The translations under genes and the position numbers were made by a program. Below the pieces are notes generated by a model that was not told the origin of the DNA, ran no database searches, and saw only the letters and a program-made list of their open reading frames with translations. A stretch of 64,000 nt of DNA from an uncultured Planctomycetota bacterium (GTDB lineage: Bacteria; Planctomycetota; Planctomycetia; Gemmatales; Gemmataceae): NCBI GenBank assembly GCA_963849325.1, contig CAWKHF010000007.1, positions 224,001 to 288,000 on the forward strand, written 5' to 3'. This document shows, piece by piece, positions 1 through 64,000 of this stretch (positions within the stretch are counted from its first letter, which is position 1; every line of letters begins with the position of its first letter).

Positions 1-877
1 CGGCGAATACCAGCCACGGCAGGCGCTGTGCTCCGGCATGAGCAACAGGGCCGTCGGAATGCCGTACTTCTTGCAGTCGTCGAGCAAGTCGTGCAAGGCT
101 TGCTCACTGCCGGGGTGAATGCGCAGAGAATTGAGCAGCGGTTTGGCGGTGTCCTGACCGTGCTCGACCTCGCGGCGTTTCTCCTCGGGCGTGGCCGGAT
201 GTTTCAGGACGGGTATCCAGCCACTGCCGTCGAGGGACAGCCAGTTATTCAGGTCGGTGGTCAGCTTGCGGGCCTGCTGGCGCGGTAACAGAAATCGGGC
301 CGCCGCGTGGACCAGGCGCGAGCGGTAGGCCAGCCCGGGTGTCAGACCGACCCGCGCGCGCGGACGAGGAACGGACGATACCCCGGCAGACAGCGGTGCA
401 GGACCGGCAGGTCCGTCCAGCGCAGATCATCTTGCAGCAAGATTTGCTTCTCGTCGAAGCTGCCGTCCTCCGGCCACATCGGCGGCCAGGTCTCCACCAG
501 CAGCCGATCCGGTCGAACGCCGGCCGCCAGCAGGCGACGGAAGGTCATCAGCACGCGCACATTACCGGACCCCGAAAGGGCGAAATTATAGACGAGGGGC
601 GCCGGCTCACCGGGCTGCGGGTGGATGCCCAGGGCTGCCGGCGCGATACCGTTCATGCGCGCGAGCTGCCCAGGATGAGCACCAGAGGCCGGCCGGGTTG
701 CTCGGCCAGACGTTCCTGGAGTTGGCGGAAGCGACTGCCGTAGACCGGATCGGGCAACTCCGGATGGCGCCGGCGCAGGTACATCCCCAGCACCAGTTGG
801 CCGCCGAGGAAGAGGAGCAGACACCACAGCACCGCCCTCTTGCCGGTGGGGGCGGCGAACAGGCAATAGCTCGGCAT
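1..877 (-). CDS. SGNH-like (DUF1574/DltD/AlgJ-like) membrane-anchored protein; frameshifted, runs off the left edge
   Basis: ATG at 877 with AGGAGG SD. N-terminal TM, LILGSSR motif, VYNFAL, LLVETWP and LLMPEH align with paralog 910..2016. Frame changes near 660 and 350. Confidence 0.75.
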
Positions 878-909
878 GGAAAAGCCGCCTCCTGATAGGG
901 CGACGCGCC

Positions 910-2016
910 TCACGGTGCCGTGTCGCGGAAGAGGACGTTGCGGGTCGGCGCTTGGCTTTGCAACAGCGGTTGGATGATCTCGCGGCCGAAACGCTGCGAG
1001 AACGGGGCGGCGGCCTGCGGCATCATGTGACAGAAGTCCGCGAAATCCTTATCGGCCACCCATTCACGGGTATCGAAGATCGGAATATGGTACGCCCGGT
1101 CGAGTCCGGCGAGATAATCGCGGATCAGGGCGCGGGCCTGCGGCGTGTACCAACCGCGCGTCAGGCTGTGCTCCGGCATCAGGACCAGGCCGACCCGGAT
1201 GCCGCGCGCTCGGCATTCGTCGAGCAGTCCGCGCAGGGCGTCGTCGCTGCGCGGGTCGATGTGCAAGGGGTCCAGCAACGGTTTCAACTGCTCGTTCCCC
1301 TGTTCCAGGGCGATGCGCTTTTCCTCCGGCGTCTTGCGCTCCCACGGGAAGGGGAACCAGCCGCTGCGGTCGGCGGGATCCCAATCCTTCATGCCGAGGG
1401 CCAGTCTGCGCACCTGCGGGCGCGGCAGCAGGGACCGAACCGTGGAATGCAGCAGGCGGGTCCGGTAGGCGAGGAGGGGAACCAGGCACTTGCGCATCCC
1501 CCAGAGGTAAACTTCCGGTTCGCGGAGGAAATAGCGGTATACCAACGGCGCATCGCGCCAGTGCAACTCGTCTTCATGCCGCACCATCCGGGCCTCCTTG
1601 AAGTAGCCGGCCTCGGCCCACAGGGGCGGCCAGACCTCCAGGAGTAGCCAATCGGGATGAACGCCGTCGGCCAGCAGACGGCGGAAGTACATGCGTTCGC
1701 GGATGGTCCCCATGCCGTTGAGGCCGAAGTTGTAAATCACTGGCGGCGGGCCATCGTTGGACGTCACCTGCATAGCGGCCGGCCGGAGTCCGTACTTGAC
1801 GCGCGAACTGCCCAGGACGAGGACCAGCGGAGCGTTCGGCGAGTCGGATACCAGCGACTGCAGAGAGCGCAGGCGGACGCCGTAGAGCGGATCGCGCACC
1901 GCCACGTGCCGGCAGTCCAGGTACGCCCACAACGCCAACTGGACGGCGGCGAAACACAGCAGGGTCCAGAAGACGGCCCGTTTGCCCTTGGCGGCGTGTG
2001 TTAGGAAGTACGACAT
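910..2016 (-). CDS. SGNH-like (DUF1574-type) protein, probable partner of the MBOAT acyltransferase
   Basis: N-terminal TM, LVLGSSR (nucleophile Ser block), YNFGLNG, C-terminal FADFCHM (DxxH). Confidence 0.8.
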   Translation of the reverse strand: MSYFLTHAAKGKRAVFWTLLCFAAVQLALWAYLDCRHVAVRDPLYGVRLRSLQSLVSDSPNAPLVLVLGSSRVKYGLRPAAMQVTSNDGPPPVIYNFGLNGMGTIRERMYFRRLLADGVHPDWLLLEVWPPLWAEAGYFKEARMVRHEDELHWRDAPLVYRYFLREPEVYLWGMRKCLVPLLAYRTRLLHSTVRSLLPRPQVRRLALGMKDWDPADRSGWFPFPWERKTPEEKRIALEQGNEQLKPLLDPLHIDPRSDDALRGLLDECRARGIRVGLVLMPEHSLTRGWYTPQARALIRDYLAGLDRAYHIPIFDTREWVADKDFADFCHMMPQAAAPFSQRFGREIIQPLLQSQAPTRNVLFRDTAP

Positions 2017-2046
2017 GACCGATCTCGTTCTATGTTTAACCAAAAG

Positions 2047-2158
2047 CCTCACGCAAAGGCGCAAAGAACGCAAAGAAAGACAGGATAAAAAAGGGAAAGT
2101 TGGCGTTGGTTGTTCTTTTTTTCTTTTTCCTTTGCGTTCTTTGCGCCTTTGCGTGAGG
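2047..2158. repeat. Intergenic inverted repeat built from short CGCAAAG-containing tandem units
   Basis: CCTCACGCAAAGGCGCAAAGAACGCAAAG (2047-2075) and its reverse complement (2130-2158). Confidence 0.9.
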
Positions 2159-2175
2159 TTCTTTTTCTTCTGCGT

Positions 2176-3609
2176 TCAGAACTGGAAATAAATGAACGGT
2201 TTGCCGCCCTGCGGGGCCAGCACCAGCGCCAATCCCAGCAAAGTGGCATAACTGAAGCCCAGCATCGGCGCCGGCAGGCGCAGGGCCGGGCGAATCCACA
2301 CGCCGGTTTTGCCCAGCACGTGCGCCGCCAACATCACCGCCGCCGTCAGCCAGAAACCGAACTCGGGCACCGGCGTCGGCAGTCCATGCGGGACGGGGAC
2401 CAGCAGGCGCGTATACATCTGGAACGCATGTCCGAAGCTTGGCGCTCGGAAGACAACCAGGCTGACGCAGAAGCTCACGAACGTGAAGGCGATGCAGAAG
2501 GCCGTGCCCGCGTAGGATTGCAGGACGCGGTCCAGCCGGGGCCGGACCTTGCACCCGCGACGAAACGCACGCTGGATGATGAGCATGACTCCCTGGATAG
2601 CGCCGAAGCCGACGTAGGTCCACGCCGCTCCGTGCCACAGGCCGCACAGCGTCATGGTGATGAGCAGATTGCGGCACGTCTTCCGTTCGCCGCCGCGGCT
2701 GCCGCCCAGCGGGATGAAGAGATAATCGCGCAGCCAACTCGACAGCGACATGTGCCAGCGGTTCCAGAACTCGGCGATGTTCCGCGACAGGTACGGCATG
2801 TTGAAGTTCTCGGCCAGCTTGTAGCCGAGCATGTGAGCGGTGCCGATGGCCATGTCCGTGTAGCCGGAGAAGTCGCCGTAGACCTGCAGAGCATACGCGA
2901 ACATGGCGATCCAGGCGGCCGGCGTGCGGTACTCCAACGGATGATCGAAAACCGGGTCGGCGAACAGGGCCATGCGGTCGGCGATGGCCAGTTTCTTGAA
3001 CAGACCCATGAGGAAGTATTGCAGGCCCAGGTGCAGCCGCACCCAATCGCAGCGCTTGGGCCGCTTGATCTGCGGCAGAAAATCGCGGGCGCGGACGATC
3101 GGCCCGGCCACCAGATGCGGGAAGAACAGGATGAACAGCATGAAATCGCCGAGGTTGCGCTCGGCGGGGATGCGGCGGCGATAAACGTCCACCATGTAGT
3201 TGATGGCCTCGAAGGTGTAAAAGGAGATGCCGATGGGCAGGATGACCTGTAAGGTACGGAACCACATCGGCGAGCCGGCCGCGATCAACGCCTCGTCCAG
3301 CGACAGCAGGAAGAAGTTGGCGTACTTGAAGTAACCGAGCAGCCCCAGGTTGGCGATCAGGCTGATGCACAGCAGCAGCTTGCGCCGCCATGCCCCGCCC
3401 GGCTGTTCCATGCCCAGCGCGAGCAGGTAATCGAGCAGGGTGGAAAAGCAGATGATGATGGCGAGCCACTTATTCCAGCTGGCGTAAAAGCCGAAGCTGG
3501 CGATCAGCAACAGCCAGACGCGCGCCCGCCGCCAGGGGATCGACCAGTAGACGATCAGAAGCACGGCGAAGAAGACCATGAATTCGACGGAACAGAAGAG
3601 CATCGCCAT
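2176..3609 (-). CDS. MBOAT family O-acyltransferase (AlgI/DltB-like)
   Basis: LPIGISFYTF, FFPHLVAGPI, YGDFSGYTDMAIG, ENFNMPY, FWNRWHMSLSSWLRDYLFIPLGG, GLWHGA, terminal FIYFQF. Confidence 0.95.
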   Translation of the reverse strand: MAMLFCSVEFMVFFAVLLIVYWSIPWRRARVWLLLIASFGFYASWNKWLAIIICFSTLLDYLLALGMEQPGGAWRRKLLLCISLIANLGLLGYFKYANFFLLSLDEALIAAGSPMWFRTLQVILPIGISFYTFEAINYMVDVYRRRIPAERNLGDFMLFILFFPHLVAGPIVRARDFLPQIKRPKRCDWVRLHLGLQYFLMGLFKKLAIADRMALFADPVFDHPLEYRTPAAWIAMFAYALQVYGDFSGYTDMAIGTAHMLGYKLAENFNMPYLSRNIAEFWNRWHMSLSSWLRDYLFIPLGGSRGGERKTCRNLLITMTLCGLWHGAAWTYVGFGAIQGVMLIIQRAFRRGCKVRPRLDRVLQSYAGTAFCIAFTFVSFCVSLVVFRAPSFGHAFQMYTRLLVPVPHGLPTPVPEFGFWLTAAVMLAAHVLGKTGVWIRPALRLPAPMLGFSYATLLGLALVLAPQGGKPFIYFQF

Positions 3610-3895
3610 CTCCTTCCGCGGACATCCATGCACGGGCGCCGCCGAGACGGAAGGCTGGCGGAGACGCCCGACATCCAACGACAGACCAGCGCGAGGGACG
3701 CGAGTTATACCCGAGGGAAATGTGGTGTCAAGAGCAGCCGCGCCGACCGGAGCGCGGATGCTCACGGCTCGTAACTACGTTGATTGACGCCTCTGTCCGG
3801 AGATTTTACAATGCCTTCCCTCCTTTCGGCGAACGACTGGCGCCAGCCGGCTGGTGAGTCCTGCCCGGAAGGATTGAGTTTTCAGGAGGCATGGC

Positions 3896-4528
3896 ATGGC
3901 TGATCCGGCTGTCCTGACCATTCATACCGATGGGGCCTCACGTGGCAATCCGGGTGCCGCCGCTTTCGCCTACGTCATCCGCGGCGAGGGGCCGACGCTC
4001 ATCGAGGAGGCCGATTGTCTCGGCCAGATGACCAACAACCAGGCCGAATACACCGCCCTTGTCCGCGCCCTCGAACATGCCCTCGAACTCGGGCCACATC
4101 ATCGCCTCCTCATCCACAGCGATAGCGAGCTGATGGTCAAGCAGATGAACGGCGAATACCGCGTCAAGAACGAGGAGCTGCGCGACCTCTATCAGCAGGC
4201 GTGTACCCTGCGCCGGCGCTTCGACGGGCCGGTGACGATCCGCCACGTCCGGCGGGAGCAGAACAAGCGCGCCGACGAGTTGTGCAATGAAGCCCTCGAC
4301 GGCAAGCGCTGCGCCATGCCGCGTCCGGTATCCGGGCCAGTCCAGAAAGCCGACCGTGCGCCGTCGCCGAGCCTGCGCGAGGAAGCGTTGGCGTGTCTGC
4401 GAGAGGCTGCATCCGCCTGGGCCGCCGGACCTTCGGGACCAACGCCGGAACACGTCTGGGGACGACTCGGGGAAATACTACAACGGCATGGACTGAGCCT
4501 ACCGGAGTCGGAACGCGGATCGACGTAA
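3896..4528 (+). CDS. rnhA: Ribonuclease HI family protein with C-terminal extension
   Basis: HTDGASRGNPG, TNNQAEY, SDSELMVKQMNGEY, HVRREQNKRADEL; AGGAGG SD. Confidence 0.9.
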   Translation: MADPAVLTIHTDGASRGNPGAAAFAYVIRGEGPTLIEEADCLGQMTNNQAEYTALVRALEHALELGPHHRLLIHSDSELMVKQMNGEYRVKNEELRDLYQQACTLRRRFDGPVTIRHVRREQNKRADELCNEALDGKRCAMPRPVSGPVQKADRAPSPSLREEALACLREAASAWAAGPSGPTPEHVWGRLGEILQRHGLSLPESERGST

Positions 4529-4558
4529 TCGAAGAACCCGACGGAAAGGAGTCTCCCC

Positions 4559-5967
4559 ATGTCGCGCTATCTGTCTGTCCTCCTTCCTCTCCTTATTCTG
4601 CTTTTCTCCGTGAATGTCCCTCGCGCCGCGCCGGCGGATGAGGAATTGCAAGCCGGCTTTGGCGAGGCGGACATCACGCCAATCGTCAAAGACCGAACCG
4701 TCTACATGGCCGGCTTCGGCCACAACCGCAAGGCCACCGGCGTCCACGATCCTCTTCGGCGCGCGCCGTCGTCCTGCGACACGGCAAGGAGAAGATCGCC
4801 CTCGTCGCGGTCGATCTGGTCGGCTTCTTCCATCCGCACGTCGAGCGCGTCCGTCGCCGCTTGCCCGGCTTCGCCCATGTCGTTGTCTCCAGCACGCACA
4901 ACCACGAAGGACCGGACACGCTCGGTTTGTGGGGACCGACGCCGTTTCAGAGCGGCGTCGATGCCGACTATTTGGCGCACGTCGAGAAGCGGATCGTGGA
5001 GGCGGTGCAGGCGGCCGACGCCGGCCGCAAGGCCGTCACCGCCCGCATTGGCCGCACCCGCGCACCGGAGTTGCTCCACGACACGCGCGAACCCTATGTC
5101 AAGCACGATGAACTGGTCGCCCTGGAGTTCCGCGACTGGGAAGGCAAGACGGTTGGACTCGTCGTGCAATGGAACTGCCACCCCGAGACGCTCGGCGACA
5201 AAAACACGCAAATCAGCGCCGATTTCGTCGGTGCCGCCGTGAAGACATTGCAGGAGCGACAGCGTTGCCCCGTTGTCTATTTGACGGGCACAGTCGGCGG
5301 ACTGATGACCTCTCTGCGCGTCGAGGTCCAGAGCGCCGCGGGCAAGCCACTGGAGGATGGCACTTTTGAGAAGACGGAGCGTTACGGCGAACTGCTGGCG
5401 GAGACAGCCGGACGTGCCTTGAAGGCTGCTCGCCCCGTGAAACTGACGCCGCTGCAAGGGCGGCGGCGCACGCTGTTTCTGCCGCTGGACAACAAGTTGT
5501 TTCTACTGGCGCGGCAGCTCGGCGTTCTGAAGCGCGAGGCGTTCCACTGGAGCGGCGATCCGTACCGGGCGGAGCCGGCCGGCGACCTCAAGGATGGTAA
5601 GCCGCTGTGCCTGCGTACCGAGATCGCCTGGCTGCGGTTGGGCGAACTCGACATCGCCGCCATTCCGGGGGAGATTTATCCGGAATTGGTGCTCGACAAG
5701 GTACAAGACCCGGCGGACCCCGCAGCGGACTTCCCCGACGCGGTGGTCGAGCCGGCCATCTACAAGCAACTGCGCGGGCCGTACCGGATGCTGATCGGCC
5801 TGGCCGGGGACGAGATCGGCTACATCATCCCGAAGCGCCAATGGGACGCGAAAGCGCCCTACTGCTACGGGCGCAAGAAGGCCCAGTACGGCGAGGTCAA
5901 CAGCCTGGGGCCGGACACCGCGCCTTGGTTGTGCCGAGCGTTCCAGGAACTGCTGCAGAAAAATTAA
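4559..5967 (+). CDS. Exported neutral/alkaline ceramidase-like metallohydrolase (one frameshift near 4755)
   Basis: Signal peptide; AGFGEADITP, GVHDPL, SSTHNHEGPDTLG, WNCHPE, ISADF, IPGEIYPE, GYIIP. Confidence 0.75.
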
Positions 5968-6090
5968 CCACAGATGAACACAGATGAACACGGATAAGAC
6001 GTAATAAGGAAGCCAAGACAAAACAGCTGTCCTTTATCATTTGACCCTGTCTTATCCGTGTTCATCTGTGTTCATCTGTGGTTAATTTTT
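5959..6090. repeat. Perfect 42-bp inverted repeat made of CACAGATGAA 10-mer tandem units
   Basis: 5959-6000 is the exact reverse complement of 6049-6090; the left arm contains the upstream TAA stop. Confidence 0.95.
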
Positions 6091-6133
6091 TACTCCGTTT
6101 CTAAATCGTCAACGACGACTGCGAGAGGAGCTT

Positions 6134-6547
6134 TCAGCGGGGAAGGGCTGGGCCGCGTTCGGGATGGGCGCCGAGCGCCGCATCCGGGGCCGGTACGGCC
6201 GGCGGTCCCGCCGGCGTGCCGAGGATGGGCGGCAGAGTCGCCGGCGGCCCCACCGGCGCCGCCTGGCTCAGCGGAAACCCCGGCCCTGGCTGGACCATCA
6301 TGCCGGGCGGCTCACCCAGCAGCGGGCCGTCGCTCACAATCGGACCTCCGCCGCTGACGGGGACGCCTCCTCCACATCCACATCCCCCGCCGCACTCACA
6401 CGGACACGCCGTGCGCGGACGAAACAAGCTGAAGCGCTGCCACATGGAGCCGCCCGAGCCGCCGCAGCCGCCGCAGGGACTCGCGCACCCTGCCGCCAGC
6501 ACGGCGCCGGCCAGCGCCGCCGAAGTCGCCAAACGAAACCGTTTCAT
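6134..6547 (-). CDS. Small Cys/Gly/Pro-rich putative lipoprotein
   Basis: MKRFR...LAAGC lipobox-like signal, CGGCGG and CPCECGGGCGC runs, Pro-rich tail. Confidence 0.6.
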   Translation of the reverse strand: MKRFRLATSAALAGAVLAAGCASPCGGCGGSGGSMWQRFSLFRPRTACPCECGGGCGCGGGVPVSGGGPIVSDGPLLGEPPGMMVQPGPGFPLSQAAPVGPPATLPPILGTPAGPPAVPAPDAALGAHPERGPALPR

Positions 6548-6809
6548 ATGCGGTCCCCTTGTCGGAATCTTCCCAGAACGGGAGCGAAAGACGGGTTTGG
6601 TGCGAACAGGTCCGCGTTCATCCCCACAGGGCCGCTGCCCGGCCGACTGTGATCCAGCTGTTCGCGTCCCAATCATGCGCCAGGAAGGGCGGATGGGCAA
6701 CCAGACAAGGGGCAGGAAAAAAGGCCCATGAGGCAAACCTCATGGGCCTGGTAAGCGTCACTGGATTTGTCGGTCAGCCAAGCATAGACGGACCAGCGAA
6801 TTTCCATCG

Positions 6810-6845
6810 GGCCGCTTGCGGCTTCGCGCGAAGCCGCAAGCGGCC
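6810..6845. repeat. Perfect 36-bp palindrome (REP-like or terminator) after the S41 gene
   Basis: GGCCGCTTGCGGCTTCGC|GCGAAGCCGCAAGCGGCC; a related element lies at about 63751-63790. Confidence 0.8.
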
Positions 6846-6859
6846 TGGGCAACAGGCCC

Positions 6860-9464
6860 TCAACCCGCCTTCTTGTCGGCGGCCCGGCTGGCCATCTTGA
6901 TCTGGCCGCGCAGATAGTCCAGGGCCGCGTCGAGCTGCTTGTCCTGGAACTCCTTGGACGAGGACGGTTTGCCCTTGTGTTGGATGACCTCGGTGGAATG
7001 CAGGTGTTCGTCCAGGTCCACGCGCTCCTTGGCGCTGAGCTTGATGACCTTATTGGGCGATGACTCCCCATTCGTCCTCATCCTTGCCGGACGTGCTGGA
7101 CTTGTTGAGGTTCTTCTTGCTCGGCCGCCAGAAGGTCGCCGTCGTCAGCTTCAGCTCGCCGCCCTCGAACGGCAGGATGTGCTGTACACTGCCCTTGCCG
7201 TAGCTGCGCTCGCCGATGATGAAGGCCCGGCTGTGGTCCTGCAAAGCAGGCCGAGACGATCTCGCTGCCGCTGGCGCTGTAGCCGTTGACCAGGCACACC
7301 ATCGGGAAGTCGAGCAAGCTGCCGCGCGCCCGACCGCTGATCTCATTCTCCGGCTCGCCGCGCTCGCGGATGCTCACGATCACGCCGTCGTTGATGTACA
7401 GGTCGGAGATCTTGACGGCGCTGTCGAGCAGGCCGCCGGGATTGAAGCGCAGGTCGAGGATGAAGCCCTTGATGCCGCGCTCCGTCAGATTGGTCATGAC
7501 TCGATCCAGGTCGCGGTAGCTGTTGCGGGCGAACTGCGTCAGACGGATGTAGCCGATCTTGTTCTCCGCATCGATCAGGTAATCCCAGTCGTCGTTCTTC
7601 TTGCGGCGATAGCCGAGCACTGACTCGACCTCGACGTAGCCGCGCGTCAGATTGAACTCCAACGGCTTGTCCTCGCCCTCGCGCTGCACGGTCAACTTGA
7701 CCTTGGTGCCGGGCAGGCCGGTGATCTTCTTGACGGCCTTGGACAGCGGCAGCGCCCTTGGTGGAGATGACCTCCGGCGGGCTGAGCGGCTTGCCCTGGC
7801 TGTCCACCTCGCGGGTGACGGTCGTGATCAGGTCGCCGGCCTGGATGCCCGCCTTGTACGCCGGGCTGCCCTTGATCGGCGTCACCACCAGGAGCTGATC
7901 GGTGGCGCTGTCCTTGCGGATCTGGATGCCGACGCCGGGGAAGCGGCCGCCGATCTCCTGATCCATCTTCTTTTTCTGGTCCGGGTCGATGTAGGTCGTG
8001 TACGGATCGAGGTGCTTGAAGAGCATGCGTTGCAAGGTCAGGTCGATGTCCTTGTGGTTGTCCAGGTCCTCGCGCTTGCCCAGGGCTTGCCGGGCGTCGG
8101 CCAGCAGCGTGAGCAGCTCCGACTCCTTCAGGTCGCCAACATTTTTGAGCTGCGTTTCGATCTTCTCGGGGACCTTCTCGTCCACCTGCCGATACATGCC
8201 GCGAATGGCCCAGGCGACCAGGTCGATTGACCTTGACCTTCTTGACGTAGCCCTTGGCGATGATCTTGACCGCCTCCATGACCTTCTCGGCGAAGTCCAT
8301 GGCCTCGGCGCGCTTGAGCTTGGTGCCGGCGAGAATGCGGTCGCGTTCGGCGACGAACTTATCGAGGTCAATTTTGCCATCGAGCAGCGCCTGGTATTGC
8401 TTGCGCAGGTTGCGCTGCGCCTCCAGGCGCGGCATGTTTTCCAGCAGGGTTTTGCCCTCCTCGGCATATTCGGCGGGCACCTTGCCGTCCTTAACGAGCT
8501 GGGCGAACTTATCCAGCCGCTCTTTCACCTTGGCGGCGACGGCGGGGTTGGCCGTCAGCGCGAAGTGACTGCCCCGGCCGCCCAGAGCGATGAAATACTG
8601 CTCCCTCTCTTCCTTGCTCTTGCCGTGCGTCCGTACCAGCTCGCGCATCTCTTTTTCGAGGTATTCCGTCAGCTCATCGACGGTCACCAGGCCGTCCGGC
8701 TCATAGCCGTCCTTGTCGGCGGCACCTTGCAGTCCCTTGAGGACGGCCGAGGCGAAGACGCCGTGGTCCTTGAGGTCCAGCGACCGCTTCAGGCCGTTGG
8801 TCGCCAGGAACAGGACGCGGCCGGGCTTGGCGGACTCCTCCTCGGAGCCGTCATCGCCGAGTAATTCCTTGTAGGGATTGCTGCCCAGGGTCGGCTCGGC
8901 GACCTTCTTGTCGTTGGTGGTGAAGCCCTTGAAGTCCACGTCGAGGAAAACGCAAAAGCGCTGGCTCTTGAGCTTCTTGAGGGCATCGGAGACTTCCAGG
9001 TCGGCGACGGCGTTCTTGGAGCGGCCCTCGAAGGTCGAATCGGAGGCGAAGTAACAGCGGTGGTCGCCGACCGGGCCGCCCTCGCCGAAGAAGCCGAACA
9101 GGACGAGGTCGTTGCTCTTGGCGTTGTCGGCGACCCAGCGCAGCGCCTTGAGAATGTTGGCGCGGGTCGCCGGTTCACTGCCGGGCACCTTGGCGGAGTC
9201 GCCGAGAAGCAGCCGACTGTGCTCGGCATCGACGCCAAGGTACTTCTTGTCGGTGAAGAGCTGGTAAAGCGCCTTGGCGTCGTCCTCGGCGTGGGGGCGC
9301 GGTTTGATTTGCTTGTCGGCGTAATTGCTGATGCCGACCATCACCACGTAGGGTTGATGCGCCTTGGCGTCGGCAGCCTTGGGTTGTTCGGCGCACAGCG
9401 GCAGGGCCAGCAAGCCGAGGGTGAGCACGGCCCCCAGCCAACGAGACAACATCGCCCGGGTCAT
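6860..9464 (-). CDS. Exported S41 (tail-specific) protease with PDZ domain and N-terminal caspase-like domain; about 4 frameshifts
   Basis: Signal peptide; VMVGISNY...AEDDAKAL caspase fold; LDPYTTY, GVGIQI, SPAYKAGIQAGDLI (PDZ); ILDLRFNPGGLL, NGYSASGSEIV, GERSYGKGSVQ, DKQLDAALDYL. Confidence 0.85.
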
Positions 9465-9773
9465 GTAAATCAATCCTTTCGGAAGGATGCGCGGAGACGG
9501 AAGCGAACGGAAGGCTTCAACTCCCCTCCGGCAGACGGCAGCCCATTACTCCTCGGCGGAACCTCCGCGTGAGATGGCGGCGGCAGGACAGGATGTCATC
9601 ACAGAGAGCGCAGATCGTACAACCCTCACCATCGGACGAAACCGCCTATACCTATTGTGACCGACATTCCAAACCAGTCAACCCAAGTACGCGAGCCTTT
9701 ACCGTACAGAGGTTCAGATAGGACAGTTCGTACAATGGTTATGTCCCGTGGTCCCAAGTCAGAGAGGCCGCGC

Positions 9774-10220
9774 ATGAAACGGCTTCGCGTGGTGATTCTG
9801 CTCGCCGTTACCATAGCCCTGCTGGCCGGCGCGCTCTTCTGGTCGCGCCGCACGGCGAGGAGCCGAGCGGCCACGCCGACGGAATGTTTGGACCATTATT
9901 ATGAGTCATGCCGGAGCGGCGATATCGAGCAATACCGCAACTGCCTGGGCGAACCTTACCGCTCTCAGTCCGACGCGGGGGGCTTCGATGCCGCGCGACG
10001 CGACGTGAAGGACATCAAGAATTGGGTGCAGTGCGCGGAAACGGTCGCGGACGGCTCGTCGCTTGCGATAGACGTGGATGAAGTTCGCGTCGAAGGCGTC
10101 CGGCGTTTGCGCTTCCATCTACGGCAAGCCGACTCCGGCTGGGCCATCGTGGCCATCGATCCGCCGCGCACGCGTCCCACGCCCCTTCGCTACGGCACCC
10201 GCGTCGGCGACGAACCTTGA
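9774..10220 (+). CDS. Hypothetical membrane-anchored protein (possibly NTF2-like)
   Basis: GAGAGG SD, N-terminal hydrophobic helix, GWAIVAID terminal strand. Confidence 0.6.
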   Translation: MKRLRVVILLAVTIALLAGALFWSRRTARSRAATPTECLDHYYESCRSGDIEQYRNCLGEPYRSQSDAGGFDAARRDVKDIKNWVQCAETVADGSSLAIDVDEVRVEGVRRLRFHLRQADSGWAIVAIDPPRTRPTPLRYGTRVGDEP

Positions 10221-10234
10221 GCGAGAAACGGTTT

Positions 10235-10298
10235 CCAACCAGCCCGGAGCGCCAGCGACGGGTCTTTCTGCCCGTCGCTGGCGCTCCGGGCTGGTTGG
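10235..10298. repeat. REP-like palindrome between convergent genes
   Basis: CCAACCAGCCCGGAGCGCCAGCGACGGG and its reverse complement, 8-nt loop. Confidence 0.9.
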
Positions 10299-10308
10299 GA
10301 AAACGTTT

Positions 10309-13223
10309 CTACGGTTGATACGTGATCCACATCGGCGACGCCCAGGCCAGATTGCCGTCCGCCTGCTCGATGCGGACATAATAGTAACTGGTCTTGCCCG
10401 CCTGGGCCTCCATGTCGGTGAAACGCAGCTTGGCCTCGCGTTGCTTGGGTTCGGTGCTGTAGACGTACTTGTTGTCGCGGATGACGTGGACCTTGGCGAT
10501 GGGTGCGGTGCCCTGAACCTGGATCTCCAGCGCCGGCCGTTTCGCCGTGGTGAAACTGTCGCCCATGAGGTGCTCGCCGGAACGTACGTCGAGGACGATG
10601 TTATCGGTGGCGCCGTAACAGTGCCGCTTCTTGAAGGCGTCGATGATGCCCTGGCGCGATACGTCGTCGCTAAGCACCATCGCGTAGCTCATGTGCGTGC
10701 TGACGTGATCGCTGGAGGCCTGGAAGCCGAGGCGATAACCTTTCTCCAGGGCGTTCCAGACGAAGCCCTTGGGCTTGTAGCCGCCGATCTGCGTGTCGGC
10801 CGTCGCCGACCGGGGCATTCCGGAATTTTCGTAATTGTGCCGGTGGCCCTGGTAGATCTCGACGATCGGCTCGACGGTGGGATCGTTGTCGCGCCAGTCG
10901 GTGCCCATGTCGGTGGCGCTGGTGTGCGAGGCGCAGATGGCGCCGAAGTGCTTCAAATAAGCGTACAGCAGTTTGGTGTCCGGTGTGCCCTTCTCCGGCG
11001 TGCCGGCCAGTTCGGTGCGCGGCAGCGGACGGATGCCGGGCCGAGGGAAGATGACGTTGCGATGGCCATTGGGATAGACCACGCTGCGCTCATACACGTG
11101 CATGGCCACGAAACGCGGCGGGTTCTGGAACAACTCGGTGACTTTCTGGAAGTGCCACCACATATACTCGGAACCGAAGCCGTTGTCGTGATCGCCGTTG
11201 CCGATCCAATCCATGTCGGCGGCATCCAGACCGTAGCGCCAGGCGTCTTCGAGGCTGCCGTCCTGATCGTTGTGGGCACTGAATTCGGTATGGCGATGAA
11301 ATTCTCCTCGCAGCAGGTGCAGCTTTTTGCCGCCCGCCTCCAGGCGATACTGGCGCATGTGCGCGATGTCGGCGGTTTCGTCCTTATGGGCGGGCGGCAG
11401 GGTGGCGGCCGGCGCCGGCTCGTCGTCGGTGAGTTGCGGAACGGCGGTCGGTCCCGACGGGTTCAAGACAGCGGCGAACAGGTCGTCCTGATCGCGCATC
11501 TGCGTCCGCAAGCGGGCGTCGCCGCTGTAGACGGCGAGAACGCCGTCGCCCAACGGCGTCAGGGCGGGACGGTTGTCGAGCAGGTCGTCGGAGGACGCCA
11601 GGCGGCGCGTCGGCGACCATTGTCGGCCCTGGTAGCGCAGCGCGTAGCTGTTCCACACTTCGCCGGCGCCGCCCGGCAGAGGATGGTGCCGCAGCAATAG
11701 CCAGATACCGCCGGCCGCGTCCACGGCCAGGCGCGGCAGGCTCTTGTTGCGCTTCAGCGTACCCTCCAGCGCCTGTTGCAAATCGCCGGCCGGCCGCCGC
11801 AGTTTGCCATCCGCCAGGCATTTCACCTGGATCGTCCGATGAATGTACAGGGCGAAGCCGAGGTTTTTGGGTAGACCCTTCGCGACCGGCTGGGCGTTGG
11901 CGTAGTCCTTGCCCCATTGTTCGTCGCCGTCTTCATAAGCGATCCACAAGCGATCCTGTTTGTCGCAAGCGAGCTGCGGTCGGGCCTCGAAGCGCGGCGA
12001 GTTCGCCACGGCGACGATTTCGCCGAGTTGACCGCCCTTGTCCACGGTTCGGAGCAGGACGTCGTAGTTGCCCTTGTCGTAGCTGTCCCAGGCGACGAAG
12101 ACGCGGCCGCGCGAATCGGCGGCGATGGCCGGCGTCCAATCGTTGGCCGAGCTGTGCGAGATGGTCCGCGGCTCTTTCCAGGCATGGCCTTCGACCGGGG
12201 CGGCCAGCAGGATGTCGAAGTTGTCTTTGCGCCAGGCTTGCCAGGCCAGCCAGACCACGCCGGCGGCGTCGGTCGTCGCCACCACGTGAAAATCGGCGCC
12301 CGGCGCGCGCGTGAGGCGAACCGTCTCGGACCACTGGCCGGCTTGCCCGTCCTTGGCCGGCGGCGTGTAACGGCGATAAACGATCTCCCAATCGCCATCG
12401 ATCTGCTGGCTCCAGGCCACCCAGACATCGCCTTTGCCATCGACGGCTACCGTCGGACGCCACACGCGCAGGCCGCCATCGCTAACGTCCAGCGGCGGCG
12501 ACCAAACCTTGCCGTCGAAACGCATCAGCAAGACCTGATCGCCGTTGTCCTTCGGTTCCAGGGCCTCGAAGCCGCCGGCCTTGACGCGCTCCATGAGGAT
12601 CGGCTGTCCCGGCTGGTAGGCGACGTAGGCCAACCAGATGACGCCGTCCTTGCCCTTGGCCAGGACCGGATAATCGTCCTCCGTGTCCGGTTCGGTCAAG
12701 CGCACGGCGCCTTCCTCGCGCTGAACGGAAACCTGCTCTTCCAGAAAGCGCTTGGTGACGCCGATCGAGAGGTCGGCCAACTTGAAGTCGAACTTGCCCG
12801 CCGGGGTTGAAACGCGGACGGTGGCCGATTCGGCGCGTCCAGACGGACGTGCAACCGGGGCCGGACGATGACCGCACGCATCGCCTGTTTGCGGCTGACC
12901 GATCGAGCGCGGAAGCGACCGTCCTCGGTCCTGGTCCGCGAAGCGGGACGAACGACCTCGACCTCTACGACGCGCCCTTCGGAGACCTCGATGGTCCCGT
13001 CCCAGTCGGTGGGTTTGGTGTCTTTCAGCCCCGGAACGATTTCCAGGCTAATCATCCGCGCCGGCATGGCGACGGGCTTCCCGGCGGGCCGGCGTTTCTT
13101 GGCCGCCGGCTGCGCCGGCTTGTCCGCTTCTTTGGGGGCTTGACTGCCAGTGAGGGCGACGACCACGAAAACGACCACGGCGGCCACGGCCGCGAGAGAA
13201 CTCCACCGAACGGAGCGTGTCAT
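10309..13223 (-). CDS. Large exported beta-propeller + PHP-like (DUF3604-type) metallohydrolase; frameshift near 12810
   Basis: GGAGGA SD, signal anchor, repeated PxIAxDxxGxVWVAW blades; GEFHRHT, GDHD, GHRN, GFQASSDH; terminal YYYVRIEQADGNLAWASPMW. Confidence 0.8.
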
Positions 13224-13431
13224 GGCACAATCCTCCCAGGCGAGTTCGCCGTCCCAGAGATGGTCCTTGCGGTCGGCACGGCTCGGCGCGACCATGCCGG
13301 CCTGGATGCGAAACCTTTTCACGAATGAAACTATCGCTGACGGAGGAGAAATGCAAGGATTTCTTACCGGCCGCGGACGGCGATGGATGGCGAGCTGTCC
13401 GTTCCGGGCGATCCGGCGGCGGCAGGCATAT

Positions 13432-14110
13432 TCACCAGTCATTGTCGGGCACTTCGCCGCCGTTGGGGGTGAGGGCGGACCACCAGGTTGATGGAGTCAT
13501 GCCGCCGGCCACGATGCGGACGCTGCCGTCACCCCACGACCAGCGTGTCCTGAGCGGTTTGCGCCACATAAGGAAGACAGGTGCCCAGGGGAGCCGTAGG
13601 TTTGATCTGGAACATCGTCGCGACGCCCACCCGGCCAGGCACCATGCCCGAGTCACTTAGGTTTGTCCGGTAGCCCATGCTCCCGGTCGTGTTGCCGTAG
13701 GCGATCATCGCCATGGGAGCCGCTCCATGGCTCGGCCAGCTGCCGACGGACCACTCGGTTTCTCCCTGTGGGCCGCCGTTTACGTCGGGATTCGCCTTGT
13801 CGTAACACAGGCGGGATTTTTCGGCAACCACGACTGTGTTCGATAGTCCATCGCGGATACGGGTGACAAGACTAGCGCCCGTTCCCTGGCAGTTAGGCGG
13901 AACGTCGCCCATCTCTGGGCTGCCGAACACCTGAAAATTCGCCGCATAGTTACCGAAACCGTATCCATACATAGTCTCCATCGTTTCGGAGGTAGTGTAG
14001 TCGGACGGGCACAGGTAGACCGAGATGGGTAGAGCGGGTCGGCAACGATACCCCTAACCCGTTGGCCTGGTTATACGCGGCGGTCCGCTCAACATACGGC
14101 AAGAGGTGGA
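13432..14110 (-). pseudogene. Truncated, frameshifted DUF1559 (prepilin-type) protein remnant
   Basis: FHLLPYVE, NYAAN, IRDGLSNTVVVAEK, GDGSVR, W..ALTPNGGEV spread over three frames; no N-terminal methylation motif. Confidence 0.75.
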
Positions 14111-14135
14111 AGGCAGGAAAAAAGGTGTCAGGAAC

Positions 14136-15641
14136 GAATGGCGTTCGGTTAAGCCGCATCTTCTTGTGGTGGTGACGTTTGATGCAACAATCTCTCGCGC
14201 AGCGCGGCTCGTGGTTGGTTCATCAAGTCGTAGGGTTTGGCCCGACGTTTCTTCACCCGCGGTTCCACGCGACCGGGACGACACGGTACTACCTGCAGCC
14301 GCGGCAATTCTTCGCCATGCCGCGCTTCCCGCAACCAACGCCACGCATCCGCGAAGCTAATACGTTCTGGTTCCACCTCTTGCTGTCGCGCCGCCTCCAC
14401 CATCACCCGACGCACCAGATTATACACCAGCACGAAGACCAACAGTTCCTTCCACACACCTTGCCACGTCTCACAACGCAGCACGTCCATGCGCAAGGTC
14501 TGTTTCAGGTGACGCAGATTGACTTCCACGCCCCAACGCTTCTCGTACAGCCGAGCCAACACCTCCGGCGGATAACGCCGTCGATCCAACAGCGTTGTCA
14601 CCAGGGTCAACTCCCGCACCCGGCAAGTCGGCGTCCGGATCGGCACACGCACCTCACGGACCACCAGCGACGACGGCAAGGATTCATACTCCTGGCTGTC
14701 CATCCAGGCCGGACACTCGGCTGGCTTAACGTACTCGACGAGTTGATCGTCGCGGCCCAGCCGACGCAGCCAGCGCGAGCGGGGCAAGCCCGCTTCTGCC
14801 TTGCGGGGCTGACGGTTCGGCGCTGACGTGCTTCCGCCGCGGCTTGAAGGAGATGATAAGACGCTGATGGGCACGAAAGAGGCTGAAAACGCCTCGTTGG
14901 TGTCGCATCGCCAGGTGAGCATAGGAGCAGAAAGCGCGATCGCCGGCCACCACGTCGCCAGCCCGCAGTCCGCGGTGGGTCCAGGTCAGGTCGGCCAGGT
15001 CGTGCGTCCGTAACGGTCCCGGCATGACGTTGATCAGATAGCCGGTGTAGGCATGAAACTGCACCAGCAGGTGGGCCGTGGGGAAGCCGCAGCCTTGGGC
15101 CTGCTGGCCACTCTGACCGAAGGCGGCATGCAAGTCGGGCGTGTCCGGCATGGAGAAACTGGAACCATCGAGGAAAAAGACGCGATGACCATGCCACAAG
15201 GCGCGTGGGTCGTTGTCGCTGGAGCGGCAGCGGTCGAGGACGGCGACGCCCAGTCGTTGGAAGAAGGGCACGGGCAGGCGTTGTCGGGCCTCGCAGTAGG
15301 ACGAGTCTGCGAAGGAAAGCTTGGCGAGGCGGCGGAGTTCGGAGACCGAGGTGTTCCCTTCGAGGATTTGGCGGATGAACAAGTGGGTGGTGACCAGGGG
15401 AGTCAGCCGACGCTGACGTCCGCCCAGACGGAGCGCTCGTGCGAGGGAATGGATGAGGGGGGCATCGATCCATTGGGCGGTAGCACCCTTGATGCGTTCG
15501 AGGGCTTGCGACATACTAAGCATGGCGGCCTCCTGAGATGATGAGGTCTGGACAACTCCATCATGGCAGGAGGCTGCCGCCTTTCCAAGATCGTCAGAAG
15601 TTCAAGCAGCGAAAGAGGCTACGCTTAACCGAACGCCATTC
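14136..15641 (-). mobile_element. IS4-family insertion sequence, about 1.5 kb
   Basis: Perfect 19-bp IR GAATGGCGTTCGGTTAAGC (14136-14154, 15623-15641); 11-bp direct repeat GTGTCAGGAAC at 14125-14135 and 15642-15652. Confidence 0.95.
14149..15523 (-). CDS. IS4-family DDE transposase (frameshifted around 14800-14910)
   Basis: FLDGSSFSMPDT, VAGDRAFCSY, LVTTLLD, Y..RWGVEVNLRHLK (YREK motif), RVEPRVKKRR. Confidence 0.9.
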
Positions 15642-15765
15642 GTGTCAGGAACCTTTTTAATACTTTTACCGCCCAAAAAGATCCTGATACCTTGTTGCTC
15701 TCTCTGTCGCTAGCGCAACTCCGATCGCCCCGGAACCACCTCAACACGCCGAGCAGCGTAGGCGG

Positions 15766-16101
15766 TCATAGGGGCGATAAATCCACGTCTAGTTTCTGCC
15801 CGAGGGCTTCCGCCCATTTGTGCAGCGTTGCCAGCGTAGGGTTCAGCATCTTGCCCGTTTCCAAGCGCGACAGGGCCGACGGGTCGATCCCCATGCGCTC
15901 GGCCACCTCGGCCAGAGTCAGCCCCTGGCTTTCCCGTAGAGCTTTGAACCGCGCCAGCAGCCGCAAAATCGCCGCGAAACTCTGTGGATTGACGGCGCCG
16001 GCGGGCCGTTGGCGGATCGGGTTCGCCGCGTGCTGACGGCGAATGGCTTCTTCCTTGGCCCGCTGCTCGGCGGTGCGCTTGAGCTTAATCGTTGGCTTCA
16101 T
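15766..16101 (-). CDS. XRE-family HTH protein, probable antitoxin
   Basis: LRESQGLTLAEVAERMGIDPSALSRLETG...NPTLATL. Confidence 0.85.
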   Translation of the reverse strand: MKPTIKLKRTAEQRAKEEAIRRQHAANPIRQRPAGAVNPQSFAAILRLLARFKALRESQGLTLAEVAERMGIDPSALSRLETGKMLNPTLATLHKWAEALGQKLDVDLSPL

Positions 16102-16105
16102 GGCT

Positions 16106-16387
16106 TTACTCCCTCGGTTCGGGGACGTCGTAGGCGGTAATCGGTCGGATAACGAGCGGATCGACCAGGTTCAGCACGTCGAATACCACAGCAATAAACC
16201 GGCCTGTATCCGTGCTGCCGGACGCGATGGGACGGCCGGACGAGTCGCTCAGATCGAACGTCGTTTTTTCGTCGTAGAGCACGGACTCAACCTCTTCCGG
16301 CGTCAGGCCATGTTCCGCGATGTAGGCCAGATTGCTGCCCGCGTCATCCGGTTCGTCCCAATCGATCACGGCATCGCGTAAGTCCAT
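16106..16387 (-). CDS. BrnT-like toxin
   Basis: IDWDE...NLAYIAEHGLTPEEVESVL...G.TDTGRFIAVVF...IRPITAY; 4 bp upstream of the HTH gene. Confidence 0.7.
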   Translation of the reverse strand: MDLRDAVIDWDEPDDAGSNLAYIAEHGLTPEEVESVLYDEKTTFDLSDSSGRPIASGSTDTGRFIAVVFDVLNLVDPLVIRPITAYDVPEPRE

Positions 16388-16873
16388 GCCTCACCCCGCC
16401 TCCGCCTTGTATTGTAACACAATTGCATTATAACGCAAGATGGAGGAAGATGCGATCGATCCGTTCCGGGCGATCCGGCACGAGCGGAATATCTCCCGCA
16501 GAGGGATGTGCATTATCCGGCCCCCTTGGTGGCTGTCTAGGGACGCTCTGAGGTAGGTTCCTTCCGCCTCGCCCGAGCCACTGGACCTCGGGCCGACCTG
16601 TCCGTCACCCGCTGCCCTCTGCCTTCCGGAATATCTATCTAACCTGTCGCTTTTTTCTTCCCCCGCGCTGTAACCTCGGCCATCGCGCGGCGTATCAGAG
16701 GCGGCGAAGGGACAAGACAACAACGACAACCCCTTCGCCCAACGCCGCCGGGTGGCGGCACGGTCGGGCGACGGTCGCCTGGCCGACTGTTTCGGCCACG
16801 CATCCCGACCGCCGCCGGACACAACGATCCCGGCACGGTGATGCCGCTTTCTCATCAAGGGAGGTTCGCTACC

Positions 16874-17377
16874 ATGGTTCGCATCAAGACTCGTCTGATC
16901 GCCGTGATGTCCTTGCTGGCCCTGCTCGGCGCCGGCGCCTTCAGCCAGGCCCAGTTCGGCGACATCCCCGCCGGCGGGGACTCCGAGCTGCAGCGCTCTC
17001 TGCAAGACCTCGGCTACCAGTACAAAGTCCTCGACGACGGCTCGATCGTCGTGCTGGTCCCGCGAGAGGACGGCCGTCTGACGCCGGCCCTGATCTCGCC
17101 GCGCAAGGCCACGCCCCAGGGGGCCAACTACCGCATCATCATGGTGCAGGTGGCCGAGTACGACGGCCAACCGCCGGCGGAGGTGACGGCCGGCGTGCAG
17201 CGCATCAACGAGGGGCTGACGATGGGTGTGGTCGGGACCGTGCAGGTCAACGGCAAGACGCTCCTCATCTACGGCACTCCGATGCCGGTCAATCCCTCGG
17301 CCTCGGCGCTGGGCCAGTTCCTGCGGAATGCCGTCCGTCAAGCGAGCCAGGTCAAGCGTACCCTCAACGTCGCCTGA
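16874..17377 (+). CDS. Exported hypothetical protein (YbjN/chaperone-like fold possible)
   Basis: GGAGG SD, signal peptide, strong GC3 coding bias. Confidence 0.7.
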   Translation: MVRIKTRLIAVMSLLALLGAGAFSQAQFGDIPAGGDSELQRSLQDLGYQYKVLDDGSIVVLVPREDGRLTPALISPRKATPQGANYRIIMVQVAEYDGQPPAEVTAGVQRINEGLTMGVVGTVQVNGKTLLIYGTPMPVNPSASALGQFLRNAVRQASQVKRTLNVA

Positions 17378-17610
17378 TCCGGTGCGACCGCATCGCCAGG
17401 AGAAAAGCCGGCCGACCGCCTCCATCCGCGAGGCAGTCGGCCGGCTTTCGTGCTTGAAAAGAGTAGGTCGGACCAAACGAAGGCAAAGGACGTGCCGAGA
17501 CCGTTGCCCCGCCGAAGGTGATCCGTTGGCGCGAGGACCGACACGGTATCCGATTTGCTCCTTTTGTAAGGTGAATCAAGCGGACCCTTAACTGGATGAG
17601 GAGGTCTGTC

Positions 17611-18351
17611 ATGCCTTTTTCCGACCAGAGTTACAACCTGCTCGTCGATGTGGACCTGAAACATTGTCGGCTGCCCGCCGCCGTGTGGAACAAGATGGAA
17701 CTATCCCTCTCGCCGCTGGGCGACATGGTGCGGCACTTCCCGGTATCGAAGCTGCACGTTCTCATCAGCTACCGGCACCGGACCACCGACTACACCGTCC
17801 GCACGAGCCTCGTCCTGCCGGGCGACACCCTCGTCAGCAGCGACCACCACCCGCAGGTCCACGCGGCCTTCGAGCACTGCATCGATAACCTCGTGCGCGA
17901 ACTGCGGCGCTACGAGGACCGGCTCGGCGACGTGACGGAGCAGGCCAAGCAAGCGGAGGGCACCCATCATCAGTTGCTTCCTACCATGCCCCCCGACCTG
18001 GAAGCCATCGATGCGGCTGTCCGTGAGGGCGACTACGCCGCCTTCCGCACCGCCCTGTCCGGCTACGACGAGCCGGTACGGGGCCAGCTGGGCCGCTGGG
18101 TCGAGCGCTACCCCGAGGTGGCCGCCCGCATTGGCAAGGGGCTACAGATCGGCGATCTCGTCGAAGACGTCTTCCTCAATGCCTTCGAGGAGTATGATGA
18201 ACGGCCGCGGGAGGTGCGCTTCGGAGACTGGCTGGGTCGTTACATCGACACGGCGATCAAGGCCATGGCCGGCCACCCGGAGCGCGAGATGGAGAACATC
18301 AACATGGTTCGCCTGGCCCGCGCGGCCGTGACTGGTCCCGGGAGCATCTGA
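17611..18351 (+). CDS. HPF/RaiA (ribosome hibernation) domain fused to ECF sigma factor region 2-like domain
   Basis: GAGGAGG SD. N-half: LVLPGDTLVSSDHHPQVHAAFEHCIDNLVRELRRY. C-half: AVREGDYAAF...DLVEDVFLNAFEEY...RFGDWL. Confidence 0.75.
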   Translation: MPFSDQSYNLLVDVDLKHCRLPAAVWNKMELSLSPLGDMVRHFPVSKLHVLISYRHRTTDYTVRTSLVLPGDTLVSSDHHPQVHAAFEHCIDNLVRELRRYEDRLGDVTEQAKQAEGTHHQLLPTMPPDLEAIDAAVREGDYAAFRTALSGYDEPVRGQLGRWVERYPEVAARIGKGLQIGDLVEDVFLNAFEEYDERPREVRFGDWLGRYIDTAIKAMAGHPEREMENINMVRLARAAVTGPGSI

Positions 18352-18375
18352 CCTGCCGTCGATCCGTACTGCTCC

Positions 18376-18801
18376 GAGCCGGAAGCGTAAGCGAAGGAAT
18401 GGCATCCTCGTTTACGCTCTTTGAAGTTGCGCTGAACGCTCGTATGGTACGCCGTGAGTCAGGCCGGGCGACGCGGTTCCAATGGCACCGCGCGGTAGCG
18501 GCCCGCTGCCGGCCGTATTCGCGGTTGGAGTAGCTGCGCACGCCGGGCAGCCGCGTGCCGGTGACCGGCGCGATGAGCAGGCCGAAGTTAAAGCAATGGC
18601 AGGCATGGCGGTGCGCTTTCTTCTGCCTTCGCAGAGAGCTTCGGCCCCTGGGGATGGAGTTGTTGGCTACGGGTGACGTTATCACCCGCCCCAACCGGCG
18701 GAAAGCGGTCCCTTTTTCTCCACCAACAATACTCAACGAGCGTTCAGCGCAACTTCAAAGAGCGTAAGCGAGGGAATGCCCCTCGCTGACGCTGCGGGCT
18801 C
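18376..18801. repeat. Composite REP-like element with 38-bp inverted arms around about 290 bp of non-coding DNA
   Basis: 18406-18443 and 18736-18773 are reverse complements with 1 mismatch. Confidence 0.85.
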
Positions 18802-18894
18802 CGATGGAACCTCGTTTGCGTTGTCCCGGCCCGTCCTTTGGGTACAATCGCAATACCGCCGGAACGCCACCCGCGAAACCACCCGGAGCGACCC

Positions 18895-19996
18895 GTGAAA
18901 CATCTCGGCCTGTATGTCCTCCTCGGTTGCTGCCTGGCGCAAGCCATTCCGATCGCGCCGGCGGCGGACCCCTTCTCCCTCCTCGACGGCGACCGCGTCG
19001 TCCTCATCGGCAGTACCCTGATCGAACGCGAGCAGCGTTACGGGTACTGGGAGACGGCGCTGACGCGGCGCTATCCCGACAAGTCGATCACCTTTCGCAA
19101 CCTCGGCTGGAGCGGCGACACGGTTTTCGGCGATGCCCGTGCCGGCTTCGGTACGCAGCCTGACGGTTTCCGTCATTTGAAAGATCACGTCCTCGCCCTC
19201 AAGCCGACCGTACTCATCATCGGCTATGGCACGAACGAATCGTTCGAGGGGCCGAAGGGATTGCCGCGCTTCGTTAACGGGCTGGAGACGCTGCTGGATA
19301 CCTTCGCTCCGACCAAGGCGCGCGTTGTACTTCTGTCGCCGCTGAAGCAGGAGGATCTCGGCCGGCCGCTGCCTGACCCGACGGAGAACAACAAGAACCT
19401 GCATCTTTACGCCGATGCCATCCGCGCTGTGGCGAGGAAGCGCGGCCATCTCTTCGTCGATCTGTACACCTTGCTCGGCAACGAGAAGCACCCGTTGACG
19501 GACAACGGCGTTCATCTGACGGCTTGGGGTTACTGGCGCTCCGCCGCTATTCTGGAGCGTGCGCTGGGGTTGCCGGAAACAACTCCGCGCCGAAGAATGG
19601 AAGAAGGTAATCGAGGTGGGCGACCATTCACCGCGGATTCAGGCAACGCTTGTCAGACTGCCTTTTCCGCCACCGCCCAAGGAAGGCGCGCCGCCGGCTT
19701 TCCGCTGGCAAAGTCCACTCGTAACGGTGGAAGGAAGACGGCTGGGTCTCGACCTCGACGTTGCCCAAGCCGAGAAGCTGCGCCAGACCATCATCGCCAA
19801 GAACCGCCTCTATTTCTACCGCTGGCGGCCGGAAAACGAGACCTATCTCTTTGGCTTCCGCAAGCACGAACAGGGCCAGAACGCCCGTGAGATCCCGCAG
19901 TTCGATCCGCTCGTCGCCGCGAAAGAAAAAGAAATCGCCAAGCTGCGCGTGCCCGTGCCCCACACCTACGAACGGAAAACGGACAAGAAGAATTAA
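18895..19996 (+). CDS. Exported SGNH/GDSL hydrolase-like protein (frameshift near 19585)
   Basis: [68 protein letters not shown]. Confidence 0.85.
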
Positions 19997-20135
19997 CCAC
20001 AGATGAACACAGATAAACACGGATAAAGACAAGGAGAACGGGATGAACGATTGGCGCCGGCGCGGACGAGGCTTTGCTTGGCTCCCAAAGTTTTTTGGTC
20101 TTATCTGCGTTTATCTGTGTTCATCTGTGGTTAAT
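19992..20135. repeat. CACAGATGAA-type tandem-unit inverted repeat overlapping the start of the next gene
   Basis: Same family as 5959-6090; arms at about 19992-20026 and 20101-20135. Confidence 0.9.
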
Positions 20136-23100
20136 CCTCTCTTCGCCCAGCGCGATGCACGGGTGCCCGATCCCGATCCCGAGATCGAGCGCAAGGCGCT
20201 GCAAGTGGCCGACGGCTTCGAGGTCAGTCTCTTCGCCGCTGATCCGCTGCTGGCCAAGCCGATCCAGATGAATTTCGATTCGTCCGGCCGGCTGTGGGTG
20301 GCGTGCAGCGAAGCGTATCCGCAGATCAAGCCGGGACAGAAGGCCAACGACAAAATCATCGTCCTCGAAGACAGCAACGGCGACGGCAAGGCCGATAAAA
20401 CCACCGTCTTCGCCGACGGCCTGCTCATTCCGACCGGCCTGGAACCCGGCGATGGCGGCGTCTACGTCGGCGCCAGCACGGATCTCTTGCACCTGTCGCG
20501 GCCGGACGGCGACAAGGGACCGCTGCGCCGCCGCGTGGTCCTCTCGGGTTTCGGCACCGAGGACACGCATCACCTGGTCCATACGCTGCGCTGGGGCCAC
20601 GACGGTATGTTGTACTTCAACCAATCCATCTATATCCACAGTCACATTGAGACGCCGTATGGCCCACGGCGTCTGGGCGGCGGCGGCGTGTGGCAGTTTC
20701 GGCCGGAGACGCGCCGCCTGGAGGTGTTCGCGCGCGGCTGGTGGAATGCCTGGGGCCATCACTTCGATCGCTGGGGCCAATCGTTCGTCACCGACGGCGC
20801 CGGCACCGAGGGCGTCAACCCGGTAGTGGTCGGCGCCAGCTACACCGCCACGCCGCGAGCGTCGCGCGTCCTGCAAGGGCTGAACCCCGGTCATCCGAAA
20901 TACTGCGGCTGCGAGATCCTCAGCGGCCGACACCTGCCCGAGGCCTGGCGCGGCAGTCTCATTACCAACGACTTCCGCGGCCATCGTGTGTGCCGTTTCA
21001 CGCTGACGCCGGAAGGTTCCGGCTACACGGCCACACTGCAAGCGGACCTCATCAAGAGTAATCACCCCGCCTTCCGCCCGGTGGACGTGAAAATGGGGCC
21101 CGATGGTGCCATTTACATCGCCGACTGGTACAACCCGATTATCCAGCACGGAGAGGTCGATTTCCGCGACCCGCGCCGCGATGTCAGCCACGGCCGTATC
21201 TGGCGCATCACCGCCAAGGGCCGGCCGTTGGTGCCGCATCCGGACTTCAACGTCGCCACCGCCGACCTGTTCAACGCGCTGAAAATGCCGGAGGATTGGA
21301 CGCGCCATCACGCCCGCCGCGTCCTCAAGGAACGCGGGCCGTCCGTTCTGCCGGAGCTGAAGGCGTGGACGGCGAAACTCGACCCCCGCAACCCGGAACA
21401 GGAGCCGTTGCTGCTGGAAGCACTGTGGACGTATCAGTCTCTCGACGTGATGGAGCCGAAGCTGCTGACGATTCTGCTGTCGGCCAACGATTACCGCATT
21501 CGTGCCGCCGCTGTGCGCGTCGTCTCCGCCTGGCACGACCGCCTGCCCGATCCGCTCGACTTGCTGGCGCCGCGCGTGAGCGACGAGCATCCGCAGGTAC
21601 GGCTGGAATCCGTGCGGGCGCTGGGTCAGCTTCATAACGTCCGCGCCGCCGAGTTGGCCCTTCGTGTGCTGGAGAAGCCCATCGATAAGTATCTCGATTA
21701 CGGACTCTGGTTGACGATGCGAGAGTTGGAGTCCTCCTGGCTGCCGGCGTTGCAGGAAGGGCGTTTCATCGCGGGCGGCGATCCACGACGCCTGCTCTTT
21801 GCTTTGCAGTCGGCGGATTCGCGGGCGGTGCTAGGGCCGCTGCTCGGTCTCCTTCGCTCCGGCAAGGCCGGAGACGGCGAAACCGATGTCCTGGCGTTCA
21901 TCGCCACGTTGGGTGGGCCGTCAGAGCTGACTCTGCTGCTCGACCGCGTCGTGGCGGGATCGTCCCGGCCGGTCGCGCAGCGCGTTCGTCTGCTGGAAGC
22001 GCTGGAGCAGGCGACACGCCAGCGCAACGTCCGGCCGGTCGGCGACCTGGCCCGTGTCGTTCCGCTGTTGAAGGAGGATGACGAAACTCTGCGTGCGGTG
22101 GCCGCGCGCGTGGTGGGGCTGTGGGGCGTGGAAGCGGCGCGGCCGCAACTGTTGGAGTTGGCGCGGGCGGACAAGGTGAGTGATCCGCTGCGGCAGGCGG
22201 CCATCGATGGCCTGGCGGCGCTGGGCGGCAAGGCCGGCGTCGAGACTCTGGCACAGCTCGCCGGCGCGGAGGCGTCACCGGCGCGGCGGCGCATGGCCCT
22301 CATCGCCCTGGTACGGCTGGACACAAAAGCCGCCGCGGGGCGCACGGCGGACGTGCTGTCGGCGCTGCCGGGCGGCGAGGAAGCCGTCGGCGTCTTCGAG
22401 GCGTTCTTGCAGCGCAAGGGCGGAGCGGCCCTCCTGGCGGCGGCCCTGCGCCCGGCGAAACTGCCCGCCGACGTCGCCAAGGTCGGCGTCCGCACCGTGC
22501 GCACATCCGGCCGGCCCGATGGCGGACTCGTCGAGGCGTTGACCAAGGCCGGCGGCCTGACCTTCGGGGCACGCACGCTCACGCCGAAAGAGATGCAAGC
22601 GATGGTCGCCGACGTGGCTCGGCTCGGCGATCCGGCCCGCGGCGAGACCGTCTTTCGCCGCAAGGACCAGCTGTGCCTGAAGTGTCATGCCATCGGCGGC
22701 GCCGGCGGTCAGGTCGGTCCCGACCTCAGCAGCATCGGTGCCAGCGCCCCGGTCGATTACCTCATCGAGTCGCTCGTGCAGCCGAACAAGGCCGTCAAGG
22801 AGAATTATCACGCCCTGCTCGTCTCCACGATCAAGGGCCAGCAGTACACGGGCATCAAGGTGCGCGAGACGACGAGGGAACTGGTGCTGCGAACCGGCGA
22901 GGACCAGGAAATCGCCATCCCGGTCAAGGACATCGACGAGCGGACGCAAGGCGGCTCGCTGATGCCGGACGGCCTGACCGACACCCTGACGCGCGGCGAG
23001 TTCCTCGATCTGGTGCGTTTCCTGTCGGAGCTGGGCAAGGTCGGGCCTTACGCCGTCGGCCGACCGCGCCTGGTGCGCCGTTGGCAGGCGCTGGAAACCA

Positions 23101-23516
23101 CGCGCGAAGCCTGGAGCTTTCTCATCCTGGGCGGCGGCCTGACCACGCCGGCGAAGAACGAACGCGGCTTGCAGTGGGGTCCGTTGTACAGTACCGTGGC
23201 CGGCGTCCTGCCGATCGCCGACGCCCCATTGTTCCGACTCGGCCCGGAGAAACGCGGCGTCTCCCTGGTCCGCTGTCAAGTCGATGTCACCACGGCCGGC
23301 CCGGTGCTCGTGCGTCTCAACTCCGCGAAGGGGCTGAAGCTCTGGACCGATGACAATCCCTTGTCGGTGAAGGACGCGCTGGAACTGAACTTGCCGATCG
23401 GCTCCCACACGCTGACCTTTGTCATTGACCGCGACCTCCGCCACGAAGGGCTGCGCTGTGAGTTGGAGGACAAACCCGGCTCACCGGCGCGTGTGCGTGT
23501 CGTTGGTGGGAAATGA
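20043..23516 (+). CDS. PVC-type heme-binding CxxCH protein (propeller dehydrogenase-like domain + HEAT repeats + cytochrome c)
   Basis: GFEVSLFAADP, D.NGDGKAD, FRPVDVKMGPDGAIYIADWYN, HEAT repeats, GDPARGETVF..CLKCH, VGPDLS, SLMPDGL. Confidence 0.92.
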   Translation: MNDWRRRGRGFAWLPKFFGLICVYLCSSVVNPLFAQRDARVPDPDPEIERKALQVADGFEVSLFAADPLLAKPIQMNFDSSGRLWVACSEAYPQIKPGQKANDKIIVLEDSNGDGKADKTTVFADGLLIPTGLEPGDGGVYVGASTDLLHLSRPDGDKGPLRRRVVLSGFGTEDTHHLVHTLRWGHDGMLYFNQSIYIHSHIETPYGPRRLGGGGVWQFRPETRRLEVFARGWWNAWGHHFDRWGQSFVTDGAGTEGVNPVVVGASYTATPRASRVLQGLNPGHPKYCGCEILSGRHLPEAWRGSLITNDFRGHRVCRFTLTPEGSGYTATLQADLIKSNHPAFRPVDVKMGPDGAIYIADWYNPIIQHGEVDFRDPRRDVSHGRIWRITAKGRPLVPHPDFNVATADLFNALKMPEDWTRHHARRVLKERGPSVLPELKAWTAKLDPRNPEQEPLLLEALWTYQSLDVMEPKLLTILLSANDYRIRAAAVRVVSAWHDRLPDPLDLLAPRVSDEHPQVRLESVRALGQLHNVRAAELALRVLEKPIDKYLDYGLWLTMRELESSWLPALQEGRFIAGGDPRRLLFALQSADSRAVLGPLLGLLRSGKAGDGETDVLAFIATLGGPSELTLLLDRVVAGSSRPVAQRVRLLEALEQATRQRNVRPVGDLARVVPLLKEDDETLRAVAARVVGLWGVEAARPQLLELARADKVSDPLRQAAIDGLAALGGKAGVETLAQLAGAEASPARRRMALIALVRLDTKAAAGRTADVLSALPGGEEAVGVFEAFLQRKGGAALLAAALRPAKLPADVAKVGVRTVRTSGRPDGGLVEALTKAGGLTFGARTLTPKEMQAMVADVARLGDPARGETVFRRKDQLCLKCHAIGGAGGQVGPDLSSIGASAPVDYLIESLVQPNKAVKENYHALLVSTIKGQQYTGIKVRETTRELVLRTGEDQEIAIPVKDIDERTQGGSLMPDGLTDTLTRGEFLDLVRFLSELGKVGPYAVGRPRLVRRWQALETTREAWSFLILGGGLTTPAKNERGLQWGPLYSTVAGVLPIADAPLFRLGPEKRGVSLVRCQVDVTTAGPVLVRLNSAKGLKLWTDDNPLSVKDALELNLPIGSHTLTFVIDRDLRHEGLRCELEDKPGSPARVRVVGGK

Positions 23517-23527
23517 ATTCCTCGTCC

Positions 23528-23598
23528 GTTCTGAGTTCTGAGTGAGAAAAGCACGCTGCTTGTTCTTCACTCAGAACTCAGAACTCAGAACTCAGAAC
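23528..23598. repeat. Heptamer (TCAGAAC) tandem-unit inverted repeat
   Basis: GTTCTGAGTTCTGAGTGA followed by TCACTCAGAACTCAGAACTCAGAACTCAGAAC. Confidence 0.85.
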
Positions 23599-23642
23599 TT
23601 TTGATTGCAGTTCGCCCCGCGCCCGGATAGATTACAATATCC

Positions 23643-25097
23643 ATGGTGCCGAAGATTCCTCCCCTTCAACGATCGCCCTCGCCATCGCCGGGAAGGACGG
23701 ATGCGTCCCGGGTCGAGGGGGACAGTGCGCCGGCGGACATGATGGACAAGACCAACCCTGATCCCGCCCAGCCGCAGCTGGGCCTGCCGGGTGAGGCACT
23801 GCACGAAGTGCGCACCCTCGGCGAGTACCGCATCCTGCGCCGTCTCGGCGAGGGCGGCATGGGTGCCGTCTACCTCGGCTATCACGAGGGCAAGGACCAG
23901 CAGGTCGCCATCAAGGTGCTCGGCGAAAACCTGGCCAGCAACCAGGGGTACGTCGATCGCTTCTACCGCGAGGCCAAGAGCGGCGCCCTGCTCAACCATC
24001 CCAACATCGTCCGCACCCTCAACGTCGGCCAGGACCAGGCGACCGCCATGCACTACCTGGTGCTGGAGTTCGTGGACGGACCGACGGCGCAGGCACTGCT
24101 GGACCATCAAGGCCGGCTGGCCCTGGGCGACGCGGTCCACATCGCCCTGGACGTGGCCCGGGCCCTGGAGCACGCCCACTCGCGCAACATCGTCCACCGC
24201 GACATCAAGCCGGACAACATCCTCATCACGCGCTCGGGCGTCTCGAAGTTGGTCGATCTCGGCCTGGCTCGCCGCACCGACGAGACCAGCCATCTGACCG
24301 CCGCTCGCCAGGGCTTCGGCACCACCCACTACATGCCCTACGAGCAGGCCGTCAACGCCCGCTGCGCCGACGGCCGCAGCGACATCTACGCCCTGGGTGC
24401 GACCCTCTATCACCTGGTCACCGGGTCGGTGCCCTTTCCCGGCGACAATCACCTGGACGTCGTCGAGAAGAAGAACCACGGCGCCTTCACGCCGGCCAGC
24501 AAGCTCAACGCGGCCGTGCCGCCGGTGCTGGATCACATCCTGTCCCGCATGTTGGCCCGCGAGCCGCGCGACCGCTACCAGACGGCCAGCGAGCTGATCG
24601 TCGATCTGGAGCGCTCGCGCCTGGCCGCTCCCGTGCCGACCTTCGCCGATCCCAATCAGGCGCTGCAAGACCCGTGGGTGCAGCAGTGCCTGGCCTCGTC
24701 GGCCGAGCCGACGCGCCTGGACCCGGAGATGCCCGCGGCCGCCACGTCTTCCGCGTCGAAACCCGAGTCCAACGGCGTGTGGATCTTGCGCTACCGCAAT
24801 CCGGCCGGCAAGCTGTGCCGAGCGCGGGCGAGCACCGAGGAGATCGTCACCCGTCTGCGCCGCGGCCGACTGTCCGCCCGCGTCGAGGCTCGCCACGCCG
24901 ACAACGCGGACTATCACCCTCTGTCGTTCTACCCCGAATTCAAGGACGCCGCTCCGCCCTCTCGGCCGTCGCGCAAACGACCGAAGACGGACGAGGAAAA
25001 GAAGGCCGACGCCGCTGCCACCGAGTCGGCCGTTGAGCCGCAGCCACGGCTTTTGAAGGGTTTACGCGGTTGGGTGGTTCGGTGGCTGGGGGGTTAG
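23643..25097 (+). CDS. Hanks-type Ser/Thr protein kinase with small C-terminal domain
   Basis: LGEGGMGAVY, VAIKVL, HRDIKPDN, DLGLA, GTTHYMPYEQ, SDIYALG. Confidence 0.93.
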   Translation: MVPKIPPLQRSPSPSPGRTDASRVEGDSAPADMMDKTNPDPAQPQLGLPGEALHEVRTLGEYRILRRLGEGGMGAVYLGYHEGKDQQVAIKVLGENLASNQGYVDRFYREAKSGALLNHPNIVRTLNVGQDQATAMHYLVLEFVDGPTAQALLDHQGRLALGDAVHIALDVARALEHAHSRNIVHRDIKPDNILITRSGVSKLVDLGLARRTDETSHLTAARQGFGTTHYMPYEQAVNARCADGRSDIYALGATLYHLVTGSVPFPGDNHLDVVEKKNHGAFTPASKLNAAVPPVLDHILSRMLAREPRDRYQTASELIVDLERSRLAAPVPTFADPNQALQDPWVQQCLASSAEPTRLDPEMPAAATSSASKPESNGVWILRYRNPAGKLCRARASTEEIVTRLRRGRLSARVEARHADNADYHPLSFYPEFKDAAPPSRPSRKRPKTDEEKKADAAATESAVEPQPRLLKGLRGWVVRWLGG

Positions 25098-25346
25098 GTG
25101 CCTCGTTCCGCAATCGCTTCCTCACCATCCAACCGCGGAACCACCAGGGGAGACCGGGGTTGAATAGATCGGACCCGGATTCCCTCCTCGGGAATCCCGT
25201 GGCCCGCCGCCACGTCTCAAGAAGAGGCGCGCCCCTCCGTTCGCCGGGGGCCGGCGCGGCCGATTTGCCTGTTTTGGTCCGGTCTTGCATACTCGTCTTG
25301 TGGGACGCATCCAGCCACGCCCTCTGCAACGGGGAGACATTCGGCC

Positions 25347-26036
25347 ATGAAACGCTTTCTGGGACTTGTCGGCATTCTCCTATGTGCCACGGTGACTCGG
25401 GGCGCCGAGGTGGGCGACCTGGTCAAGCAACTCAAGGACGGCGACAACGACGCCCGCCGGGCGGCGGCCAAGGCGCTGGGCGAGGGCGGCGCCGAATCGA
25501 AGGCGGCCGTGCCGGCGCTGATCGCGGCGCTGAAAGACAAGGACTTGTTCGTTCGTCGCTTTTCGGCCCAGGCGCTGGGCGAGATCGGCTCCGACGCCCA
25601 CGCGGCGGTGCGGCCGCTGACGGCGGCCCTCAACGATCCCAAGAAGGAAGTGCAGATCGCCGCCGCTCGCGCCCTGGCCAAGCTGGGACCGTCCGGCGTC
25701 TCGACGCTGGTCGCCATCCTCAAGGACGACGACAAAGATCCGATGACTCGCCGTCAAGCCATCTCTTCGCTTAGCGATGCGGGCGCCGACGCCCGCTCGG
25801 CCGTGCCAGTGCTGACGGAGATCGTCAAGGAGAGGGTCGCCGGCAAGGGCAAGAAAAAGATGGCCCCCGAAGACCTGCGCATTGATGCCGCCACCGCTCT
25901 CGGCGTCCTCGCCCGACCCTCCGACAAGGAGACCATCGCAACGCTCGAAGCGCTGACCGAAAAGAAGGCGAAGACGCCGCGCGGACTCAAGCAGGCCGCC
26001 AACGCCGCGCTGAAGAAGATTCGTAGGAACAAGTAA
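25347..26036 (+). CDS. Exported HEAT-repeat protein
   Basis: Signal peptide; repeated AVP.L...LKD.D..VR..AA.ALG motifs. Confidence 0.85.
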   Translation: MKRFLGLVGILLCATVTRGAEVGDLVKQLKDGDNDARRAAAKALGEGGAESKAAVPALIAALKDKDLFVRRFSAQALGEIGSDAHAAVRPLTAALNDPKKEVQIAAARALAKLGPSGVSTLVAILKDDDKDPMTRRQAISSLSDAGADARSAVPVLTEIVKERVAGKGKKKMAPEDLRIDAATALGVLARPSDKETIATLEALTEKKAKTPRGLKQAANAALKKIRRNK

Positions 26037-26113
26037 ACCATTGCAACGACTCCCCGGCCCGCCGCGCTGGCGCGGCGGGCTGGCCCTTTCTGTCGCCACA
26101 TGATTCCTCCATT

Positions 26114-26598
26114 GTGGATACGGGAGAGCTACTGACGCGCTGGAGTGTCCGCCTGGCCCTGGCCCTGTACGTCCTGGGCCTCGTCCTGCGGTGGGGTGCT
26201 CGCGGACGTCATCGCTGGCTCATTCGGGCACGCCTGGCCTGGACCGCTGGCTGCCTGGCCTTCCTCGTTCACGTGGCATGCGCCTTTCAGTTCTATCATG
26301 GTTGGAGCCATGCCGCCGCCTACGTCGAAACGGCACGGCGGACGGCGGCGGTGGTCGGCTGGGACTGGGGCGGCGGCCTGTACGCCAATTATGCCTTCAC
26401 CCTCGTATGGCTGGTGGACGCCCTCTGGTGGTGGCGCGGCCTGGAGGCGTATGAGAACGTCCCCGCGTCCTCGCCTGGAGCGTGCAAGGCTTTCTGGCAT
26501 TCATGGCCTTCAACGCCACGGTCGTCTTCGCGGAGGGAACGATTCGCTGGGTGAGTTTCGCGGTCTGTCTTGGGCTGTTGGTATGGCGGTGGAGTTGA
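26114..26598 (+). CDS. Hypothetical integral membrane protein (frameshift near 26455)
   Basis: Hydrophobic helices, HVACAFQFYHGWSHAAAY; continues in another frame as QGFLAFMAFNATVVF to TGA at 26598. Confidence 0.7.
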
Positions 26599-26691
26599 CG
26601 GGGACGTTTGACGCCGGCCGCAGGCGCTGCGATAATTCGGCGCATCGGAGGCCATTCCCCGTTCGACACGTTCCGATAGGAGGATCCTCTC

Positions 26692-28180
26692 ATGGCTACC
26701 GCAACCAAGCCAAAGGCTCGCGCCGTCAAGCCGCCCAGGGTCAAGGACCAGTCGCTCTTCATCGGCGGCAAGTGGGTCGATAGTGTGTCGGGCAAGACGT
26801 TCCCGACGATCAATCCGGCCACCGGCGAAACGATCTGCCAGGTGGCCGAGGCCGACAAGGCCGACGTGGACCGCGCCGTCAAGGCCGCTCGCAAGGCGTT
26901 CGAGGACGGACCCTGGCCGAAGATGAGTGCCGCCGAGCGCGGTCGGCTGCTGCACAAGCTCGCCGACCTCCTCGAGTCCAACCAGGACGAATTGGCCGCT
27001 CTCGAATCGCTCGACAACGGCAAGCCGCTGCGCGACTCGCTCAACGCCGATCTGCCGCTGAGCATCAAGTGCTACCGCTATTACGCCGGCTGGGCCGATA
27101 AGAACCACGGCAAGACCATCCCCGTCGAAGGTCCGTACTTCTGCTATACCCGGCACGAACCGATCGGGGTCGTCGGCCAGATCATCCCGTGGAACTTCCC
27201 GCTCTTGATGCAGGCGTGGAAGTGGGGCCCGGCCCTGGCCAGCGGGTGTACCATCGTGCTCAAGCCCGCCGAGCAAACGCCGTTGACCGCCCTGCGCGTG
27301 GCGGCGCTGGCGCAGGAGGCCGGCTTTCCCGACGGCGTCATCAATGTCGTGCCCGGCTTTGGCCCGACCGCCGGCGCCGCCATCAGCGAACACATGGACA
27401 TCGACAAGGTCGCCTTCACCGGCGAGCACACGACCGGCCAAATCATCATGACCGCCGCCGCCAAGAGCAACCTCAAGCGCGTCAGCCTGGAGCTGGGCGG
27501 CAAAAGTCCCAACGTCGTCTTCGCCGACGCCGATCTCGACGCCGCCGTCGAGGGCGCCTACTTCGGCCTGTTCTTCAACCAGGGCCAGTGCTGCTGCGCC
27601 GGCAGCCGATTGTTCGTCGAGGAGAAAGTTCACGACCAATTTGTCGAGAAAGTGCTGCACAAGGCGAAGACGCGCAAGGTGGGCGATCCGTTCGACCCGG
27701 CCACCGAGCAGGGACCGCAGGTGTCGCGGGAGCAGTTCGACCGCATCATGGGCTACATCGACGCCGGCCAAAAAGAGGGGGCGAAGATGCTCTGCGGCGG
27801 CAGCCGAATCGGCGATCGCGGTTTCTTCATCGCGCCGACCGTGTTCGACGAAGTCCGGGATGACATGAAGATTGCCCGCGAGGAGATTTTCGGGCCGGTC
27901 ATGAATATCCTCAAGTTCAAGGATCTCGACGAAGTGGTCCGCCGCGGCAATCAGACGTTCTACGGTCTGGCCGCGGCGGTGTGGACGCGCGACATCACCA
28001 AGGCGCACCGCCTGGCCAATGGCCTGCGCCGGGACGGTGTGGATCAACTGCTACGACGTCTTCGACGCCGCCGCGCCGTTCGGCGGCTTCAAGATGAGCG
28101 GCTTCGGCCGCGAGCTGGGCGAGTACGCCCTGGAGCTGTACACCGAGGTCAAGACGGTTTACGTCCATCTCGGTGAATGA
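26692..28180 (+). CDS. Aldehyde dehydrogenase (ALDH1/2-like; frameshift near 28030)
   Basis: [60 protein letters not shown] in the shifted frame. Confidence 0.95.
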
Positions 28181-28189
28181 GTCAAGTTG

Positions 28190-28251
28190 GGCGAGCGGGG
28201 GGCGTTAGCCCCCTGTTGCATCCAACAGGGGGCTAACGCCCCCCGCTCGCC
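28190..28251. repeat. REP-like palindrome, 29-bp arms
   Basis: GGCGAGCGGGGGGCGTTAGCCCCCTGTTG and its reverse complement; related to 40069-40144. Confidence 0.9.
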
Positions 28252-28370
28252 TCACAAGCCGCACTTCGCGCCCGCGGCAGGCCATGCTATAAGCGCTGCA
28301 GATCGATTCGGTTCGCCGTCCCTCCCGCATGGGCGGCGGAGTCCGCGGCTCATACAGGAGGAGGAGACCT

Positions 28371-29168
28371 ATGCTTCGATACGGGTTGGTCCTGGCCGCC
28401 CTGTTGCTGGCGAGCCTGCCCGCCAGCGCCCAGCAAGCCCCCGCCACGCCGCCGGCGGCGCCGCCCGCCGACGACAAGGCGCTGGACGGCCATCTGCAAA
28501 ACTGGGAACGAGCCATGAAAGACGTGACGGCCCTGGCTGCCCAGCTTATCCGCATCGACAAGGACCGCACCTTCGAGCAGACCGTCAAGCTGGTCGGCGA
28601 AGCCTACTACATGAAGGACGGCACCGGACCCACCGCGCTCAACCTGGCGCAGCTGGAGATGCGCCTGGACGGCAAAAAAGAGATCAAGGAAAAGTTCATC
28701 TGCACCGGCACTTACCTGTACCAGTACCTGCCGGAACAGAAGGAAATTCGCGTCTACGAGTTGCCCAAGCCGAAGCCGGGACAGGTGGCCGAGGACAATC
28801 TGCTGTCGCTGCTGTTCGGCATGAAGGCCGCGGAGGCCAAGGGCCGGTACAACCTCAAGCTGGCCAAGGAAGATCAGTATTACATTTACGTGGACATCGC
28901 GCCGCGCTCGCCGGCCGACCGGGCCGACTTCCAGCGCGCCCGCCTGGTGCTGAACAAGACCAACTACCTGCCGCGCCAGCTGTGGTTCGAGCACGCCAAT
29001 GGCAACGAAGTCATGTGGGACATTCCCAACCTGCGCAGCGACGTTAAGCTGGATCGCCGCGCCTTCGATGCGCCCAAGCCGCCGGAGGGTTGGAAGCTGG
29101 TGCCCGTCACCCGCGAGGCGCAGTCGCAGCCGCGCATCGTTCGTCCCACCGGCCCCGGCAGCCCATGA
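28371..29168 (+). CDS. Planctomycete LolA-like periplasmic protein (TIGR03009-like)
   Basis: Strong SD, signal peptide, LDGHLQNWE, EKFICTG, LSLLFGMKAAEAKGRY, YLPRQLWF, PPEGWK. Confidence 0.75.
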   Translation: MLRYGLVLAALLLASLPASAQQAPATPPAAPPADDKALDGHLQNWERAMKDVTALAAQLIRIDKDRTFEQTVKLVGEAYYMKDGTGPTALNLAQLEMRLDGKKEIKEKFICTGTYLYQYLPEQKEIRVYELPKPKPGQVAEDNLLSLLFGMKAAEAKGRYNLKLAKEDQYYIYVDIAPRSPADRADFQRARLVLNKTNYLPRQLWFEHANGNEVMWDIPNLRSDVKLDRRAFDAPKPPEGWKLVPVTREAQSQPRIVRPTGPGSP

Positions 29169-29385
29169 CGCACCAGGGCCATCCGCTTGTGCGAGCATCG
29201 GGGTCCGGCGCGCACCGGCCGGACCACGATGCTTGCGCGCCTCCCGTCTCCATCTTTCGGGGAGAAAAAAGCCTCCTCTCCCGCTTCCAGGCTTTATAAT
29301 GACAGCACCCTGGGAAGGCCGCAACCGCCGGGTGGGGCGGTCCTTGCCTACGAACCGTGTCCCCTTTCTTCAAGGAGCTGTCCCG

Positions 29386-30100
29386 ATGCGTCCTCACGTG
29401 AAATGGCTGTTGACGGCGGCCCTCGTCGCCGTGGTGGCCGCGCCCGCCGCAGGCCAGCTCCTCCCGGGCGGCAGGATCCCCCTTTTGCAGAATGGCCTCG
29501 ATTCGTCGATCCTCCTGCTCAACTCCGGCGTCCAGAAAGAAATCAAGCTCAGCGACGAGCAGCGCGACAAGTTCCGCCAGATCGTCAAGGGGGTTCACGA
29601 CAAATATCAGCCGGAGCTGAACAAGGCCATCGCGGCCCGCGATCAGAAGCAGTGGCTCAAACTCATGGGTGAATCCACCCGCGGAGACGTCGGATCGCGT
29701 CCACAAAGCCCTCCCCGACCTTCTCCAGCCGGAACAGGCCAAGCGCCTCCAGCAGATCGAGTTGCAGGTCAACGGCTTCCTGTCTCTGAACAAGCCGGAC
29801 GTGCAGACACAGCTCAACCTCACCGAAAAACAACGCGACGAAATCAAGGAGATCAACGACGGCTTCAAGCAGGATCTCGCCGAGGCGGTGAAGGATGCGG
29901 CCGCTTCGGCACCGGAGAAACTCCTGGAAAAGGCACGTCAGGCCGTCGAGACGGCCCGCAAAATCAAGACCTTGGCGGACGCGGCCACCAAGAAGGCGTT
30001 CGGCACGCTGACCGACGAGCAGCGGAAAACGTGGAAAGAAATGACCGGGGAGAAGTTCGAGTTGAAGCTGGAGCTCCTGAACCGGCCGAGCAAACGCTAA
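29386..30100 (+). CDS. Exported LTXXQ-motif (Spy/CpxP-like) helical protein; frameshift near 29680
   Basis: VQKEIKLSDEQ, LQPEQAKRL, LNLTEKQ, LTDEQRKTWKEMTGEKF. Confidence 0.75.
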
Positions 30101-30105
30101 TAGCC

Positions 30106-30161
30106 ATCGGAGCCTGAAGCGTAAGCGAAGAGCCCTCTTCGCTTACGCTTCAGGCTCCGAT
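30106..30161. repeat. REP-like palindrome
   Basis: ATCGGAGCCTGAAGCGTAAGCGAAGAG and its reverse complement; same family as the 18376-18801 ends. Confidence 0.9.
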
Positions 30162-30181
30162 AAAGATGCTGAGGATTTGTC

Positions 30182-31175
30182 GTGACCAACGGCGACCGTT
30201 CGCTGGCCATCTTCATCGACTTCGAGAACCTCGCCCTGGGTTTCCAGGGACGGCGCGATCGTTTCGACATCGAGCGCGTGCTCGAACGGTTGGTGGAGAA
30301 AGGCAAGATCGTCTGCAAGAAGGCGTATGCCGACTGGAGCCGCTTCGCCAGCTTCACCACTCAGCTGCACGAATCGGCCATCGAGCTGATCGAGATCCCG
30401 CGCCGTGCCCAGAGCGGCAAGAACTCGGCCGACATTCGCCTGTGCGTCGATGCCATGGACCTGGCTTATTCCAAGGACCACATCGACACCTTCGTCGTCG
30501 TCTCCGGCGACAGCGATTTTTCGCCGCTGGTGTCCAAGCTCAAGGAGTTGGGCAAGCACGTCATTGGCCTGGGCATGCAGGAATCGACGTCCGACCTGCT
30601 GCGCGACAACTGCGATGAGTTCATCTACTACGAGGACCTGGGTAAACAGCCGGCGCTGGTGCCGACGATGGAGGCGCACCTGCCCGAGGCCAAGCGCAAG
30701 GCGTTCGCCCTGCTGATGGAGTCGCTGTTGGCCCTGCGCCGCGAGAACAAGGAGGTGCTGTGGTCGTCGATGATTAAGGACACGATGAAGCGCAAAAAGC
30801 CGTCTTTCAACGAGTCGTATCACGGCTACCGCACCTTCAGCGAGCTTCTCGAAGACGCCCAGAAGGAAGGACTGGTCGAGCTGGAGACGGACAAGCGCAG
30901 CCGCACCTATGTCGTGACGCGCTTCGGCGAGGAGTTGAGCGTCCCCGCGGCGCCCGAGATGGCCCCGGCGAAGAAAAAGTCGCGGCGGCGGCGCGGCTCG
31001 TCCAAGCGGAAGACGAAGGCGACCGACGCCGCCGAAGCGGGGAACGGCTCCTCCGCCACGTCGGACAGCACGCCGGCCGAATCCGCGGCGTTGCCGGAGG
31101 CGCTCTCCCGAGTCGGACGCGGAATCCTCGCCATCGGTCGAGTCCGGGATCGAGGACCACGACATTCTGTTTTGA
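30182..31175 (+). CDS. NYN domain (LabA/DUF88) protein with OST-HTH/LOTUS domain; 3' end inferred through a frameshift near 31100
   Basis: AIFIDFENL, KAYADW, GKNSADIRLCVDAMD, VSGDSDFSPL, CDEFIYY, PSFNESYHGYRTFSELLE. Confidence 0.88.
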
Positions 31176-31255
31176 CCCGTGCCGTGGCCGGCGGTCTTCC
31201 TTGTCGTGAGCTACACTTGCGCCAGACGTGTTGCTCTCCATCGAGGAACGCCATC

Positions 31256-32514
31256 ATGAATCGCATCCTGCCGCGATTGTTCATCTCCGCGTTCGCGCTG
31301 TGCGGCGGACTGTCGGCGCACGCCGTCGAGCCGGCCGCTCCCGAGTCGTTCGCCGACCTGCATCGGCTCATCAAGCCGACCGCTAAGGAAGACCGTTGGA
31401 ACCGCATCCCCTGGTTGACGAGCCTGTGGGAAGCACGGCGGCAGGCGGCGGCCAAGGGCAAGCCGATCCTGCTGTGGGAGATGGACGGTCATCCGCTTGG
31501 CTGCACCTGAAACAACGGAGTCGCGGGCCGTGCGCTCGCTTTCTCCGATACCGAAGTCATCCGCCTGGCCACGGAGGAATACATCGCCGTCAGCGGCGAC
31601 GAGTGGTATCAGCGTCGCCGCCGGGACGCCGAGGGCGACTTCCTCCGCCGCGTGGCCGAGCAGAACCCCAACAAGGGCGACGAGGGCCAGAGCCGTCAGG
31701 GTCTGTACTGCTTCACGGCCTCCGGCCAGCTGCTGGCCTGCAACAACCACCAGGACGCCGACGCCGTGCGCGATCTCCTGGAGCAGGGGCTGGCCGCGTG
31801 GAACCGTCTGCCCGACGACGAGCGCCGGCCCGGCGCCGTCACGGTGCCTGCTCTCCGCAAGACCGACGCGGAGTTCACGCGCCAGCCGCCGGCCGGCGGA
31901 CTGGTCCTCAACGTCTACACGCGCATTCTCGATCGAGAAGGGCGACGGCCGATACTGCCGCGGCAGTTGCGACTTCCCCGGCGGCGAGCGGTCCGCCCGC
32001 GATCACCTGTGGCTGAAGCGATCCGAGTGGCGGAGTCTCGTGCCGGCCAGCGCGAAGAAGGGCGACCGCATCGACATGCCCGCCGCGCTCGCCGAGCGTC
32101 TGCTGCGCTATCATCTCGTGGACAACACGCGCGGCGAACCGTCCTTCTGGGAGGCGCGAGAGGTCCGCAAAAAGAGCCTGACCTGGACCGTCGAGCGCGC
32201 CACGCAGGAGGAGATGCGGCTGCGGCTGGACGGCAGTGCTCTGCTGGCCACGAACGCAAGACCCGGAGAAGGCGGAGCGCGGCTACGAAGTGCGCGTGCT
32301 CGGTTTCCTTCACTACGACCGTACACGCCAGAAAATCGACCGACTCGACCTGGTCGCCATCGGCGAGCACTGGGGCGAGGGCGAGTTCACGCCAGGATCG
32401 CGGCCGGGACGGAAACCGCTCGGCGTCGCTCTGGAGCTGAGCACCGGCGAGCGCGACTCCGACCGCATCCCGCCGCAGGCCGCCCGCGATTTGCAGGACT
32501 ATCTCGGGAAATAG
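31256..32514 (+). CDS. Putative exported selenoprotein, thioredoxin-like fold (SelN-like), Sec at codon 85; two downstream frameshifts (about 31940, 32262)
   Basis: Signal peptide; IPWLTSLWEARRQAAAKGKPILLW...GCT-TGA-NNG; the frame stays open and coding-like after the TGA; hairpin directly downstream. Confidence 0.7.
31511..31547 (+). promoter_or_regulatory. Candidate bacterial SECIS element
   Basis: CGGAG/CTCCG lower stem, GCGGGC/GCTCGC upper stem, loop CGTGC starting 18 nt after the UGA. Confidence 0.6.
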
Positions 32515-32623
32515 GGTTTAGGGTTTAGGGTTTGGGGTTTAGGGTAAAAGGCAGAAGAACGAGGGTCTGGGTTGAGGGAGAGGCCCGAGACCCTAAACCC
32601 TAAACCCTAAACCCTAAACCCTA
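32512..32623. repeat. (TTTAGGG)n / (CCCTAAA)n heptamer inverted repeat
   Basis: Arms 32512-32545 and 32590-32623, one mismatch. Confidence 0.95.
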
Positions 32624-34096
32624 TGAGAGTCGTCATCGTCGGTGGAGGCATTTCCGGGCTGGCCCTCGCCTATCGGCTCGAACAGAACGCGCCGTCCGTG
32701 GAGGCCATCGTTCTGGAGGAACGCTCCCAGTTGGGCGGCACCATTGGCACCGAGTACCACGACGGTTTCCGCATCGAAATCGGTCCCAACGGCTTCCTCG
32801 ACAACAAGCCGTTCGCCCTCGACCTGTGCCGCGAATTGGGGCTGGGACCGCAACTCCTCGCCGCCAGCGACGCGGCGCGGCGCAACCGCTATCTCTTCCT
32901 CGACGGCCGGCTGCGTCTGTTGCCGAATAGCCTGCCGTCGTTTCTGACCAGTGACGTCCTCAGCTGGCGCAGCCGGTTCTTGCTCCTGGCCGAGCGTTTT
33001 CGTCCGCCGCGGCGGGACGGCGGCGACGAGTCCATCGACGCCTTCGTCCGCCGTCGCGTCGGCCGCGAGGTGGCCGAGACACTGGCCGACGCCTTCGTGA
33101 CCGGCATTTACGCCGGCGATCCGAAGTTGCTGAGCGTCCAGGCCGCCTTGCCGCGCCTGTCCGCCCTGGAGCGCGAACATGGCAGCGTGCTACGCGGCAT
33201 GGGACGGAACGCCCGGCAGCGACGAACCGAGGCCATCGCGCGCGGCGAACCGCCTCCTTCCGCCGGGCGCATGTGGTCGTTCCGCGAAGGACTCGGACGG
33301 CTGATCGACACGTTGCGCGGCGCGCCTCCGCCATCCCCCGTTGACCGGCGTGGCGGTACGGACGATCCGGCGGACGGAGAAGTCGGGCTGGCGCGTACAG
33401 GGCGATGGCCGCGACGGCTGGGACGCCGAGGCGGTGGTGCTGGCCTGTCCGGCCCCGCGACAGGCGGCGATCTTGGCGGACGAAGACGCCGGCCTAGCGG
33501 CGGTGATCGATGGCATCCCCTTCAACCGCGTCGCCGTCGTGGCCCTGGGCTATCGCGTCGCGGACGTGCCGGGTCCGCTGGAAGGGTTCGGCTACCTGTC
33601 GCCACAGCGCGAGCGACGCGACGTGCTCGGCGTGCAGTGGTGCTCCTCCATCTTCCCCGACCGAGCGCCTCCGGGAATGGTGCTGCTGCGAGCCATGTGC
33701 GGCGGTTGGAATCGGCCGGAAATGCTCGACTGGGACGACGACCGGCTCGTCCGCGCCGTCCGCGGCGAGCTGCGGCTGGCGATGCGGATCGAAGCGGCGC
33801 CCGTTTTCCGCCACGTCGTCCGTTGGCGGCGAGCGATCCCGCAGTATCACCTTGGACACCTTGAGCGCGTCGCCTGGATCGAGGGCCGACTCGCGCATCA
33901 CCCCGGTTTGTTCCTGGGCGGGAACGCCTATCACGGCGTGGCCCTCAACGATTGCGTCGAACAGGCCGACATGCTGGCGCGGCGAGTCAGCGCGGCATCT
34001 ATCAAAAGTTGGAGACACCCTCTGATCGGAACGAGAAGGAAATCGTCCTACCGGCTTTGCGAGCGGGAACTGAACCACGGTACAATCCCCGCATGA
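32623..34096 (+). CDS. hemY: Protoporphyrinogen/coproporphyrinogen oxidase (HemY type; frameshift near 33325)
   Basis: VVIVGGGISGL, E.GPNGFL, DESIDAFVRRRVG, GIYAGDP, GFGYL, AIPQYHLGH, GNAYHGVALNDCV. Confidence 0.92.
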
Positions 34097-35175
34097 ACGA
34101 GAAGCGTCCCCAGGCCAAAGGCCGAGGCTCTCAGATCGACCCGCCCAATCGTTTCGGAGGGCCGTACCACCTACCCGACCTCGAACACGTCGAACACGAT
34201 CAGGATTATCTGGATAGTCTGCACGACCGGCCAACCGAGTATATTCCCGACCACGCCCGCACCGTGGTCACGGAGAACAACAGCCCCAACGTCGGCTTCC
34301 GCTACAGCATCAACCCGTACCGAGGCTGTTCGCATGGTTGTGCCTATTGCTACGCTCGACCAACCCACGAATACCTCGGCCTCAGCGCCGGGCTGGACTT
34401 CGAGACGAAGATCTTCGTCAAGCACGCCGCCCCCGAGCTGTTCCGTGCGTTTCTGTCGCGGGACCAATGGCGACCCGAACCCATCGCCCTGTCGGGCGTC
34501 ACCGACCCCTATCAGCCGGCCGAGCGTCAGTTCCTCCTGACGCGCCGCTGCCTCGAAGTGGCGGTGGAAGCTTTCCAACCGATCAGCATCATCACCAAGA
34601 ACGCCCTGGTCTTCCGCGACCTGGACCTTCTCCGGCGCATGGCCGCTGTCCATCTGGTCCACGTCAACATGAGCGTGACCACGCTGGACGCCGAACTCGC
34701 TCGCTCGATGGAGCCACGGACAAGCACTCCAGCGGCCCGGTTGGAGGCGGTCAAGGCACTTGGAGAAGCGGGGGTGCCGGTGCGTGTGTTGATCGCCCCG
34801 GTGATTCCCGGCCTGACCGACAATGAGATCCCCGCCATTCTCGCCGCCGCCAAGGAGGCAGGGGCGCAGGCGGCAGCGTTCACCATGCTGCGTCTGCCCT
34901 TGACGGTCGCCCCGGTATTCCGTGAATGGCTGGAACGGAGCCATCCGACACGCCGGTCGCGCGTGGAAGGTCGGATTCGAGGGGTACGGGGCGGCAAGTG
35001 GAATGATCCCGACTTCGGTACGCGGATGTGTGGCACCGGCGTGATGGCGCGGCAGATCGCCGACCTCTTTGCGGTCTTCGCCCGCAAGCACGGACTCGAC
35101 GGCGGGTTGCCGCCTTATGATTGCTCGCGATTCCGTCCCCCGGCGGACGCATCGGGACAGCGGTGGCTGTTTTAG
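34093..35175 (+). CDS. PA0069/Rv2578c-family radical SAM protein
   Basis: SINPYRGCSHGCAYCYARPTHEYLG, GLDFETKI, TDPYQPAE, MEPRTSTP, APVIPGLTD. Confidence 0.92.
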   Translation: MNEKRPQAKGRGSQIDPPNRFGGPYHLPDLEHVEHDQDYLDSLHDRPTEYIPDHARTVVTENNSPNVGFRYSINPYRGCSHGCAYCYARPTHEYLGLSAGLDFETKIFVKHAAPELFRAFLSRDQWRPEPIALSGVTDPYQPAERQFLLTRRCLEVAVEAFQPISIITKNALVFRDLDLLRRMAAVHLVHVNMSVTTLDAELARSMEPRTSTPAARLEAVKALGEAGVPVRVLIAPVIPGLTDNEIPAILAAAKEAGAQAAAFTMLRLPLTVAPVFREWLERSHPTRRSRVEGRIRGVRGGKWNDPDFGTRMCGTGVMARQIADLFAVFARKHGLDGGLPPYDCSRFRPPADASGQRWLF

Positions 35176-35192
35176 CTTTTCCATCTCTTCTC

Positions 35193-35241
35193 TTGACATT
35201 CGCGGCCAGACGGGTAAAGTTTAGACTGAGATTCAATCTCA
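35193..35241 (+). promoter_or_regulatory. Sigma70-type promoter with Fur-like box upstream of the feo operon
   Basis: TTGACA (35193), TAAAGT (35215), perfect 7-1-7 palindrome TGAGATT-C-AATCTCA (35227-35241). Confidence 0.7.
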
Positions 35242-35287
35242 ATAAGGACGGCTTGCGATTCCCACCGACTGACAAAGGTGTCCTCTT

Positions 35288-35528
35288 GTGAACGTTGAAA
35301 CGCTTCTCCCCCTTGAATTCCTGCGACCGGGCGAATGGGCGGACGTGGCCGAGGTATCGGGCGAACCGAGTTGGGTTGGCCGCCTGGCCGAGCTGGGCGT
35401 GCGGGCGGGCAGCCGTTTGCGGATGCTGCAGGCCGGTTGGCCGTGCCTGCTGCAAATCGGCGGCAGCCGTTTGTCCCTGCGCGGCGAACGTGGCGCCCGA
35501 GATCCTCGTTCGGCCGGTCGCCTGCTAA
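35288..35528 (+). CDS. feoA: Ferrous iron transport protein A (first copy; frameshift near 35497)
   Basis: PLEFLRPGE, RLAELGVRAG, IGGSRLSLR; EILVRPV* in the shifted frame. Confidence 0.75.
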
Positions 35529-35530
35529 CC

Positions 35531-35761
35531 ATGCCCCCTCTCGATCAGCTACGGCCGGGTCAGCGCGGTCGCATCTCGGCCCTGGAGGGCAGCGATGCTC
35601 TCCTCCAACGTCTCATGGAGATGGGTCTGTTTGAAGGGGAAGAGATCGAAGTGATCGCCTTGGCCCCCCTGGGCGATCCCCTCGAAATTCGCCTCGGCGA
35701 TTCCCGCCTCAGCCTCCGCCGTAGCGAGGCCGCCCGCGTACACGTCCAGGTGACAGGATGA
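35531..35761 (+). CDS. feoA: Ferrous iron transport protein A (second copy)
   Basis: RLMEMGLFEG, APLGDPLEIRL, LSLRRSEA. Confidence 0.9.
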   Translation: MPPLDQLRPGQRGRISALEGSDALLQRLMEMGLFEGEEIEVIALAPLGDPLEIRLGDSRLSLRRSEAARVHVQVTG

Positions 35762-35773
35762 CAAGGTGACAAG

Positions 35774-37979
<2,206 letters not shown>

Positions 37980-38002
<23 letters not shown>

Positions 38003-40004
38003 CCAAGCGTTCCAGGGCTGCCTTGGCCTCGCGGGTGATCCAGGCATGGGGAGCGCCGTGGGCCAGTGTTTTCAAGACTTGCCGGGCATCCGCTGTGCCT
38101 AGATGCTCCAAAGTTTCGATGGTCCGCACTTCGCGGAGGCGTTCGGGAGAGGTGGAGAGCGCTCGAATTTTCCCCAATAACTCCTCGATGCGCTTACGGG
38201 CCTCCAATGCCGGCTTGTTCGTGAGCGCTTCCACGAGCGCTGGCTCGGCATGTTCGCCGAGTTGCTGCAGTTGCTCTGTCGCTTTCTCGCGGACAGCGAA
38301 CTCCCCACTGTCGAGGTCGGCGAGGAACCGGGCCGCCTGTCGGCCCTCGGCAGGTTCGGCCGCTGGCCGCAGCTTCGATTGAAGGAAAGAGACGGTTTGC
38401 TCCGGAGCCGTGGTTAACAGGCAGATCGCATCGAAGGCCTTGGCGGCGTCCGTGCTGGCCAGGGTCTTCCACAATTGTTGCTGTTGCTCGGCTGAGAGAG
38501 CCACGCTCTCGCGGACAGACGCGTCGAGCACATCCCAGACCAGCGCGGTCGTGTCGGAGCTGCTGGATACCAGCCATTTGCCGTCGAGTGAGAAAGCAAC
38601 CCTTGAGATCCCACCACGATGCCCCTTCCACTCGCGCCGCTTCTGCCCCGTGGCGACCTCCCAGAGTTGAACAAGGTGCTCCCCATAACGGCGATCGCGG
38701 TCCCCGGACTGCCCCTCATAACCGACGGCCAGGGCGCGTCCGTCAGGAGTGAAGGCAAGGGGCGTGGTCCGGCCGGTATGAGGCAGACGAATTTGACGCT
38801 GCTCCGTTCCGTCCCGCACATCCCAGAGATGGATCGTGTAGCGGTCATATTTGGTGGTTGTGATGCTCTCGGTGGCCAGGAGATGGCCCGTCGGGGAAAA
38901 TGCCAGCGCACGAAAGCTCCGATCCGCAAGCGCGAGAGTTCGTATCTCCTTGCCCGTCGCCACGTCCCGCAGGACCACTTTCCCCGCTTCGAGCACGGCC
39001 AGAACTTTGCCGTCGGCGGAGAAGGCCAAGAAGCCGACCCAGCCTTTGTGTCCATTGGCTTGCCAGAGGAGCCTGCCGGTAGCCACGTCCCTGAGCTTGA
39101 CCTCTTTGTAGCCGGTCGCCAGCATTTTGCCGTCGGGAGACAACGCCAGGCGATAGACAACCTCGTCCGGCGCTCGCCGCGTCCGCTCGCCGCTGGAGAG
39201 ATCCCACAGGTCGAACCCTTTTGGCTCAATGGCTCTTTCGCCATAGCGCACGCCGGCCGAGGCTAATTGTTTGCCGTCCGGCGAGAAAGCCACGCCAAGC
39301 ACTTCGTTCGTATCCGGGTCGAGCGAGAAGCGACGGATCACTCGTCCTGTAGCCGTATCACATAAGCGAATTGATTCCCCAAGGCCGCCTACGGCCACGG
39401 TTCTGCCCTCTGGAGAGATAGCCAACGTCTGGATGTTATTGTTCGGCTCCTCATTCCGCTGTATTTCCTTGCCGGTGGTGATGTCCCAAAGCCGGATCGA
39501 GCGGTCCTGGCCCACGGCCAAAGTTCGGCCGTCCGGAGCGAGGGCCAAGGAGAGCGTCCCGTAGGGGATGGCGATTCGCCGGCGCGGCTTGATCTCGGGG
39601 GTGGTGTCCCAGATTTGCAAGAGTCCATAGCTGGGCCGCCCGGATGGCTTCGGATCGCTTCCGTTGGCACCTCCGAGGAACAAGGCTTTTCCGTCGTGGG
39701 AGAAGATCACGCTGAATACCGCACCGGGCTGCTCCATCTTCTGAATTGCCTTGCCCGAAGCCATGTCCCATAGGCGAACCGTCTTGTCCTCGCTGCCGGA
39801 GACGACGACTTTGCCGTCAGGCGAAATAGCCGCGGAATAAACCGTGTCCGTGTGCCCCTCGAACCGATGCAGTTCCTCTCCCGTGGCCACGTTCCAGATA
39901 CGCACGGTATTATCTTGTCCTGCCGAGACGAGCTTGCTGCCATCGCTGGAAAAAGAGAGAGACAAAATCCCTTTTTGATGACCTTTCAAACGAGCCGCCG
40001 CCAT
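37980..40004 (-). CDS. WD40-repeat protein with C-terminal HEAT-like helices (possibly missing its N-terminus)
   Basis: Many GH...SPDG...LWD repeats; LDSGEFAVREKAT..L, RLREVRTIETLE tail typical of planctomycetes. Confidence 0.88.
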
Positions 40005-40068
40005 GCTGTGAGCTGACTTCTCCCGCTCCGGTTCTGGAAACCGCTTCTACGGGGCGTCCAGCAATAAC

Positions 40069-40144
40069 TTCGGCGAGCGGGTTCGCGTCAGCGCCCCGAG
40101 AACGCCGCGGTCTCTTGGGCGCTAACGCGAACCCGCTCGCCGAA
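40069..40144. repeat. REP-like palindrome
   Basis: TTCGGCGAGCGGGTTCGCGT.AGCGCCC and its reverse complement. Confidence 0.85.
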
Positions 40145-40170
40145 ACTTGGAAGTCATTCGTGGACGTGCC

Positions 40171-41871
40171 CTAAACGAGGATTCGCTTCTTCCGCGTCAC
40201 GGAGGACGCAACTCGACTCGCCCCTCGCGGCGTGGTCCGGTCCACCGCGCGGGCGACACGCTTCGATTCGGAGATGGGCGCTCCGGTGTCCGGATCGATC
40301 GCCAGGCAGGCGCCGCCGACCATGCGGGTGACGATCTGGCCGAGGGCGGCGGCGTTGCCGCGCAGGTGCGGCGCATCGAGCAGGCCGATCTCCACCGCGC
40401 GGGCGAGCGTGTCGGGGTCGGTGTAGGGATCGCGGTCCATCGGCGCCAGACGAGTGATGGCGTCGAGGAGCACGGCGGCATCCGCCAGTAGTTCCGCCTT
40501 GCGCCGCTGCACGCCGGCGTCGGCGGTCATGTCCGGCAGACCGAGCAAGCACTGCGAGATGGCGCCGTCGGCGATGCGGCAGGCCTCGATCAGTTCCTCG
40601 GCGGTCGTGGCGTGGTGCGCCTCGGTGTGGCCGACGATGTGAACGATGTGCGGCTTCAGCTGCATTTGCAGGCAGACCGTGGCTGCCAGGTGGCCGCGAG
40701 CCACGCTCGGGTCGGGAGGATACGAGGTCAGCCCGCCGCGTGTCTCTCGCCAGACGCGGAAGTATCCGTCTTGCAGCGATTCCACCAGCTCCAGCTTTGC
40801 CAGCATCTTGCCAAGATCCATCGTCGGCGAAGTATTCGGCGGATTGTTGAACATCAGCTGCTGCACGTAATCGCGCACGCCCGCCGCGCGGGCGTTGTAG
40901 GCGGCCAGGTAGGCGGCGACGACGGCGACCACGTCCGGAGCGTCGCGCAGGCTCCAGTGGTGCGATTCGTTCATCTCGACGGGGATGTCGTGCTCGGCGT
41001 GCCAGCGCATCAGCGCCTGCGTTTCGGGGATGGCCTCGCGCAGCGGACGGGGACTGCGGCCGTCGAGCTGCGTGTACCAGAACAGCGGAATGGCGCACCA
41101 GGCGTTGTGGATGGTCCGCGCCAGCATCGGCGCCCAGCGCAGCGTATCGCGCGTCCCGCTGTAGCAGCGCATCAACGGGTAATTGCCGAGACGAGTATGG
41201 GCGTAGATGGTAGCCAGGTCGGCCTCGGTGCGCACCGGCACGCCGCCGGCGCCGTGCGCGCCAGGGTCCATCTCCTCCGGCCGGAAAAAATGCTCCTGGG
41301 CGTTCTGATCGGTGCCTAGCGAGAGGACATCCAGGCATTCAGCGTGAGCGATGGCCACGACGCCGGCCACGGTTTCGTCCACCGTCGGCCGGCCGAAGTG
41401 ATGACGCAGCAGCGGATAGGGCACCTTCCAGCGGATGCGCTCGGCCAGCGTCTGCGGCGGCGGCGATCCGATAGCGGACTCCGTCTGTTCGCCGCGCAGA
41501 TAGGCGACCACGGCCGGTTTCGAGGTGCCGCTGGCGAACGTCATGCGGAAGAGTCCGCATTCGCGGGCGGCGGCCACGCACGGCTCCGTCCCTCCGAACA
41601 GCCAGGCGCGCCGTTCCTCGCCGCGCTGGGCGACCTTGGACGCAAGCTCGTTCAGCAGGTTATGGCAATTTTCCGGCGTCAGGCGATAGCCGACGGCGAC
41701 GATGGACGGGTCCAGGGCCGCCACCTTCTCCAGCAAGGTGTCCACCGAAACCGCCGGTCCCAGGCAGATGGTCTCATACCCCAGCTGCTCGGCGAGGTTG
41801 AGGAAGTTGACGACGCCGGCGACGTGGACGCAATCGCCGATGGCGGCGCCGACGATCAAACGGTCTTTCAT
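40171..41871 (-). CDS. Cobalamin-binding domain protein with a large uncharacterised catalytic domain
   Basis: N-terminal GAAIGDCVHVAG, LG.AV, VGYRL, LFGG Rossmann B12 domain; about 420-aa C-terminal domain. Confidence 0.8.
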   Translation of the reverse strand: MKDRLIVGAAIGDCVHVAGVVNFLNLAEQLGYETICLGPAVSVDTLLEKVAALDPSIVAVGYRLTPENCHNLLNELASKVAQRGEERRAWLFGGTEPCVAAARECGLFRMTFASGTSKPAVVAYLRGEQTESAIGSPPPQTLAERIRWKVPYPLLRHHFGRPTVDETVAGVVAIAHAECLDVLSLGTDQNAQEHFFRPEEMDPGAHGAGGVPVRTEADLATIYAHTRLGNYPLMRCYSGTRDTLRWAPMLARTIHNAWCAIPLFWYTQLDGRSPRPLREAIPETQALMRWHAEHDIPVEMNESHHWSLRDAPDVVAVVAAYLAAYNARAAGVRDYVQQLMFNNPPNTSPTMDLGKMLAKLELVESLQDGYFRVWRETRGGLTSYPPDPSVARGHLAATVCLQMQLKPHIVHIVGHTEAHHATTAEELIEACRIADGAISQCLLGLPDMTADAGVQRRKAELLADAAVLLDAITRLAPMDRDPYTDPDTLARAVEIGLLDAPHLRGNAAALGQIVTRMVGGACLAIDPDTGAPISESKRVARAVDRTTPRGASRVASSVTRKKRILV

Positions 41872-41915
41872 GCGATCGCCTCCCGATTAAGGGCCACGAA
41901 CCAAATACAATTTCA

Positions 41916-41998
41916 ACCACGGATAACACGGATAACACGGATAAAGAAAACCAGAACCCTTCTTGGGTTTTATCCGTGTTATCCGTGTTATCCGTGGT
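41916..41998. repeat. CACGGATAA 9-mer tandem-unit inverted repeat
   Basis: ACCACGGATAACACGGATAACACGGATAAA followed by TTTATCCGTGTTATCCGTGTTATCCGTGGT. Confidence 0.92.
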
Positions 41999-42021
41999 CA
42001 AAATGCATTTGATTCATGCCT

Positions 42022-43203
42022 CTAAAGCTGCGGAACCAACGCCTGTGCCGAGCCGAAACTTGCGTAAGCGGGAATGCCGGCCGTCGCCAGCCTCGCCGCG
42101 GCCGGAACGTGACCGCGCTGGACGAACGCTCGAATCTCCTCGGGGCGGAGTCCGTCCAGCCCGAGAGCGTTGAGAGTGCGCGGACGCTGCCAACGCTGGC
42201 CGCCGAGCAACAGACGGGCCAGGTCCACCAGGCCCGCGAGGGTGGGCGTGGCGACCCCGGCGGCGCGACCCAACTCGATGAGCGGAATCAGCCCGGTCGG
42301 CACGTCTTCCAGCAGATAGCGATGGGCGAGAGTGTCCGGCGCCTTGATGCCGACGTAGGCCGGGTTGCCGCCTACCGCCGCGTGCAGAGTGTCGGCGCGG
42401 TGGCCGTAGGTCTGACCGACCCAGGCGCGCAGAGAGCAGGCGTTCACGCCGAAGGCGCGGGCGATGGCCAGGCGCTCCGCGTCGGCGTCGGCCAGGACGG
42501 CGGCCACCCGCGGAGTAACGCCGTCGGTGTAAAAGTCGAAGGAATCGCCATCCTCGATGCGCGCGGCGTTGAGCAGCGTGATGATGGGGTGCAGGATGGC
42601 GCCGAAGTTGGCCAGTCCGGTCTCCAGCACGGAGCGGGCGGGGGCCAGCATCGGCAGCAGCGGCCGAAAGGCGGCGAGCAGCTCGGCCGTGCGATTGGCC
42701 GGCAGGGAAGCGGCCAGAACCTCGGACTTGACGCCGAAGATGACGGCGTCCGCCGGTCCAACGCTGCGCGCGGCCAGGGGGAAGGTGTTGGCCTCGCCCA
42801 GCAGGACGCGGGCGCGACAGCCGGCGCCGCGACAGGCGCGACGGAACTCCAGGGCGCCTCCGGTGCGGCCGGGCAACAGCAGCACGGCCTGCCCGTCGCG
42901 AAGGTGCGGCGCACAGGCGCGGGCGATGTCGGCATGACCGCAGGCCGGCACCGCCACCACCACGAGGCGGGCGCCAACCAGGGCCGAGGCGATGTCGCTG
43001 GTGGCGACGTCAATCGGAGCATGGACCGCGGCCGAACCGGGCGAACTCAGGCGGACGCCGCCCCGCTCGGCCACGGGGACGACGCGCGCCGGGGAACGAT
43101 TCCACAGAGCGACGCGATGCCCCTGCCGCGCCAGGGAGGCGGCCAGGGCGAGGCCGCCGTGACCGGCGCCGAGAATCGCCACGGATGATTTCCGATGAAA
43201 CAC
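42022..43203 (-). CDS. NAD/NADP-dependent octopine/nopaline (opine) dehydrogenase family protein
   Basis: VAILGAGHGG, LLPGRTGGALEF, L.NFGAILHP, FYTDGVTP, DAERLAIA, HRYLLEDVPTGLIP; GTG start with GAGAGG SD. Confidence 0.88.
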   Translation of the reverse strand: MFHRKSSVAILGAGHGGLALAASLARQGHRVALWNRSPARVVPVAERGGVRLSSPGSAAVHAPIDVATSDIASALVGARLVVVAVPACGHADIARACAPHLRDGQAVLLLPGRTGGALEFRRACRGAGCRARVLLGEANTFPLAARSVGPADAVIFGVKSEVLAASLPANRTAELLAAFRPLLPMLAPARSVLETGLANFGAILHPIITLLNAARIEDGDSFDFYTDGVTPRVAAVLADADAERLAIARAFGVNACSLRAWVGQTYGHRADTLHAAVGGNPAYVGIKAPDTLAHRYLLEDVPTGLIPLIELGRAAGVATPTLAGLVDLARLLLGGQRWQRPRTLNALGLDGLRPEEIRAFVQRGHVPAAARLATAGIPAYASFGSAQALVPQL

Positions 43204-43240
43204 GTTTCCTCTCCCTTGTCTCGCAAACAGAGCTTGGACA

Positions 43241-44257
43241 TCAGCGTTTCGACCTCTCGCCAGGTAGTACGGCGCCAGACTCTCGCATCTGGCACCCGCA
43301 CATCGTTTTTTCACTCTCGGTCGCAAGCCCCTGCCGAATGGCGCGATTTCTCCGTGGAGACGGGTCCGTTGGCTGGTCTGCTTGTCGCGCCCGGCCGGCC
43401 ATCACCCACGCCGTCGGCGCCAGCACCAGCCCGATGCCGGCCAGCGTGCTCGGCGAAAACGTCGGGCCTTCCAGCACCAGATCCAGACCCAGGGCGAAGA
43501 CGATTTGCATCAACCCGACCACGGACACGCGCACCGGCTGACCGGACGTGAAGGCGCGCGTGATGCACATCTGTCCCAGCGTCGCCGCTATTCCCACCCC
43601 CAGGAGGAGAAGTAGGACCTTCCCTTCGGACAACGGGGCAAGGTTCGGCGCCCCGCCGGCGACCCACGAGCCGAGCACGAACAGGGTGGCGACGCCGGAG
43701 TAATGCACGACAATCGCCCAGGGATGGACGCCCTGAAGACGGTGCAGTCCTAGCATGGCGACGGCCGACGTCAACGCCGCCGACAGCGCGAGGGCGACGG
43801 CCCAGGTGGCGTTGCCGTCCACCTGGAAATGGGGCGACTGGATCAGGGCGACGCCGAGCACGCCACAGGCGGCGGCCAGCCAGACCGACATCGAGGGTCG
43901 GACTCCCAGCAGCGGCCACGACAGGAACGCCACCCAGATCGGAAAAGTGTTCGTGAGCGTTAACACCTCGGACGTGGGCAACTGGGCCAGCGCGTAGAAC
44001 GTGGCGAGCAGGCTGAGGCTGCTGGCACAACCGCGAAGCCACAGCGCGCCGGGTCGCCAGAAGACGAGCGGGGCGCCCGACACGCGGGCCAGGCCGAAGG
44101 CGAATGCCAGGGCCAGGGCACTTCGTGTCAGGGCGACGATGCGCCAATCGCAGCTGTCCTTCAGCAGATGAGCGAACTGCCCCATCCAGGCGGTGAAAAA
44201 ACATCCCGTCAACATCCACAGGTACGGGGCGTAAGAACGATTCGACGCGGCGGAAAT
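43241..44257 (-). CDS. DMT/EamA family transporter
   Basis: About 10 TM helices in two repeats; LWLRG, YALAQLP, TFPIWVA, GQMCITRAF. Confidence 0.88.
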   Translation of the reverse strand: MSAASNRSYAPYLWMLTGCFFTAWMGQFAHLLKDSCDWRIVALTRSALALAFAFGLARVSGAPLVFWRPGALWLRGCASSLSLLATFYALAQLPTSEVLTLTNTFPIWVAFLSWPLLGVRPSMSVWLAAACGVLGVALIQSPHFQVDGNATWAVALALSAALTSAVAMLGLHRLQGVHPWAIVVHYSGVATLFVLGSWVAGGAPNLAPLSEGKVLLLLLGVGIAATLGQMCITRAFTSGQPVRVSVVGLMQIVFALGLDLVLEGPTFSPSTLAGIGLVLAPTAWVMAGRARQADQPTDPSPRRNRAIRQGLATESEKTMCGCQMRESGAVLPGERSKR

Positions 44258-44439
44258 GTCTCACCTCCTCCGTGGCGGAGCATGGGCGCAACGTCATCCC
44301 GAGGATGAATACGGGGCGAGGATCTGAAATCTGGCAGGAGGATGCCTCTTTTCCGCTTGGGCCGCGAAAGCGGATGACGGCCACAGAGTCTTCCCAACGA
44401 CTCTCTTGCCAAGTAGGATGCGACAAAGAAGGATCAGCC

Positions 44440-44649
44440 ATGACCATTCGCGCAGTCTATGAGAACGGCGTGTTTCGCCCGTCGGAAAAGGTTGACTTGC
44501 CGGATCGCTGCGTAGTGGAGGTCGAGATCCGGCAGGTGAAAGAAATTCCCCAAGTCCCGACTCTGGACGAGGTGTACGCCATTCTGGACAGGCGTCATTG
44601 CTCGGGTGAGCATGACCTTGCCGAGCGTCACAATGAGCATCAGCCATGA
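44440..44649 (+). CDS. DUF104/AF2212-like antitoxin
   Basis: MTIRAVYENGVFRP...VDLP; ATGA overlap with the PIN gene. Confidence 0.85.
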   Translation: MTIRAVYENGVFRPSEKVDLPDRCVVEVEIRQVKEIPQVPTLDEVYAILDRRHCSGEHDLAERHNEHQP

Positions 44650-45047
44650 GTGTCGTGTTTCTCGACACGGTGGGGCTGATCGCCAAGTGGGACACGAGTG
44701 ATCAGTGGCACGCTTTGGCAGAGGCAGCTTACCAGCGGATCGTCGCCCAACGTCAATCGGTCCTGACGACCACGTTCATTTTGTTGGAATGCGGCAACAC
44801 GGCGACCCGGCGCACTTTTCGCAGCGATGTATGTGCGTTGCGGCAGGCACTGGAACTTCGCAACGAATGGATCGTTCCGAACGAAGACGATTGGAAAGAC
44901 GCCTGGGCAGCCTACGAGCGTGGGGAGGCAGCGCAGGCCGGAATCGTCGATCACGTCTCCTTCGTCGTGATGCGTCGGCTCGGTGTCACGGAAGCTTTCA
45001 CCAACGACCAGCATTTCCAGGCTGCCGGCTTCACCACGCTCTTCTGA
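44646..45047 (+). CDS. PIN-domain (VapC-like) toxin
   Basis: VFLDT, D.WH, ILLECGN, VDHVSFVVM, AFTNDQHFQAAGF. Confidence 0.9.
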   Translation: MSVVFLDTVGLIAKWDTSDQWHALAEAAYQRIVAQRQSVLTTTFILLECGNTATRRTFRSDVCALRQALELRNEWIVPNEDDWKDAWAAYERGEAAQAGIVDHVSFVVMRRLGVTEAFTNDQHFQAAGFTTLF

Positions 45048-45214
45048 GTTCCGTCGAAGAAGAAAAAGTACAGTACGTATTCACGCTCTTATGGATCGCA
45101 AAATGTACGCTGTCCCCTTTTCGCCCTTCTGTCCCCTTTTCGCCCTTGGTTAGCTGCCGCCTTTGCCCTAGCTGCGACCGCCAGGAAGCGCCGTCACTGT
45201 CGCGGCTAAACGAA

Positions 45215-45661
45215 TCACTTCTTCGCCGCAAACTCCTTCAATTCGAATTGGTACAGGTCGCCGCGGGTCGGGAAGGGACGGTTCCAGTCCGCTTCGTCTT
45301 CCACGAACTCGAAAAACGCCTTCTCCAGTTGCTCCGGTGCGATTTGGAAAGTGAAGGTGGTCAGTCCTTCGGCAGTAGTCCGTTTTACCGCGATGGGCTT
45401 GTCGTTCCCGTGCCCAATTACGATCACCCAGCCGCCTGGTGCCGACGGCGGCCGCCACGTAAGGTTGCCGATGATCCCCGTGATCGTGATTTCGAACACC
45501 TTGAACTTCCCCACGTCCTTGACCTTGACGGACGCTTTGAAGGGCAACTTGTCGATGCTCGCCGGAGTCACGCTGTGGTGCATGCGTCGGGCCAGCGCCT
45601 CGCTGGCGACGAGGAACAGAATTGCCACTGCGAGCACAACGGCGAGATGTTTCGTATTCAT
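45215..45661 (-). CDS. Exported hypothetical protein
   Basis: GGGAG SD, signal peptide ending SEALA; lower GC than the flanks. Confidence 0.65.
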   Translation of the reverse strand: MNTKHLAVVLAVAILFLVASEALARRMHHSVTPASIDKLPFKASVKVKDVGKFKVFEITITGIIGNLTWRPPSAPGGWVIVIGHGNDKPIAVKRTTAEGLTTFTFQIAPEQLEKAFFEFVEDEADWNRPFPTRGDLYQFELKEFAAKK

Positions 45662-46088
45662 ATTCTACTCCCTTGGGTACTGTGGCTTACGCCACCGGCT
45701 CGGTAATTTCTCGGGCTATCTCCCTATTGTTTTGACGAATGACGCCCGCGTCTGGTTTGTATCTTGAAACAGAAAAAGCTAACCAATTTGATTAGCTTGC
45801 CGGCGCCGGTCATCCTATTAACGAGCGCCGGTCAGCCTATCACGGCGCCGGTTGAGCTATTGGCGCGCCCCAGTCAGCCTATCACGGCAGTGGACGCGGC
45901 CCTGCGGCCCTTGTCAAGCGCAAAAGCGGACACGGCCGGGGATCCCGGGTAGCCAACCTTTCGGGCTTGGGGGAACGTGTTTTCGCCGCTGCGGAGGATG
46001 CGGCACCCGCCTGATCTTGGGCGGTTCGCCTTCTCACGGTAGGATGGGCAGGCGGCGGAAGGTCTGTCGATCAAGGGGAGAATGACTC

Positions 46089-47681
46089 ATGCTCCGCTAC
46101 GGATGGGCTGTCGGTCTGTGGATACTGACCTCGGTGTCGGCGTGCGCCGCGCCGGCCGAGGGACAGTGGATCGTCGTGACGGCGCCCGTTTTCCGCAAGG
46201 CCATCGAACCGCTGTGCCACCAGCGCCGGAGCCAGGGGTTGCATGTCGTCGTCGTGCCGACCACGGACGTGCTCTCCGCCGACGAGATTCGCAGCGGCGA
46301 CGCTCGGAAGCTGCGCGAACATATCAACAAGCTCTGCCGCGAATCCAAGGGGCCGTCCTTCGTTCTCCTCGTTGGCGCCATCGACCCCGGCCGCATGGCG
46401 GAGCCGGAGAAGTGCGTGCTGCCGGCGCTCCGCGGCACGGCCGGCCGCATGAAGGACCAGCCCAGCGACAACGCCTACGGCTGTCTCGATGACAGCCGTT
46501 TGCCCACGGTGCCGGTCGGCCGCTTCCCGGCGCGAACGGAGGAGGAAGCTCGCGGCATGGTCGCCAAAACACTCGAATACGAGCGCTCTTCGCCGCCGGG
46601 AATGTGGCGTCGTCGTCTGACCATTCTGGCCGGCATTCCCGCGTACAATCCGCTGGTCGATCGCATGGTTGAGAGCTTGGCCCTGGCCCGCTTCGCGCGG
46701 CTGTCGCCGATCTGGACCGGACGGGCCATCTACAGCAACCCGCAATCGCGCTTCGCCCTGCCGGACGATTTACTGCACAAACGCGCTCTGCAATATGTCG
46801 AGGACGGCGAGGCGTTCACGCTCTACCTGGGCCACTCCAGCGCCGAGGGACTGTACGGCGGGCGGGCGCCGTACCTTGACCGCGACGACTGGTCCCATCT
46901 GCGGATCGGTCGCGGCAAGGGCGTGTTCCTTACTTTCGGCTGCAACGGTTGTCAGTTGAAGGGCCGCGACGGCGAAGGCTACGGCGTCGCGGCGGCGCGG
47001 AACCCGAACGGTCCGGCGGCCGTCGTCGGCTCGCACGGCATTTGCTTCGCCGCGATGGTGCAGCTCGCCGCGGACGGCCTGTTCGAGTGTACCTTCGCCA
47101 ACCGCCCGCCCCGGCGACTCGGCGAAACGTGGCTGGCGATCGAGAACGGTGTGGCTCGCGGCAAGATCGATGATTTCACCTACGGTCTCCTCGACGCCGT
47201 GGACGGCGACAAGAAAATTCCGCAAGCGACGCAGCGGCAGGAGCACCTCGAAATGTTCCTGCTGCTGGGCGATCCGGCCCTGCGCTTGCCCGTCATGCCG
47301 GAGGACGTCGAGCTGACAACGCCTGTGGCCGTCGTGCCCAGCGAGACGTTGACTGTGAAGGGCCGCGTTCCTTCTCGTCTGTCCGGCGCAGGGATACGGC
47401 TGAGCCTGGAGCGCACGGTGAATAGCGTGCCGAGCGATCTGGAGCCGCTGCCGAAAGACGCCGCGATGCGCGACCGCATCGTCATCCGCAACCACGAGCG
47501 CGCCAATCGCTTTGTGCTAGCGACCGGCGAAGTCGTGGCGAAGGACGGTCAATTCGAGATCAAGCTGGCAGTCCCAGCGAAACTACCGTGGCCGCGTCTG
47601 GTGCTGCGCGCCTACGCCGCCACGGAACGAGAGGAAGGCATGGCCGTGCGGATGCTGGAAGTAAAGAAACCCCCGCGCTGA
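46089..47681 (+). CDS. Peptidase C25 (gingipain-like) family protein
   Basis: FVLLVG, SDNAYG, VPVGRFPART, LYLGHS, TFGC, PNGPAAVVGS, LLGDPAL. Confidence 0.85.
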   Translation: MLRYGWAVGLWILTSVSACAAPAEGQWIVVTAPVFRKAIEPLCHQRRSQGLHVVVVPTTDVLSADEIRSGDARKLREHINKLCRESKGPSFVLLVGAIDPGRMAEPEKCVLPALRGTAGRMKDQPSDNAYGCLDDSRLPTVPVGRFPARTEEEARGMVAKTLEYERSSPPGMWRRRLTILAGIPAYNPLVDRMVESLALARFARLSPIWTGRAIYSNPQSRFALPDDLLHKRALQYVEDGEAFTLYLGHSSAEGLYGGRAPYLDRDDWSHLRIGRGKGVFLTFGCNGCQLKGRDGEGYGVAAARNPNGPAAVVGSHGICFAAMVQLAADGLFECTFANRPPRRLGETWLAIENGVARGKIDDFTYGLLDAVDGDKKIPQATQRQEHLEMFLLLGDPALRLPVMPEDVELTTPVAVVPSETLTVKGRVPSRLSGAGIRLSLERTVNSVPSDLEPLPKDAAMRDRIVIRNHERANRFVLATGEVVAKDGQFEIKLAVPAKLPWPRLVLRAYAATEREEGMAVRMLEVKKPPR

Positions 47682-47714
47682 GAGACGCTTCGCGCCAACC
47701 GAGGGCGGTACACC

Positions 47715-48143
47715 ATGAGTCAGGACTATCAGGAGGACGGCATCTCCTTCCGCTATCCGGACGACTGGCGCCTGGACCGCGAGGACAGCGCCGACGGCTG
47801 GACGGTGCTGTTGCAAAGTCCGGGCACGGCGTTCCTGACGCTGACCTGCGATCGCAGTGGGACCAGCACGGAGGAGATCGCGCAAGCAGCCCTGGAGGCG
47901 CTCCGCGCCGACTACCCCAACCTGGACGCCAACCCGCAAATCGACACGCTCGCCGGTCAGATGGCGATTGGCCACGACATAGAGTTCATCAGTCTGGACC
48001 TGACCAACACCTGCTGGACGCGCTGCTTTTACAGCGACGCCGGCACCGTGCTGGTCCTGTGTCAGACGAACGACCTGGAGCTGGAAGAATACGAGCCGAT
48101 CCTGCGGGCCATTTGCGCGTCGTTGACCGTTGAAGAGGAATAG
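47715..48143 (+). CDS. Hypothetical protein (PsbP/Mog1-like start motif)
   Basis: GISFRYPDDW; acidic 142-aa protein. Confidence 0.7.
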   Translation: MSQDYQEDGISFRYPDDWRLDREDSADGWTVLLQSPGTAFLTLTCDRSGTSTEEIAQAALEALRADYPNLDANPQIDTLAGQMAIGHDIEFISLDLTNTCWTRCFYSDAGTVLVLCQTNDLELEEYEPILRAICASLTVEEE

Positions 48144-48194
48144 GCAGAGGAGGCCAGAGCCTTCTCACAGACCCCATACCGAGCCAAACAAGTC

Positions 48195-48554
48195 TTACGG
48201 CACGCCGACACAGAGGGCGATGGCCTCGGCAATCTCGTCCAATTGGGCAAACGTGACCTCGCCCAGCCGATTCACGAAACGGGAGAGAGAAACCGATTTG
48301 GTCTGAAACGTATCGGCTCCCGAGTCTTTGGTCAGTCCATTTGTGGGGACAGCAGGTAGTTCCACAAACCAGGGATAGCCGGAATACGATGGCTTCCAGT
48401 CGGTGATGGGAACGACCAGCCGCAAAGGCAAACGCCCGACGGTATCCAGGTTGATGACGACGGCTGGCCGAACTTTCCGGATCTCCGCACCAACCGAGGG
48501 GTCGAAGTCAATCAACCAAATCTCGCCTCGTCTGGGTGCTGGCACTATCGCCAT
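48195..48554 (-). CDS. PemK/MazF family toxin
   Basis: RGEIWLIDFDPSVGAEIRKVRPAVV, VVPIT, NGLTKDS. Confidence 0.92.
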   Translation of the reverse strand: MAIVPAPRRGEIWLIDFDPSVGAEIRKVRPAVVINLDTVGRLPLRLVVPITDWKPSYSGYPWFVELPAVPTNGLTKDSGADTFQTKSVSLSRFVNRLGEVTFAQLDEIAEAIALCVGVP

Positions 48555-48729
48555 ACAGGTCATCCTTGCCGAAGGCCTCAAAGTCCGTCAATTCCGGATC
48601 GTTGCGGTAGTCCTCTTCCGCTCGTATGGCCGCTGCTTCGAGAATCGCATCTCGTTGCTCGGCGGGTAGTTTTCGCAATTCACTGGCCTTCCAGCGTTTC
48701 GCTGTGCCGGTAGTTGTCTGGTGGTTCAT
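48508..48729 (-). CDS. Small putative antitoxin
   Basis: GGAGG SD; overlaps the toxin start; ELRKLP..QRDAILEAAA, YRNDPELTDFEA. Confidence 0.7.
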   Translation of the reverse strand: MNHQTTTGTAKRWKASELRKLPAEQRDAILEAAAIRAEEDYRNDPELTDFEAFGKDDLYGDSASTQTRRDLVD

Positions 48730-48841
48730 CCGTTTGTCCTCCAACCTCTTTCCGATCTAGTTTCCCTAAACACGTGCCAGGAGTCAACGGAAGAGGGGCG
48801 CCCTGGCACGGACGCTAGAAACGCCCGAAATTCACCAAACT

Positions 48842-50821
48842 TCACTCCGGCAACCGCCACACCCGAATCGTCTCGTCGCGGCTACCCGAAAAAATCTGCT
48901 TGCCGTCGCTGGACACGTCCAGCGACGTGACGGCGGTCGTATGGCCGCGACAGCACCATAGCTCGCAACCGCTGTCCGGATCCCATATCCGCAGCGTACC
49001 ATCGTGACTGGCCGAGACGACTCGACCGTCGGCGGTCACGGCCACGGCGGCGATCATCTGACGATGGCCGCTGAAGCGCCGCAGTTCCCGACCGGTCTCC
49101 ACCTCCCACAGACGGACCGTCGTGTCGAAGTGGCCGGACGCGACGGTTCGGCCGCCGGGGGCGAAGGCCACGCCGAACACCAGGCCGCGCGGCGCCGCAA
49201 AGAGACGCACTTCACGACCGCCGCGCACGTCCCACAGACGCAATGTCTGATCGCGGCCGCCGGAGACGACATGCTGTCCGTCGTCGGACAGGGCGACACT
49301 GGTGATCTCGCCACGGTGGCCGACCCAGCGCTGAATCTCGCGGCCGCTGTGCAGGTTCCACAGGCGCAAGGTGCGATCGTCGCCGCCGGTGACGGCTTGC
49401 CGGCCATCGCGGCTGACGGCAATGCAACGCACCGCGTTGGTGTGGCCGGTCAGCCGATCCGCCTCTTGCCCCGTCGTCGGATCCCAGATACGCACGCTCG
49501 CTCCCTGGCCGGTGAGCACGTGCCCGCTGCCGGGGACCATGGCGAGACCGCATATTTCCAGTGACGATTGCCCGAAGCGCAGACGCTCCTCGCCGCTCTC
49601 CCCGTCGTAGACGCGCAGCTGTCGGTCGGCGCAGGCCGCCACCATCGACCTTCCGTCGCCGCTGAGGACCACCGCGACGACCGGGCCGCCGCTGCCTCGG
49701 ATCAGGCGTGTCTCGTGCAGCGGTTCGGGCTGCTGACCGGCCGGCAGCACGCCGGTGCGTGTCAGTTGTTCCAGCGCGGACGCCAAGTCGCCGGGTGTGC
49801 GAAAGCGATCGTCGGGGTGCTTGGCCATCAATTTGCGGACGACGCTCGCCACCGCCGCCGGCACTTCCGGGCGCAACTGATCGACCGACGGCGGCGTCTC
49901 CCAGCGCTGACGGTCGAGCTTCTGGATCAGCGTGCCACCGGGGAACGGTACACGGCCGCTGAGCAGGAAATAGAAGGTGCAGCCGAGGCTGTACAGGTCG
50001 GCGCGGATGTCGGCCTTGTGCGGGTCTTCCAGCTGTTCGGGGGCGATGTAGTCAGGAGTGCCGAGCACGGCGCCATCGCGCGTCAGCGTCGTCAGCGAAT
50101 CCTCGCCGAGGTCGCGTAGCTGGTACAGGCGGGCGACACCCATGTCGAGGATCTTGACCAGCGGTCGCGGCGGCAGAGCGAGGCGCTGTCCCGGCTGCGG
50201 CGTGCCACTGTTGGGGGCCACGATCATGAGGTTGGACGGTTTGATGTCGCGGTGGACCAGCGCCTGCTCGACGGCGTGCTGCAAGCCCAGCGCCGCCTGC
50301 CGGATGAAGTCGCAGGCCAGAGGAACCGGCAGGGGGCCGTTGTGCTCCACCAGCGTTTGCAGCGTGAGGCCGGGTACGTACTCCATCGCCAGGAAGTGCG
50401 TCTCGCCGTCCTGGTCCAGCTCGTGAACGACGACGATGTTGGGATGCGACAGCCGAGCGGCGGCCTGGGCTTCGCGGCGAAAACGGCTCAGCGCCTCCGG
50501 ATGCGACAGGCGCTCCTTGCGGAAAACCTTCAGGGCGACGACGCGGTTGCGCTGGACGTGGCGGGCCTTATAGACGATGCCCATGCCGCCGCGTCCCAGT
50601 TCCTCCAGGATCTCATAGTCGGCCAACGTGGGCCGAGGCGAGGCGGAAAGCGGCGTCCCTTCCGGCGGCGGCGGCGGAGGAGGAACCAGGAGAGTGGTCG
50701 GACTGTATTCACTCTTCTCCAGCGAGCCGCAGATGGGGCAGGGCGCCGTCGCGCCGCCGGACGGCATCGCGGCGGCGCTGATCTCCCATTCGTGGCCATT
50801 CGGACAGCGCAGGTGCGACAT
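48842..50821 (-). CDS. Ser/Thr kinase with N-terminal Zn ribbon and C-terminal WD40 repeats
   Basis: CPNGH...CPICG, LGRGGMGIVY, HRDIKPSN, DMGVAR, GTPDYIAPEQ, GH-WD repeats. Confidence 0.93.
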   Translation of the reverse strand: MSHLRCPNGHEWEISAAAMPSGGATAPCPICGSLEKSEYSPTTLLVPPPPPPPEGTPLSASPRPTLADYEILEELGRGGMGIVYKARHVQRNRVVALKVFRKERLSHPEALSRFRREAQAAARLSHPNIVVVHELDQDGETHFLAMEYVPGLTLQTLVEHNGPLPVPLACDFIRQAALGLQHAVEQALVHRDIKPSNLMIVAPNSGTPQPGQRLALPPRPLVKILDMGVARLYQLRDLGEDSLTTLTRDGAVLGTPDYIAPEQLEDPHKADIRADLYSLGCTFYFLLSGRVPFPGGTLIQKLDRQRWETPPSVDQLRPEVPAAVASVVRKLMAKHPDDRFRTPGDLASALEQLTRTGVLPAGQQPEPLHETRLIRGSGGPVVAVVLSGDGRSMVAACADRQLRVYDGESGEERLRFGQSSLEICGLAMVPGSGHVLTGQGASVRIWDPTTGQEADRLTGHTNAVRCIAVSRDGRQAVTGGDDRTLRLWNLHSGREIQRWVGHRGEITSVALSDDGQHVVSGGRDQTLRLWDVRGGREVRLFAAPRGLVFGVAFAPGGRTVASGHFDTTVRLWEVETGRELRRFSGHRQMIAAVAVTADGRVVSASHDGTLRIWDPDSGCELWCCRGHTTAVTSLDVSSDGKQIFSGSRDETIRVWRLPE

Positions 50822-50951
50822 GGAAGACGGACTCTCCAGGCACAGAACGTCCATTCCGCCCTGCCATTTTAGCGACCTCGCCAGCGCCCTGCACAGCCAA
50901 GCAGGAGACGAATCCCGAAGCGAGCATGGTTGCGGAATACCTCATCCGATG

Positions 50952-52788
50952 TCATTCCGCCATGACCTCGGGAATGGCTTCCTTGAGGGTCCGCCTGCCC
51001 TTGTCGGTGACCTGGGTGCCGCCTAGGGCCACCAGACGCAGCTTTTTCAAACCGACCAGTTCTTTCATGCCGGCATCCGTGACCGCCGTTTGGCTCAGCC
51101 ACAGCGACTGCATCCGGGGCCACTTCGCCACCACTTTGAGGCCCTCGTCCGTTACGCTGGTATTGGCGATACTTACCAGGTACAGTTTTTTTAAGCCGCT
51201 CAGCTCCTTCAGGCCCGCGTCCGTCAAGCGGATGGATTCAATCCCCAGCACCTCCACGTTCCGGAACTTGGCGACCTCCTTCATACCGGCGTCCGTGATG
51301 CCGGCATTAAAAGAGATGGCTAATCTCCGCATTTCTTGCAGACCGACGAGATGTTTCAGTCCGGCGTCCGTCACCTTGTTTCGATAAACGGCCAGCCACC
51401 GCAGCTGCTTCAAACGGGCAACCTCCTTGAGGTCGTCATCCGTGGTCCCACTGCCATCCAGCCACAAACGCAAACAGCGTTCGGGCGAGGGAAGCGTACG
51501 CAGCTTCCCGCGCGGAAAGACCCGAAAGCGAACCGCCGCGAAAAAGGCGCGCTCCGGATCTTCTCGATTGAACGGCGAGTCCCCTTTGGGAGCTACTCCC
51601 GTGTATTCTTCGGCCGGTACAAAATGCGGCCCCCCGCCGAGTGGGGTGGTTCGGACCCAGCCGAATTCGGCGCCGGCCTCCTCCCAGGCGGCGACGATGG
51701 CCCCCATCGGACCGGCGCGGGGCCAAACCCGCACGGTCCTGTCCGCGCCGGCGCTGATCAGGCGCTGGCCGTCCGGCGCGAAAGCCAGTGCGGTAATGCC
51801 ATCGCCATGCCCCTTGAGGGTTCGGCGCAGCTGGCCCGCGCCCGGCTCCCAGAGCCGAATCGTCCGGTCGAGGCCGGCGCTGGCAATCGTCTTGCCGGTC
51901 GGCGAAAACGCCAGCGTCCAGACTTCGTCCGTGTGGCCCTTGAGCTGGGCCCGCTCCTTGGCGCCGGCCACGTCCCACAAACGCACCGTATGGTCTTCAC
52001 TGGCGCTGGCGAGAATCCTTGCCATCGGGAGAGAAGGCCAGGCAGCGGACCGTACTCTCGTGCCCCTGGAGGACGACCCGTTCCCGCCGTGTCGCCAGGT
52101 CCCAAAGCCGGATCGTGCGGTCGCTACTGCCGCTTGCCAGCAGCGTGCCGTCCGCGGAAAACGCCAACGCTCGGATGGAAGCCTTGTGCCCCGTCAGGAC
52201 GGCTTGCGTCTTTCCACTGGCCGCATCCCACAACCGAATCGTCTTATCGTATCCGGCGCTGGCCAACGTTTTGCCGTCGGGAGAGAAGGCCACGGCGTAG
52301 ACCCAGCTGGTGTGGCCTTCGAGGGTGTGGACCTCCTTGCCGGTGGACGTGTCCCACAGCTTGATTTTCTGATCGGGACTGCCGCTGGCGAGGAGCTTCC
52401 CGTCCGGCGCGAACGCCAGGCAGGTGACGGCGTCGGTATGGCCCTTGAGCGTGTAGCGGACCTTGCCTCCCGGTATGGCGCGAATCTGGATGGTTTCGCT
52501 CTCCTCGGCCAGGGCGATGGTTTGGCCGTCGGGAGCGTAAGCCAGGGCCAGGACCGAGCTGTTGACGCCCGGCAACAGGTAGCCGTACCGATCGAAGTCA
52601 AGAGCTTCCTCAACCGGCTTTCCGGGCGGACCCGCTTCCACTTTCGGCTTTTCCGATCGAGCATTCGCGTCGGGCGATTTCTTCCGCGTCTCGGTTTGAC
52701 CGGACGCCATCGGCAAGAAAAGGACGCCCAACACGATGGCGAACAACCCGGCAATGAGTTGGCGGCCGATTGGCAAGACGTGCATCAT
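50952..52788 (-). CDS. Exported WD40 + leucine-rich-repeat protein (frameshift near 52015)
   Basis: Signal peptide, about 7 GH..FSPDG..WD repeats, then VTDAGLKEL..LK.L LRRs. Confidence 0.85.
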
Positions 52789-52792
52789 GCTA

Positions 52793-53647
52793 TCATCCTT
52801 TCCCGATTACGGAACCTCGCTCACACGACGGTCTCTGTTCGCCCTCACGTAGCTCGAACCGCAACTCTCTCCCCGGCGCCGCCGCGAAGGCGGCACGGAA
52901 ATCGTCATTGCTTTGGTAGTCCCGATCCGGCACGACGCAGGCACGCACCGAGACAAGCAGGGGACAGCGATCGAAAGGATACGGCGTCACGGCCACCGTC
53001 TGGTCCGCGATCGGCCGAAGTACCAACTGCGTCTCGCCGCCCTCGTAATCGCGGGGCACCGGCTCCAGCGTGGCCGGTCGCGGCGGCGCCGTGCAGAAGT
53101 ACAGCGACAGTCGATCGAACACTTGCAGCAGCTTGTAATTGCACCACAGCGGCCGCTCCTCCAGCCATGCCAGAGCCACACCACGATGAGGCAGGTCTCG
53201 CCGCAGTGCCGCCTGCTGCGCCTGCAACTCATCGAGAAATCGGCGCTGCATGTCCTCTTCCTCGGCGGAGAGCGTCTTGGCCGTCATCTGCCGGTCGGTG
53301 CCGAAGCGCATCTGGTACAGCCCGGCCAGGTGCATGGTGGTGAGTAGACCGGCGTAGGGATCCCGGGCCAGCACGCGGTCGATGCCGGTCCGGTAGAAAC
53401 CGACGTGCTCGGCGATCGGCATGGCGGTGAACTGGTACGGCCGGCGCGTGGACGGGTCGATGCGCGGCGCTGCCTCCCACGACAGCCAGCCGTCGTCGTG
53501 GTGAGTAGCGGCGATGAGCAAGGGTTCGCGCGGAGACGGAGTGGCGAAGGCGGCGTTGCCCCAATGCTCGGCGAAGACACCGGCCAAAGCGGCGTGGTCG
53601 GTCTGCCGGATCAGCAGTAGCTGTCCGTCGCGGGCTTGCACGATCAT
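52793..53647 (-). CDS. DUF3891-like protein
   Basis: MIV...LIRQTDHAALAG...WGN, HHDDGW, F..MP, DPYAGLL..MH, DRLSLYFC, PYPF. Confidence 0.75.
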   Translation of the reverse strand: MIVQARDGQLLLIRQTDHAALAGVFAEHWGNAAFATPSPREPLLIAATHHDDGWLSWEAAPRIDPSTRRPYQFTAMPIAEHVGFYRTGIDRVLARDPYAGLLTTMHLAGLYQMRFGTDRQMTAKTLSAEEEDMQRRFLDELQAQQAALRRDLPHRGVALAWLEERPLWCNYKLLQVFDRLSLYFCTAPPRPATLEPVPRDYEGGETQLVLRPIADQTVAVTPYPFDRCPLLVSVRACVVPDRDYQSNDDFRAAFAAAPGRELRFELREGEQRPSCERGSVIGKG

Positions 53648-53769
53648 GAAAGGCTCCCGGCCAGCAAAGGACAGGCGAGACGTACCGCCGTCGATTATAC
53701 CGCGCTCCGGGAGCTAGAGGGGGCCGCCGACGGCCGGACGCCCATACGTCCGGCCGTCGGCGGCTCGCC

Positions 53770-54180
53770 TCATCGGCGCTTGAACGTCAGCGCGAAATCG
53801 TCGAACTGAAGGGCCTTGTGGCCGTTGCCCGAGTCGGCGAAGAACTGCTCGAACAGATCGCGGACGTGAGCGGAGGCCAGGTGGTAGTAGTTGTGTTTGC
53901 CGTCGCGGCGGAAGCCGACCAGGCCGACCATGCGCATCAGCGTCAAGTGGTGGCTGACGGCCGGCTGCGACTGGCCGAGCAGGTCGCACAGGGCCGAGAC
54001 GTGCAGTTCGCTGTCCTGGGCCAGGGCCAGGACGATCTTCAGGCGCGACGGGTCGGCCAGCAGCTTGAAAACGGCGGTCAGACGCGCGATGGTCTCGTCG
54101 GAGACCTGGATCGGCGACGACGACGACGATGTCGCGGCCTTGGGTGAACGGGATCGGACGACGGTGGCGTTACTGGTCAA
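53770..54180 (-). CDS. ArsR/SmtB family transcriptional regulator
   Basis: FKLLADPSRLKI, SQPAVSHHL, RRDGKHNYY; TTG start after GGAGG. Confidence 0.9.
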   Translation of the reverse strand: MTSNATVVRSRSPKAATSSSSSPIQVSDETIARLTAVFKLLADPSRLKIVLALAQDSELHVSALCDLLGQSQPAVSHHLTLMRMVGLVGFRRDGKHNYYHLASAHVRDLFEQFFADSGNGHKALQFDDFALTFKRR

Positions 54181-54436
54181 GTTGAATCCTCCCACGTACC
54201 GCGTGTCCGCCGGCGGAAACTTGCACGGTCGCATCCATTCACTCCGAAGGTGCAAGAACGATCCGACAGACGAGCGCGGCCCCCGATGAGTACTTGCGTC
54301 CCGGCGTGGAACGGAGCGGTGACACCGAATCGTCTCTCCCTTTCCTCGCCGTCTGCTTTTACGAGTCAGCTAGTAGAATATCAAGGGATTCACGTGCGTC
54401 AAATAAATTCCTGTGAATTTCTTCACGCTCCGCCGT

Positions 54437-55330
54437 TCACGCCGACAAACCGTAGGCGCGGAGGGTCTGGGCGACGCGCGCCTCGCCGGCGGCGTCGGGG
54501 GGACACAAGGGCAGGCGCAGCTCGCCGTTGCCGCGACCGAGTATTTTCAGGGCCGTTTTCACGGGGATGGGATTGGTGGCCACGCCGAGCATATCGCGGC
54601 AAAGCAGGAACAGACGACGGTGCCACTCCAGCGCCTCGGCCGGTCGGCCGGCGTCGTGGGCGGCGACCAGCGCCTTGAGGTCGCGCGGCACCAGGTTGCC
54701 GACCACCGACACGACGCCGCGGCCGCCGATGCTCATCAGCGGCAGCGTCAGGCTATCGTCGCCGCTGAGGATGGTCAGGTCGCACAGCGAGGCGATGTGC
54801 GACGCCTGGTCGAGCGAACCCGTCGCCTCCTTGATGGCGACGATGCTCGGCAGCTGGGCCAAGCGGGCGATGGTCTCGGGCAGGATGTTCGACGCGGTTC
54901 GAGCGGGGATGTTGTAGAGCACGATCGGCAGGTCGCACGCCTCGGCCACGGCGGCAAAGTGGCGATAATAACCTTCCTGCGTCGGCTTGTTGTAGTACGG
55001 CCCGACCATGAGAGCACCGTCGGCGCCGGTTCGCTGAGCGAAGCGCGTCAGACGGATGGCCTCGCGCGTGCTGTTGGAGCCGGTGCCGGGCACGACCTTG
55101 ATGCGTCCGGCGGCCTGCTCGACCACGGCGGCGATGACGCGCTCGTGCTCGTCGTGGTCCAGCGTCGGCGATTCGCCGGTAGTGCCGACCGGCGACAAAC
55201 CATCAGTCCCCTGCTCGACGTGCCAGTCCACCAGCCGGCGCAGGGCGGCAAAATCGATGTCGCCATCACGGAACGGCGTCACCAATGCCACCGTCACACC
55301 GGCGAACCGTTCCCCTTTGGTCTTCTTCAT
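54437..55330 (-). CDS. dapA: 4-hydroxy-tetrahydrodipicolinate synthase
   Basis: [52 protein letters not shown]. Confidence 0.96.
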
Positions 55331-55491
55331 GTGTACATTCTCCGATGCTTCCAGACGCGAAGCCGCCAGCGGCCCCTGGAGCCTTTTTACCGAAATCCGC
55401 AAGAAGACAACGGCACGAACGAATAGAATAATGGAAAGGCCGCGCGGAAACCGCTCCTCGCGCCGCCGCCGGAGGTCCGGAGACGAGGACG

Positions 55492-55910
55492 ATGCTGGAA
55501 CAACTGGTCTACACGGTCGAGTCGGGTCTGGCGGACCTGGGCCGTCGTCTGCTGCGTCCCAGTCGCGCGAACAGTTGCAGGACGACATCGACCGCCTGAG
55601 CGAACAGCTGCTCCAGCACCGTGCCGAGCTGACTCGGACGCGGATGGAACTCGGGTCCGTCAAGCGTCGCCTGCGCGACAACCCGACCGCCGCCGCCCTT
55701 CTCCACTCGCGCATCGAGATGGCCGTCCGCAACCGACAGACAGATCGAGCCTGGCAGCAGGCCATCGAGCTGGATCAGCTCCGGCAAACGCTTGCTTCCG
55801 ACCAGGATGCTTGCCCGCGCCTGGAGCAACGGTGCTGGAGCCTGCAATTCCTCGTTCGCCAGCTTGAGCGGCGACTGGCCCGCGTGCAAGAACAGCTCTA
55901 CCCGTACTGA
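55492..55910 (+). CDS. Coiled-coil hypothetical protein (PspA-like); probable frameshift near 55565
   Basis: GAGGA SD + ATG at 55492; heptad-rich helical sequence. Confidence 0.55.
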
Positions 55911-55926
55911 GCCGATCCAGGTGCCG

Positions 55927-56607
55927 ATGCTCCCCCTCCCCCCCGTTGTCTTCTTCGATGCCGTTGGTACTCTCCTTCATCCCGAGCCGTCCGCTGCCGC
56001 CGTGTACGCGGCGGCCGGACGACGTTTCGGCAGCCGGCTCGACGAAGCCATCCTCATGGACCGTTTTCGCACCGCCTTTCGCCGCCAGGAAGAGGCGGAT
56101 CGCGCCGACGGCCTGCGCACCGATGAGGCCCGCGAGGTCCGGCGCTGGCGGGCCATTGTCCGCGAAGTGCTCGATGACGTGGCCGACCTCGAAGCGTGCT
56201 TTCAGGAACTCTACGCTCACTTCGCGCGGCCGCCAGCCTGGCGCTGCCTGCCGGAGACGGCCGACGTGCTGGCCGATCTGTCCGCTCGCGGTCACGTGCT
56301 CGGCATCGCCTCGAACTTCGACCACCGTCTGCGCGGCCTGGTCGAAAGTATTCCCGCGCTGCAGCCGATCCGACATCTTATCCTTAGCTCGGAGATCGGT
56401 TGGCGCAAGCCGGCCGCGACGTTCTTCGCCGAGATGTGTCGCCGCGCCGCTTCGCCTCCCGAGCAGGTCCTGTACGTCGGCGATGACCCGATCAATGACT
56501 ACGAGGGTGCCCGAGCCGCGGGTTTGCGCGTGATGTTGCTCGACCCTACTCGACGCGCCTCGGTGCCTGTGGAAGCGGTCCTCCCGTCGCTGACCGATCT
56601 GATGTAG
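55927..56607 (+). CDS. HAD-IA family hydrolase
   Basis: FFDAVGTL, ASNFD, SSEIGWRKP, YVGDDPINDYEGA. Confidence 0.92.
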   Translation: MLPLPPVVFFDAVGTLLHPEPSAAAVYAAAGRRFGSRLDEAILMDRFRTAFRRQEEADRADGLRTDEAREVRRWRAIVREVLDDVADLEACFQELYAHFARPPAWRCLPETADVLADLSARGHVLGIASNFDHRLRGLVESIPALQPIRHLILSSEIGWRKPAATFFAEMCRRAASPPEQVLYVGDDPINDYEGARAAGLRVMLLDPTRRASVPVEAVLPSLTDLM

Positions 56608-56709
56608 AGGCAAGCCGCCGCATCTCCGCTGGGTCACGAACGCGCAGCCGTTTTCCAAAATGCGCTCTTTCTCCCATTCCCGAACGAAGACATGCAATTG
56701 CCGGCAGAC

Positions 56710-56810
56710 GCAAACCGGCGACCGGGCGGGATTTCGCTTGACGGGGAATCGCCCTGAGCTTGAGATAGCGGTGTTAGGATGCGCCGGCGCCCTCGAAGAA
56801 TGAGTTCGGC
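56710..56810 (+). repeat. About 100-bp direct repeat, copy 1 (promoter/attI-like)
   Basis: Aligns with 58085-58184; contains TTGACG and two GTT boxes. Confidence 0.85.
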
Positions 56811-56885
56811 GAAGAGGAGGCGACATGGGCGTATGCGGCTGGCGACTCGGCTCGCATCTGTGCCGCTTGGAAATTGGGGGAGCGG

Positions 56886-57182
56886 ATGTCGGTAGCACCG
56901 GAACCTTACTTGTCGGCCTGCCTGACGGTCCTCTACCGCGCCACCGTCGCCTGCCGCATGTGGGGCTGGTCCGGACGAGTTTCGCCGGAGCACCTGGCGG
57001 ATCTGATGGACGCCATCCACAATATCCCGGAGTTGGTCCAGCATTGGGAGCGCTGTGACGTGGAGTTTCTGCGGACAGCCTTCCTCCGAGTTTACGAGCA
57101 AAAGTGGCTTGGCCGGGGTGGCTTGGCTCTCTGCCAGATCTTTGACGACATAATCGCCCAAGGAGAGGTCAACGCCGAATAA
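56886..57182 (+). CDS. Small hypothetical protein
   Basis: GGGAG SD; LADLMDAIHNIP motif; followed by an attC-like arm. Confidence 0.6.
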   Translation: MSVAPEPYLSACLTVLYRATVACRMWGWSGRVSPEHLADLMDAIHNIPELVQHWERCDVEFLRTAFLRVYEQKWLGRGGLALCQIFDDIIAQGEVNAE

Positions 57183-57316
57183 GGCGCTGCGGCAGACCGA
57201 CCACGCGACCAACCGTATCTTGATGGGCTTGTCAGCGACCTGCCGAAACGGAGCAGACAGGAGCGCAGGTGACCCGCTACGCTGGAGGTGCCTTACCACC
57301 GTCGTCGGAGGTGCTC

Positions 57317-57631
57317 ATGAAGGACTCGTTGGTTACCTTATCCTGGCCGGTCATTCCGCCCGAAGTTGAGAAATTCGCCGTCGAGAAGGGGGTCAGCCGA
57401 TACCTGAACGCGGTGATTGACCTGGCCCGGCAAGCTTTCCCTTCGTCGATCCTGTTCGTGTCTCTGGGACAAGATGCCGAAGACGAAAGGCATCAGTACA
57501 TTGCCCTCAACGTCGAGGTCGGCGGCCAGGCAAGCGAGAAGTTGCTAGCCGGGCAGCGAACTTGGTCCGCGGGGATCCGTCACGTTTGCCCGTCACGTCA
57601 TGCCGTCTGCTTTGTACTGGGTTGGCGATGA
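57317..57631 (+). CDS. Hypothetical protein, probable partner (antitoxin) of the HEPN protein
   Basis: GGAGG SD; ATGA coupling to the HEPN gene. Confidence 0.6.
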   Translation: MKDSLVTLSWPVIPPEVEKFAVEKGVSRYLNAVIDLARQAFPSSILFVSLGQDAEDERHQYIALNVEVGGQASEKLLAGQRTWSAGIRHVCPSRHAVCFVLGWR

Positions 57632-58066
57632 ATTGGCGTGACTTTCTGCTACTGGCTACTCGATTGGCCGCGGGAACCACTGAGGCGGACTGGCGAACCG
57701 CCGTCAGCCGAGCTTACTACGCGGCCTTCCATGTCGCCCGGACCCTTGTTTGCCGATTTGAAGTTTACCGTACCCCGAGCCGACCGGGCGCATCAGTACC
57801 TTGTGTTTCGCCTCGCCAACAGTGGCGAGGCCGCCGTGGAACAGGCGGGGCGCGACTTGGACACGCTCCGGCGGTTGCGGAAACGTGCGGACTACGACGA
57901 GATTCCTGCACTCACGCAACCCCAAGCTGTCGCTGCCGTTCAGGTCGCCGAAGGCATTATCCAGGTGCTCGACGCCGCCCGGCAGGAGCCGGCCCGCACC
58001 CGGATCAGGGATGACAGGATCGTCTACGAGCGTGACGTGCTCCACGACGTTACCTGGCAGCCCTAG
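57628..58066 (+). CDS. HEPN domain protein (frameshift near 57745)
   Basis: DFLLLA..L, RTAVSRAYYAAFH, LRRLRKRADY. Confidence 0.85.
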
Positions 58067-58084
58067 CGGCAGGGAATGAGGATG

Positions 58085-58184
58085 GCAAACCGGCTGACCG
58101 GCGGGGATTTCGCTTGACGGAGAATCGCCCTGAGTTTGAGATAGCGGTGTTCGGGCGCGCCGGCGTGCGAAGAATGAGTTCGAC
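58085..58184 (+). repeat. About 100-bp direct repeat, copy 2
   Basis: Aligns with 56710-56810. Confidence 0.85.
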
Positions 58185-58194
58185 GGAGCCTCAC

Positions 58195-59004
58195 ATGAAA
58201 TTCGCGTATGCTCTCCCACGTCGGTGGATGGGCTTCGCCGTCATCCTTGTTGTTCTCACACGCCTCCTGACAGTCGTTCGCGGTGAGGTTTCGGGGAGCG
58301 AGAAGCGGGAAGCCGATGCCAAGCGCGCGGCCGAGATGGTGAATGCAATCGTGAACCGCAATAAGGCGCCCAAGTTGGTGAAGTGGCGAGGCGATATTAC
58401 TTCATGGGCAGCATTCTTCCCCGAAGATCACGATTGGAAGTAGGAGGCGCGAGTTCACAAAGCGATATCTCAACTGGAAAGGGATCAGACCGAAGAGGTC
58501 TGGGAAGAACTGGTGAAACGAACGGGTGATCGGCACTATAGCGAAACGGTCACGAGCGTGAAGACGGGGGATGCGTATATCGAAGATGTCGGGACCATCT
58601 GCGCGTGGCTTGCCCACTCGCGCCTCATCGGTGTGTTCTGGCAGCACTTGCCGCTTAGCCCATTCAAGGATGGCGAGACACTCTCGCTGGATGTCGGTAT
58701 CGGCGATCTATCCAGGTGGCGCGAGCAACGGGCCGCAAAGTCGCTCTACGAGCTACAGATTGAAGTATGCGAGAGAGCGAACAAAGTTCTGGCGAAAGTG
58801 GAGGAGGTTCCGCAAGCGGAGAAGGAGCAGGCGCGGAAAAAGATCGAGGCCGAGATAGTGAAGCTGAAAAAGACCAAACAGCCCGTCCATATTCAGGGTG
58901 GTCACAGTTATCGAGAGCGCGGCGTGTACAACGCCGAACTTGCCAAACGGGTTCGCGACGGAGTCAAGAGCGGTAAGTATGGCCGCTTGGGCATCATCAA
59001 GTAA
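58195..59004 (+). pseudogene. Exported hypothetical protein interrupted by an in-frame TAG at 58441
   Basis: ORFs 58114..58443 and 58513..59004 share a frame; the sequence between them is open. Confidence 0.65.
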
Positions 59005-59102
59005 GATGATCGCTCGACATCGATGAGGTGTGAGATTCCATCGTCCGCCGCATCGGCTATACTGGTGTGAGATAAAACGGCTGGCCTTGTGAGGATCGAC
59101 TT

Positions 59103-59600
59103 ATGACGGCGGCAGCAGCGGCCCTTGACTTAAGCGTGTTGTACGAGCGGGACGAGACAGCGTGGTTGGAGGCCATGTCGTCCCTGGCGGCCAGCGGGCG
59201 GTACGCCGAGATAGATTACCGGCACCTGAGCGAGTATCTGGCAGACATGGCCAAGCGCGATCGGCGAGAAGTGTTCAGTCGGCTGGTTGTACTCCTGTCC
59301 CATCTGCTGAAATGGGAACATCAACCGGAACGCCGATCCGGTTCGTGGCGGGGCACGATTCGAGAGCAAAGGCGTGAGTTGCGGCAACTGCTGGAGAGTG
59401 GCACCCTGCGTAACCATGCGGAGGCGGTTCGGGCAGACGCTTACGCAGAGGCAAGGCGCCAGGCGGCTGACGAAGCGGAGCTGAGCCTGGACGTGTTTCC
59501 TTCCGAGGACAGGCGGGGCTTGGATGAATTGTTGGCGGAGCCAGACGTTCGAATCCGGCGCTGCAGATGTAACGTTCAATGTCAAGTCCCGTCCCCGTGA
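59103..59600 (+). CDS. DUF29 family protein
   Basis: LYERDETAWL, LLSHLLKWEHQP..RSGSW..TIREQR, AYAEARRQA. Confidence 0.88.
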   Translation: MTAAAAALDLSVLYERDETAWLEAMSSLAASGRYAEIDYRHLSEYLADMAKRDRREVFSRLVVLLSHLLKWEHQPERRSGSWRGTIREQRRELRQLLESGTLRNHAEAVRADAYAEARRQAADEAELSLDVFPSEDRRGLDELLAEPDVRIRRCRCNVQCQVPSP

Positions 59601-61860
59601 TGACGGCCGGTAAGAACGGTTTCCTCTTTCCTGTCTGCGCAATGCGGACGGCTCCGTCCCAAGGGCGTATTCTCTCCACCGACACGGTCAACCGTTCCTT
59701 AACCGTTCCTCTTCTCTGTTGCCGGGCGTGCCGAAGGCTCCAACCCAAACGTCCGCACCAGGTCCAAGGCCGCTTCCCGCAGCGACAAGCCATGCAACGC
59801 CGCCCACAGGTCGATCACGTCCCCCTTCTGACCGCACGTCTTGTCGAAGCACTGGAAGACGTTGGCCTCCAGGTTGACGCTGAAGGTCCGGCCCCGGCCA
59901 TCGCCGCGATGCAGCGGACAGGCACCGCGACGCTGCGGACCATTGCCACGCAAGCGCGTCAACAGACCGAGTTGATCGAGCACCTGCACCAGCGACAGTT
60001 GCGCCTTGACCTGCGCAAAATCCACAAAGGAACTCTCGCCACGGGCGGCGGTCTCGGCTACGCTGTCGGCACAGGCCGCAGTGACCACTTTCTCAGCCGG
60101 CATAGCTTCCGGCTTGTGGCCCGCGGCCTGGCTCGTTGCTGACATACCATTGTCATCGGATGCAGCATTTACTGACGTGGCATTGTCATTCTCCTTGATG
60201 TGGGCCGGCGTCTGCCACGGATAGTGATCGCGGTCAAAAGGCCGGCCCGTTTTCCCAATGGCGAACACCAGATGCAACAGTTTACGCATGGCGTGGCCGA
60301 CGGCGACCGCCTTGTGCTGGGGATGCTTGGCCACGACACGGGTGTACAACGCTCGCACCGCCGGATTGAAGCGGATGGCGCTCAAGGCTGCCATCCACAG
60401 ATAGCGACGCACCAGGTCATTGCCGCGCCGACTCATGACAAAACGCCTGGGCGAACGCGGCTGGCCGTCGCGGTCCACGCCGCTGGAAGCCTCGATGGGC
60501 AAGACACCAAAATAGGCCACCAGCTTACCCGGCGGGGCGAAGCGATCGATGTCGGCGATGAAAGCTGTCAGCACCGCCGCCGTGACGGCGCCGATGCCCG
60601 GGATGGTGTCGAGGTGGTTGGTCTGGGGCAGGGCGTGATAGGCACTAACCAGCAGGGATTCCAGGCGTTTTTGCCGCGCGCCCCTATCGCGTAGTTGGCG
60701 GACCTGGTCGCGGACCAGCTCCTCGACGGCCGCGTCGTTCAGCGAGGCGATGGAGGTCTGTGCTTGTTGCAACAGCGGCGTTGCCAGGTCATCGGGTAGA
60801 TAGAGGATGGCAGCCAGTGTGGTGGGTCTGGCCTGGGCCAGGCGGGCGGCGGTCGGGTAGCGGTGGACCCGTTCGAGGACCCAGCCGGCGGCGATATCCT
60901 TGGTGAGCAGGGCCAGCTCGGGGAAGGTCAAGGCCAGGAGATGATGGAACGGGTTAAGGAGCCGTGTGCGTTGGCGGACGACAGCCTGGAGTCGGCCGGC
61001 GATCTGGCGGAGGATGCGGAGTTCCAGGGACAAGGGTTTGTCCCTTCGGGGTCGCTCGGTCACGGCATAGCGTGCGGCGACGCGGGCTTCGACGGGATCG
61101 GACTTGTGACTGCCGAAGAAGGCGGCGCGATAGTTTTTGTTGCGTTGCGGATCGCCGCAGGAGAGGGTGAGGGCCAGCGGCTGGGCGGCGTTGGCGGGGT
61201 CGGCTGGCGGCGTGGCCTGTTGGTGGAGAAAGTGCAGCAAGTTGTCGGCATAGGGTCCGGCCACGTCCAGACGCACGGCGAAGTCCACGGCGCCGTATCG
61301 TTGGACAAGGGCTTGGAGGCGTTGGCGGAAGAGAGCGTGGCCGGCGGCAGACTCGGGGAAGGACAGCTCGTCAGCAGCGGATTGGAGATCGTCGGTGAGA
61401 AAGACGGCGTAATGTCCGTAGCGGGAGGTGTCGATGCCGACGCCGATGCGTTGCGGTGATTGCGGCGCGGGAGCTGGCTGCTTTTCTAAGCAATGCAAGA
61501 GCAATTTTGGTGAGGATGCCGGCACGCTGGGTGCGCACGGTCATTGCTCCTTTGCGACCCCAATGGTCGCAATTGTTCCGTGCCACCGTCTGACCCACCG
61601 TGCCTACCGACTACCCTGCTCTCGGCGACTCGCCAACTACTCCTCCTCGGCACTTCAACGCTCGGCTCTCTCCAAGCTTTTACCTGGAATGTATCGCCCC
61701 ACGGCGACCATCGAATGGGCTCCCTCGAAGATCACGCCCAACGCCTCGGTCATGGCCCCTCCATACGGAGCTGGATGCTCCTTCCAGGCACGAGCAGCCG
61801 ATGCGGAAGGTGGCCCACCGAGGAGAGGTTGCCGACTTCGTCGTCGCTTCCTCCTTTCGT
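59570..61860 (-). mobile_element. IS110-family element (ends approximate) with a long upstream non-coding region
   Basis: Recombinase gene; outward TTGACA at 59585-59580 near the right end; about 320 nt non-coding upstream. Confidence 0.7.
59699..61544 (-). CDS. IS110-family recombinase with C-terminal CHC2 zinc finger
   Basis: GIDTS, KSDPVEA, TIPGIG..TAA, LVAYFGV.P..ASSG, LRRYLWMAA-like, AMRKLL; CPLH...CFDKTCG. AAGGAG+ATG at 61544 is out of frame by one base. Confidence 0.88.
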
Positions 61861-61863
61861 TGC

Positions 61864-63162
61864 TCAACTCCTCTTGCCCACGCCCGCGTCCAGCGACACC
61901 GTGCTGTCGGCCGTCAGACTTCGATATAACCGCGCCCGGTCGAAGGGCTCGCCGCGGCCGCCGACCCGGTACAACGCCAACGCCAACTTACGCATCACAC
62001 CGGCCAACGCCGGCTTGGCAGCGCCACGCCGTTGCGCCTTTTGCCGCACATACCAACTGCGCACCGGCTCCTGCCGCACCCAACGCAACGCCGCCAGGTA
62101 CAGCCAACGCCGTACCACGCTGGGACCCCGCTTGCTGATCTTGAGCTGGCCCTGCCAGCGACCACTGCTGCGTTCCTTCAGGTTCAGCCCCATCGCCTTG
62201 CGATAGGCCGACCCACAGTGGTAGTCCTGGGGATTGCCCAACGCCACCCACAGCACACACGCCGTCGCCGGGCCGACCACTGCGGCCATCGCCTGGATGA
62301 CCGGCTGCGTTGCCGCCAGTTGCCGCCGCCGCCGGGCCTGCCGATGCTGCTGCAGCCCCTCTTGCACCTGTTGGGCATAACGACGCAGGCGTTCCTCGTC
62401 CCAGCGTCCGACCGGCACGCCCGCCGTCTGCCGGGCGCTGGCTGCCAGCGCCTCGGCCTTGTCCCGGCGCAACAGACCCTTGCCCCAACGGTACAGCCGG
62501 TCTACCGCCTGGATGTCCTCCGCCAAGCCGCCTGGCCCGCCGTAGCGTAGCAGGCAGCGTCGCAGCACCCCGGAGGTCAAGGGCAACAACGCGGTCGCCT
62601 CGGGCCAATGCCGGCTCCAGAGCGCTTCCAGCCGGCCGTACCACAACTGCGTCTGCCGCCTTGGGCCTTCGAGCCACTCGACTTGGTAAGCCAGTTCCTG
62701 TTCGGCCTCGCTGGGCAGGACCAGCGGCCAGGGCCAACTGCGTCCCTGAGCGGCCAATTCGGCCACGATGGCGGCGTCCTTGCCGTCGTGCTGGGACGGG
62801 ACGCCGTCGAAGATCTCGGCGTAATCGGCGGCGGCCTTGGGGCTGATCCGATGCACCATCAAGCCGGCATGCTGGAGAGCGTGGCGAAGGGCATCGCCGT
62901 AGGTGCCGGTCGGCTCCAGGGCGACGACGAGCTGGCGGCCCTGGCCGAGGCGCTGCCGGGCCTGGGTGAGGCAGGGGAGGTCGGCGGGGTTGCGGCAGCG
63001 CCAGGGGCGCTCGAAGTCGTGGTTGTCCCAGCGGAGCACGCAGAGGATGGAGTCCTTGCCGACATCGAGGCCGGCGTGGACGAGCGTCTCGTGCCGCGGG
63101 TGCAGCAGGCGATCCAGGTAGATCGGATTGACAGCGACGGCGCGGTATGCTGTGCTCTTCAT
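61864..63162 (-). CDS. IS110-family recombinase/transposase
   Basis: GLDVGK, ALEPTGTYG, HDGKDA, VG.ATA, ERSSG, KISKRG, RRWLYLAA, MRKLA. Confidence 0.9.
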   Translation of the reverse strand: MKSTAYRAVAVNPIYLDRLLHPRHETLVHAGLDVGKDSILCVLRWDNHDFERPWRCRNPADLPCLTQARQRLGQGRQLVVALEPTGTYGDALRHALQHAGLMVHRISPKAAADYAEIFDGVPSQHDGKDAAIVAELAAQGRSWPWPLVLPSEAEQELAYQVEWLEGPRRQTQLWYGRLEALWSRHWPEATALLPLTSGVLRRCLLRYGGPGGLAEDIQAVDRLYRWGKGLLRRDKAEALAASARQTAGVPVGRWDEERLRRYAQQVQEGLQQHRQARRRRQLAATQPVIQAMAAVVGPATACVLWVALGNPQDYHCGSAYRKAMGLNLKERSSGRWQGQLKISKRGPSVVRRWLYLAALRWVRQEPVRSWYVRQKAQRRGAAKPALAGVMRKLALALYRVGGRGEPFDRARLYRSLTADSTVSLDAGVGKRS

Positions 63163-63249
63163 GGGGATGACCTTTTGTACGTGGACTGGTGATCGTAGCT
63201 GACACCACAATAAACCACTTTCGAGGCATCCCCATTCTTATAGCCCACT

Positions 63250-63460
63250 GAGCTTGGTTGGTCGGCGAGTTCCTCGGCGAGGTTGACGGCTCCGGTGCAG
63301 GCTTCCCGTGCGGCGCCGTGGACGGTGCCGAGTCGTTGGATGGCTTGGTTGATGGCGTCGGCGGAGTCGGGCACGGCGCGGTTGCAGAGGACTTTGCCGG
63401 TGTTGTCCAGGACGCAGAGTTGGACGGCGTGTTGGGAGTAGTCCAGTCCGACGACTCGCC
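63250..63460 (-). pseudogene. N-terminal fragment of a third IS110 recombinase
   Basis: RVVGLDYSQHAVQLCVLDNTGKVL...EACTG. Confidence 0.7.
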
Positions 63461-63720
63461 TTCCCAACGGCTCACGCCGGTGGATGACCGCGAACAACGC
63501 CCGCAACGACTCACGCAAGCGTTCCCCAGAAGCACGCGCCGGAGTGTCCGGCAAGGTCGTCAGGAACTTCACGTCCCCGATCAGGGGGGCCAGGCAGAAC
63601 GGCATCACGACGCCGCACGCACGCAGGTAACGCCGGTAGGCCGAGAAGTAGTCGCAACCCAGCACGCCGTGGAACTCCTTCCCCAACCCCTCCAGCAGCA
63701 CGTCGGCCCGATCAGCGAAG
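63461..63720 (-). pseudogene. IS66-family transposase internal fragment
   Basis: LG.EFHGVLGCDYFSAYRRY...FCLA.LI.DVKFL. Confidence 0.7.
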
Positions 63721-63791
63721 TGCTCATGCGGTCGTCCTTTCCACCGAAGAGGCCGCTTGCGGCCGGGCGCTCGTGCCCGGCCGCAAGCGGA

Positions 63792-64000
63792 TTAGTCCCC
63801 TCCGTGTACCGCATCCTCCTTCGCGAACGGATACGTGGCGAACAGCACGTCACCCAGTCCCAGGTAGGGGTCGTCGAGGTCGGCGTGCAGCACGTCCTTG
63901 TAGATGGGGCGAGTCACCTTCTCCGGCCGCACCAATCCCGCGGTGGCGAGCAGTTCATGGATCTGACGGCGGCGCGTGCGCTCGTTGAGTCGGGTATCTT
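63792..64000 (-). CDS. 3' end of a conserved hypothetical protein (partial)
   Basis: DTRLNERTRRRQIHELL...IYKDVLHADLDDPYLGLG...GGD*, followed by a palindrome. Confidence 0.65.
   Translation of the reverse strand, partial: DTRLNERTRRRQIHELLATAGLVRPEKVTRPIYKDVLHADLDDPYLGLGDVLFATYPFAKEDAVHGGD

Follow-up and report, generated by a model that had tools for sequence, protein, structure and literature searches.

HPF–sigma chimeras are known from the listing of a preprint. The locus studied here raises the question of what their sigma half does, for a 246-residue product (P0001), in which a ribosome hibernation domain is followed by a module derived from a sigma factor. Does such a protein act on ribosomes, on promoters, or on another protein? 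All coordinates below are positions within the window, that is, the whole 64,000-nt stretch of DNA that was analyzed. The features of the gene and of its upstream region are collected in Table 1.

Table 1. Features of the P0001 gene and its upstream region, with positions in the window.
Feature	Residues	Position	Strand	Basis or remark
sigma54-type -24/-12 promoter-like element, GG ... TTGC, canonical spacing		17545..17558	+	52 nt ahead of ATG
Shine–Dalgarno sequence GGAGG		17600..17604	+	direct reading; 6 nt ahead of ATG
CDS of P0001, 246 aa plus TGA stop	1–246	17611..18351	+	ORF reading
HPF/RaiA (Ribosomal_S30AE) domain	~10–105	17638..17925	+	Pfam, PDB profile, Foldseek, VIA
Linker	~106–128	17926..17994	+	AF2 model; disorder predicted, pLDDT <50 at 107–119
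ECF sigma region-2-derived domain	~129–222	17995..18276	+	hhalign, PDB profile, fold matches
C-terminal helix/tail	223–246	18277..18348	+	AF2-predicted helix 223–241; specific to short form

Domain architecture of the fusion protein

The N-terminal half of P0001 is an HPF/RaiA domain. Pfam Ribosomal_S30AE (PF02482) matched residues 16–105 with 33.0 bits (cut-off 23.7), and the same family was matched by all 41 close family members (E ≤ 1). A profile search of the PDB with this half yielded HPF matches down to E = 7e-10, and the best sequence and fold matches of residues 10–110 (profile and Foldseek) were long HPFs. The AF2 model (pLDDT 80) showed the beta-alpha-beta-beta-beta-alpha fold, with the element order E-H-H-E-E-E-H. 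In Foldseek, its HPF half was superimposed on Listeria HPF with a TMt of 0.83 and an rmsd of 2.1, and the VIA fold comparison resulted in Z values of 10.0–13.8 to 16 HPF/pY/RaiA entries. The domain is divergent, having 12–19% identity to solved HPFs (Foldseek), and P0001 did not reach the NCBIfam equivalog TIGR00741 (18.8 bits, cut-off 40.9). Its net charge is near zero (0 in P0001, family median +2); helix 1 is non-basic (family median -1) and helix 2 is basic (median +2.5). VIA also indicated a resemblance to dsRBDs (Dicer, Staufen, and others), with Z values of 6.2–8.4. Ribosome binding is not assured for an HPF half that is divergent and near-neutral, with a non-basic helix 1.

The linker residues K113, G117, T118, P124, P128, and D129 were conserved in at least 90% of the close-family alignment (A1), and linker conservation was only moderate in the wide family. 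At the other end of the protein, E226, E228, N229, and R234 of the tail reached at least 90% conservation in A1. Residues 223–246 gave no family match.

For the C-terminal half, the single sequence is not sufficient to confirm the sigma call, as P0001 itself scores below the Pfam Sigma70_r2 cut-off (13.2 bits versus 24, E = 0.082). Sigma70_r2 was detected at E ≤ 1 in 15 of the 41 close members, with a best E-value of 1.9e-4. The reference used for comparison was P0271, a planctomycetal ECF sigma with Pfam r2, r4_2, and Sigma70_ECF matches, which adjoins a Ser/Thr kinase gene. The hhalign comparison of the family profile with P0271 resulted in Prob 97.4 and E = 1.5e-11 over 85 columns, where residues 131–222 of P0001 corresponded to residues 7–94 of the ECF sigma. 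When a sigma2-only profile was searched against the PDB, the 8 best of 15 matches were ECF sigmas, with E-values from 5.9e-5 (CnrH) to 9.7e-3. VIA gave Z values of 7.0–8.2 to AlgU, sigmaE region 2, SigW, BldN, SigC, CnrH, and RpoS, and helical domains can reach values of about 8 by chance. A separate model of the sigma2 domain (pLDDT 88, pTM 0.77) had Foldseek matches that were nearly all sigma factors, sigmaE region 2 being the top one (prob 1.00, TMt 0.68–0.73), each with an E-value above 1e-3. The Protein Atlas look-alikes of residues 123–246 were planctomycetal sigma-70 region 2/ECF clusters at 0.87–0.88, which is below the 0.9 line and counts as a lead only. Since the single-sequence, Foldseek, and VIA scores are weak, the claim of homology rests on the profile comparisons, which identify the C-terminal half as a homologue of ECF sigma region 2.

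The protein stops 24 residues past the sigma2 domain, and no Pfam r4 match was found in it. A region-4 HMM made from the relatives found nothing better than E = 0.09 in the whole window and nothing in 18352–18838; built from 14 long relatives, it detected no region 4 in the short forms (E > 0.1). The promoter-melting features have changed as well. A study on sigmaE (PMC6648896) proposes N80 as a possible unwinding wedge and reports that N80A halves the rate of open-complex formation. The aligned position is Thr in P0001; in the wide-family rows, it is Pro in 35/52 and Asn in 1/52. None of the 25 rows of the sigma2-domain alignment (A5), long forms included, has Asn at this position. On the same helix, position 209 is Glu in 40/52 and position 213 is Asp in 39/52 rows of the wide family, and the median net charge of the sigma2 domain is -7.5.

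Other sigma features are retained. The Trp equivalent to W73 of the sigmaE pocket persists in 50/52 rows, and W207 is conserved. The specificity-loop region has a conserved Arg/Lys-Pro that is family-specific (P199 in 23/25 rows of A5). The acidic region-2.2 helix (D182/E185/E186) is conserved, with Asp or Glu at position 182 in 49/52, Glu or Asp at 185 in 52/52, and Glu at 186 in 36/52 rows; these three positions match up with the D..QE stretch in sigmaE. According to two studies (PMC6411747, PMC6648896), ECF sigma2 binds the beta' coiled-coil via conserved electrostatic contacts. Because there is no region 4, the melting Asn is gone, and the DNA-facing helix is acidic, the sigma half is very probably not a working sigma factor.

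The original prediction had described an intact 246-aa reading frame with a strong Shine–Dalgarno sequence, an HPF domain at residues ~10–105, an ECF sigma region 2 at residues ~125–225, and no region 4. The frame is indeed uninterrupted, and neither its ATG nor the Shine–Dalgarno core GAGGA varied among the 8 aligned loci of the genus. Pfam and VIA bear out the HPF domain, and hhalign and the PDB profile matches bear out the sigma region. In the fold and profile checks that it had suggested for each half, Foldseek and the PDB profile matched HPF, hhalign and the PDB profile matched sigma2, and the Foldseek list for sigma2 was nearly all sigma factors, with E-values above 1e-3. The lack of region 4 agrees with the Pfam and region-4 HMM results for the protein and the downstream DNA. 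The roles that it had put forward, namely a bridge between ribosomes and RNA polymerase, a sigma decoy, or a substitute for the long-HPF dimerization domain, are weighed below as hypotheses.

The fusion class and its region-4-less branch

The 2025 preprint (bioRxiv 10.1101/2025.11.04.686544) is a computational description of chimeric HPF isoforms fused to SigE. It states that the chimeras coexist with canonical HPF, that they have other domains in place of the dimerization domain, and that Balon-type factors adjoin them often, not universally. In agreement with this coexistence, the genome that encodes P0001 has a canonical hpf at another locus, adjoining a ptsN-like gene. The original prediction knew of no characterized protein with such an architecture. 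This holds for experiment, as the literature searched contained no experimental characterization of any HPF–sigma fusion, but the architecture itself had already been described in the preprint.

Homologues of P0001 numbered 164 at E ≤ 1e-3 in a set of 5.8 billion proteins, and most of the 120 matches listed were 246 aa long. There were 212 representative clusters at E ≤ 1e-3, 129 of them at E ≤ 1e-10, and full-length alignments over both domains held to 20–21% identity. The survey of the architecture across Planctomycetota, suggested in the original prediction, was run with the A2 profile and found both domains in 22 of 401 genomes, including the window's own. A single-protein search of genome contigs revealed one related locus, in a Gemmataceae MAG (74% identity). 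For 10 distant members, a cluster look-up gave a single organism name, 'Planctomycetes/Planctomycetota bacterium'. Longer homologues (476–2000 aa) were not found with the A2 profile, which is weak evidence.

The relatives with region 4 are 325–383 aa long. One of them, P0272, is a 383-aa 'sigma factor-like HTH' protein from the Paraburkholderia phenoliruptrix plasmid NC_018696.1, where its gene lies within an Hsp20/GroESL/DnaK cluster. The hhalign comparison of the P0001 family with P0272 covered both domains (98.2%, E = 3.9e-14, 180 columns). Among 21 fusion ORFs of other Planctomycetota, Sigma70_r4_2 was found at E ≤ 0.01 in 17, with 15 of these above the Pfam cut-off, and a purpose-built HMM recognized region 4 in three more. 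In an unrooted tree, a single branch (SH-aLRT 99) split the short forms (55 rows) from the long forms (18 rows). Judged from the sequences, P0001 belongs to the HPF–ECF sigma fusion class, and the 246-aa proteins make up an old, diversified clade of their own, the branch that lost region 4. This branch, the loss of the melting features, and the sigma54-type element upstream go beyond the original prediction.

Upstream element and gene neighborhood

The element at 17545..17558 was identified with the sigma54 consensus; its -24 box reads GGTAT, as compared with GGCAC in that consensus. The block was invariant in 8/8 aligned upstream regions of the genus, with diverged flanks. The same word class occurred seven times in the genome, versus two for the reversed control; every genomic site lay upstream of a correctly oriented ORF, one of which is nirB-like. 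The genome contains rpoN, and of the 18 more distant fusion genes, three have a similar element upstream. The consensus promoter/terminator scan found neither a sigma70-like site before the gene nor a terminator after it. Rfam gave no match over 16300–19000 (E ≤ 1), indicating no known leader RNA. The conserved block is probably a sigma54-dependent promoter.

The surroundings of the gene are variable. In a tblastn search with six window neighbors against 10 related loci, only the fusion gene itself was found to be conserved. Pfam annotation of 139 flanking ORFs at 22 related loci showed varying contexts, with HlyD at two, isoamylase-like proteins at three, and Usp at one of the loci. Hsp20 was present at three long-form loci (L044–L046), and a convergent RF-1-domain gene at two loci. 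The short form of genome G351 adjoins a tandem Usp gene. We regarded Hsp20 beside the long forms and Usp beside the G351 short form as a stress link, and counted it for the hibernation-factor reading. As the neighbors are not conserved, the context names no partner. The Balon-related Pfam families eRF1, baeRF, and Host_attach were absent among the window neighbors and the 139 flanking ORFs of the 22 loci (E ≤ 1e-5), and PF10116 (Balon) was not found in genome G000 (84.7% complete). Seven same-strand ORFs just 3' of long-form genes were considered as a conserved partner and rejected: their mutual identity was 18–22%, their composition was Arg/Gly/Pro-rich, and they are frame artefacts of GC-rich DNA.

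Proposed role and relation to known systems

Our leading reading, to which we give an even chance, is that P0001 is an accessory, non-canonical hibernation factor of the HPF–ECF sigma class, belonging to its region-4-less branch, controlled by sigma54, and having a docking partner for its sigma2 remnant. The HPF domain would occupy the 30S decoding region in the manner of HPF/RaiA and block translation there; a ribosome-binding role in hibernation appears reasonably likely. The sigma2 remnant would not initiate transcription, but would dock onto a protein via its conserved acidic helix of region 2.2. This is the face by which sigma factors contact the beta' clamp helices, and anti-sigmas mask it. 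The leading candidate for this partner is the RNA polymerase core (beta' coiled-coil), an assignment that we nevertheless consider less likely than not. With this partner, RNA polymerase may be parked or silenced alongside idle ribosomes, or P0001 may compete with sigma factors. A complex prediction for the sigma2-like domain (A5) and the organism's own beta' 242–365 gave no answer (score 0.00, mark 0.32) and has no weight on either side. Alternatively, the acidic helix could be conserved for the sake of folding, or for binding to something other than RNA polymerase. If transcription depends on sigma54 and an activator, production of the protein would be limited to a particular stress or nutrient signal.

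A more far-reaching reading, which we find rather doubtful, is that a single protein couples both machines. The HPF domain would lock an idle ribosome, and the sigma2 remnant would grip the beta' clamp helices of core RNA polymerase, parking the enzyme on the ribosome and keeping it from sigmas ('hibernating expressome'), with sigma54 and a dedicated activator as the switch. Given that a large clade lacks region 4, the sigma half of the whole class would then have served from the start to bind the core, not to recognize promoters.

The same conserved face could also belong to a sigma mimic that binds an anti-sigma or a similar regulator in place of RNA polymerase. Anti-sigmas bind the sigma2 face that contacts beta', which would suit a PhyR-like decoy in which HPF senses the state of the ribosome and a real ECF sigma is released or restrained. 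Region 4 of some long forms exceeded the Pfam PhyR_sigma-like cut-off of 27 (L008 28.2, L011 30.7, and L017 36.0 bits), and the loss of the melting Asn in the whole fusion family (0/25 rows) fits a non-initiating module. We nevertheless consider this decoy unlikely, as no anti-sigma-like gene is conserved beside the fusion at the related loci examined, and the receiver domain of PhyR-type mimics is absent from P0001. Moreover, class I anti-sigma domains clamp sigma2 and sigma4, but the short form offers sigma2 only. The position of the sigma2 domain, past a flexible linker and in the place of the C-terminal domain of long HPF, would also suit self-association that pairs HPF-bound ribosomes into 100S-like particles. 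Sigma2 domains are not known to dimerize, none of the present results point to self-association, and the strongly acidic surface would disfavor self-pairing without a bridging partner. Replacement of the dimerization domain in function is thus quite improbable, even though the chimeras in the preprint carry other domains at this place (10.1101/2025.11.04.686544).

The remaining alternatives concern one half each. The missed TIGR00741 cut-off, the near-neutral charge, the non-basic helix 1, and the resemblance to dsRBDs would be in line with an HPF fold that no longer binds the ribosome and is reused for another ligand, in an RNA polymerase-associated or RNA-binding regulator. Against this, the Pfam HPF match is above its cut-off and extends to 41/41 close members, the HPF structures score far above the dsRBDs in VIA (Z 10–13.8 versus at most 8.4), and helix 2 is still basic, leaving such a reuse with little probability. 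For the sigma half, the retained pocket Trp and the conserved Arg/Lys-Pro would be compatible with a split or minimal sigma that still initiates, by region 2 alone or with region 4 from another protein. We hold this to be highly improbable: region 4 is missing from the protein, from the downstream DNA, and from elsewhere in the window, no conserved neighbor could supply it, and the helix that faces DNA is acidic and no longer has the melting Asn.

A deep, well-conserved clade that has only region 2, lost the melting Asn, acquired an acidic DNA-facing helix, and kept the acidic core-binding helix argues against promoter reading as the purpose of the sigma half. The question is narrowed to whether its partner is the RNA polymerase core or a different protein that relies on this face. 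If RNA polymerase is bound, P0001 would tie the shutdown of translation directly, at the molecular level, to that of transcription. The sigma54-type element, being conserved, points to a condition-specific switch and could help to trace the signal that induces the gene.

Among the known systems, short HPF/RaiA (YfiA, pY) shares the fold and Pfam family of the N-terminal half, but is ~95–120 aa long without a second domain, and P0001 has 8–19% identity to these proteins. Long HPF (S. aureus, B. subtilis, Listeria; PDB 5nd8, 5njt, 8uu4) has a C-terminal domain joined to the HPF domain by a flexible linker, as P0001 does. In P0001, however, the C-terminal domain is derived from sigma2 and is not the dimerization domain of long HPF (no Pfam match to the latter at E ≤ 10), and the gene lies outside the hpf/rpoN/ptsN context. 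ECF sigmas (E. coli sigmaE, P0271) align with residues 131–222 from their N-terminal helices through region 2, and have the acidic region-2.2 helix and the W73-equivalent Trp in common with P0001. The differences are an insert of ~6–8 residues past the first helices, the lack of region 4, the replaced N80 equivalent, and the acidic DNA-facing helix. The PhyR sigma-like domain (an anti-anti-sigma) is likewise sigma-derived, non-initiating, and active through protein binding, which is a functional analogy only; PhyR has sigma2-like and sigma4-like parts and a receiver domain, unlike P0001, and the Pfam PhyR_sigma-like matches concern region 4 of the long-form relatives, not P0001. The HPF–ECF sigma fusions, represented by P0272, have the same order of HPF followed by the ECF-sigma-derived module, and P0272 shares the conserved Arg/Lys-Pro in the loop ahead of the Trp. 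The P0001 gene has no Balon-type neighbor as compared with the preprint chimeras, and no Hsp20 neighbor as compared with P0272. In contrast with the region-4-bearing fusions, the clade of P0001 does without region 4 and carries a short C-terminal helix of its own instead.

The fusion gene and the origin of its two halves

We examined the gene encoding P0001, a 246-aa product predicted to fuse a ribosome hibernation factor (HPF/RaiA) domain to region 2 of an ECF sigma factor. The uninterrupted ORF and the strong Shine–Dalgarno sequence ascribed to it were both confirmed, with GGAGG lying 6 nt upstream of the ATG. An alternative ATG at 17596 would add five residues. The start at 17611 was preferred, since this codon and the GAGGA core were unchanged in all eight aligned upstream regions of the same genus, and the homologues begin at the same residue. 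Searching a 5.8-billion-protein set returned 164 homologues at E ≤ 1e-3; most of the 120 listed were exactly 246 aa long, and their source names, where given, were RaiA or 'Gemmataceae bacterium' proteins. When 1.84 billion representatives at 50% identity were searched exhaustively, 212 clusters matched at E ≤ 1e-3; of these, 129 reached ≤ 1e-10 and 42 reached ≤ 1e-30. The length and both halves were kept down to 20–21% identity in a wide-family alignment of 52 full-length representatives (A2). The fusion gene is real and conserved.

Coordinates of the fusion gene and of the features discussed (window positions unless a locus or replicon is named)
Feature	Position	Strand	Description
HPF–sigma2 fusion gene	17611-18351	+	unbroken ORF, 246 codons + TGA
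Conserved upstream block	17544-17558	+	CGGTA, 2 pyrimidines, C, G/C, ATTTGC; 12 of 15 columns invariant in 8 loci
IS4-type DDE transposase	14149-15523	-	two overlapping frames, 257 + 265 aa
BrnT-like and XRE/HTH_3 ORFs	15766-16387	-	toxin-like, 93 aa (Pfam E 8e-6, under cut-off), then antitoxin-like, 111 aa
GDSL hydrolase ORF	18838-19996	+	350 aa, Pfam match at residues 64-233 only
Canonical hpf (L002)	G000:C10:194895-198083		short hpf adjoining ptsN-like gene
Third HPF-family ORF (L003)	L003 1351..1824 (G000:C11)	-	157 aa, Pfam 26.4 bits
rpoB and rpoC (L058)	G000:C1:337277-341278		frames broken
ECF sigma, then kinase gene (L026)	2..1463	-	Sigma70_ECF type; Ser/Thr protein kinase
ECF sigma, then kinase gene (L035)	5920-8369	+	Sigma70_ECF type; Ser/Thr protein kinase
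RF-1-domain gene (L013)	2547-3605	-	peptidyl-tRNA hydrolase type, convergent to long-form fusion
RF-1-domain gene (L018)	2756-3250	-	peptidyl-tRNA hydrolase type, convergent to long-form fusion
Paraburkholderia plasmid fusion (L034)	NC_018696.1 106801-115286		within Hsp20/GroES/GroEL/DnaK cluster

P0001 begins with an HPF/RaiA domain, as had been proposed for residues ~10–105. Pfam Ribosomal_S30AE matched residues 16–105 of P0001 (33.0 bits, cut-off 23.7) and, in the close alignment (A1), every one of the 41 sequences; the NCBIfam HPF equivalog threshold was not attained by P0001 (18.8 vs 40.9). Solved HPFs were found by the fusion-family profiles (best, 7e-10). The AF2 model (pLDDT 80) showed the strand and helix order expected for HPF, followed by a disordered linker at 107–119. 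Foldseek placed Listeria, Thermus, E. coli and Vibrio HPFs at the top of its list (TMt ≤ 0.86, rmsd ~2). VIA-align against 48,161 chains gave Z values of 10.0–13.8 to 16 HPF/pY/RaiA entries, ahead of a Dicer-like dsRBD (Z 8.4), which was the best match to this half outside the HPF group.

For the C-terminal half, Pfam Sigma70_r2 scored 13.2 bits (E 0.082) on P0001 alone, below the cut-off of 24, and reached E ≤ 1 in 15 of the 41 A1 members (best 1.9e-4). Scanning 401 Planctomycetota genomes with A2 revealed a 201-aa ORF, P0271, matched by the C-terminal part alone. According to Pfam, P0271 is a complete ECF sigma (Sigma70_r2, r4_2 and Sigma70_ECF), and a Ser/Thr kinase gene adjoins it. hhalign aligned A2 with P0271 over 85 columns (Prob 97.4, E 1.5e-11), pairing P0001 131–222 with ECF 7–94. 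We also compared the PDB with a profile restricted to the sigma2 part (A5, made from 25 sequences of the window and related loci), and the 8 best of 15 matches were ECF sigmas; the matches included CnrH (5.9e-5), engineered sigmaE region 2 (2.1e-4), SigL, SigG1 and sigmaE. VIA comparison of model residues ~126–225 gave Z values of 7.0–8.2 to AlgU, sigmaE region 2, SigW, BldN, ShbA, SigC, CnrH, RpoS and SigG1. Foldseek matches to the sigma2 domain modelled alone (pLDDT 88.4, pTM 0.77) were nearly all sigma factors, with sigmaE region 2 first (prob 1.00, TMt 0.68–0.73) and none at E ≤ 1e-3. By themselves, the fold scores would be weak support. The profile comparisons decide the question, and with both lines together we regard homology to ECF sigma region 2 as established. 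The profile and Foldseek check suggested for each half was led by HPFs on the N-terminal side and by ECF sigmas or sigmaE region 2 on the C-terminal side, in agreement with the original prediction.

At two unrelated loci, L026 and L035, a planctomycetal Sigma70_ECF-type sigma is followed directly by a Ser/Thr protein kinase gene. Sigmas of this type are the nearest free-standing relatives of the sigma2 domain in the fusion.

Absence of region 4 and the wider fusion class

The reported lack of a region 4 HTH was upheld. P0001 ends 24 residues past the sigma2 domain, and Pfam detected no region-4 family in it. We also trained an HMM on the C-terminal 115 residues of 14 long relatives; it scored no better than E 0.09 across all window frames and had no match from the fusion-gene stop codon to the next gene. 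Judged from the sequence, the gene is not split, since region 4 is absent from the protein, the downstream stretch and all window frames. The same HMM recognized three more long forms (fusions carrying region 4) from the window's own order (E 6e-18 to 3e-22). It gave only E > 0.1 on five short forms, of the P0001 type.

The architecture survey across Planctomycetota envisaged at the outset was carried out with A2. It matched 70 of 401 genomes at E ≤ 1e-5, and the match table gave two-domain matches in 22 of these, the window's own genome (G000) included. Sigma70_r4_2 was present at E ≤ 0.01 in 17 of the 21 extracted fusion ORFs, over the cut-off in 15 of them. Complete region-4-bearing ORFs ranged from ~325 to 550 aa, mostly 325–370 aa, lengths which depend on the assigned starts. 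Two of the four remaining ORFs (genomes G351 and G261) stop directly past sigma2, a third has 267 aa and no Pfam family (L027), and the last lies at a contig edge. A tblastn search of plasmids turned up, on a Paraburkholderia plasmid, a protein of 383 aa named 'sigma factor-like HTH DNA-binding protein'. Pfam found both Ribosomal_S30AE and Sigma70_r4_2 in this protein, and hhalign aligned it with A2 over 180 columns spanning both halves (Prob 98.2, E 3.9e-14).

We computed a quick maximum-likelihood tree (73 rows, 243 columns, unrooted), leaving out the region-4 columns, which were present in less than half of the rows. A single branch (SH-aLRT 99) parted 55 short from 18 long proteins. The architecture is conserved and akin to the region-4-bearing fusions. 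One ancient loss of region 4 would be the simpler reading, since an ECF sigma has both regions; with the tree unrooted, we infer this direction. The distribution among relatives is patchy. Six of the 10 other genomes of the genus carry the short form (71–74% identity), the gene being split across frames in two of these, both few-contig assemblies; a seventh has just a 28% match, inside an open frame of 383 aa. Outside the genus, 1 of 14 genomes from other genera of the family had a match (41% identity), as did 2 of 15 from the sister family of the same order, both with long forms.

Long-form fusions adjoin divergent Hsp20 genes in three planctomycete genomes (L044, L045, L046).

Genomic neighborhood and upstream element

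The upstream neighbors of the fusion gene are an IS4-type transposase in two pieces, the BrnT-like and XRE ORFs, and a secreted protein of 179 aa without a family; on the downstream side are a GDSL hydrolase and, with 1157 aa, a DUF7133/HEAT/cytochrome c protein. None of these window neighbors recurred beside relatives. The BrnT-like and XRE/HTH_3 ORFs are probably a type II toxin–antitoxin pair. The transposase is either a frameshifted copy or an assembly indel, and the overlap of the GDSL ORF with a 145-aa ORF in a different frame may be another frame break. G000 holds two more HPF-family matches. The canonical hpf and its ptsN-like neighbor have broken, repeatedly switching frames. In this 14-contig assembly the breaks point to indel errors rather than pseudogenes, since the essential rpoB and rpoC are broken too. 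The third HPF-family ORF has an acidic, Ser/Pro-rich C-terminal tail of its own, with no match to the long-HPF domain or to the sigma-like one.

The 234-nt upstream region showed low conservation among eight genus loci, apart from one block. The sigma54 −24/−12 consensus is TGGCAC-N5-TTGC. The GG and TTGC of the block are spaced as in this consensus, and its GC lies 52 nt 5' of the ATG. GGTAT-N4-TTTGC occurs at seven sites in the whole genome versus two for the reversed control, and all seven lie 19–111 nt 5' of the first listed start codon of a correctly oriented ORF. Four of them (L050, L052, L055, L056) stand before a nirB-like gene, the genes of two small secreted proteins rich in Gly and Tyr, and that of a Tat-signal protein. 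These genes may constitute a small sigma54 regulon; rpoN was found in G000 with 196.6 bits. Among 18 more distant fusion genes, three have GGYAY-N5-TTGC within 300 nt upstream (the G351 short form and two Hsp20-adjoining long forms), where a rough estimate with equal base frequencies expects ~0.005 per locus. The element at the two planctomycete Hsp20-adjoining loci reads GGCAC-N5-TTGC. The motif and its spacing make it fairly likely that the fusion gene stands behind a sigma54-dependent promoter.

Possible role of the sigma half and relation to known HPF fusions

The A5–PDB alignment placed the family Trp at residue 73 of the sigmaE-derived chain (P0001 207; W in 50 of 52 A2 rows), and an ungapped count onward put sigmaE residue 80 at P0001 214. 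According to passages of PMC6648896, W73 and F64 are pocket residues for flipped −10 bases in sigmaE, and N80 is suggested as an unwinding wedge, open-complex formation by N80A being about half as fast. Position 214 is Pro in 35 and Asn in one of the 52 A2 rows; Asn was found in 0/41 A1 and 0/25 A5 sequences, long forms included. On the same helix, Glu209 (40/52) and Asp213 (39/52) recur, and position 210 (sigmaE R76) is variable. The region-2.2 helix carries D/E at 182 (49/52), E/D at 185 (52/52), E at 186 (36/52), A at 191 (51/52) and F at 192 (49/52). The best-conserved part of the domain is the helix aligned with the D..QE stretch of sigmaE, which we take to be the face contacting the beta' coiled-coil. 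The loop preceding the Trp has Pro at 199 (23 of 25 A5 rows) after a conserved Arg/Lys, a pair not found in P0271, a free ECF sigma. The median net charge of the domain is −7.5. Region 4 and the melting Asn are lost, the DNA-facing helix is acidic, and the acidic region-2.2 helix is retained.

With these features, the sigma half is very probably not a sigma factor. By analogy, the HPF domain would bind the 30S decoding region, and the sigma remnant would act as a docking module, in a protein expressed under sigma54 control. The likeliest partner of the remnant would be RNAP beta', since it is bound by the same face in every sigma factor; we regard this assignment as tentative and rather doubtful. 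Passages of PMC6411747 and PMC6648896 describe conserved electrostatic and polar contacts between ECF sigma2 and the beta' coiled-coil. Alternatively, the remnant may bind an anti-sigma-like protein or self-associate. Two points count against the main reading: no conserved partner gene was found near the fusion gene, and the HPF domain is divergent and nearly neutral in charge.

A literature search pairing Ribosomal_S30AE with Sigma70_r2 found nothing, and the passages of PMC6514570 that cover the baeRF-1/HPF neighborhood do not cover the sigma fusion. A preprint (10.1101/2025.11.04.686544) describes, in its section 10, HPF chimeras lacking the dimerization domain and fused to Csp, SigE or CBS domains, names a SigE–HPF fusion on plasmid pEc78, and reports that chimeric and canonical HPFs coexist and that Balon genes often adjoin chimeras. 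The text of that section contains neither an experiment on a sigma chimera nor a region-4-less form, to which its figures and supplements may add. The original statement that no characterized protein of this architecture was known stands as far as this text goes, although the fusion class itself had been noted there computationally. P0001 is a conserved fusion, the region-4-less variant of this recently noted, uncharacterized class, and as such it constrains the possible roles of the sigma half across the whole class.

Follow-up and report, generated by a model that had tools for sequence, protein, structure and literature searches.

An uncatalogued family of predicted exported selenoproteins with a thioredoxin-like fold in Planctomycetota and Verrucomicrobiota

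Results

A TGA codon interrupts a conserved reading frame

The TGA codon at positions 31508–31510 of the window (the whole 64,000-nucleotide stretch of DNA analysed here, from an uncultured member of the Gemmataceae) very probably encodes selenocysteine (Sec), judging from sequence comparison. The gene that contains it belongs to a selenoprotein family that is real but uncatalogued, although of a kind already known in general terms, and we conclude with good confidence that it represents one gene specifying an exported two-domain selenoprotein of approximately 420 residues, a probable thioredoxin-fold oxidoreductase in which UGA would be recoded via SelB and an in-frame SECIS element. An earlier note on this DNA had proposed a Sec residue within a C-x-U site, and that proposal is supported by the presence of Sec machinery, a conserved TGA, homologues with Cys, a covarying stem and a thioredoxin fold. 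The features of the locus are listed below.

31243..31247, + strand: Shine-Dalgarno-like GAGGA, read from the sequence, 8 nt upstream of the ATG
31256..31324, + strand: start codon ATG (31256) and signal-peptide-like N-terminus, residues 1–23, from the translation
31391..31825, + strand: thioredoxin-like domain, approximately residues 46–190
31502..31510, + strand: Cys83-Thr84-Sec85 motif (TGC ACC TGA, codons 83–85), the TGA at 31508–31510 being read as Sec
31516..31547, + strand: SECIS-like hairpin, from covariation across homologues
31523–31528 and 31534–31539, + strand: upper stem of the hairpin (GCGGGC/GCTCGC)
31529–31533, + strand: loop of the hairpin (CGTGC), starting 18 nt past the UGA, with the invariant G at 31530
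31516–31520 and 31543–31547, + strand: weaker lower stem of the hairpin (CGGAG/CTCCG)
31868..32511, + strand: C-terminal beta-rich domain, approximately residues 205–420, read across three frames
31935..31945, + strand: first of two +1 frameshifts compared with intact orthologues (near 31939; exact base ambiguous)
32254..32260, + strand: second of these +1 frameshifts (near 32257)
32512..32514, + strand: TAG stop that closes the full-length gene, at the end of the ORF 32236..32514

The positions given in the earlier note for the ATG at 31256, the GAGGA element, the TGA at 31508, the hairpin arms and the loop all proved exact when checked on the sequence. The translated N-terminus resembles a signal peptide, with AHA followed by VEP, and orthologues carry a matching hydrophobic N-terminus that is followed by A-x-A; residues 1–20 of the orthologue model (see below) have a pLDDT of approximately 50. 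When the TGA is translated as Sec (U), the frame yields sensible sequence up to approximately residue 228, with the active site G-C-T-U-N-N-G. The absence of an early restart after the TGA, as previously claimed, was also upheld, the first ORF listed in this frame from an ATG, GTG or TTG starting at 31652, which corresponds to residue 133.

Conservation of the in-frame TGA and the residue at its column

A six-frame search of 41 related genomes, with the 226-residue read-through product as the query, returned 52 matches from 21 of the genomes at identities as low as 25%. Exactly one in-frame TGA was present in 49 of the 52 matches and none in the other three; among aligned copies, 20 of 22 carried the TGA at one shared column. 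The motif reads G-C-(T/V)-U in close orthologues and (R/V/F)-C-U in more distant paralogues, while two tandem paralogues have C-R at the active site. Furthermore, the family profile matched 150 of 301 sampled Planctomycetota genomes, and the TGA was present in 139 of the 150 matches listed, seven of the 11 TGA-less ones stopping short of the column.

A scan of named genome records used a 10-row alignment, neither search pattern requiring a TGA and the active-site pattern being unable to match one, and found a relative encoded in 372 of 413 candidate stretches. The best 80 of these 372 derive from Planctomycetota (Gemmataceae, Fimbriiglobus, Limnoglobus, Frigoriglobus, Gemmata and a Tautonia isolate, as well as Pirellulales, Tepidisphaeraceae and Phycisphaeraceae) and from Verrucomicrobiota (Verrucomicrobiales, Roseibacillus, Akkermansiaceae and Oceaniferula spumae NT6N). 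The TGA occurred in all 79 loci among these best 80 that cover the column (CTU in 40, CGU in 23 and CVU in 16), and the consensus of the named loci is C-(T/G/V)-U-N-N.

Public gene predictions were assessed on the best 150 of 1702 hits, sorted by query span, and family members were found to be named 'hypothetical protein' in the source records. Of these 150, 28 end at residue 82–84 and 82 start at residue 89–154, while 37 span the Sec column and three are ambiguous; the suspicion that pipelines split the gene in two was thus justified by 28 N-terminal and 82 C-terminal pieces. Such annotation is what would be expected if the TGA were a true stop, with two genes, one for an exported peptide of 84 residues and one for a distinct protein downstream. 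We regard this reading as extremely improbable, given that conservation runs in one frame through the codon in every homologue, that some homologues are full-length with Cys at the column, that the window offers no in-frame start before residue 133 and that the thioredoxin fold of the orthologue model spans both pieces.

The residue at the column was scored in 33 of the 37 spanning homologues. Cys was the most frequent (12 sequences, seven of them C-x-C), followed by Ser (six) and by Ala, Gly and Asp (three each), with six other residues occurring once each; a TGA-less copy found in genomic DNA has TGT at the column. The earlier note had asked whether homologues have TGA or Cys at this position. 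Both were found, with Cys in 12 of 33; non-redox residues, among them Ser, Ala, Gly, Asp and Arg, also occur in many homologues.

The hairpin downstream of the TGA

Folded alone, the hairpin of the window has a minimum free energy of -19.2 kcal/mol (z = +0.44); of 200 shuffled sequences, 134 fold at least as well. When 2000 pieces of 63 nt were drawn at random from the window, which is G+C-rich, a hairpin of at least 5 bp was found in 50% and one of at least 6 bp in 26%; the presence of a hairpin of at least 5 bp was consequently dropped as a SECIS criterion, since half of the random segments pass it. By itself, then, the hairpin does not surpass chance, and only covariation gives it significance.

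Covariation in the six pairs of the upper stem was evaluated across 12 sequences in the same register, with 500 shuffles and slid controls. Paired cells amounted to 95.8%, as opposed to 28–54% in the slid controls, and four of the six pairs had changed on both sides; none of the 500 shuffles matched the observed paired share, the both-side changes or the covariation score. In a larger set of 78 distinct sequences, comprising the window and 77 named loci, a seven-pair stem was 91.9% paired and six of the seven pairs showed compensatory changes, for example pair 17-31 (CG 45, UA 20, UG 9), pair 18-30 (GC 68, CG 9, AU 1) and pair 20-28 (GC 33, GU 23, AU 22, with zero unpaired cells). The four innermost pairs had zero unpaired cells, and the loop G (alignment column 23, window position 31530) was invariant across the 78 sequences. 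Compensatory changes in four of six and in six of seven upper-stem pairs are the outcome of the covariation analysis that the earlier note had called for. That note had described a two-tier SECIS hairpin; the lower of the two tiers shows poor conservation, with 72.8% of its cells paired in the 78 sequences, and is to that extent less well established.

Distant subfamilies possess a different hairpin, displaced by 5–6 nt. Among six TGA-less homologues, three lack a hairpin of at least 5 bp at the corresponding position and a hairpin of 6 bp occurs in just one, so the rate in this small group is close to background. A scan of 31200–32700 against Rfam at E <= 10 retrieved no match to a SECIS family. 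A long palindrome 3' of the gene gave only sub-threshold, miRNA-like Rfam matches.

The fdhF element of E. coli is a SelB-dependent signal inside an open reading frame, in which a hairpin just past the UGA carries a conserved G in its apical loop. The hairpin described here is similarly located directly 3' of the UGA and has a conserved loop G; it differs from fdhF-type elements in that its stem and sequence are family-specific and no Rfam model matched it, and SelB binding is in this case a prediction. The putative recoding signal would thus consist of a 6-bp stem and a 5-nt loop, CGUGN, with the invariant G, situated inside the reading frame.

Selenocysteine machinery

The genes for Sec synthesis and insertion, for which the earlier note had recommended a search, were all found in the genome that contains the window: a tRNA-Sec with anticodon tca (72 bits), selB (313.7 bits; cut-off 242), selD (386.9 bits; cut-off 125) and selA (286.7 bits; cut-off 267.9), the last in three pieces in different frames. 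Across genomes, a strong family match was accompanied by selB at E <= 1e-80 in 90 of 94 cases. The remaining four comprise one genome with a weaker selB (1.2e-58), two TGA-bearing metagenome-assembled genomes (G063 and G205, fragmented assemblies of 93% completeness each) in which selB was absent at E <= 1e-50, and one genome without selB that carries a TGA-less form of the gene. This co-occurrence is weak evidence because selB is common in the phylum in any case, scoring above the cut-off in 214 of the 301 Planctomycetota genomes sampled.

SelB-independent read-through is known in principle, and the UGA could be read outside the Sec pathway, through a reassigned code or near-cognate suppression. 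This we consider very unlikely: full Sec machinery is present, and the spacing between the codon and the covarying hairpin, whose loop G is invariant, is as expected. Additionally, when translations of homologues were stopped only at TAA or TAG, several contained a second TGA at approximately residue 415–432, where the alignment to intact orthologues ends, which fits the use of TGA as a stop in these homologues.

Fold, active site and neighbouring genes

An AlphaFold2 model was obtained for an intact 420-residue orthologue that is 76% identical to the window protein over the first 226 residues (pLDDT 92.4, pTM 0.90). Residues 46–190 of the model adopt a thioredoxin fold, in which a strand (71–76) is followed by a loop bearing C83-x-U85 and by a helix starting at residue 86, so that the active residue sits at the N-terminus of helix 1. 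Structure comparison gave a Z of 13.4 for generic folds of the Thioredoxin_7 type. In a profile search of PDB sequences, which gave only four weak matches, all to thioredoxin-fold proteins, the match to 3ira (E 0.0057) placed the Sec column opposite the first Cys of that protein's C-H-W-C motif. The thioredoxin-like fold that had been suspected around the TGA is thus seen in the orthologue model, in agreement with the structure and PDB profile comparisons. The accompanying proposal of one exported protein of approximately 420 residues with this fold finds its counterpart in the intact 420-residue orthologue, the split database entries and the signal-peptide-like start. The C-terminal beta-rich domain had no convincing match among solved structures.

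The active-site motif, C-x-U-N-N-G, has no Cys three residues past Sec and hence is neither CxxC nor UxxC; the upstream Cys is located two residues before Sec (C-x-U) or, in paralogues, adjacent to it (C-U). On the basis of the model, Sec is at the nucleophile position, that of the first Cys of CxxC, in a fold of the DsbH/Thioredoxin_7 type from which the usual resolving Cys is missing.

Homologues without Sec often form the outer domain of signalling proteins, being fused to Pkinase domains of Ser/Thr kinases (4/4 scanned), to sigma-70-like regions (2/2) or to FecR anti-sigma factors (6/6). Together with the non-redox residues at the column, these kinase and anti-sigma fusions indicate that the module can work without redox chemistry. 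As redox-dead relatives thus act as sensor domains, the main functional rival to an oxidoreductase is a periplasmic binder or sensor, in which Sec and the nearby Cys would bind a metal or small molecule as its ligand. In keeping with this, the same two-domain module constitutes the outer part of the kinase, sigma-70-like and FecR fusions, most of these homologues have no Cys at the column, and metal-handling selenoproteins with C-x-U and C-U motifs are included in Table 1 of PMC13188914. On the other hand, Sec is placed exactly at the nucleophile position of the thioredoxin fold, and the closest structural relatives are redox proteins or derivatives of these. Furthermore, the eight of 16 retrieved loci whose neighbourhoods were scanned (L042–L049) showed no conserved metal-related neighbour. 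A binding or sensing role is accordingly judged unlikely, and an oxidoreductase is preferred.

In the same eight loci, the order aldehyde dehydrogenase, LTXXQ, NYN, selenoprotein and HemY-like gene was shared only with two genomes of the same genus (G007 and G009); no conserved neighbour was found beyond these two, and none suggests a substrate or reductant.

Frameshifts in the window copy

The earlier note had the reading frame continuing past the TGA. This was accurate as far as approximately residue 228, but reaching the stop codon at 32512–32514 requires two +1 frameshifts, and the protein of approximately 420 residues is therefore not one open frame in this assembly. Alignment of the DNA to intact orthologues reveals two surplus bases, the first near 31939 and the second near 32257, and a tblastn search with the orthologue switched frame between residues 228 and 231 and again between residues 333 and 336, the alignment extending to residue 418 of 420.

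The two frameshifts are probably assembly indels, and are read as such because both flanking genes and selA are frame-broken too. That the copy in the window is a genuine pseudogene of a real family, with both frameshifts in the DNA of the organism, is a reading we consider unlikely; in its favour, the two frame changes occur within 320 bp of one gene and neither lies in an obvious long homopolymer. A pseudogene is at odds, however, with the state of the neighbours (a HemY-like gene, broken near 33312–33352, and the tail of the NYN gene) and of selA, which is split over three frames. The assembly itself (14 contigs, 84.69% completeness) shows a pattern that fits assembly-wide indel error, and protein identity to the orthologue is maintained at 66–75% on either side of each shift. 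Of the sequencing runs listed as matching the locus, one, a soil-metagenome contig run, contained 7% of the words sampled, and none was an RNA run.

Relation to known families

None of the Pfam or NCBIfam models reaches its threshold for the family, and the window pieces match nothing relevant. The close known systems are proteins of the DsbH/Thioredoxin_7 type (PDB 3f9u, 2ju5, 3ira and 7tkv; PF13899 and PF03190). Each of the two Pfam models was touched by two of 34 aligned members (best E 4.5e-4 for PF13899, Thioredoxin_7; E 2.3e-3 for PF03190, Thioredox_DsbH), and the window protein itself gave no match to either at E <= 1. In contrast to these proteins, the family described here has no CxxC, Sec replaces the first Cys, the partner Cys is upstream rather than downstream, and an extra C-terminal domain of approximately 215 residues is present.

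The nearest catalogued selenoprotein model is that of the VPGUxxT family (NF041382/NF041383, 'hypothetical protein OS_HP5'), which matched approximately 65 residues around the active site in four of 34 members at only 16–21 bits, as against a cut-off of 275, and did not match the window's orthologue; the motif here is instead C-x-U-N-N. Table 1 of a May 2026 review (PMC13188914) contains 119 prokaryotic selenoprotein families with model identifiers, and the family corresponds to none of these, the scan covering the entries with a Pfam or NCBIfam model rather than only a CDD or PANTHER identifier. The literature searched contained nothing relevant on a selenoprotein of this kind from Gemmata or other Planctomycetes.

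The GCUG centre of thioredoxin reductase offers a chemical analogy, in that an adjacent or near-adjacent Cys/Sec pair could similarly form a selenenylsulfide; the fold and context are unrelated, and the likeness is limited to the chemistry. An analogy between GCUG and the SCUG motif of selenoprotein N (SelN) is stated in PMC12839072.

The question of selenoprotein N

The earlier note had likened the protein to eukaryotic SelN. In the ESM Atlas, the top cluster for a Cys-form homologue (P0084) was 'Selenoprotein N' (eukaryotic), with a score of 0.91 and 195 of 256 features shared; this cluster was level with the bacterial clusters of P0084 itself, and the C-terminal domain alone retrieved only bacterial clusters. 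Kinship with SelN, based as it is on this one protein-language-model neighbour list, is only a lead.

According to PMC7474598 and PMC12839072, SelN has an SCUG motif, with Sec beside Cys, in a predicted thioredoxin domain. The two proteins would share a Sec residue, with a Cys beside it, in a predicted thioredoxin-like domain facing an oxidising compartment, and paralogues of the window protein read R-C-U-G/N. Conversely, C-T-U is the motif of the window protein and C-x-U that of each of the 79 close loci, the C-U arrangement being confined to distant paralogues, and a conserved Arg lies at +7 from Sec here as opposed to +4 in SelN (Sec462 and Arg466; PMC12839072). SelN is described in PMC7474598 as having a type II membrane anchor and an EF-hand before its redox domain, whereas no EF-hand was detected in the window protein by Pfam and its N-terminus has the look of a cleavable signal peptide, unlike that anchor. 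The order of domains also differs, approximately 335 residues following Sec in the window protein.

The existence of a crystal structure of a bacterial SelN was not confirmed: the authors of PMC7474598 state that there is no solved SEPN1 structure, and the PDB profile search had given only the four weak thioredoxin-fold matches. The literature searched contained nothing relevant on bacterial relatives of SelN. That the family is the bacterial counterpart of the Sec-bearing thioredoxin-like domain of SelN, through shared ancestry, is a tentative proposition which we at present rather doubt.

Discussion

In the mechanism that we propose, SelB would bind the stem-loop 12 nt past the UGA at 31508 and deliver Sec-tRNA, and the signal peptide would direct export of the product. 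The mature protein would possess a thioredoxin-fold domain of the DsbH/Thioredoxin_7/AGR/UAS type with Sec at the N-terminus of its first helix, and Sec85 and Cys83 may cycle between the selenol/thiol and selenenylsulfide states. We infer that it acts as a periplasmic thiol/selenol oxidoreductase, in reduction, isomerisation or oxidant scavenging, with the C-terminal beta-rich domain possibly holding the substrate.

If this interpretation is correct, several hundred genes of Planctomycetota and Verrucomicrobiota from soil, freshwater and marine environments, at present annotated as pairs of truncated 'hypothetical protein' entries, would be single exported selenoproteins. Recognition of the family would add to the prokaryotic selenoproteome and permit correction of the annotation. 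It would also exemplify a thioredoxin fold that uses Sec and an upstream Cys (C-x-U or C-U) instead of CxxC, and the Sec-less module, found on the outside of kinases and anti-sigma factors, suggests that there may be a signal or substrate in the periplasm. Should the link to SelN be true, the family would provide a bacterial route to the structure and chemistry of the enzyme that is lost in SEPN1-related myopathy; in the event of shared ancestry, cultured carriers (the Tautonia and Oceaniferula isolates) would constitute a tractable model for the catalytic mechanism and structure of this human muscle-disease protein.

As a further observation, the family, found in Planctomycetota and Verrucomicrobiota, comprises C-U paralogues alongside the C-x-U form.

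Relatives of the selenoprotein, and selenocysteine decoding across the phylum

As selB scored above the curated cut-off in 214 of the 301 Planctomycetota genomes sampled, selenocysteine decoding appears to be common in the phylum. Six profile matches were obtained in the genome from which the window derives, half of which (3/6) represent fragments of the selenoprotein gene itself. A second member of the superfamily (31% identity), carrying one in-frame TGA, was located beyond the window at G000:C7:475737-476594, i.e. on the same contig and at a distance of 220 kb.

In two genomes, represented by loci L033 and L034, the selenocysteine-bearing copy is followed by a tandem paralogue with Arg (CGC or CGT) at the column that corresponds to the window TGA:

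L033:2913-3629 and L034:2871-3308, tandem paralogues with C-R at the selenocysteine column

These paralogues were examined for a hairpin, and none of at least 5 bp was identified. A single step leads from TGA to CGA, and thence to the Arg codons CGN.

In Ser/Thr kinases, sigma-70-like proteins and FecR-type anti-sigma factors, the C-terminal region, presumably extracytoplasmic, is formed by the same two-domain module, consisting of a thioredoxin-like domain and a C-terminal beta-rich domain:

P0001, P0005, P0011, P0049, P0024, P0053, P0034, P0047, P0071, P0082, P0092 and P0107, annotated proteins with a module fusion

The Cys or selenocysteine at the active column has been lost from most of these signalling fusions, while P0001 retains C-T-C.

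Genomic surroundings of the selenoprotein gene

The features that flank the gene, together with selA on another contig (C12) of the same genome, are as follows:

Window 28999-30117 (ORF 29669-30100), gene upstream of the selenoprotein, resembling an LTXXQ-motif periplasmic protein
Window 30182-31510 and 32623-34096, and G000:C12:1294158-1295519, frame-broken neighbour genes and selA
Window 32514-32625, telomere-like palindrome of approximately 110 nt, directly 3' of the selenoprotein stop codon

At the equivalent position in a same-genus genome (locus L042), the counterpart of ORF 29669-30100 is an LTXXQ-motif periplasmic protein (PF07813, E 2.1e-7). The LTXXQ-like gene and an aldehyde dehydrogenase belong to a synteny that was found only in two same-genus genomes.

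No stop codon separates the NYN/OST-HTH gene from the selenoprotein frame into which it runs, the reading frame of the HemY-like oxidase gene shifts near 33312-33352, and selA is spread over three frames; these breaks suggest single-base indel errors throughout the assembly.

The palindrome is composed of GGGTTTA repeats, a spacer and TAAACCC repeats, the heptamers being similar to those of plant telomeres. A pattern search placed this repeat at seven places on six contigs of the genome, with 26 pattern matches versus 0 for the reversed control, and an Rfam search of the palindrome returned sub-threshold miRNA-like matches only. The repeat has the appearance of a dispersed REP-like element or of a terminator, and its genomic copies mostly comprise forward and reverse arrays that face each other.

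What the first reader, a model, noticed from the sequence alone, without database searches (positions are those of the whole stretch)
59699..61544. IS110 (bridge-type) recombinase carrying a primase-type CHC2 zinc finger and a D-D-D-E active site
Seen: a recombinase of about 610 aa. After the Tnp domain (ASSG serine loop, AMRKLL) there is a low-complexity linker of about 70 aa, then VDFAQVK..LSLVQVL...ACPLH...FSVNLEANVFQCFDKTCGQKGDVIDLWA...LREAA..L, the CHC2 zinc-binding domain of DnaG primases. The RuvC-like acidic residues read GIDT / RLDVAG / KSDPVEA, i.e. D-D-D-E instead of D-E-D-D. Known: IS110 enzymes are RNA-guided recombinases, usually 300-450 aa, and CHC2 domains bind ssDNA. Inference: a subfamily with an accessory ssDNA-binding module that may help target single-stranded or hairpin substrates such as attC or replication forks.
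Basis: partly seen in the sequence, partly recalled or inferred. Interest (0 to 1): 0.7.

Follow-up and report, generated by a model that had tools for sequence, protein, structure and literature searches.

The report
Bridge recombinase with primase-type zinc finger
This is a damaged copy of a jumping-gene enzyme (an RNA-guided IS110 "bridge" recombinase) that, like many relatives in soil planctomycetes, carries an extra zinc-binding domain of the kind found in DNA primase, and the same extra domain also sits on an unrelated transposase in these bacteria.

Summary
ORF 59699-61525 (-) encodes DEDD_Tnp_IS110, Transposase_20, a disordered linker of about 58 aa and a DnaG-type CHC2 zinc ribbon. 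The acidic residues read D-D-D-E.

The fusion is not a read-through artefact. It is kept in the 120 best homologues and in diverged representatives at 37-49% identity.

Intact copies elsewhere are IS110-group bridge elements of roughly 2.2 kb. They have a left-end bridge RNA with covarying helices. Its guides match the donor (GTTACAT-CT-TGTATG) and a target (CCGGTCTG-CT-GCAGCG) at the foot of a REP-like hairpin repeat. The circle junction would form TTGACA-17 nt-TATGTT.

The window copy is a relic. Homology starts at 61473, so the left end, bridge RNA, start codon and first five or so codons are missing. The GTG start reads in from a foreign 250-bp unit.

New here: this CHC2 type forms a clade apart from host DnaG. 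It is also fused to an rve/DDE IS3-like transposase and occurs as a separate ORF inside other IS110 elements.

A CHC2-less IS110 in this genome uses the same repeat family, and the rve+CHC2 elements show no such target. The domain's role stays unknown. My best guess is a tethered ssDNA or replisome contact.

The parts
59699..61525 (-). Open frame as it stands (608 aa): IS110-family recombinase with C-terminal CHC2 domain. The first ~17 codons are not native.
59565..61473 (-). The part of the mobile element retained here: ORF from about codon 6 to the stop, plus the right end. It is homologous to the second genome copy (89% nt) and to 11 or more loci elsewhere.
61474..61525 (-). Read-in N-terminus. 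The GTG start and 17 codons are supplied by flanking DNA (end of the 250-bp unit plus 2 nt of unclear origin). They replace the native M-L-P-Q-H.
60920..61441 (-). RuvC-like DEDD domain (res 29-202) with D32, D87, D143, E146
60344..60616 (-). Tnp (Transposase_20) domain (res 304-394) with the invariant SSG serine S348. Matches IS621 (8wt6) and ISCro4 (9t56).
60035..60208 (-). Low-complexity linker (res 440-497), pLDDT about 30. It holds the conserved AAGHK...KVVTAA motif.
59738..60016 (-). DnaG-type CHC2 zinc-binding domain (res 504-596). Ligands C536, H539, C559, C564.
59565..59698 (-). Non-coding right end (RE). It ends ...CGTTACAT-CT (core CT at 59566-59565) and holds TTGACA at 59585-59580, the -35 half of the inferred circle-junction promoter.
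59547..59564 (-). Right half of the REP-like target (GCAGCGCCGGATTCGAAC) directly after the core
61476..61725 (-). Foreign 250-bp unit abutting the truncation point. It is 99.6% identical to C5:64069-64318, where an empty REP-like target follows it. It is probably the end of the neighbouring 448-aa IS110 element.

Best explanation
The gene belongs to a conserved subfamily of IS110-group bridge recombinase elements of Gemmataceae and other soil planctomycetes. Its recombinase (native length about 596 aa) has acquired a DnaG-type CHC2 zinc-binding domain on a disordered tether. SHOWN at family level: intact copies carry a left end of about 250 bp before the ATG. This left end encodes a structured RNA with a 5' hairpin and two internal-loop modules. 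The loop sequences repeat the target (GGTCTGCT / GCTGCAG) and the donor (GTTACATCT / ATCACAAG). The elements sit between CCGGTCTG-CT and CT-GCAGCG at the 3' foot of a REP-like hairpin repeat. INFERRED: joining RE to LE gives TTGACA-17 nt-TATGTT, so excision as a circle switches on the RNA and the recombinase, as described for IS621. Recombination then follows the known bridge mechanism, with D-D-D-E in place of D-E-D-D. SHOWN for the window copy: it lacks the left end, the bridge RNA, the -10 box, the ATG and about five codons. It therefore cannot move or guide itself. At most its protein could act in trans on the second genome copy, which keeps both ends and the RNA region but has a frameshifted ORF (inference). 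CHC2 domain, SHOWN: an autonomous folded domain whose zinc ligands are conserved. It belongs to a clade distinct from host DnaG. It recurs fused to IS110, fused to an rve/DDE transposase, and as a separate ORF inside IS110 elements. INFERRED, about 40%: it is a portable accessory that binds single-stranded DNA or a replisome component (primase or helicase), and so couples transposition to unwound or replicating DNA. It is not part of catalysis or of guide-based target choice.
For: Domains. Fusion conserved: the best 120 hits are 580-654 aa and 117 of 120 carry PF01807. 26 of 50 50%-identity representatives of 400 aa or more carry it, including full-length ones at 37-49% identity. Truncation: DNA homology to L002, L013-L019 starts at window ~61474, whereas those loci share ~300 bp more upstream including the ATG. 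A contig of run X1 matches 61342-61473 exactly and then continues with the native ATG region. The C4 left end has no other copy in the genome. Left end found in 90 of 93 loci. RNA structure: 33 pairs are 95.0% paired against 89.4% in shuffles (0 of 500 reach it); 19 pairs show double changes against 9.4; slid controls give 35-56%. Guides covary with flanks: LTG 431 of 504 matches against a shuffled mean of 399.9 (0 of 20000); RTG 399 of 513 against 382.8 (0 of 20000). Junction promoter: of 60 loci with both ends, 58 have both boxes, 57 of them at 17-nt spacing. Target repeat: 22 profile hits in the own genome, with covarying hairpin arms. CHC2 fold: linker pLDDT ~30 and domain ~90. Domain model pLDDT 84.5; the only two Foldseek hits at E<=0.001 are DnaG zinc-binding domains, 1d0q (E 4.8e-6) and 2au3. 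C536, H539, C559 and C564 are invariant in 22 of 22. Modularity: rve+CHC2, split IS110 + CHC2 ORF inside repeated units, 41% identity to the rve-borne domain against 31% to own DnaG. In the tree, DnaG separates at 100/100, and the rve-fused group (94/85) nests among the IS110-fused forms.
Against: No experiment or binding prediction bears on what the CHC2 domain touches; the 40% is a judgement. In the one complete genome tested, the 10 rve+CHC2 copies show no orientation bias relative to replication (6 of 10 co-directional if the origin is at dnaA). This gives no support to fork coupling, though n is small and the origin is assumed. The protein scores below NCBIfam's IS110 equivalog cut-off (123.7 against 140). 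No Rfam family matches the left-end RNA, so 'bridge RNA' rests on my own alignment. Relatedness of the loci can inflate the shuffle tests. No independent contig spans the window's truncation junction, so a misjoin in the assembly is not excluded. The frameshifts of the C4 copy could be sequencing errors.
Confidence: 0.7

Rival explanations
1. One reading: the CHC2 domain is a target-selection aid that recognises single-stranded or hairpin DNA (REP, attC, forks) for the recombinase.
For: The IS110+CHC2 elements insert at the 3' foot of a REP-like hairpin whose arms covary. DnaG zinc-binding domains read ssDNA template triplets (recalled knowledge, not tested here).
Against: A CHC2-less 337-aa IS110 in the same genome abuts the left arm of the same repeat family in 4 copies. 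The 10 rve+CHC2 copies in G607 have unrelated flanks with 4-bp duplications, and 0 of 20 flanks hit the repeat profile. Guide loops covary with the flanks, which already explains target choice. REP targeting by ordinary IS110 elements is cited in Durrant 2024 (reference list seen).
Confidence: 0.15
2. The CHC2 domain is a protein-protein or regulatory module. It could multimerise or autoinhibit the transposase. The stand-alone ORFs could act as trans regulators, as truncated transposase products do in other IS families.
For: It is tethered by a disordered linker and works with two unrelated catalytic cores. Solo ORFs exist in many copies, some away from any transposase gene.
Against: Nothing shows self-association or docking; no complex prediction was run. 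The fold is a nucleic-acid-binding zinc ribbon with all four ligands kept.
Confidence: 0.2
3. The apparent truncation is an assembly misjoin, and the organism really holds an intact element here.
For: No contig in the four runs laid bridges 61473-61476. One run shows an identical N-terminal region joined to the native left end. The region is packed with repeats.
Against: The contig is 695 kb in a 14-contig assembly. The foreign side is a discrete 250-bp unit with a 99.6% twin that sits next to an empty target elsewhere, which fits a real local history. Run X1 has no cover at all of the flanking unit, so it need not hold this organism.
Confidence: 0.1
4. The fusion is a read-through or gene-calling artefact, and the CHC2 part is a separate gene.
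For: Split forms exist in other IS110 elements (IS110 ORF followed by a ~110-aa CHC2 ORF).
Against: One uninterrupted frame here and in the 120 best homologues from many samples. The same architecture holds at 37-49% identity. Linker motifs are conserved across the family.
Confidence: 0.02

Closest known systems
IS621 / ISCro4 bridge recombinases (IS110 group; PDB 8wt6, 9t56; Durrant et al. 2024, PMC11208160, passages read)
   Same: RuvC-like plus Tnp serine domains. Non-coding left end encoding an RNA with a target loop and a donor loop. CT core. A promoter rebuilt across the RE-LE junction. Insertion into a repeated extragenic element. Sequence match of the Tnp domain at E 3e-14.
   Different: About 170 extra C-terminal residues (linker plus CHC2). 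D-D-D-E in place of D-E-D-D. A ~20-aa insert in the RuvC domain. Below the NCBIfam equivalog cut-off. A different host phylum.
Zinc-binding domain of bacterial DnaG primase (PF01807; PDB 1d0q, 2au3)
   Same: Fold, CHC2 ligands and flanking helices. 31% identity to the genome's own DnaG domain.
   Different: No TOPRIM/RNA-polymerase or helicase-binding domain, so not a primase. A separate clade from DnaG (100/100). A longer first loop, C-x4-C in the second knuckle of the window protein, and an LDLW signature where DnaG has GDVxxF.
rve/DDE IS3-like transposases with C-terminal CHC2, found here in G607, G414, G438 and in metagenomes (labelled 'transposase InsO family' or 'Integrase core domain/CHC2 zinc finger' by a source)
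   Same: The same CHC2 clade (41% identity, E 4e-21), at the C-terminus behind a linker, in the same bacterial family, in multi-copy active elements.
   Different: Unrelated catalytic core and mechanism: TG..CA ends, 4-bp duplications, no guide RNA, no REP-like target.
REP-targeting insertion sequences (Tobes and Pareja 2006, seen only as a reference in PMC11208160; IS1397 recalled from memory)
   Same: Insertion into a repeated palindromic extragenic unit.
   Different: Those elements carry no CHC2 domain. Here the repeat is a planctomycete unit with a ~10-bp stem and a ~32-nt loop.
Zinc-ribbon domain of large serine recombinases (recalled, not tested)
   Same: An accessory C-terminal zinc ribbon on a recombinase with a catalytic serine.
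   Different: A different zinc-ribbon family and a different recombinase fold; no homology was shown here.

Membership tests
IS110 family, IS110 group (bridge recombinase elements) | N-terminal RuvC-like DEDD domain | tested here: met
   PF01548 E 4.7e-12, above cut-off. The acidic tetrad is present as D32-D87-D143-E146.
IS110 family, IS110 group (bridge recombinase elements) | C-terminal Tnp domain with catalytic serine | tested here: met
   PF02371 E 1.4e-19. S348 is invariant. Matches IS621 chain 8wt6_A over residues 303-434.
IS110 family, IS110 group (bridge recombinase elements) | Score above NCBIfam equivalog NF033542 cut-off | tested here: not met
   123.7 bits against 140; the match covers only residues 123-429. 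The protein is a diverged member, not an equivalog.
IS110 family, IS110 group (bridge recombinase elements) | Bridge RNA in the left end, with target- and donor-binding loops | tested here: met
   Met for the subfamily: 67-locus alignment, covarying helices, guides matching and covarying with flanks. NOT met for the window copy, whose left end is missing. No Rfam model matches.
IS110 family, IS110 group (bridge recombinase elements) | Shared core dinucleotide at both junctions, no target duplication, sequence-specific target | tested here: met
   CT core; left junctions in 61 loci, right junctions in 70 of 76; empty sites read GGTCTG-CT-GCAGCG.
IS110 family, IS110 group (bridge recombinase elements) | Promoter rebuilt across the circle junction | tested here: inconclusive
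   Sequence only: 57 of 60 loci give TTGAC[AT]-17 nt-TATG... Neither circles nor transcripts were observed.
IS110 family, IS110 group (bridge recombinase elements) | RNA-guided recombination activity | not testable with these tools
   Needs a recombination assay.
DnaG-type CHC2 zinc-binding domain (PF01807) | Profile match above the gathering score | tested here: met
   36.5 bits against 24.9; TIGR01391 dnaG over residues 504-601.
DnaG-type CHC2 zinc-binding domain (PF01807) | Cys-His-Cys-Cys ligands | tested here: met
   C536, H539, C559 and C564 are invariant in 22 of 22.
DnaG-type CHC2 zinc-binding domain (PF01807) | Zinc-ribbon fold with flanking helices | tested here: met
   Model pLDDT 84.5. 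Foldseek 1d0q_A E 4.8e-6, TM 0.64/0.70; 2au3 E 2.3e-5.
DnaG primase | TOPRIM RNA-polymerase domain and helicase-binding domain | tested here: not met
   No such Pfam or NCBIfam match. The genome's real DnaG is at C12.
DnaG-type CHC2 zinc-binding domain (PF01807) | Zinc and ssDNA binding | not testable with these tools
   Needs metal analysis and binding assays.

The most novel reading that the evidence does not exclude
A primase-derived zinc-binding domain has become a portable 'host-coupling' module. It has been traded between unrelated mobile-element enzymes of Gemmataceae: an RNA-guided IS110 bridge recombinase, an IS3-like DDE transposase, and stand-alone ORFs. It acts by mimicking the primase zinc-binding domain at the replisome, or on lagging-strand ssDNA, so that transposition is tied to replication forks. 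On this reading, bridge recombinases can be naturally boosted by an accessory DNA- or replisome-binding domain.
Probability: 0.25. Interest if true: 0.8.

Novelty: new variant of a known kind. Interest (0 to 1): 0.6.

Why it matters
Bridge recombinases are being developed as programmable genome-writing tools. Every characterised one consists only of the RuvC-like and Tnp domains. A natural subfamily of hundreds of variants adds a tethered primase-type zinc-binding domain. That offers a ready-made test of whether an accessory nucleic-acid or replisome contact changes efficiency, target access or host dependence. The same domain clade has been captured by an unrelated DDE transposase and also exists as a separate gene inside other IS110 elements. 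This points to a step that different transposition chemistries share in these large-genome bacteria, and that step can now be studied directly. For annotation, the window gene should be recorded as a 5'-truncated relic without its guide RNA, not as an active gene.

Tried and rejected
- Rfam at permissive threshold found nothing, on window 58500-64000 and on the intact C4 copy.
- Earlier findings of this scan, by words and by sequence, returned nothing.
- Literature searches: 'IS110'+'CHC2' 0 papers. 'IS110'+'zinc ribbon'+'recombinase' 0. 'CHC2'+'transposase'+'zinc finger' 3 unrelated papers, listings only. 'bridge RNA'+'IS110'+'zinc' 18 papers, mostly reviews, listing only. One preprint on noncoding RNA mapping was seen as a listing only.
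- An exact search for the rebuilt target in the own genome gave 0 long matches, because my first reconstruction lacked 3 nt. A profile search then found 22 units.
- Sequencing runs: no contig of X1, X3, X21 or X22 bridges the truncation junction. X22 laid nothing. The small-share runs were not used for any habitat or expression claim.
- Orientation of the 10 rve+CHC2 copies of G607 relative to dnaA was 6 of 10 co-directional, so no signal. The origin is assumed and n is small.
- The REP-like profile on the flanks of the rve+CHC2 copies gave 0 of 20 hits.
- The 'longer' search with a solo CHC2 protein showed no further architecture in its best 120. 116 carry an rve-type domain, 4 carry PF01807 only and none carries IS110 domains, although IS110 fusions are known. 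The list is therefore saturated and not a census.
- The ESM Atlas look-up only confirmed short CHC2 clusters.
- I first read the RE end as ...CTGC and got a wrong promoter spacing. Comparison with empty sites corrected the core to CT.
- I considered an AGCC microhomology at the deletion junction and dropped it after fixed the breakpoint at 61473/61474.
- No complex prediction was sent. A pass with DnaG would mostly reflect likeness to 2au3, and I claim no specific protein partner.
Full report
**1. The observation**

The minus strand of the window holds an open frame of 608 aa at 59699..61525. Pfam assigns three domains:
- DEDD_Tnp_IS110, residues 29-202, E 4.7e-12.
- Transposase_20, residues 304-394, E 1.4e-19.
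- Zn_ribbon_DnaG (CHC2), residues 504-596, E 4.3e-9, 36.5 bits against a gathering score of 24.9.

NCBIfam gives the IS110 RNA-guided transposase model at 123.7 bits. That is below its equivalog cut-off of 140, and the match covers only residues 123-429. It also gives the dnaG model over residues 504-601.

Against solved structures, the Tnp domain matches IS621 (8wt6_A, E 3.1e-14) and ISCro4 (9t56_A). The C-terminus matches the zinc-binding domain of Bacillus stearothermophilus primase (1d0q_A, E 7.9e-5) and Aquifex primase (2au3_A). These are four of the five distinct sequences found at E<=1.

The D-D-D-E reading is correct:
- In an alignment with canonical IS110 proteins, D87 falls on the Glu of the neighbouring 448-aa IS110 and of two CHC2-less relatives.
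- E146 falls on their Asp.
- Among 22 CHC2-bearing members, D32, D87, D143 and S348 are invariant.
- Position 146 is E in 18, D in 3 and A in 1.

These are conservative Asp/Glu swaps. I see no reason to expect different chemistry.

**2. The fusion is real**

A search of 5.8 billion proteins returned 2135 hits at E<=0.001 among the 8000 candidates scored.
- The best 120 are 580-654 aa long and 71-100% identical.
- 117 of the 120 carry PF01807 together with both IS110 domains.

The exhaustive search of 50%-identity representatives found 253 clusters at E<=1e-30. I scanned the 50 representatives of at least 400 aa, out of the 150 listed.
- 26 carry PF01807 at E<=0.001, 23 of them above the gathering score.
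- These include full-length proteins of 561-708 aa at 37-49% identity.

Some full-length relatives lack the domain and end in low-complexity tails: P0146, P0149, P0154, P0157, P0197, P0207, P0208 and P0211. The domain therefore marks a subclade.

AlphaFold2 on the 22-row alignment gives mean pLDDT 80.2:
- an ordered core to residue ~440;
- residues 440-497 below 50, which is the tether;
- a well-folded block at 500-600 with pLDDT about 90.

**3. The window copy is a relic**

DNA comparison with the second genome copy (C4, 89% identical) and with loci from other genomes shows homology only from window ~61474 down to ~59559. All six loci aligned (the C4 copy L002 and five loci from other genomes) continue upstream for about 300 conserved bases. 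That stretch includes the true start...CCCATGCTACCACAAC....

A contig of run X1 is identical to window 61342-61473 and then runs on into exactly that native ATG region. This fixes the break between 61474 and 61473.

Upstream, the window instead holds a 250-bp unit (61725-61476).
- It is 99.6% identical to C5:64069-64318.
- At C5 this unit is followed at once by an empty copy of the element's target repeat.

The left end of the C4 copy has no other match in the genome.

My reading, which is an inference: the element had inserted into a repeat unit beside that 250-bp unit. A deletion of roughly 330 bp then removed the left half of the repeat, the whole left end and about five codons. The GTG at 61525 and 17 codons are read-in.

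The C4 copy keeps both ends and the ATG, but its ORF lies in three frames. So neither genome copy looks autonomous, unless those frameshifts are sequencing errors.

No contig in the four runs laid spans the window junction, so a misjoin is not excluded.

**4. Anatomy of intact elements**

I gathered 12 loci from species genomes and 80 from metagenomes. The 80 were kept from 200 tblastn-confirmed stretches. By record title, 11 of the 12 genome loci are planctomycetes. One MAG is labelled Alcaligenaceae.

The left end is found in 90 of 93 loci.

Junctions and target:
- Left junctions read ...ccGGTCTG-CT-TGTATGTTc (61 loci with enough flank).
- Right junctions read ...CGTTACAT-CT-GCAGCG.cTGGTTCGGC (70 of 76).
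- A profile of rebuilt empty sites finds 22 units in the own genome.
- Aligned, these units show a stem of about 10 bp whose arms covary, for example CCGGGGCCGC/GCGGCCCCGG against CCGGGCGGCC/GGCCGCCCGG. The loop is about 32 nt. They then read GGTCTG-CT-GCAGCG..GGTTCGGC.

So the core is CT, as in IS621, and the element enters at the 3' foot of a REP-like hairpin.

Promoter: of 60 loci with both ends, 58 carry TTGAC[AT] in the right end and TATG.. in the left end. In 57 the spacing across the joined ends would be 17 nt. The boxes are TTGACA in 49 and TATGTT in 53. This matches the junction promoter described for IS110 elements (Durrant 2024, passages read). Circles and transcripts were not observed here.

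**5. The left-end RNA**

An alignment of 67 distinct left ends folds into:
- a 5' hairpin;
- a stem enclosing an internal loop with TTTC-GGTCTGCT on the 5' side and TTGCTGCAGA on the 3' side;
- a second stem enclosing GGTTACATCTTG and TGATCACAAGC.

The first pair of loop strands repeats the left target plus core, and the complement of core plus right target. The second pair repeats the right-end terminus plus core, and approximately the complement of the left-end start.

With the guide-guide pairs removed, 33 pairs remain:
- They are 95.0% paired, against 89.4% in shuffles (0 of 500 reach it).
- 19 pairs have changes on both sides, against 9.4.
- Slid controls give 35-56% paired.

Guides covary with flanks:
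- Left guide against left flank: 431 of 504 positions match over 63 loci, shuffled mean 399.9, 0 of 20000 as high.
- Right guide against right flank: 399 of 513 over 57 loci, shuffled mean 382.8, 0 of 20000.

Individual cases are telling. L081 has GGCCGGCT in both guide and flank. L044 has CTCCAGC in both. L018 has CTGCGGC in both.

Mismatched loci exist too. Relatedness of loci can inflate such tests. Rfam holds no matching family.

**6. The CHC2 domain beyond this family**

A model of residues 495-608 on 47 sequences has pLDDT 84.5. Of 341 Foldseek matches, the only two at E<=0.001 are 1d0q_A (E 4.8e-6, TM 0.64/0.70) and 2au3. The genome holds three PF01807 matches: its DnaG and the two IS copies.

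A profile of the domain gives this distribution:
- 3 of 401 sampled genomes of the phylum.
- 46 of 267 genomes of the order. Without the own genome, that is 45 of 251 in its own family and 0 of 15 in the other family.
- Up to 13 matches in one genome.

Many of those matches sit in open frames of 470-498 aa. These are not IS110 enzymes. They are HTH_21 + rve + rve_3 (DDE, IS3-like) transposases with the CHC2 domain at the C-terminus. This is also a large family: all 120 of the best hits carry PF00665 and PF01807.

In the complete genome G607 the rve+CHC2 element has these features:
- It is 1818 bp long and present in 10 copies at 96-100% identity.
- It has TG..CA ends and 4-bp duplications.
- Its flanks are unrelated, and 0 of 20 flanks hit the repeat profile.

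In G416 and G548 a typical-size IS110 ORF is followed by a separate CHC2 ORF of about 110 aa. Both lie inside a repeated unit of about 2.3 kb present in three copies. In G540 solo CHC2 ORFs lie next to ordinary genes.

Similarity of the window domain:
- 41% identical to the rve-borne one (E 4e-21).
- 31% identical to the genome's own DnaG domain (E 9e-9).

A maximum-likelihood tree of 54 domains and 103 columns (few columns, so many forks are open) shows:
- the 13 DnaG domains on one side of a 100/100 branch;
- the 15 rve-borne ones as one group (94/85);
- that group joined with the 3 solo forms and one IS110-borne form (95/89), all nested among the IS110-borne diversity.

If the root lies on the DnaG branch, the domain was first associated with IS110 elements and later moved to the rve transposase. 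That order rests on an outgroup joined by a long branch.

**7. What the domain does**

This part is inference. The domain is autonomous, tethered, keeps its four ligands, and serves two unrelated catalytic cores as well as standing alone. That argues against a role in catalysis or in reading the guide RNA.

- A CHC2-less 337-aa IS110 of this genome, in four copies, ends ...CATAGAAGC directly against the left arm (AGCCGGCTCACGCGG) of units of the same repeat family.
- The rve+CHC2 elements ignore the repeat.
- The guides explain the target.

I favour a general contact with single-stranded DNA or with the replisome (about 40%). The alternatives are a protein-protein or regulatory role (about 20%), hairpin targeting (about 15%), and other nucleic-acid binding.

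The one test of fork coupling that I could run gave no signal: 6 of 10 G607 copies are co-directional with replication if the origin is at dnaA.

**8. Novelty**

I found no paper on an IS110 or other transposase with a CHC2 domain. The searches were made, over open-access papers and preprints only, and supplements were not seen. Database sources label these proteins simply 'transposase'; one labels an rve form 'Integrase core domain/CHC2 zinc finger'.

I rate it a new variant of a known kind: a bona fide bridge-recombinase subfamily with an added module. It is of moderate to good interest, mainly because the same module recurs on an unrelated transposase. The window copy itself is a dead one.

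Noticed in passing
window 61864-63210 (-), with 61476-61725: A second IS110-family ORF (448 aa; PF01548 + PF02371, canonical D-E-D-D) lies directly upstream. It is single-copy in this genome. The 250-bp unit ending ...TTAGAAAAGC is probably its right-end terminus, and a 99.6% solo copy lies at C5:64069-64318 beside an empty repeat unit.
   Followed up: partly
window 63159-63701 (-) and 63260-63454: Fragment of a third IS110 element: the N-terminal DEDD piece, 87% identical to a 337-aa IS110 present in 4 copies at C7:539019, C5:65820, C5:714601 and C12:958807. A weak IS66-type match precedes it. The end of the window is a pile-up of IS110 elements.
   Followed up: partly
own genome, 22 places (e.g. 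C12:1174068, C5:706058, C4:228782, C5:64328): A REP-like repeat family: a ~10-bp stem with covarying arms, a ~32-nt loop holding GAAA, then GGTCTGCTGCAGCG..GGTTCGGC. At least two different IS110 elements use it as a landing site. Similar flanks appear in loci from other planctomycete genomes.
   Followed up: partly
L111, L125-L134 (G607:C1), L112 (G414), L113 and L121 (G438), L119, L120: An IS3-like rve/DDE transposase with a C-terminal CHC2 domain of the same clade. In G607 the element is 1818 bp long, in 10 copies at 96-100% identity, with 4-bp target duplications.
   Followed up: yes
L115, L153, L154 (G416) and L116, L155, L156 (G548): IS110 elements of ~2.3 kb in which the CHC2 domain is a separate ~110-aa ORF downstream of a normal-size recombinase gene. 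A long (0.5-0.65 kb) non-coding end follows, so this may be an IS1111-type layout with the RNA in the right end.
   Followed up: partly
L117, L118 (G540): Stand-alone CHC2 ORFs (MPAIDF...TEKRNP) in about ten copies, lying next to WD40 and FHA/SpoIIE genes and not next to a transposase. Whether they sit on a small mobile unit was not examined.
   Followed up: no
window 60035-60208 (res 440-497) and alignment A2: The disordered linker holds two conserved short motifs, AAGHK and KVVTAA (G469 nearly invariant, V481 invariant in 22 members). A conserved basic tail (T/P)E(K/Q)R(N/R)G ends the protein. A CHC2-less relative (P0154) ends right after an AAGH motif. These may be peptide docking sites.
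   Followed up: no
window 59103-59600 (+): A DUF29 gene (E 7e-35) whose last 11 codons read into the right end of the IS. The element sits at the very 3' end of this gene.
   Followed up: partly
G000:C12:1471922 and G000:C6:48314-48438: Remnants of further copies. One is a repeat unit carrying only the last ~17 nt of the right end (CATTGAACGTTACAT-CT-GCAGCG). The other is a solo 123-bp right-end fragment, 78-85% identical.
   Followed up: no
L020 (genome contigs record titled uncultured Alcaligenaceae MAG): One relative (65% identity over residues 24-393) lies on a contig binned as Alcaligenaceae, unlike the other 11 loci, which are planctomycetes. This could be a binning error or a transfer.
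   Followed up: no
L023:2667-2891: One left end carries a 36-nt insertion in the distal part of the donor-binding module of the RNA.
   Followed up: no
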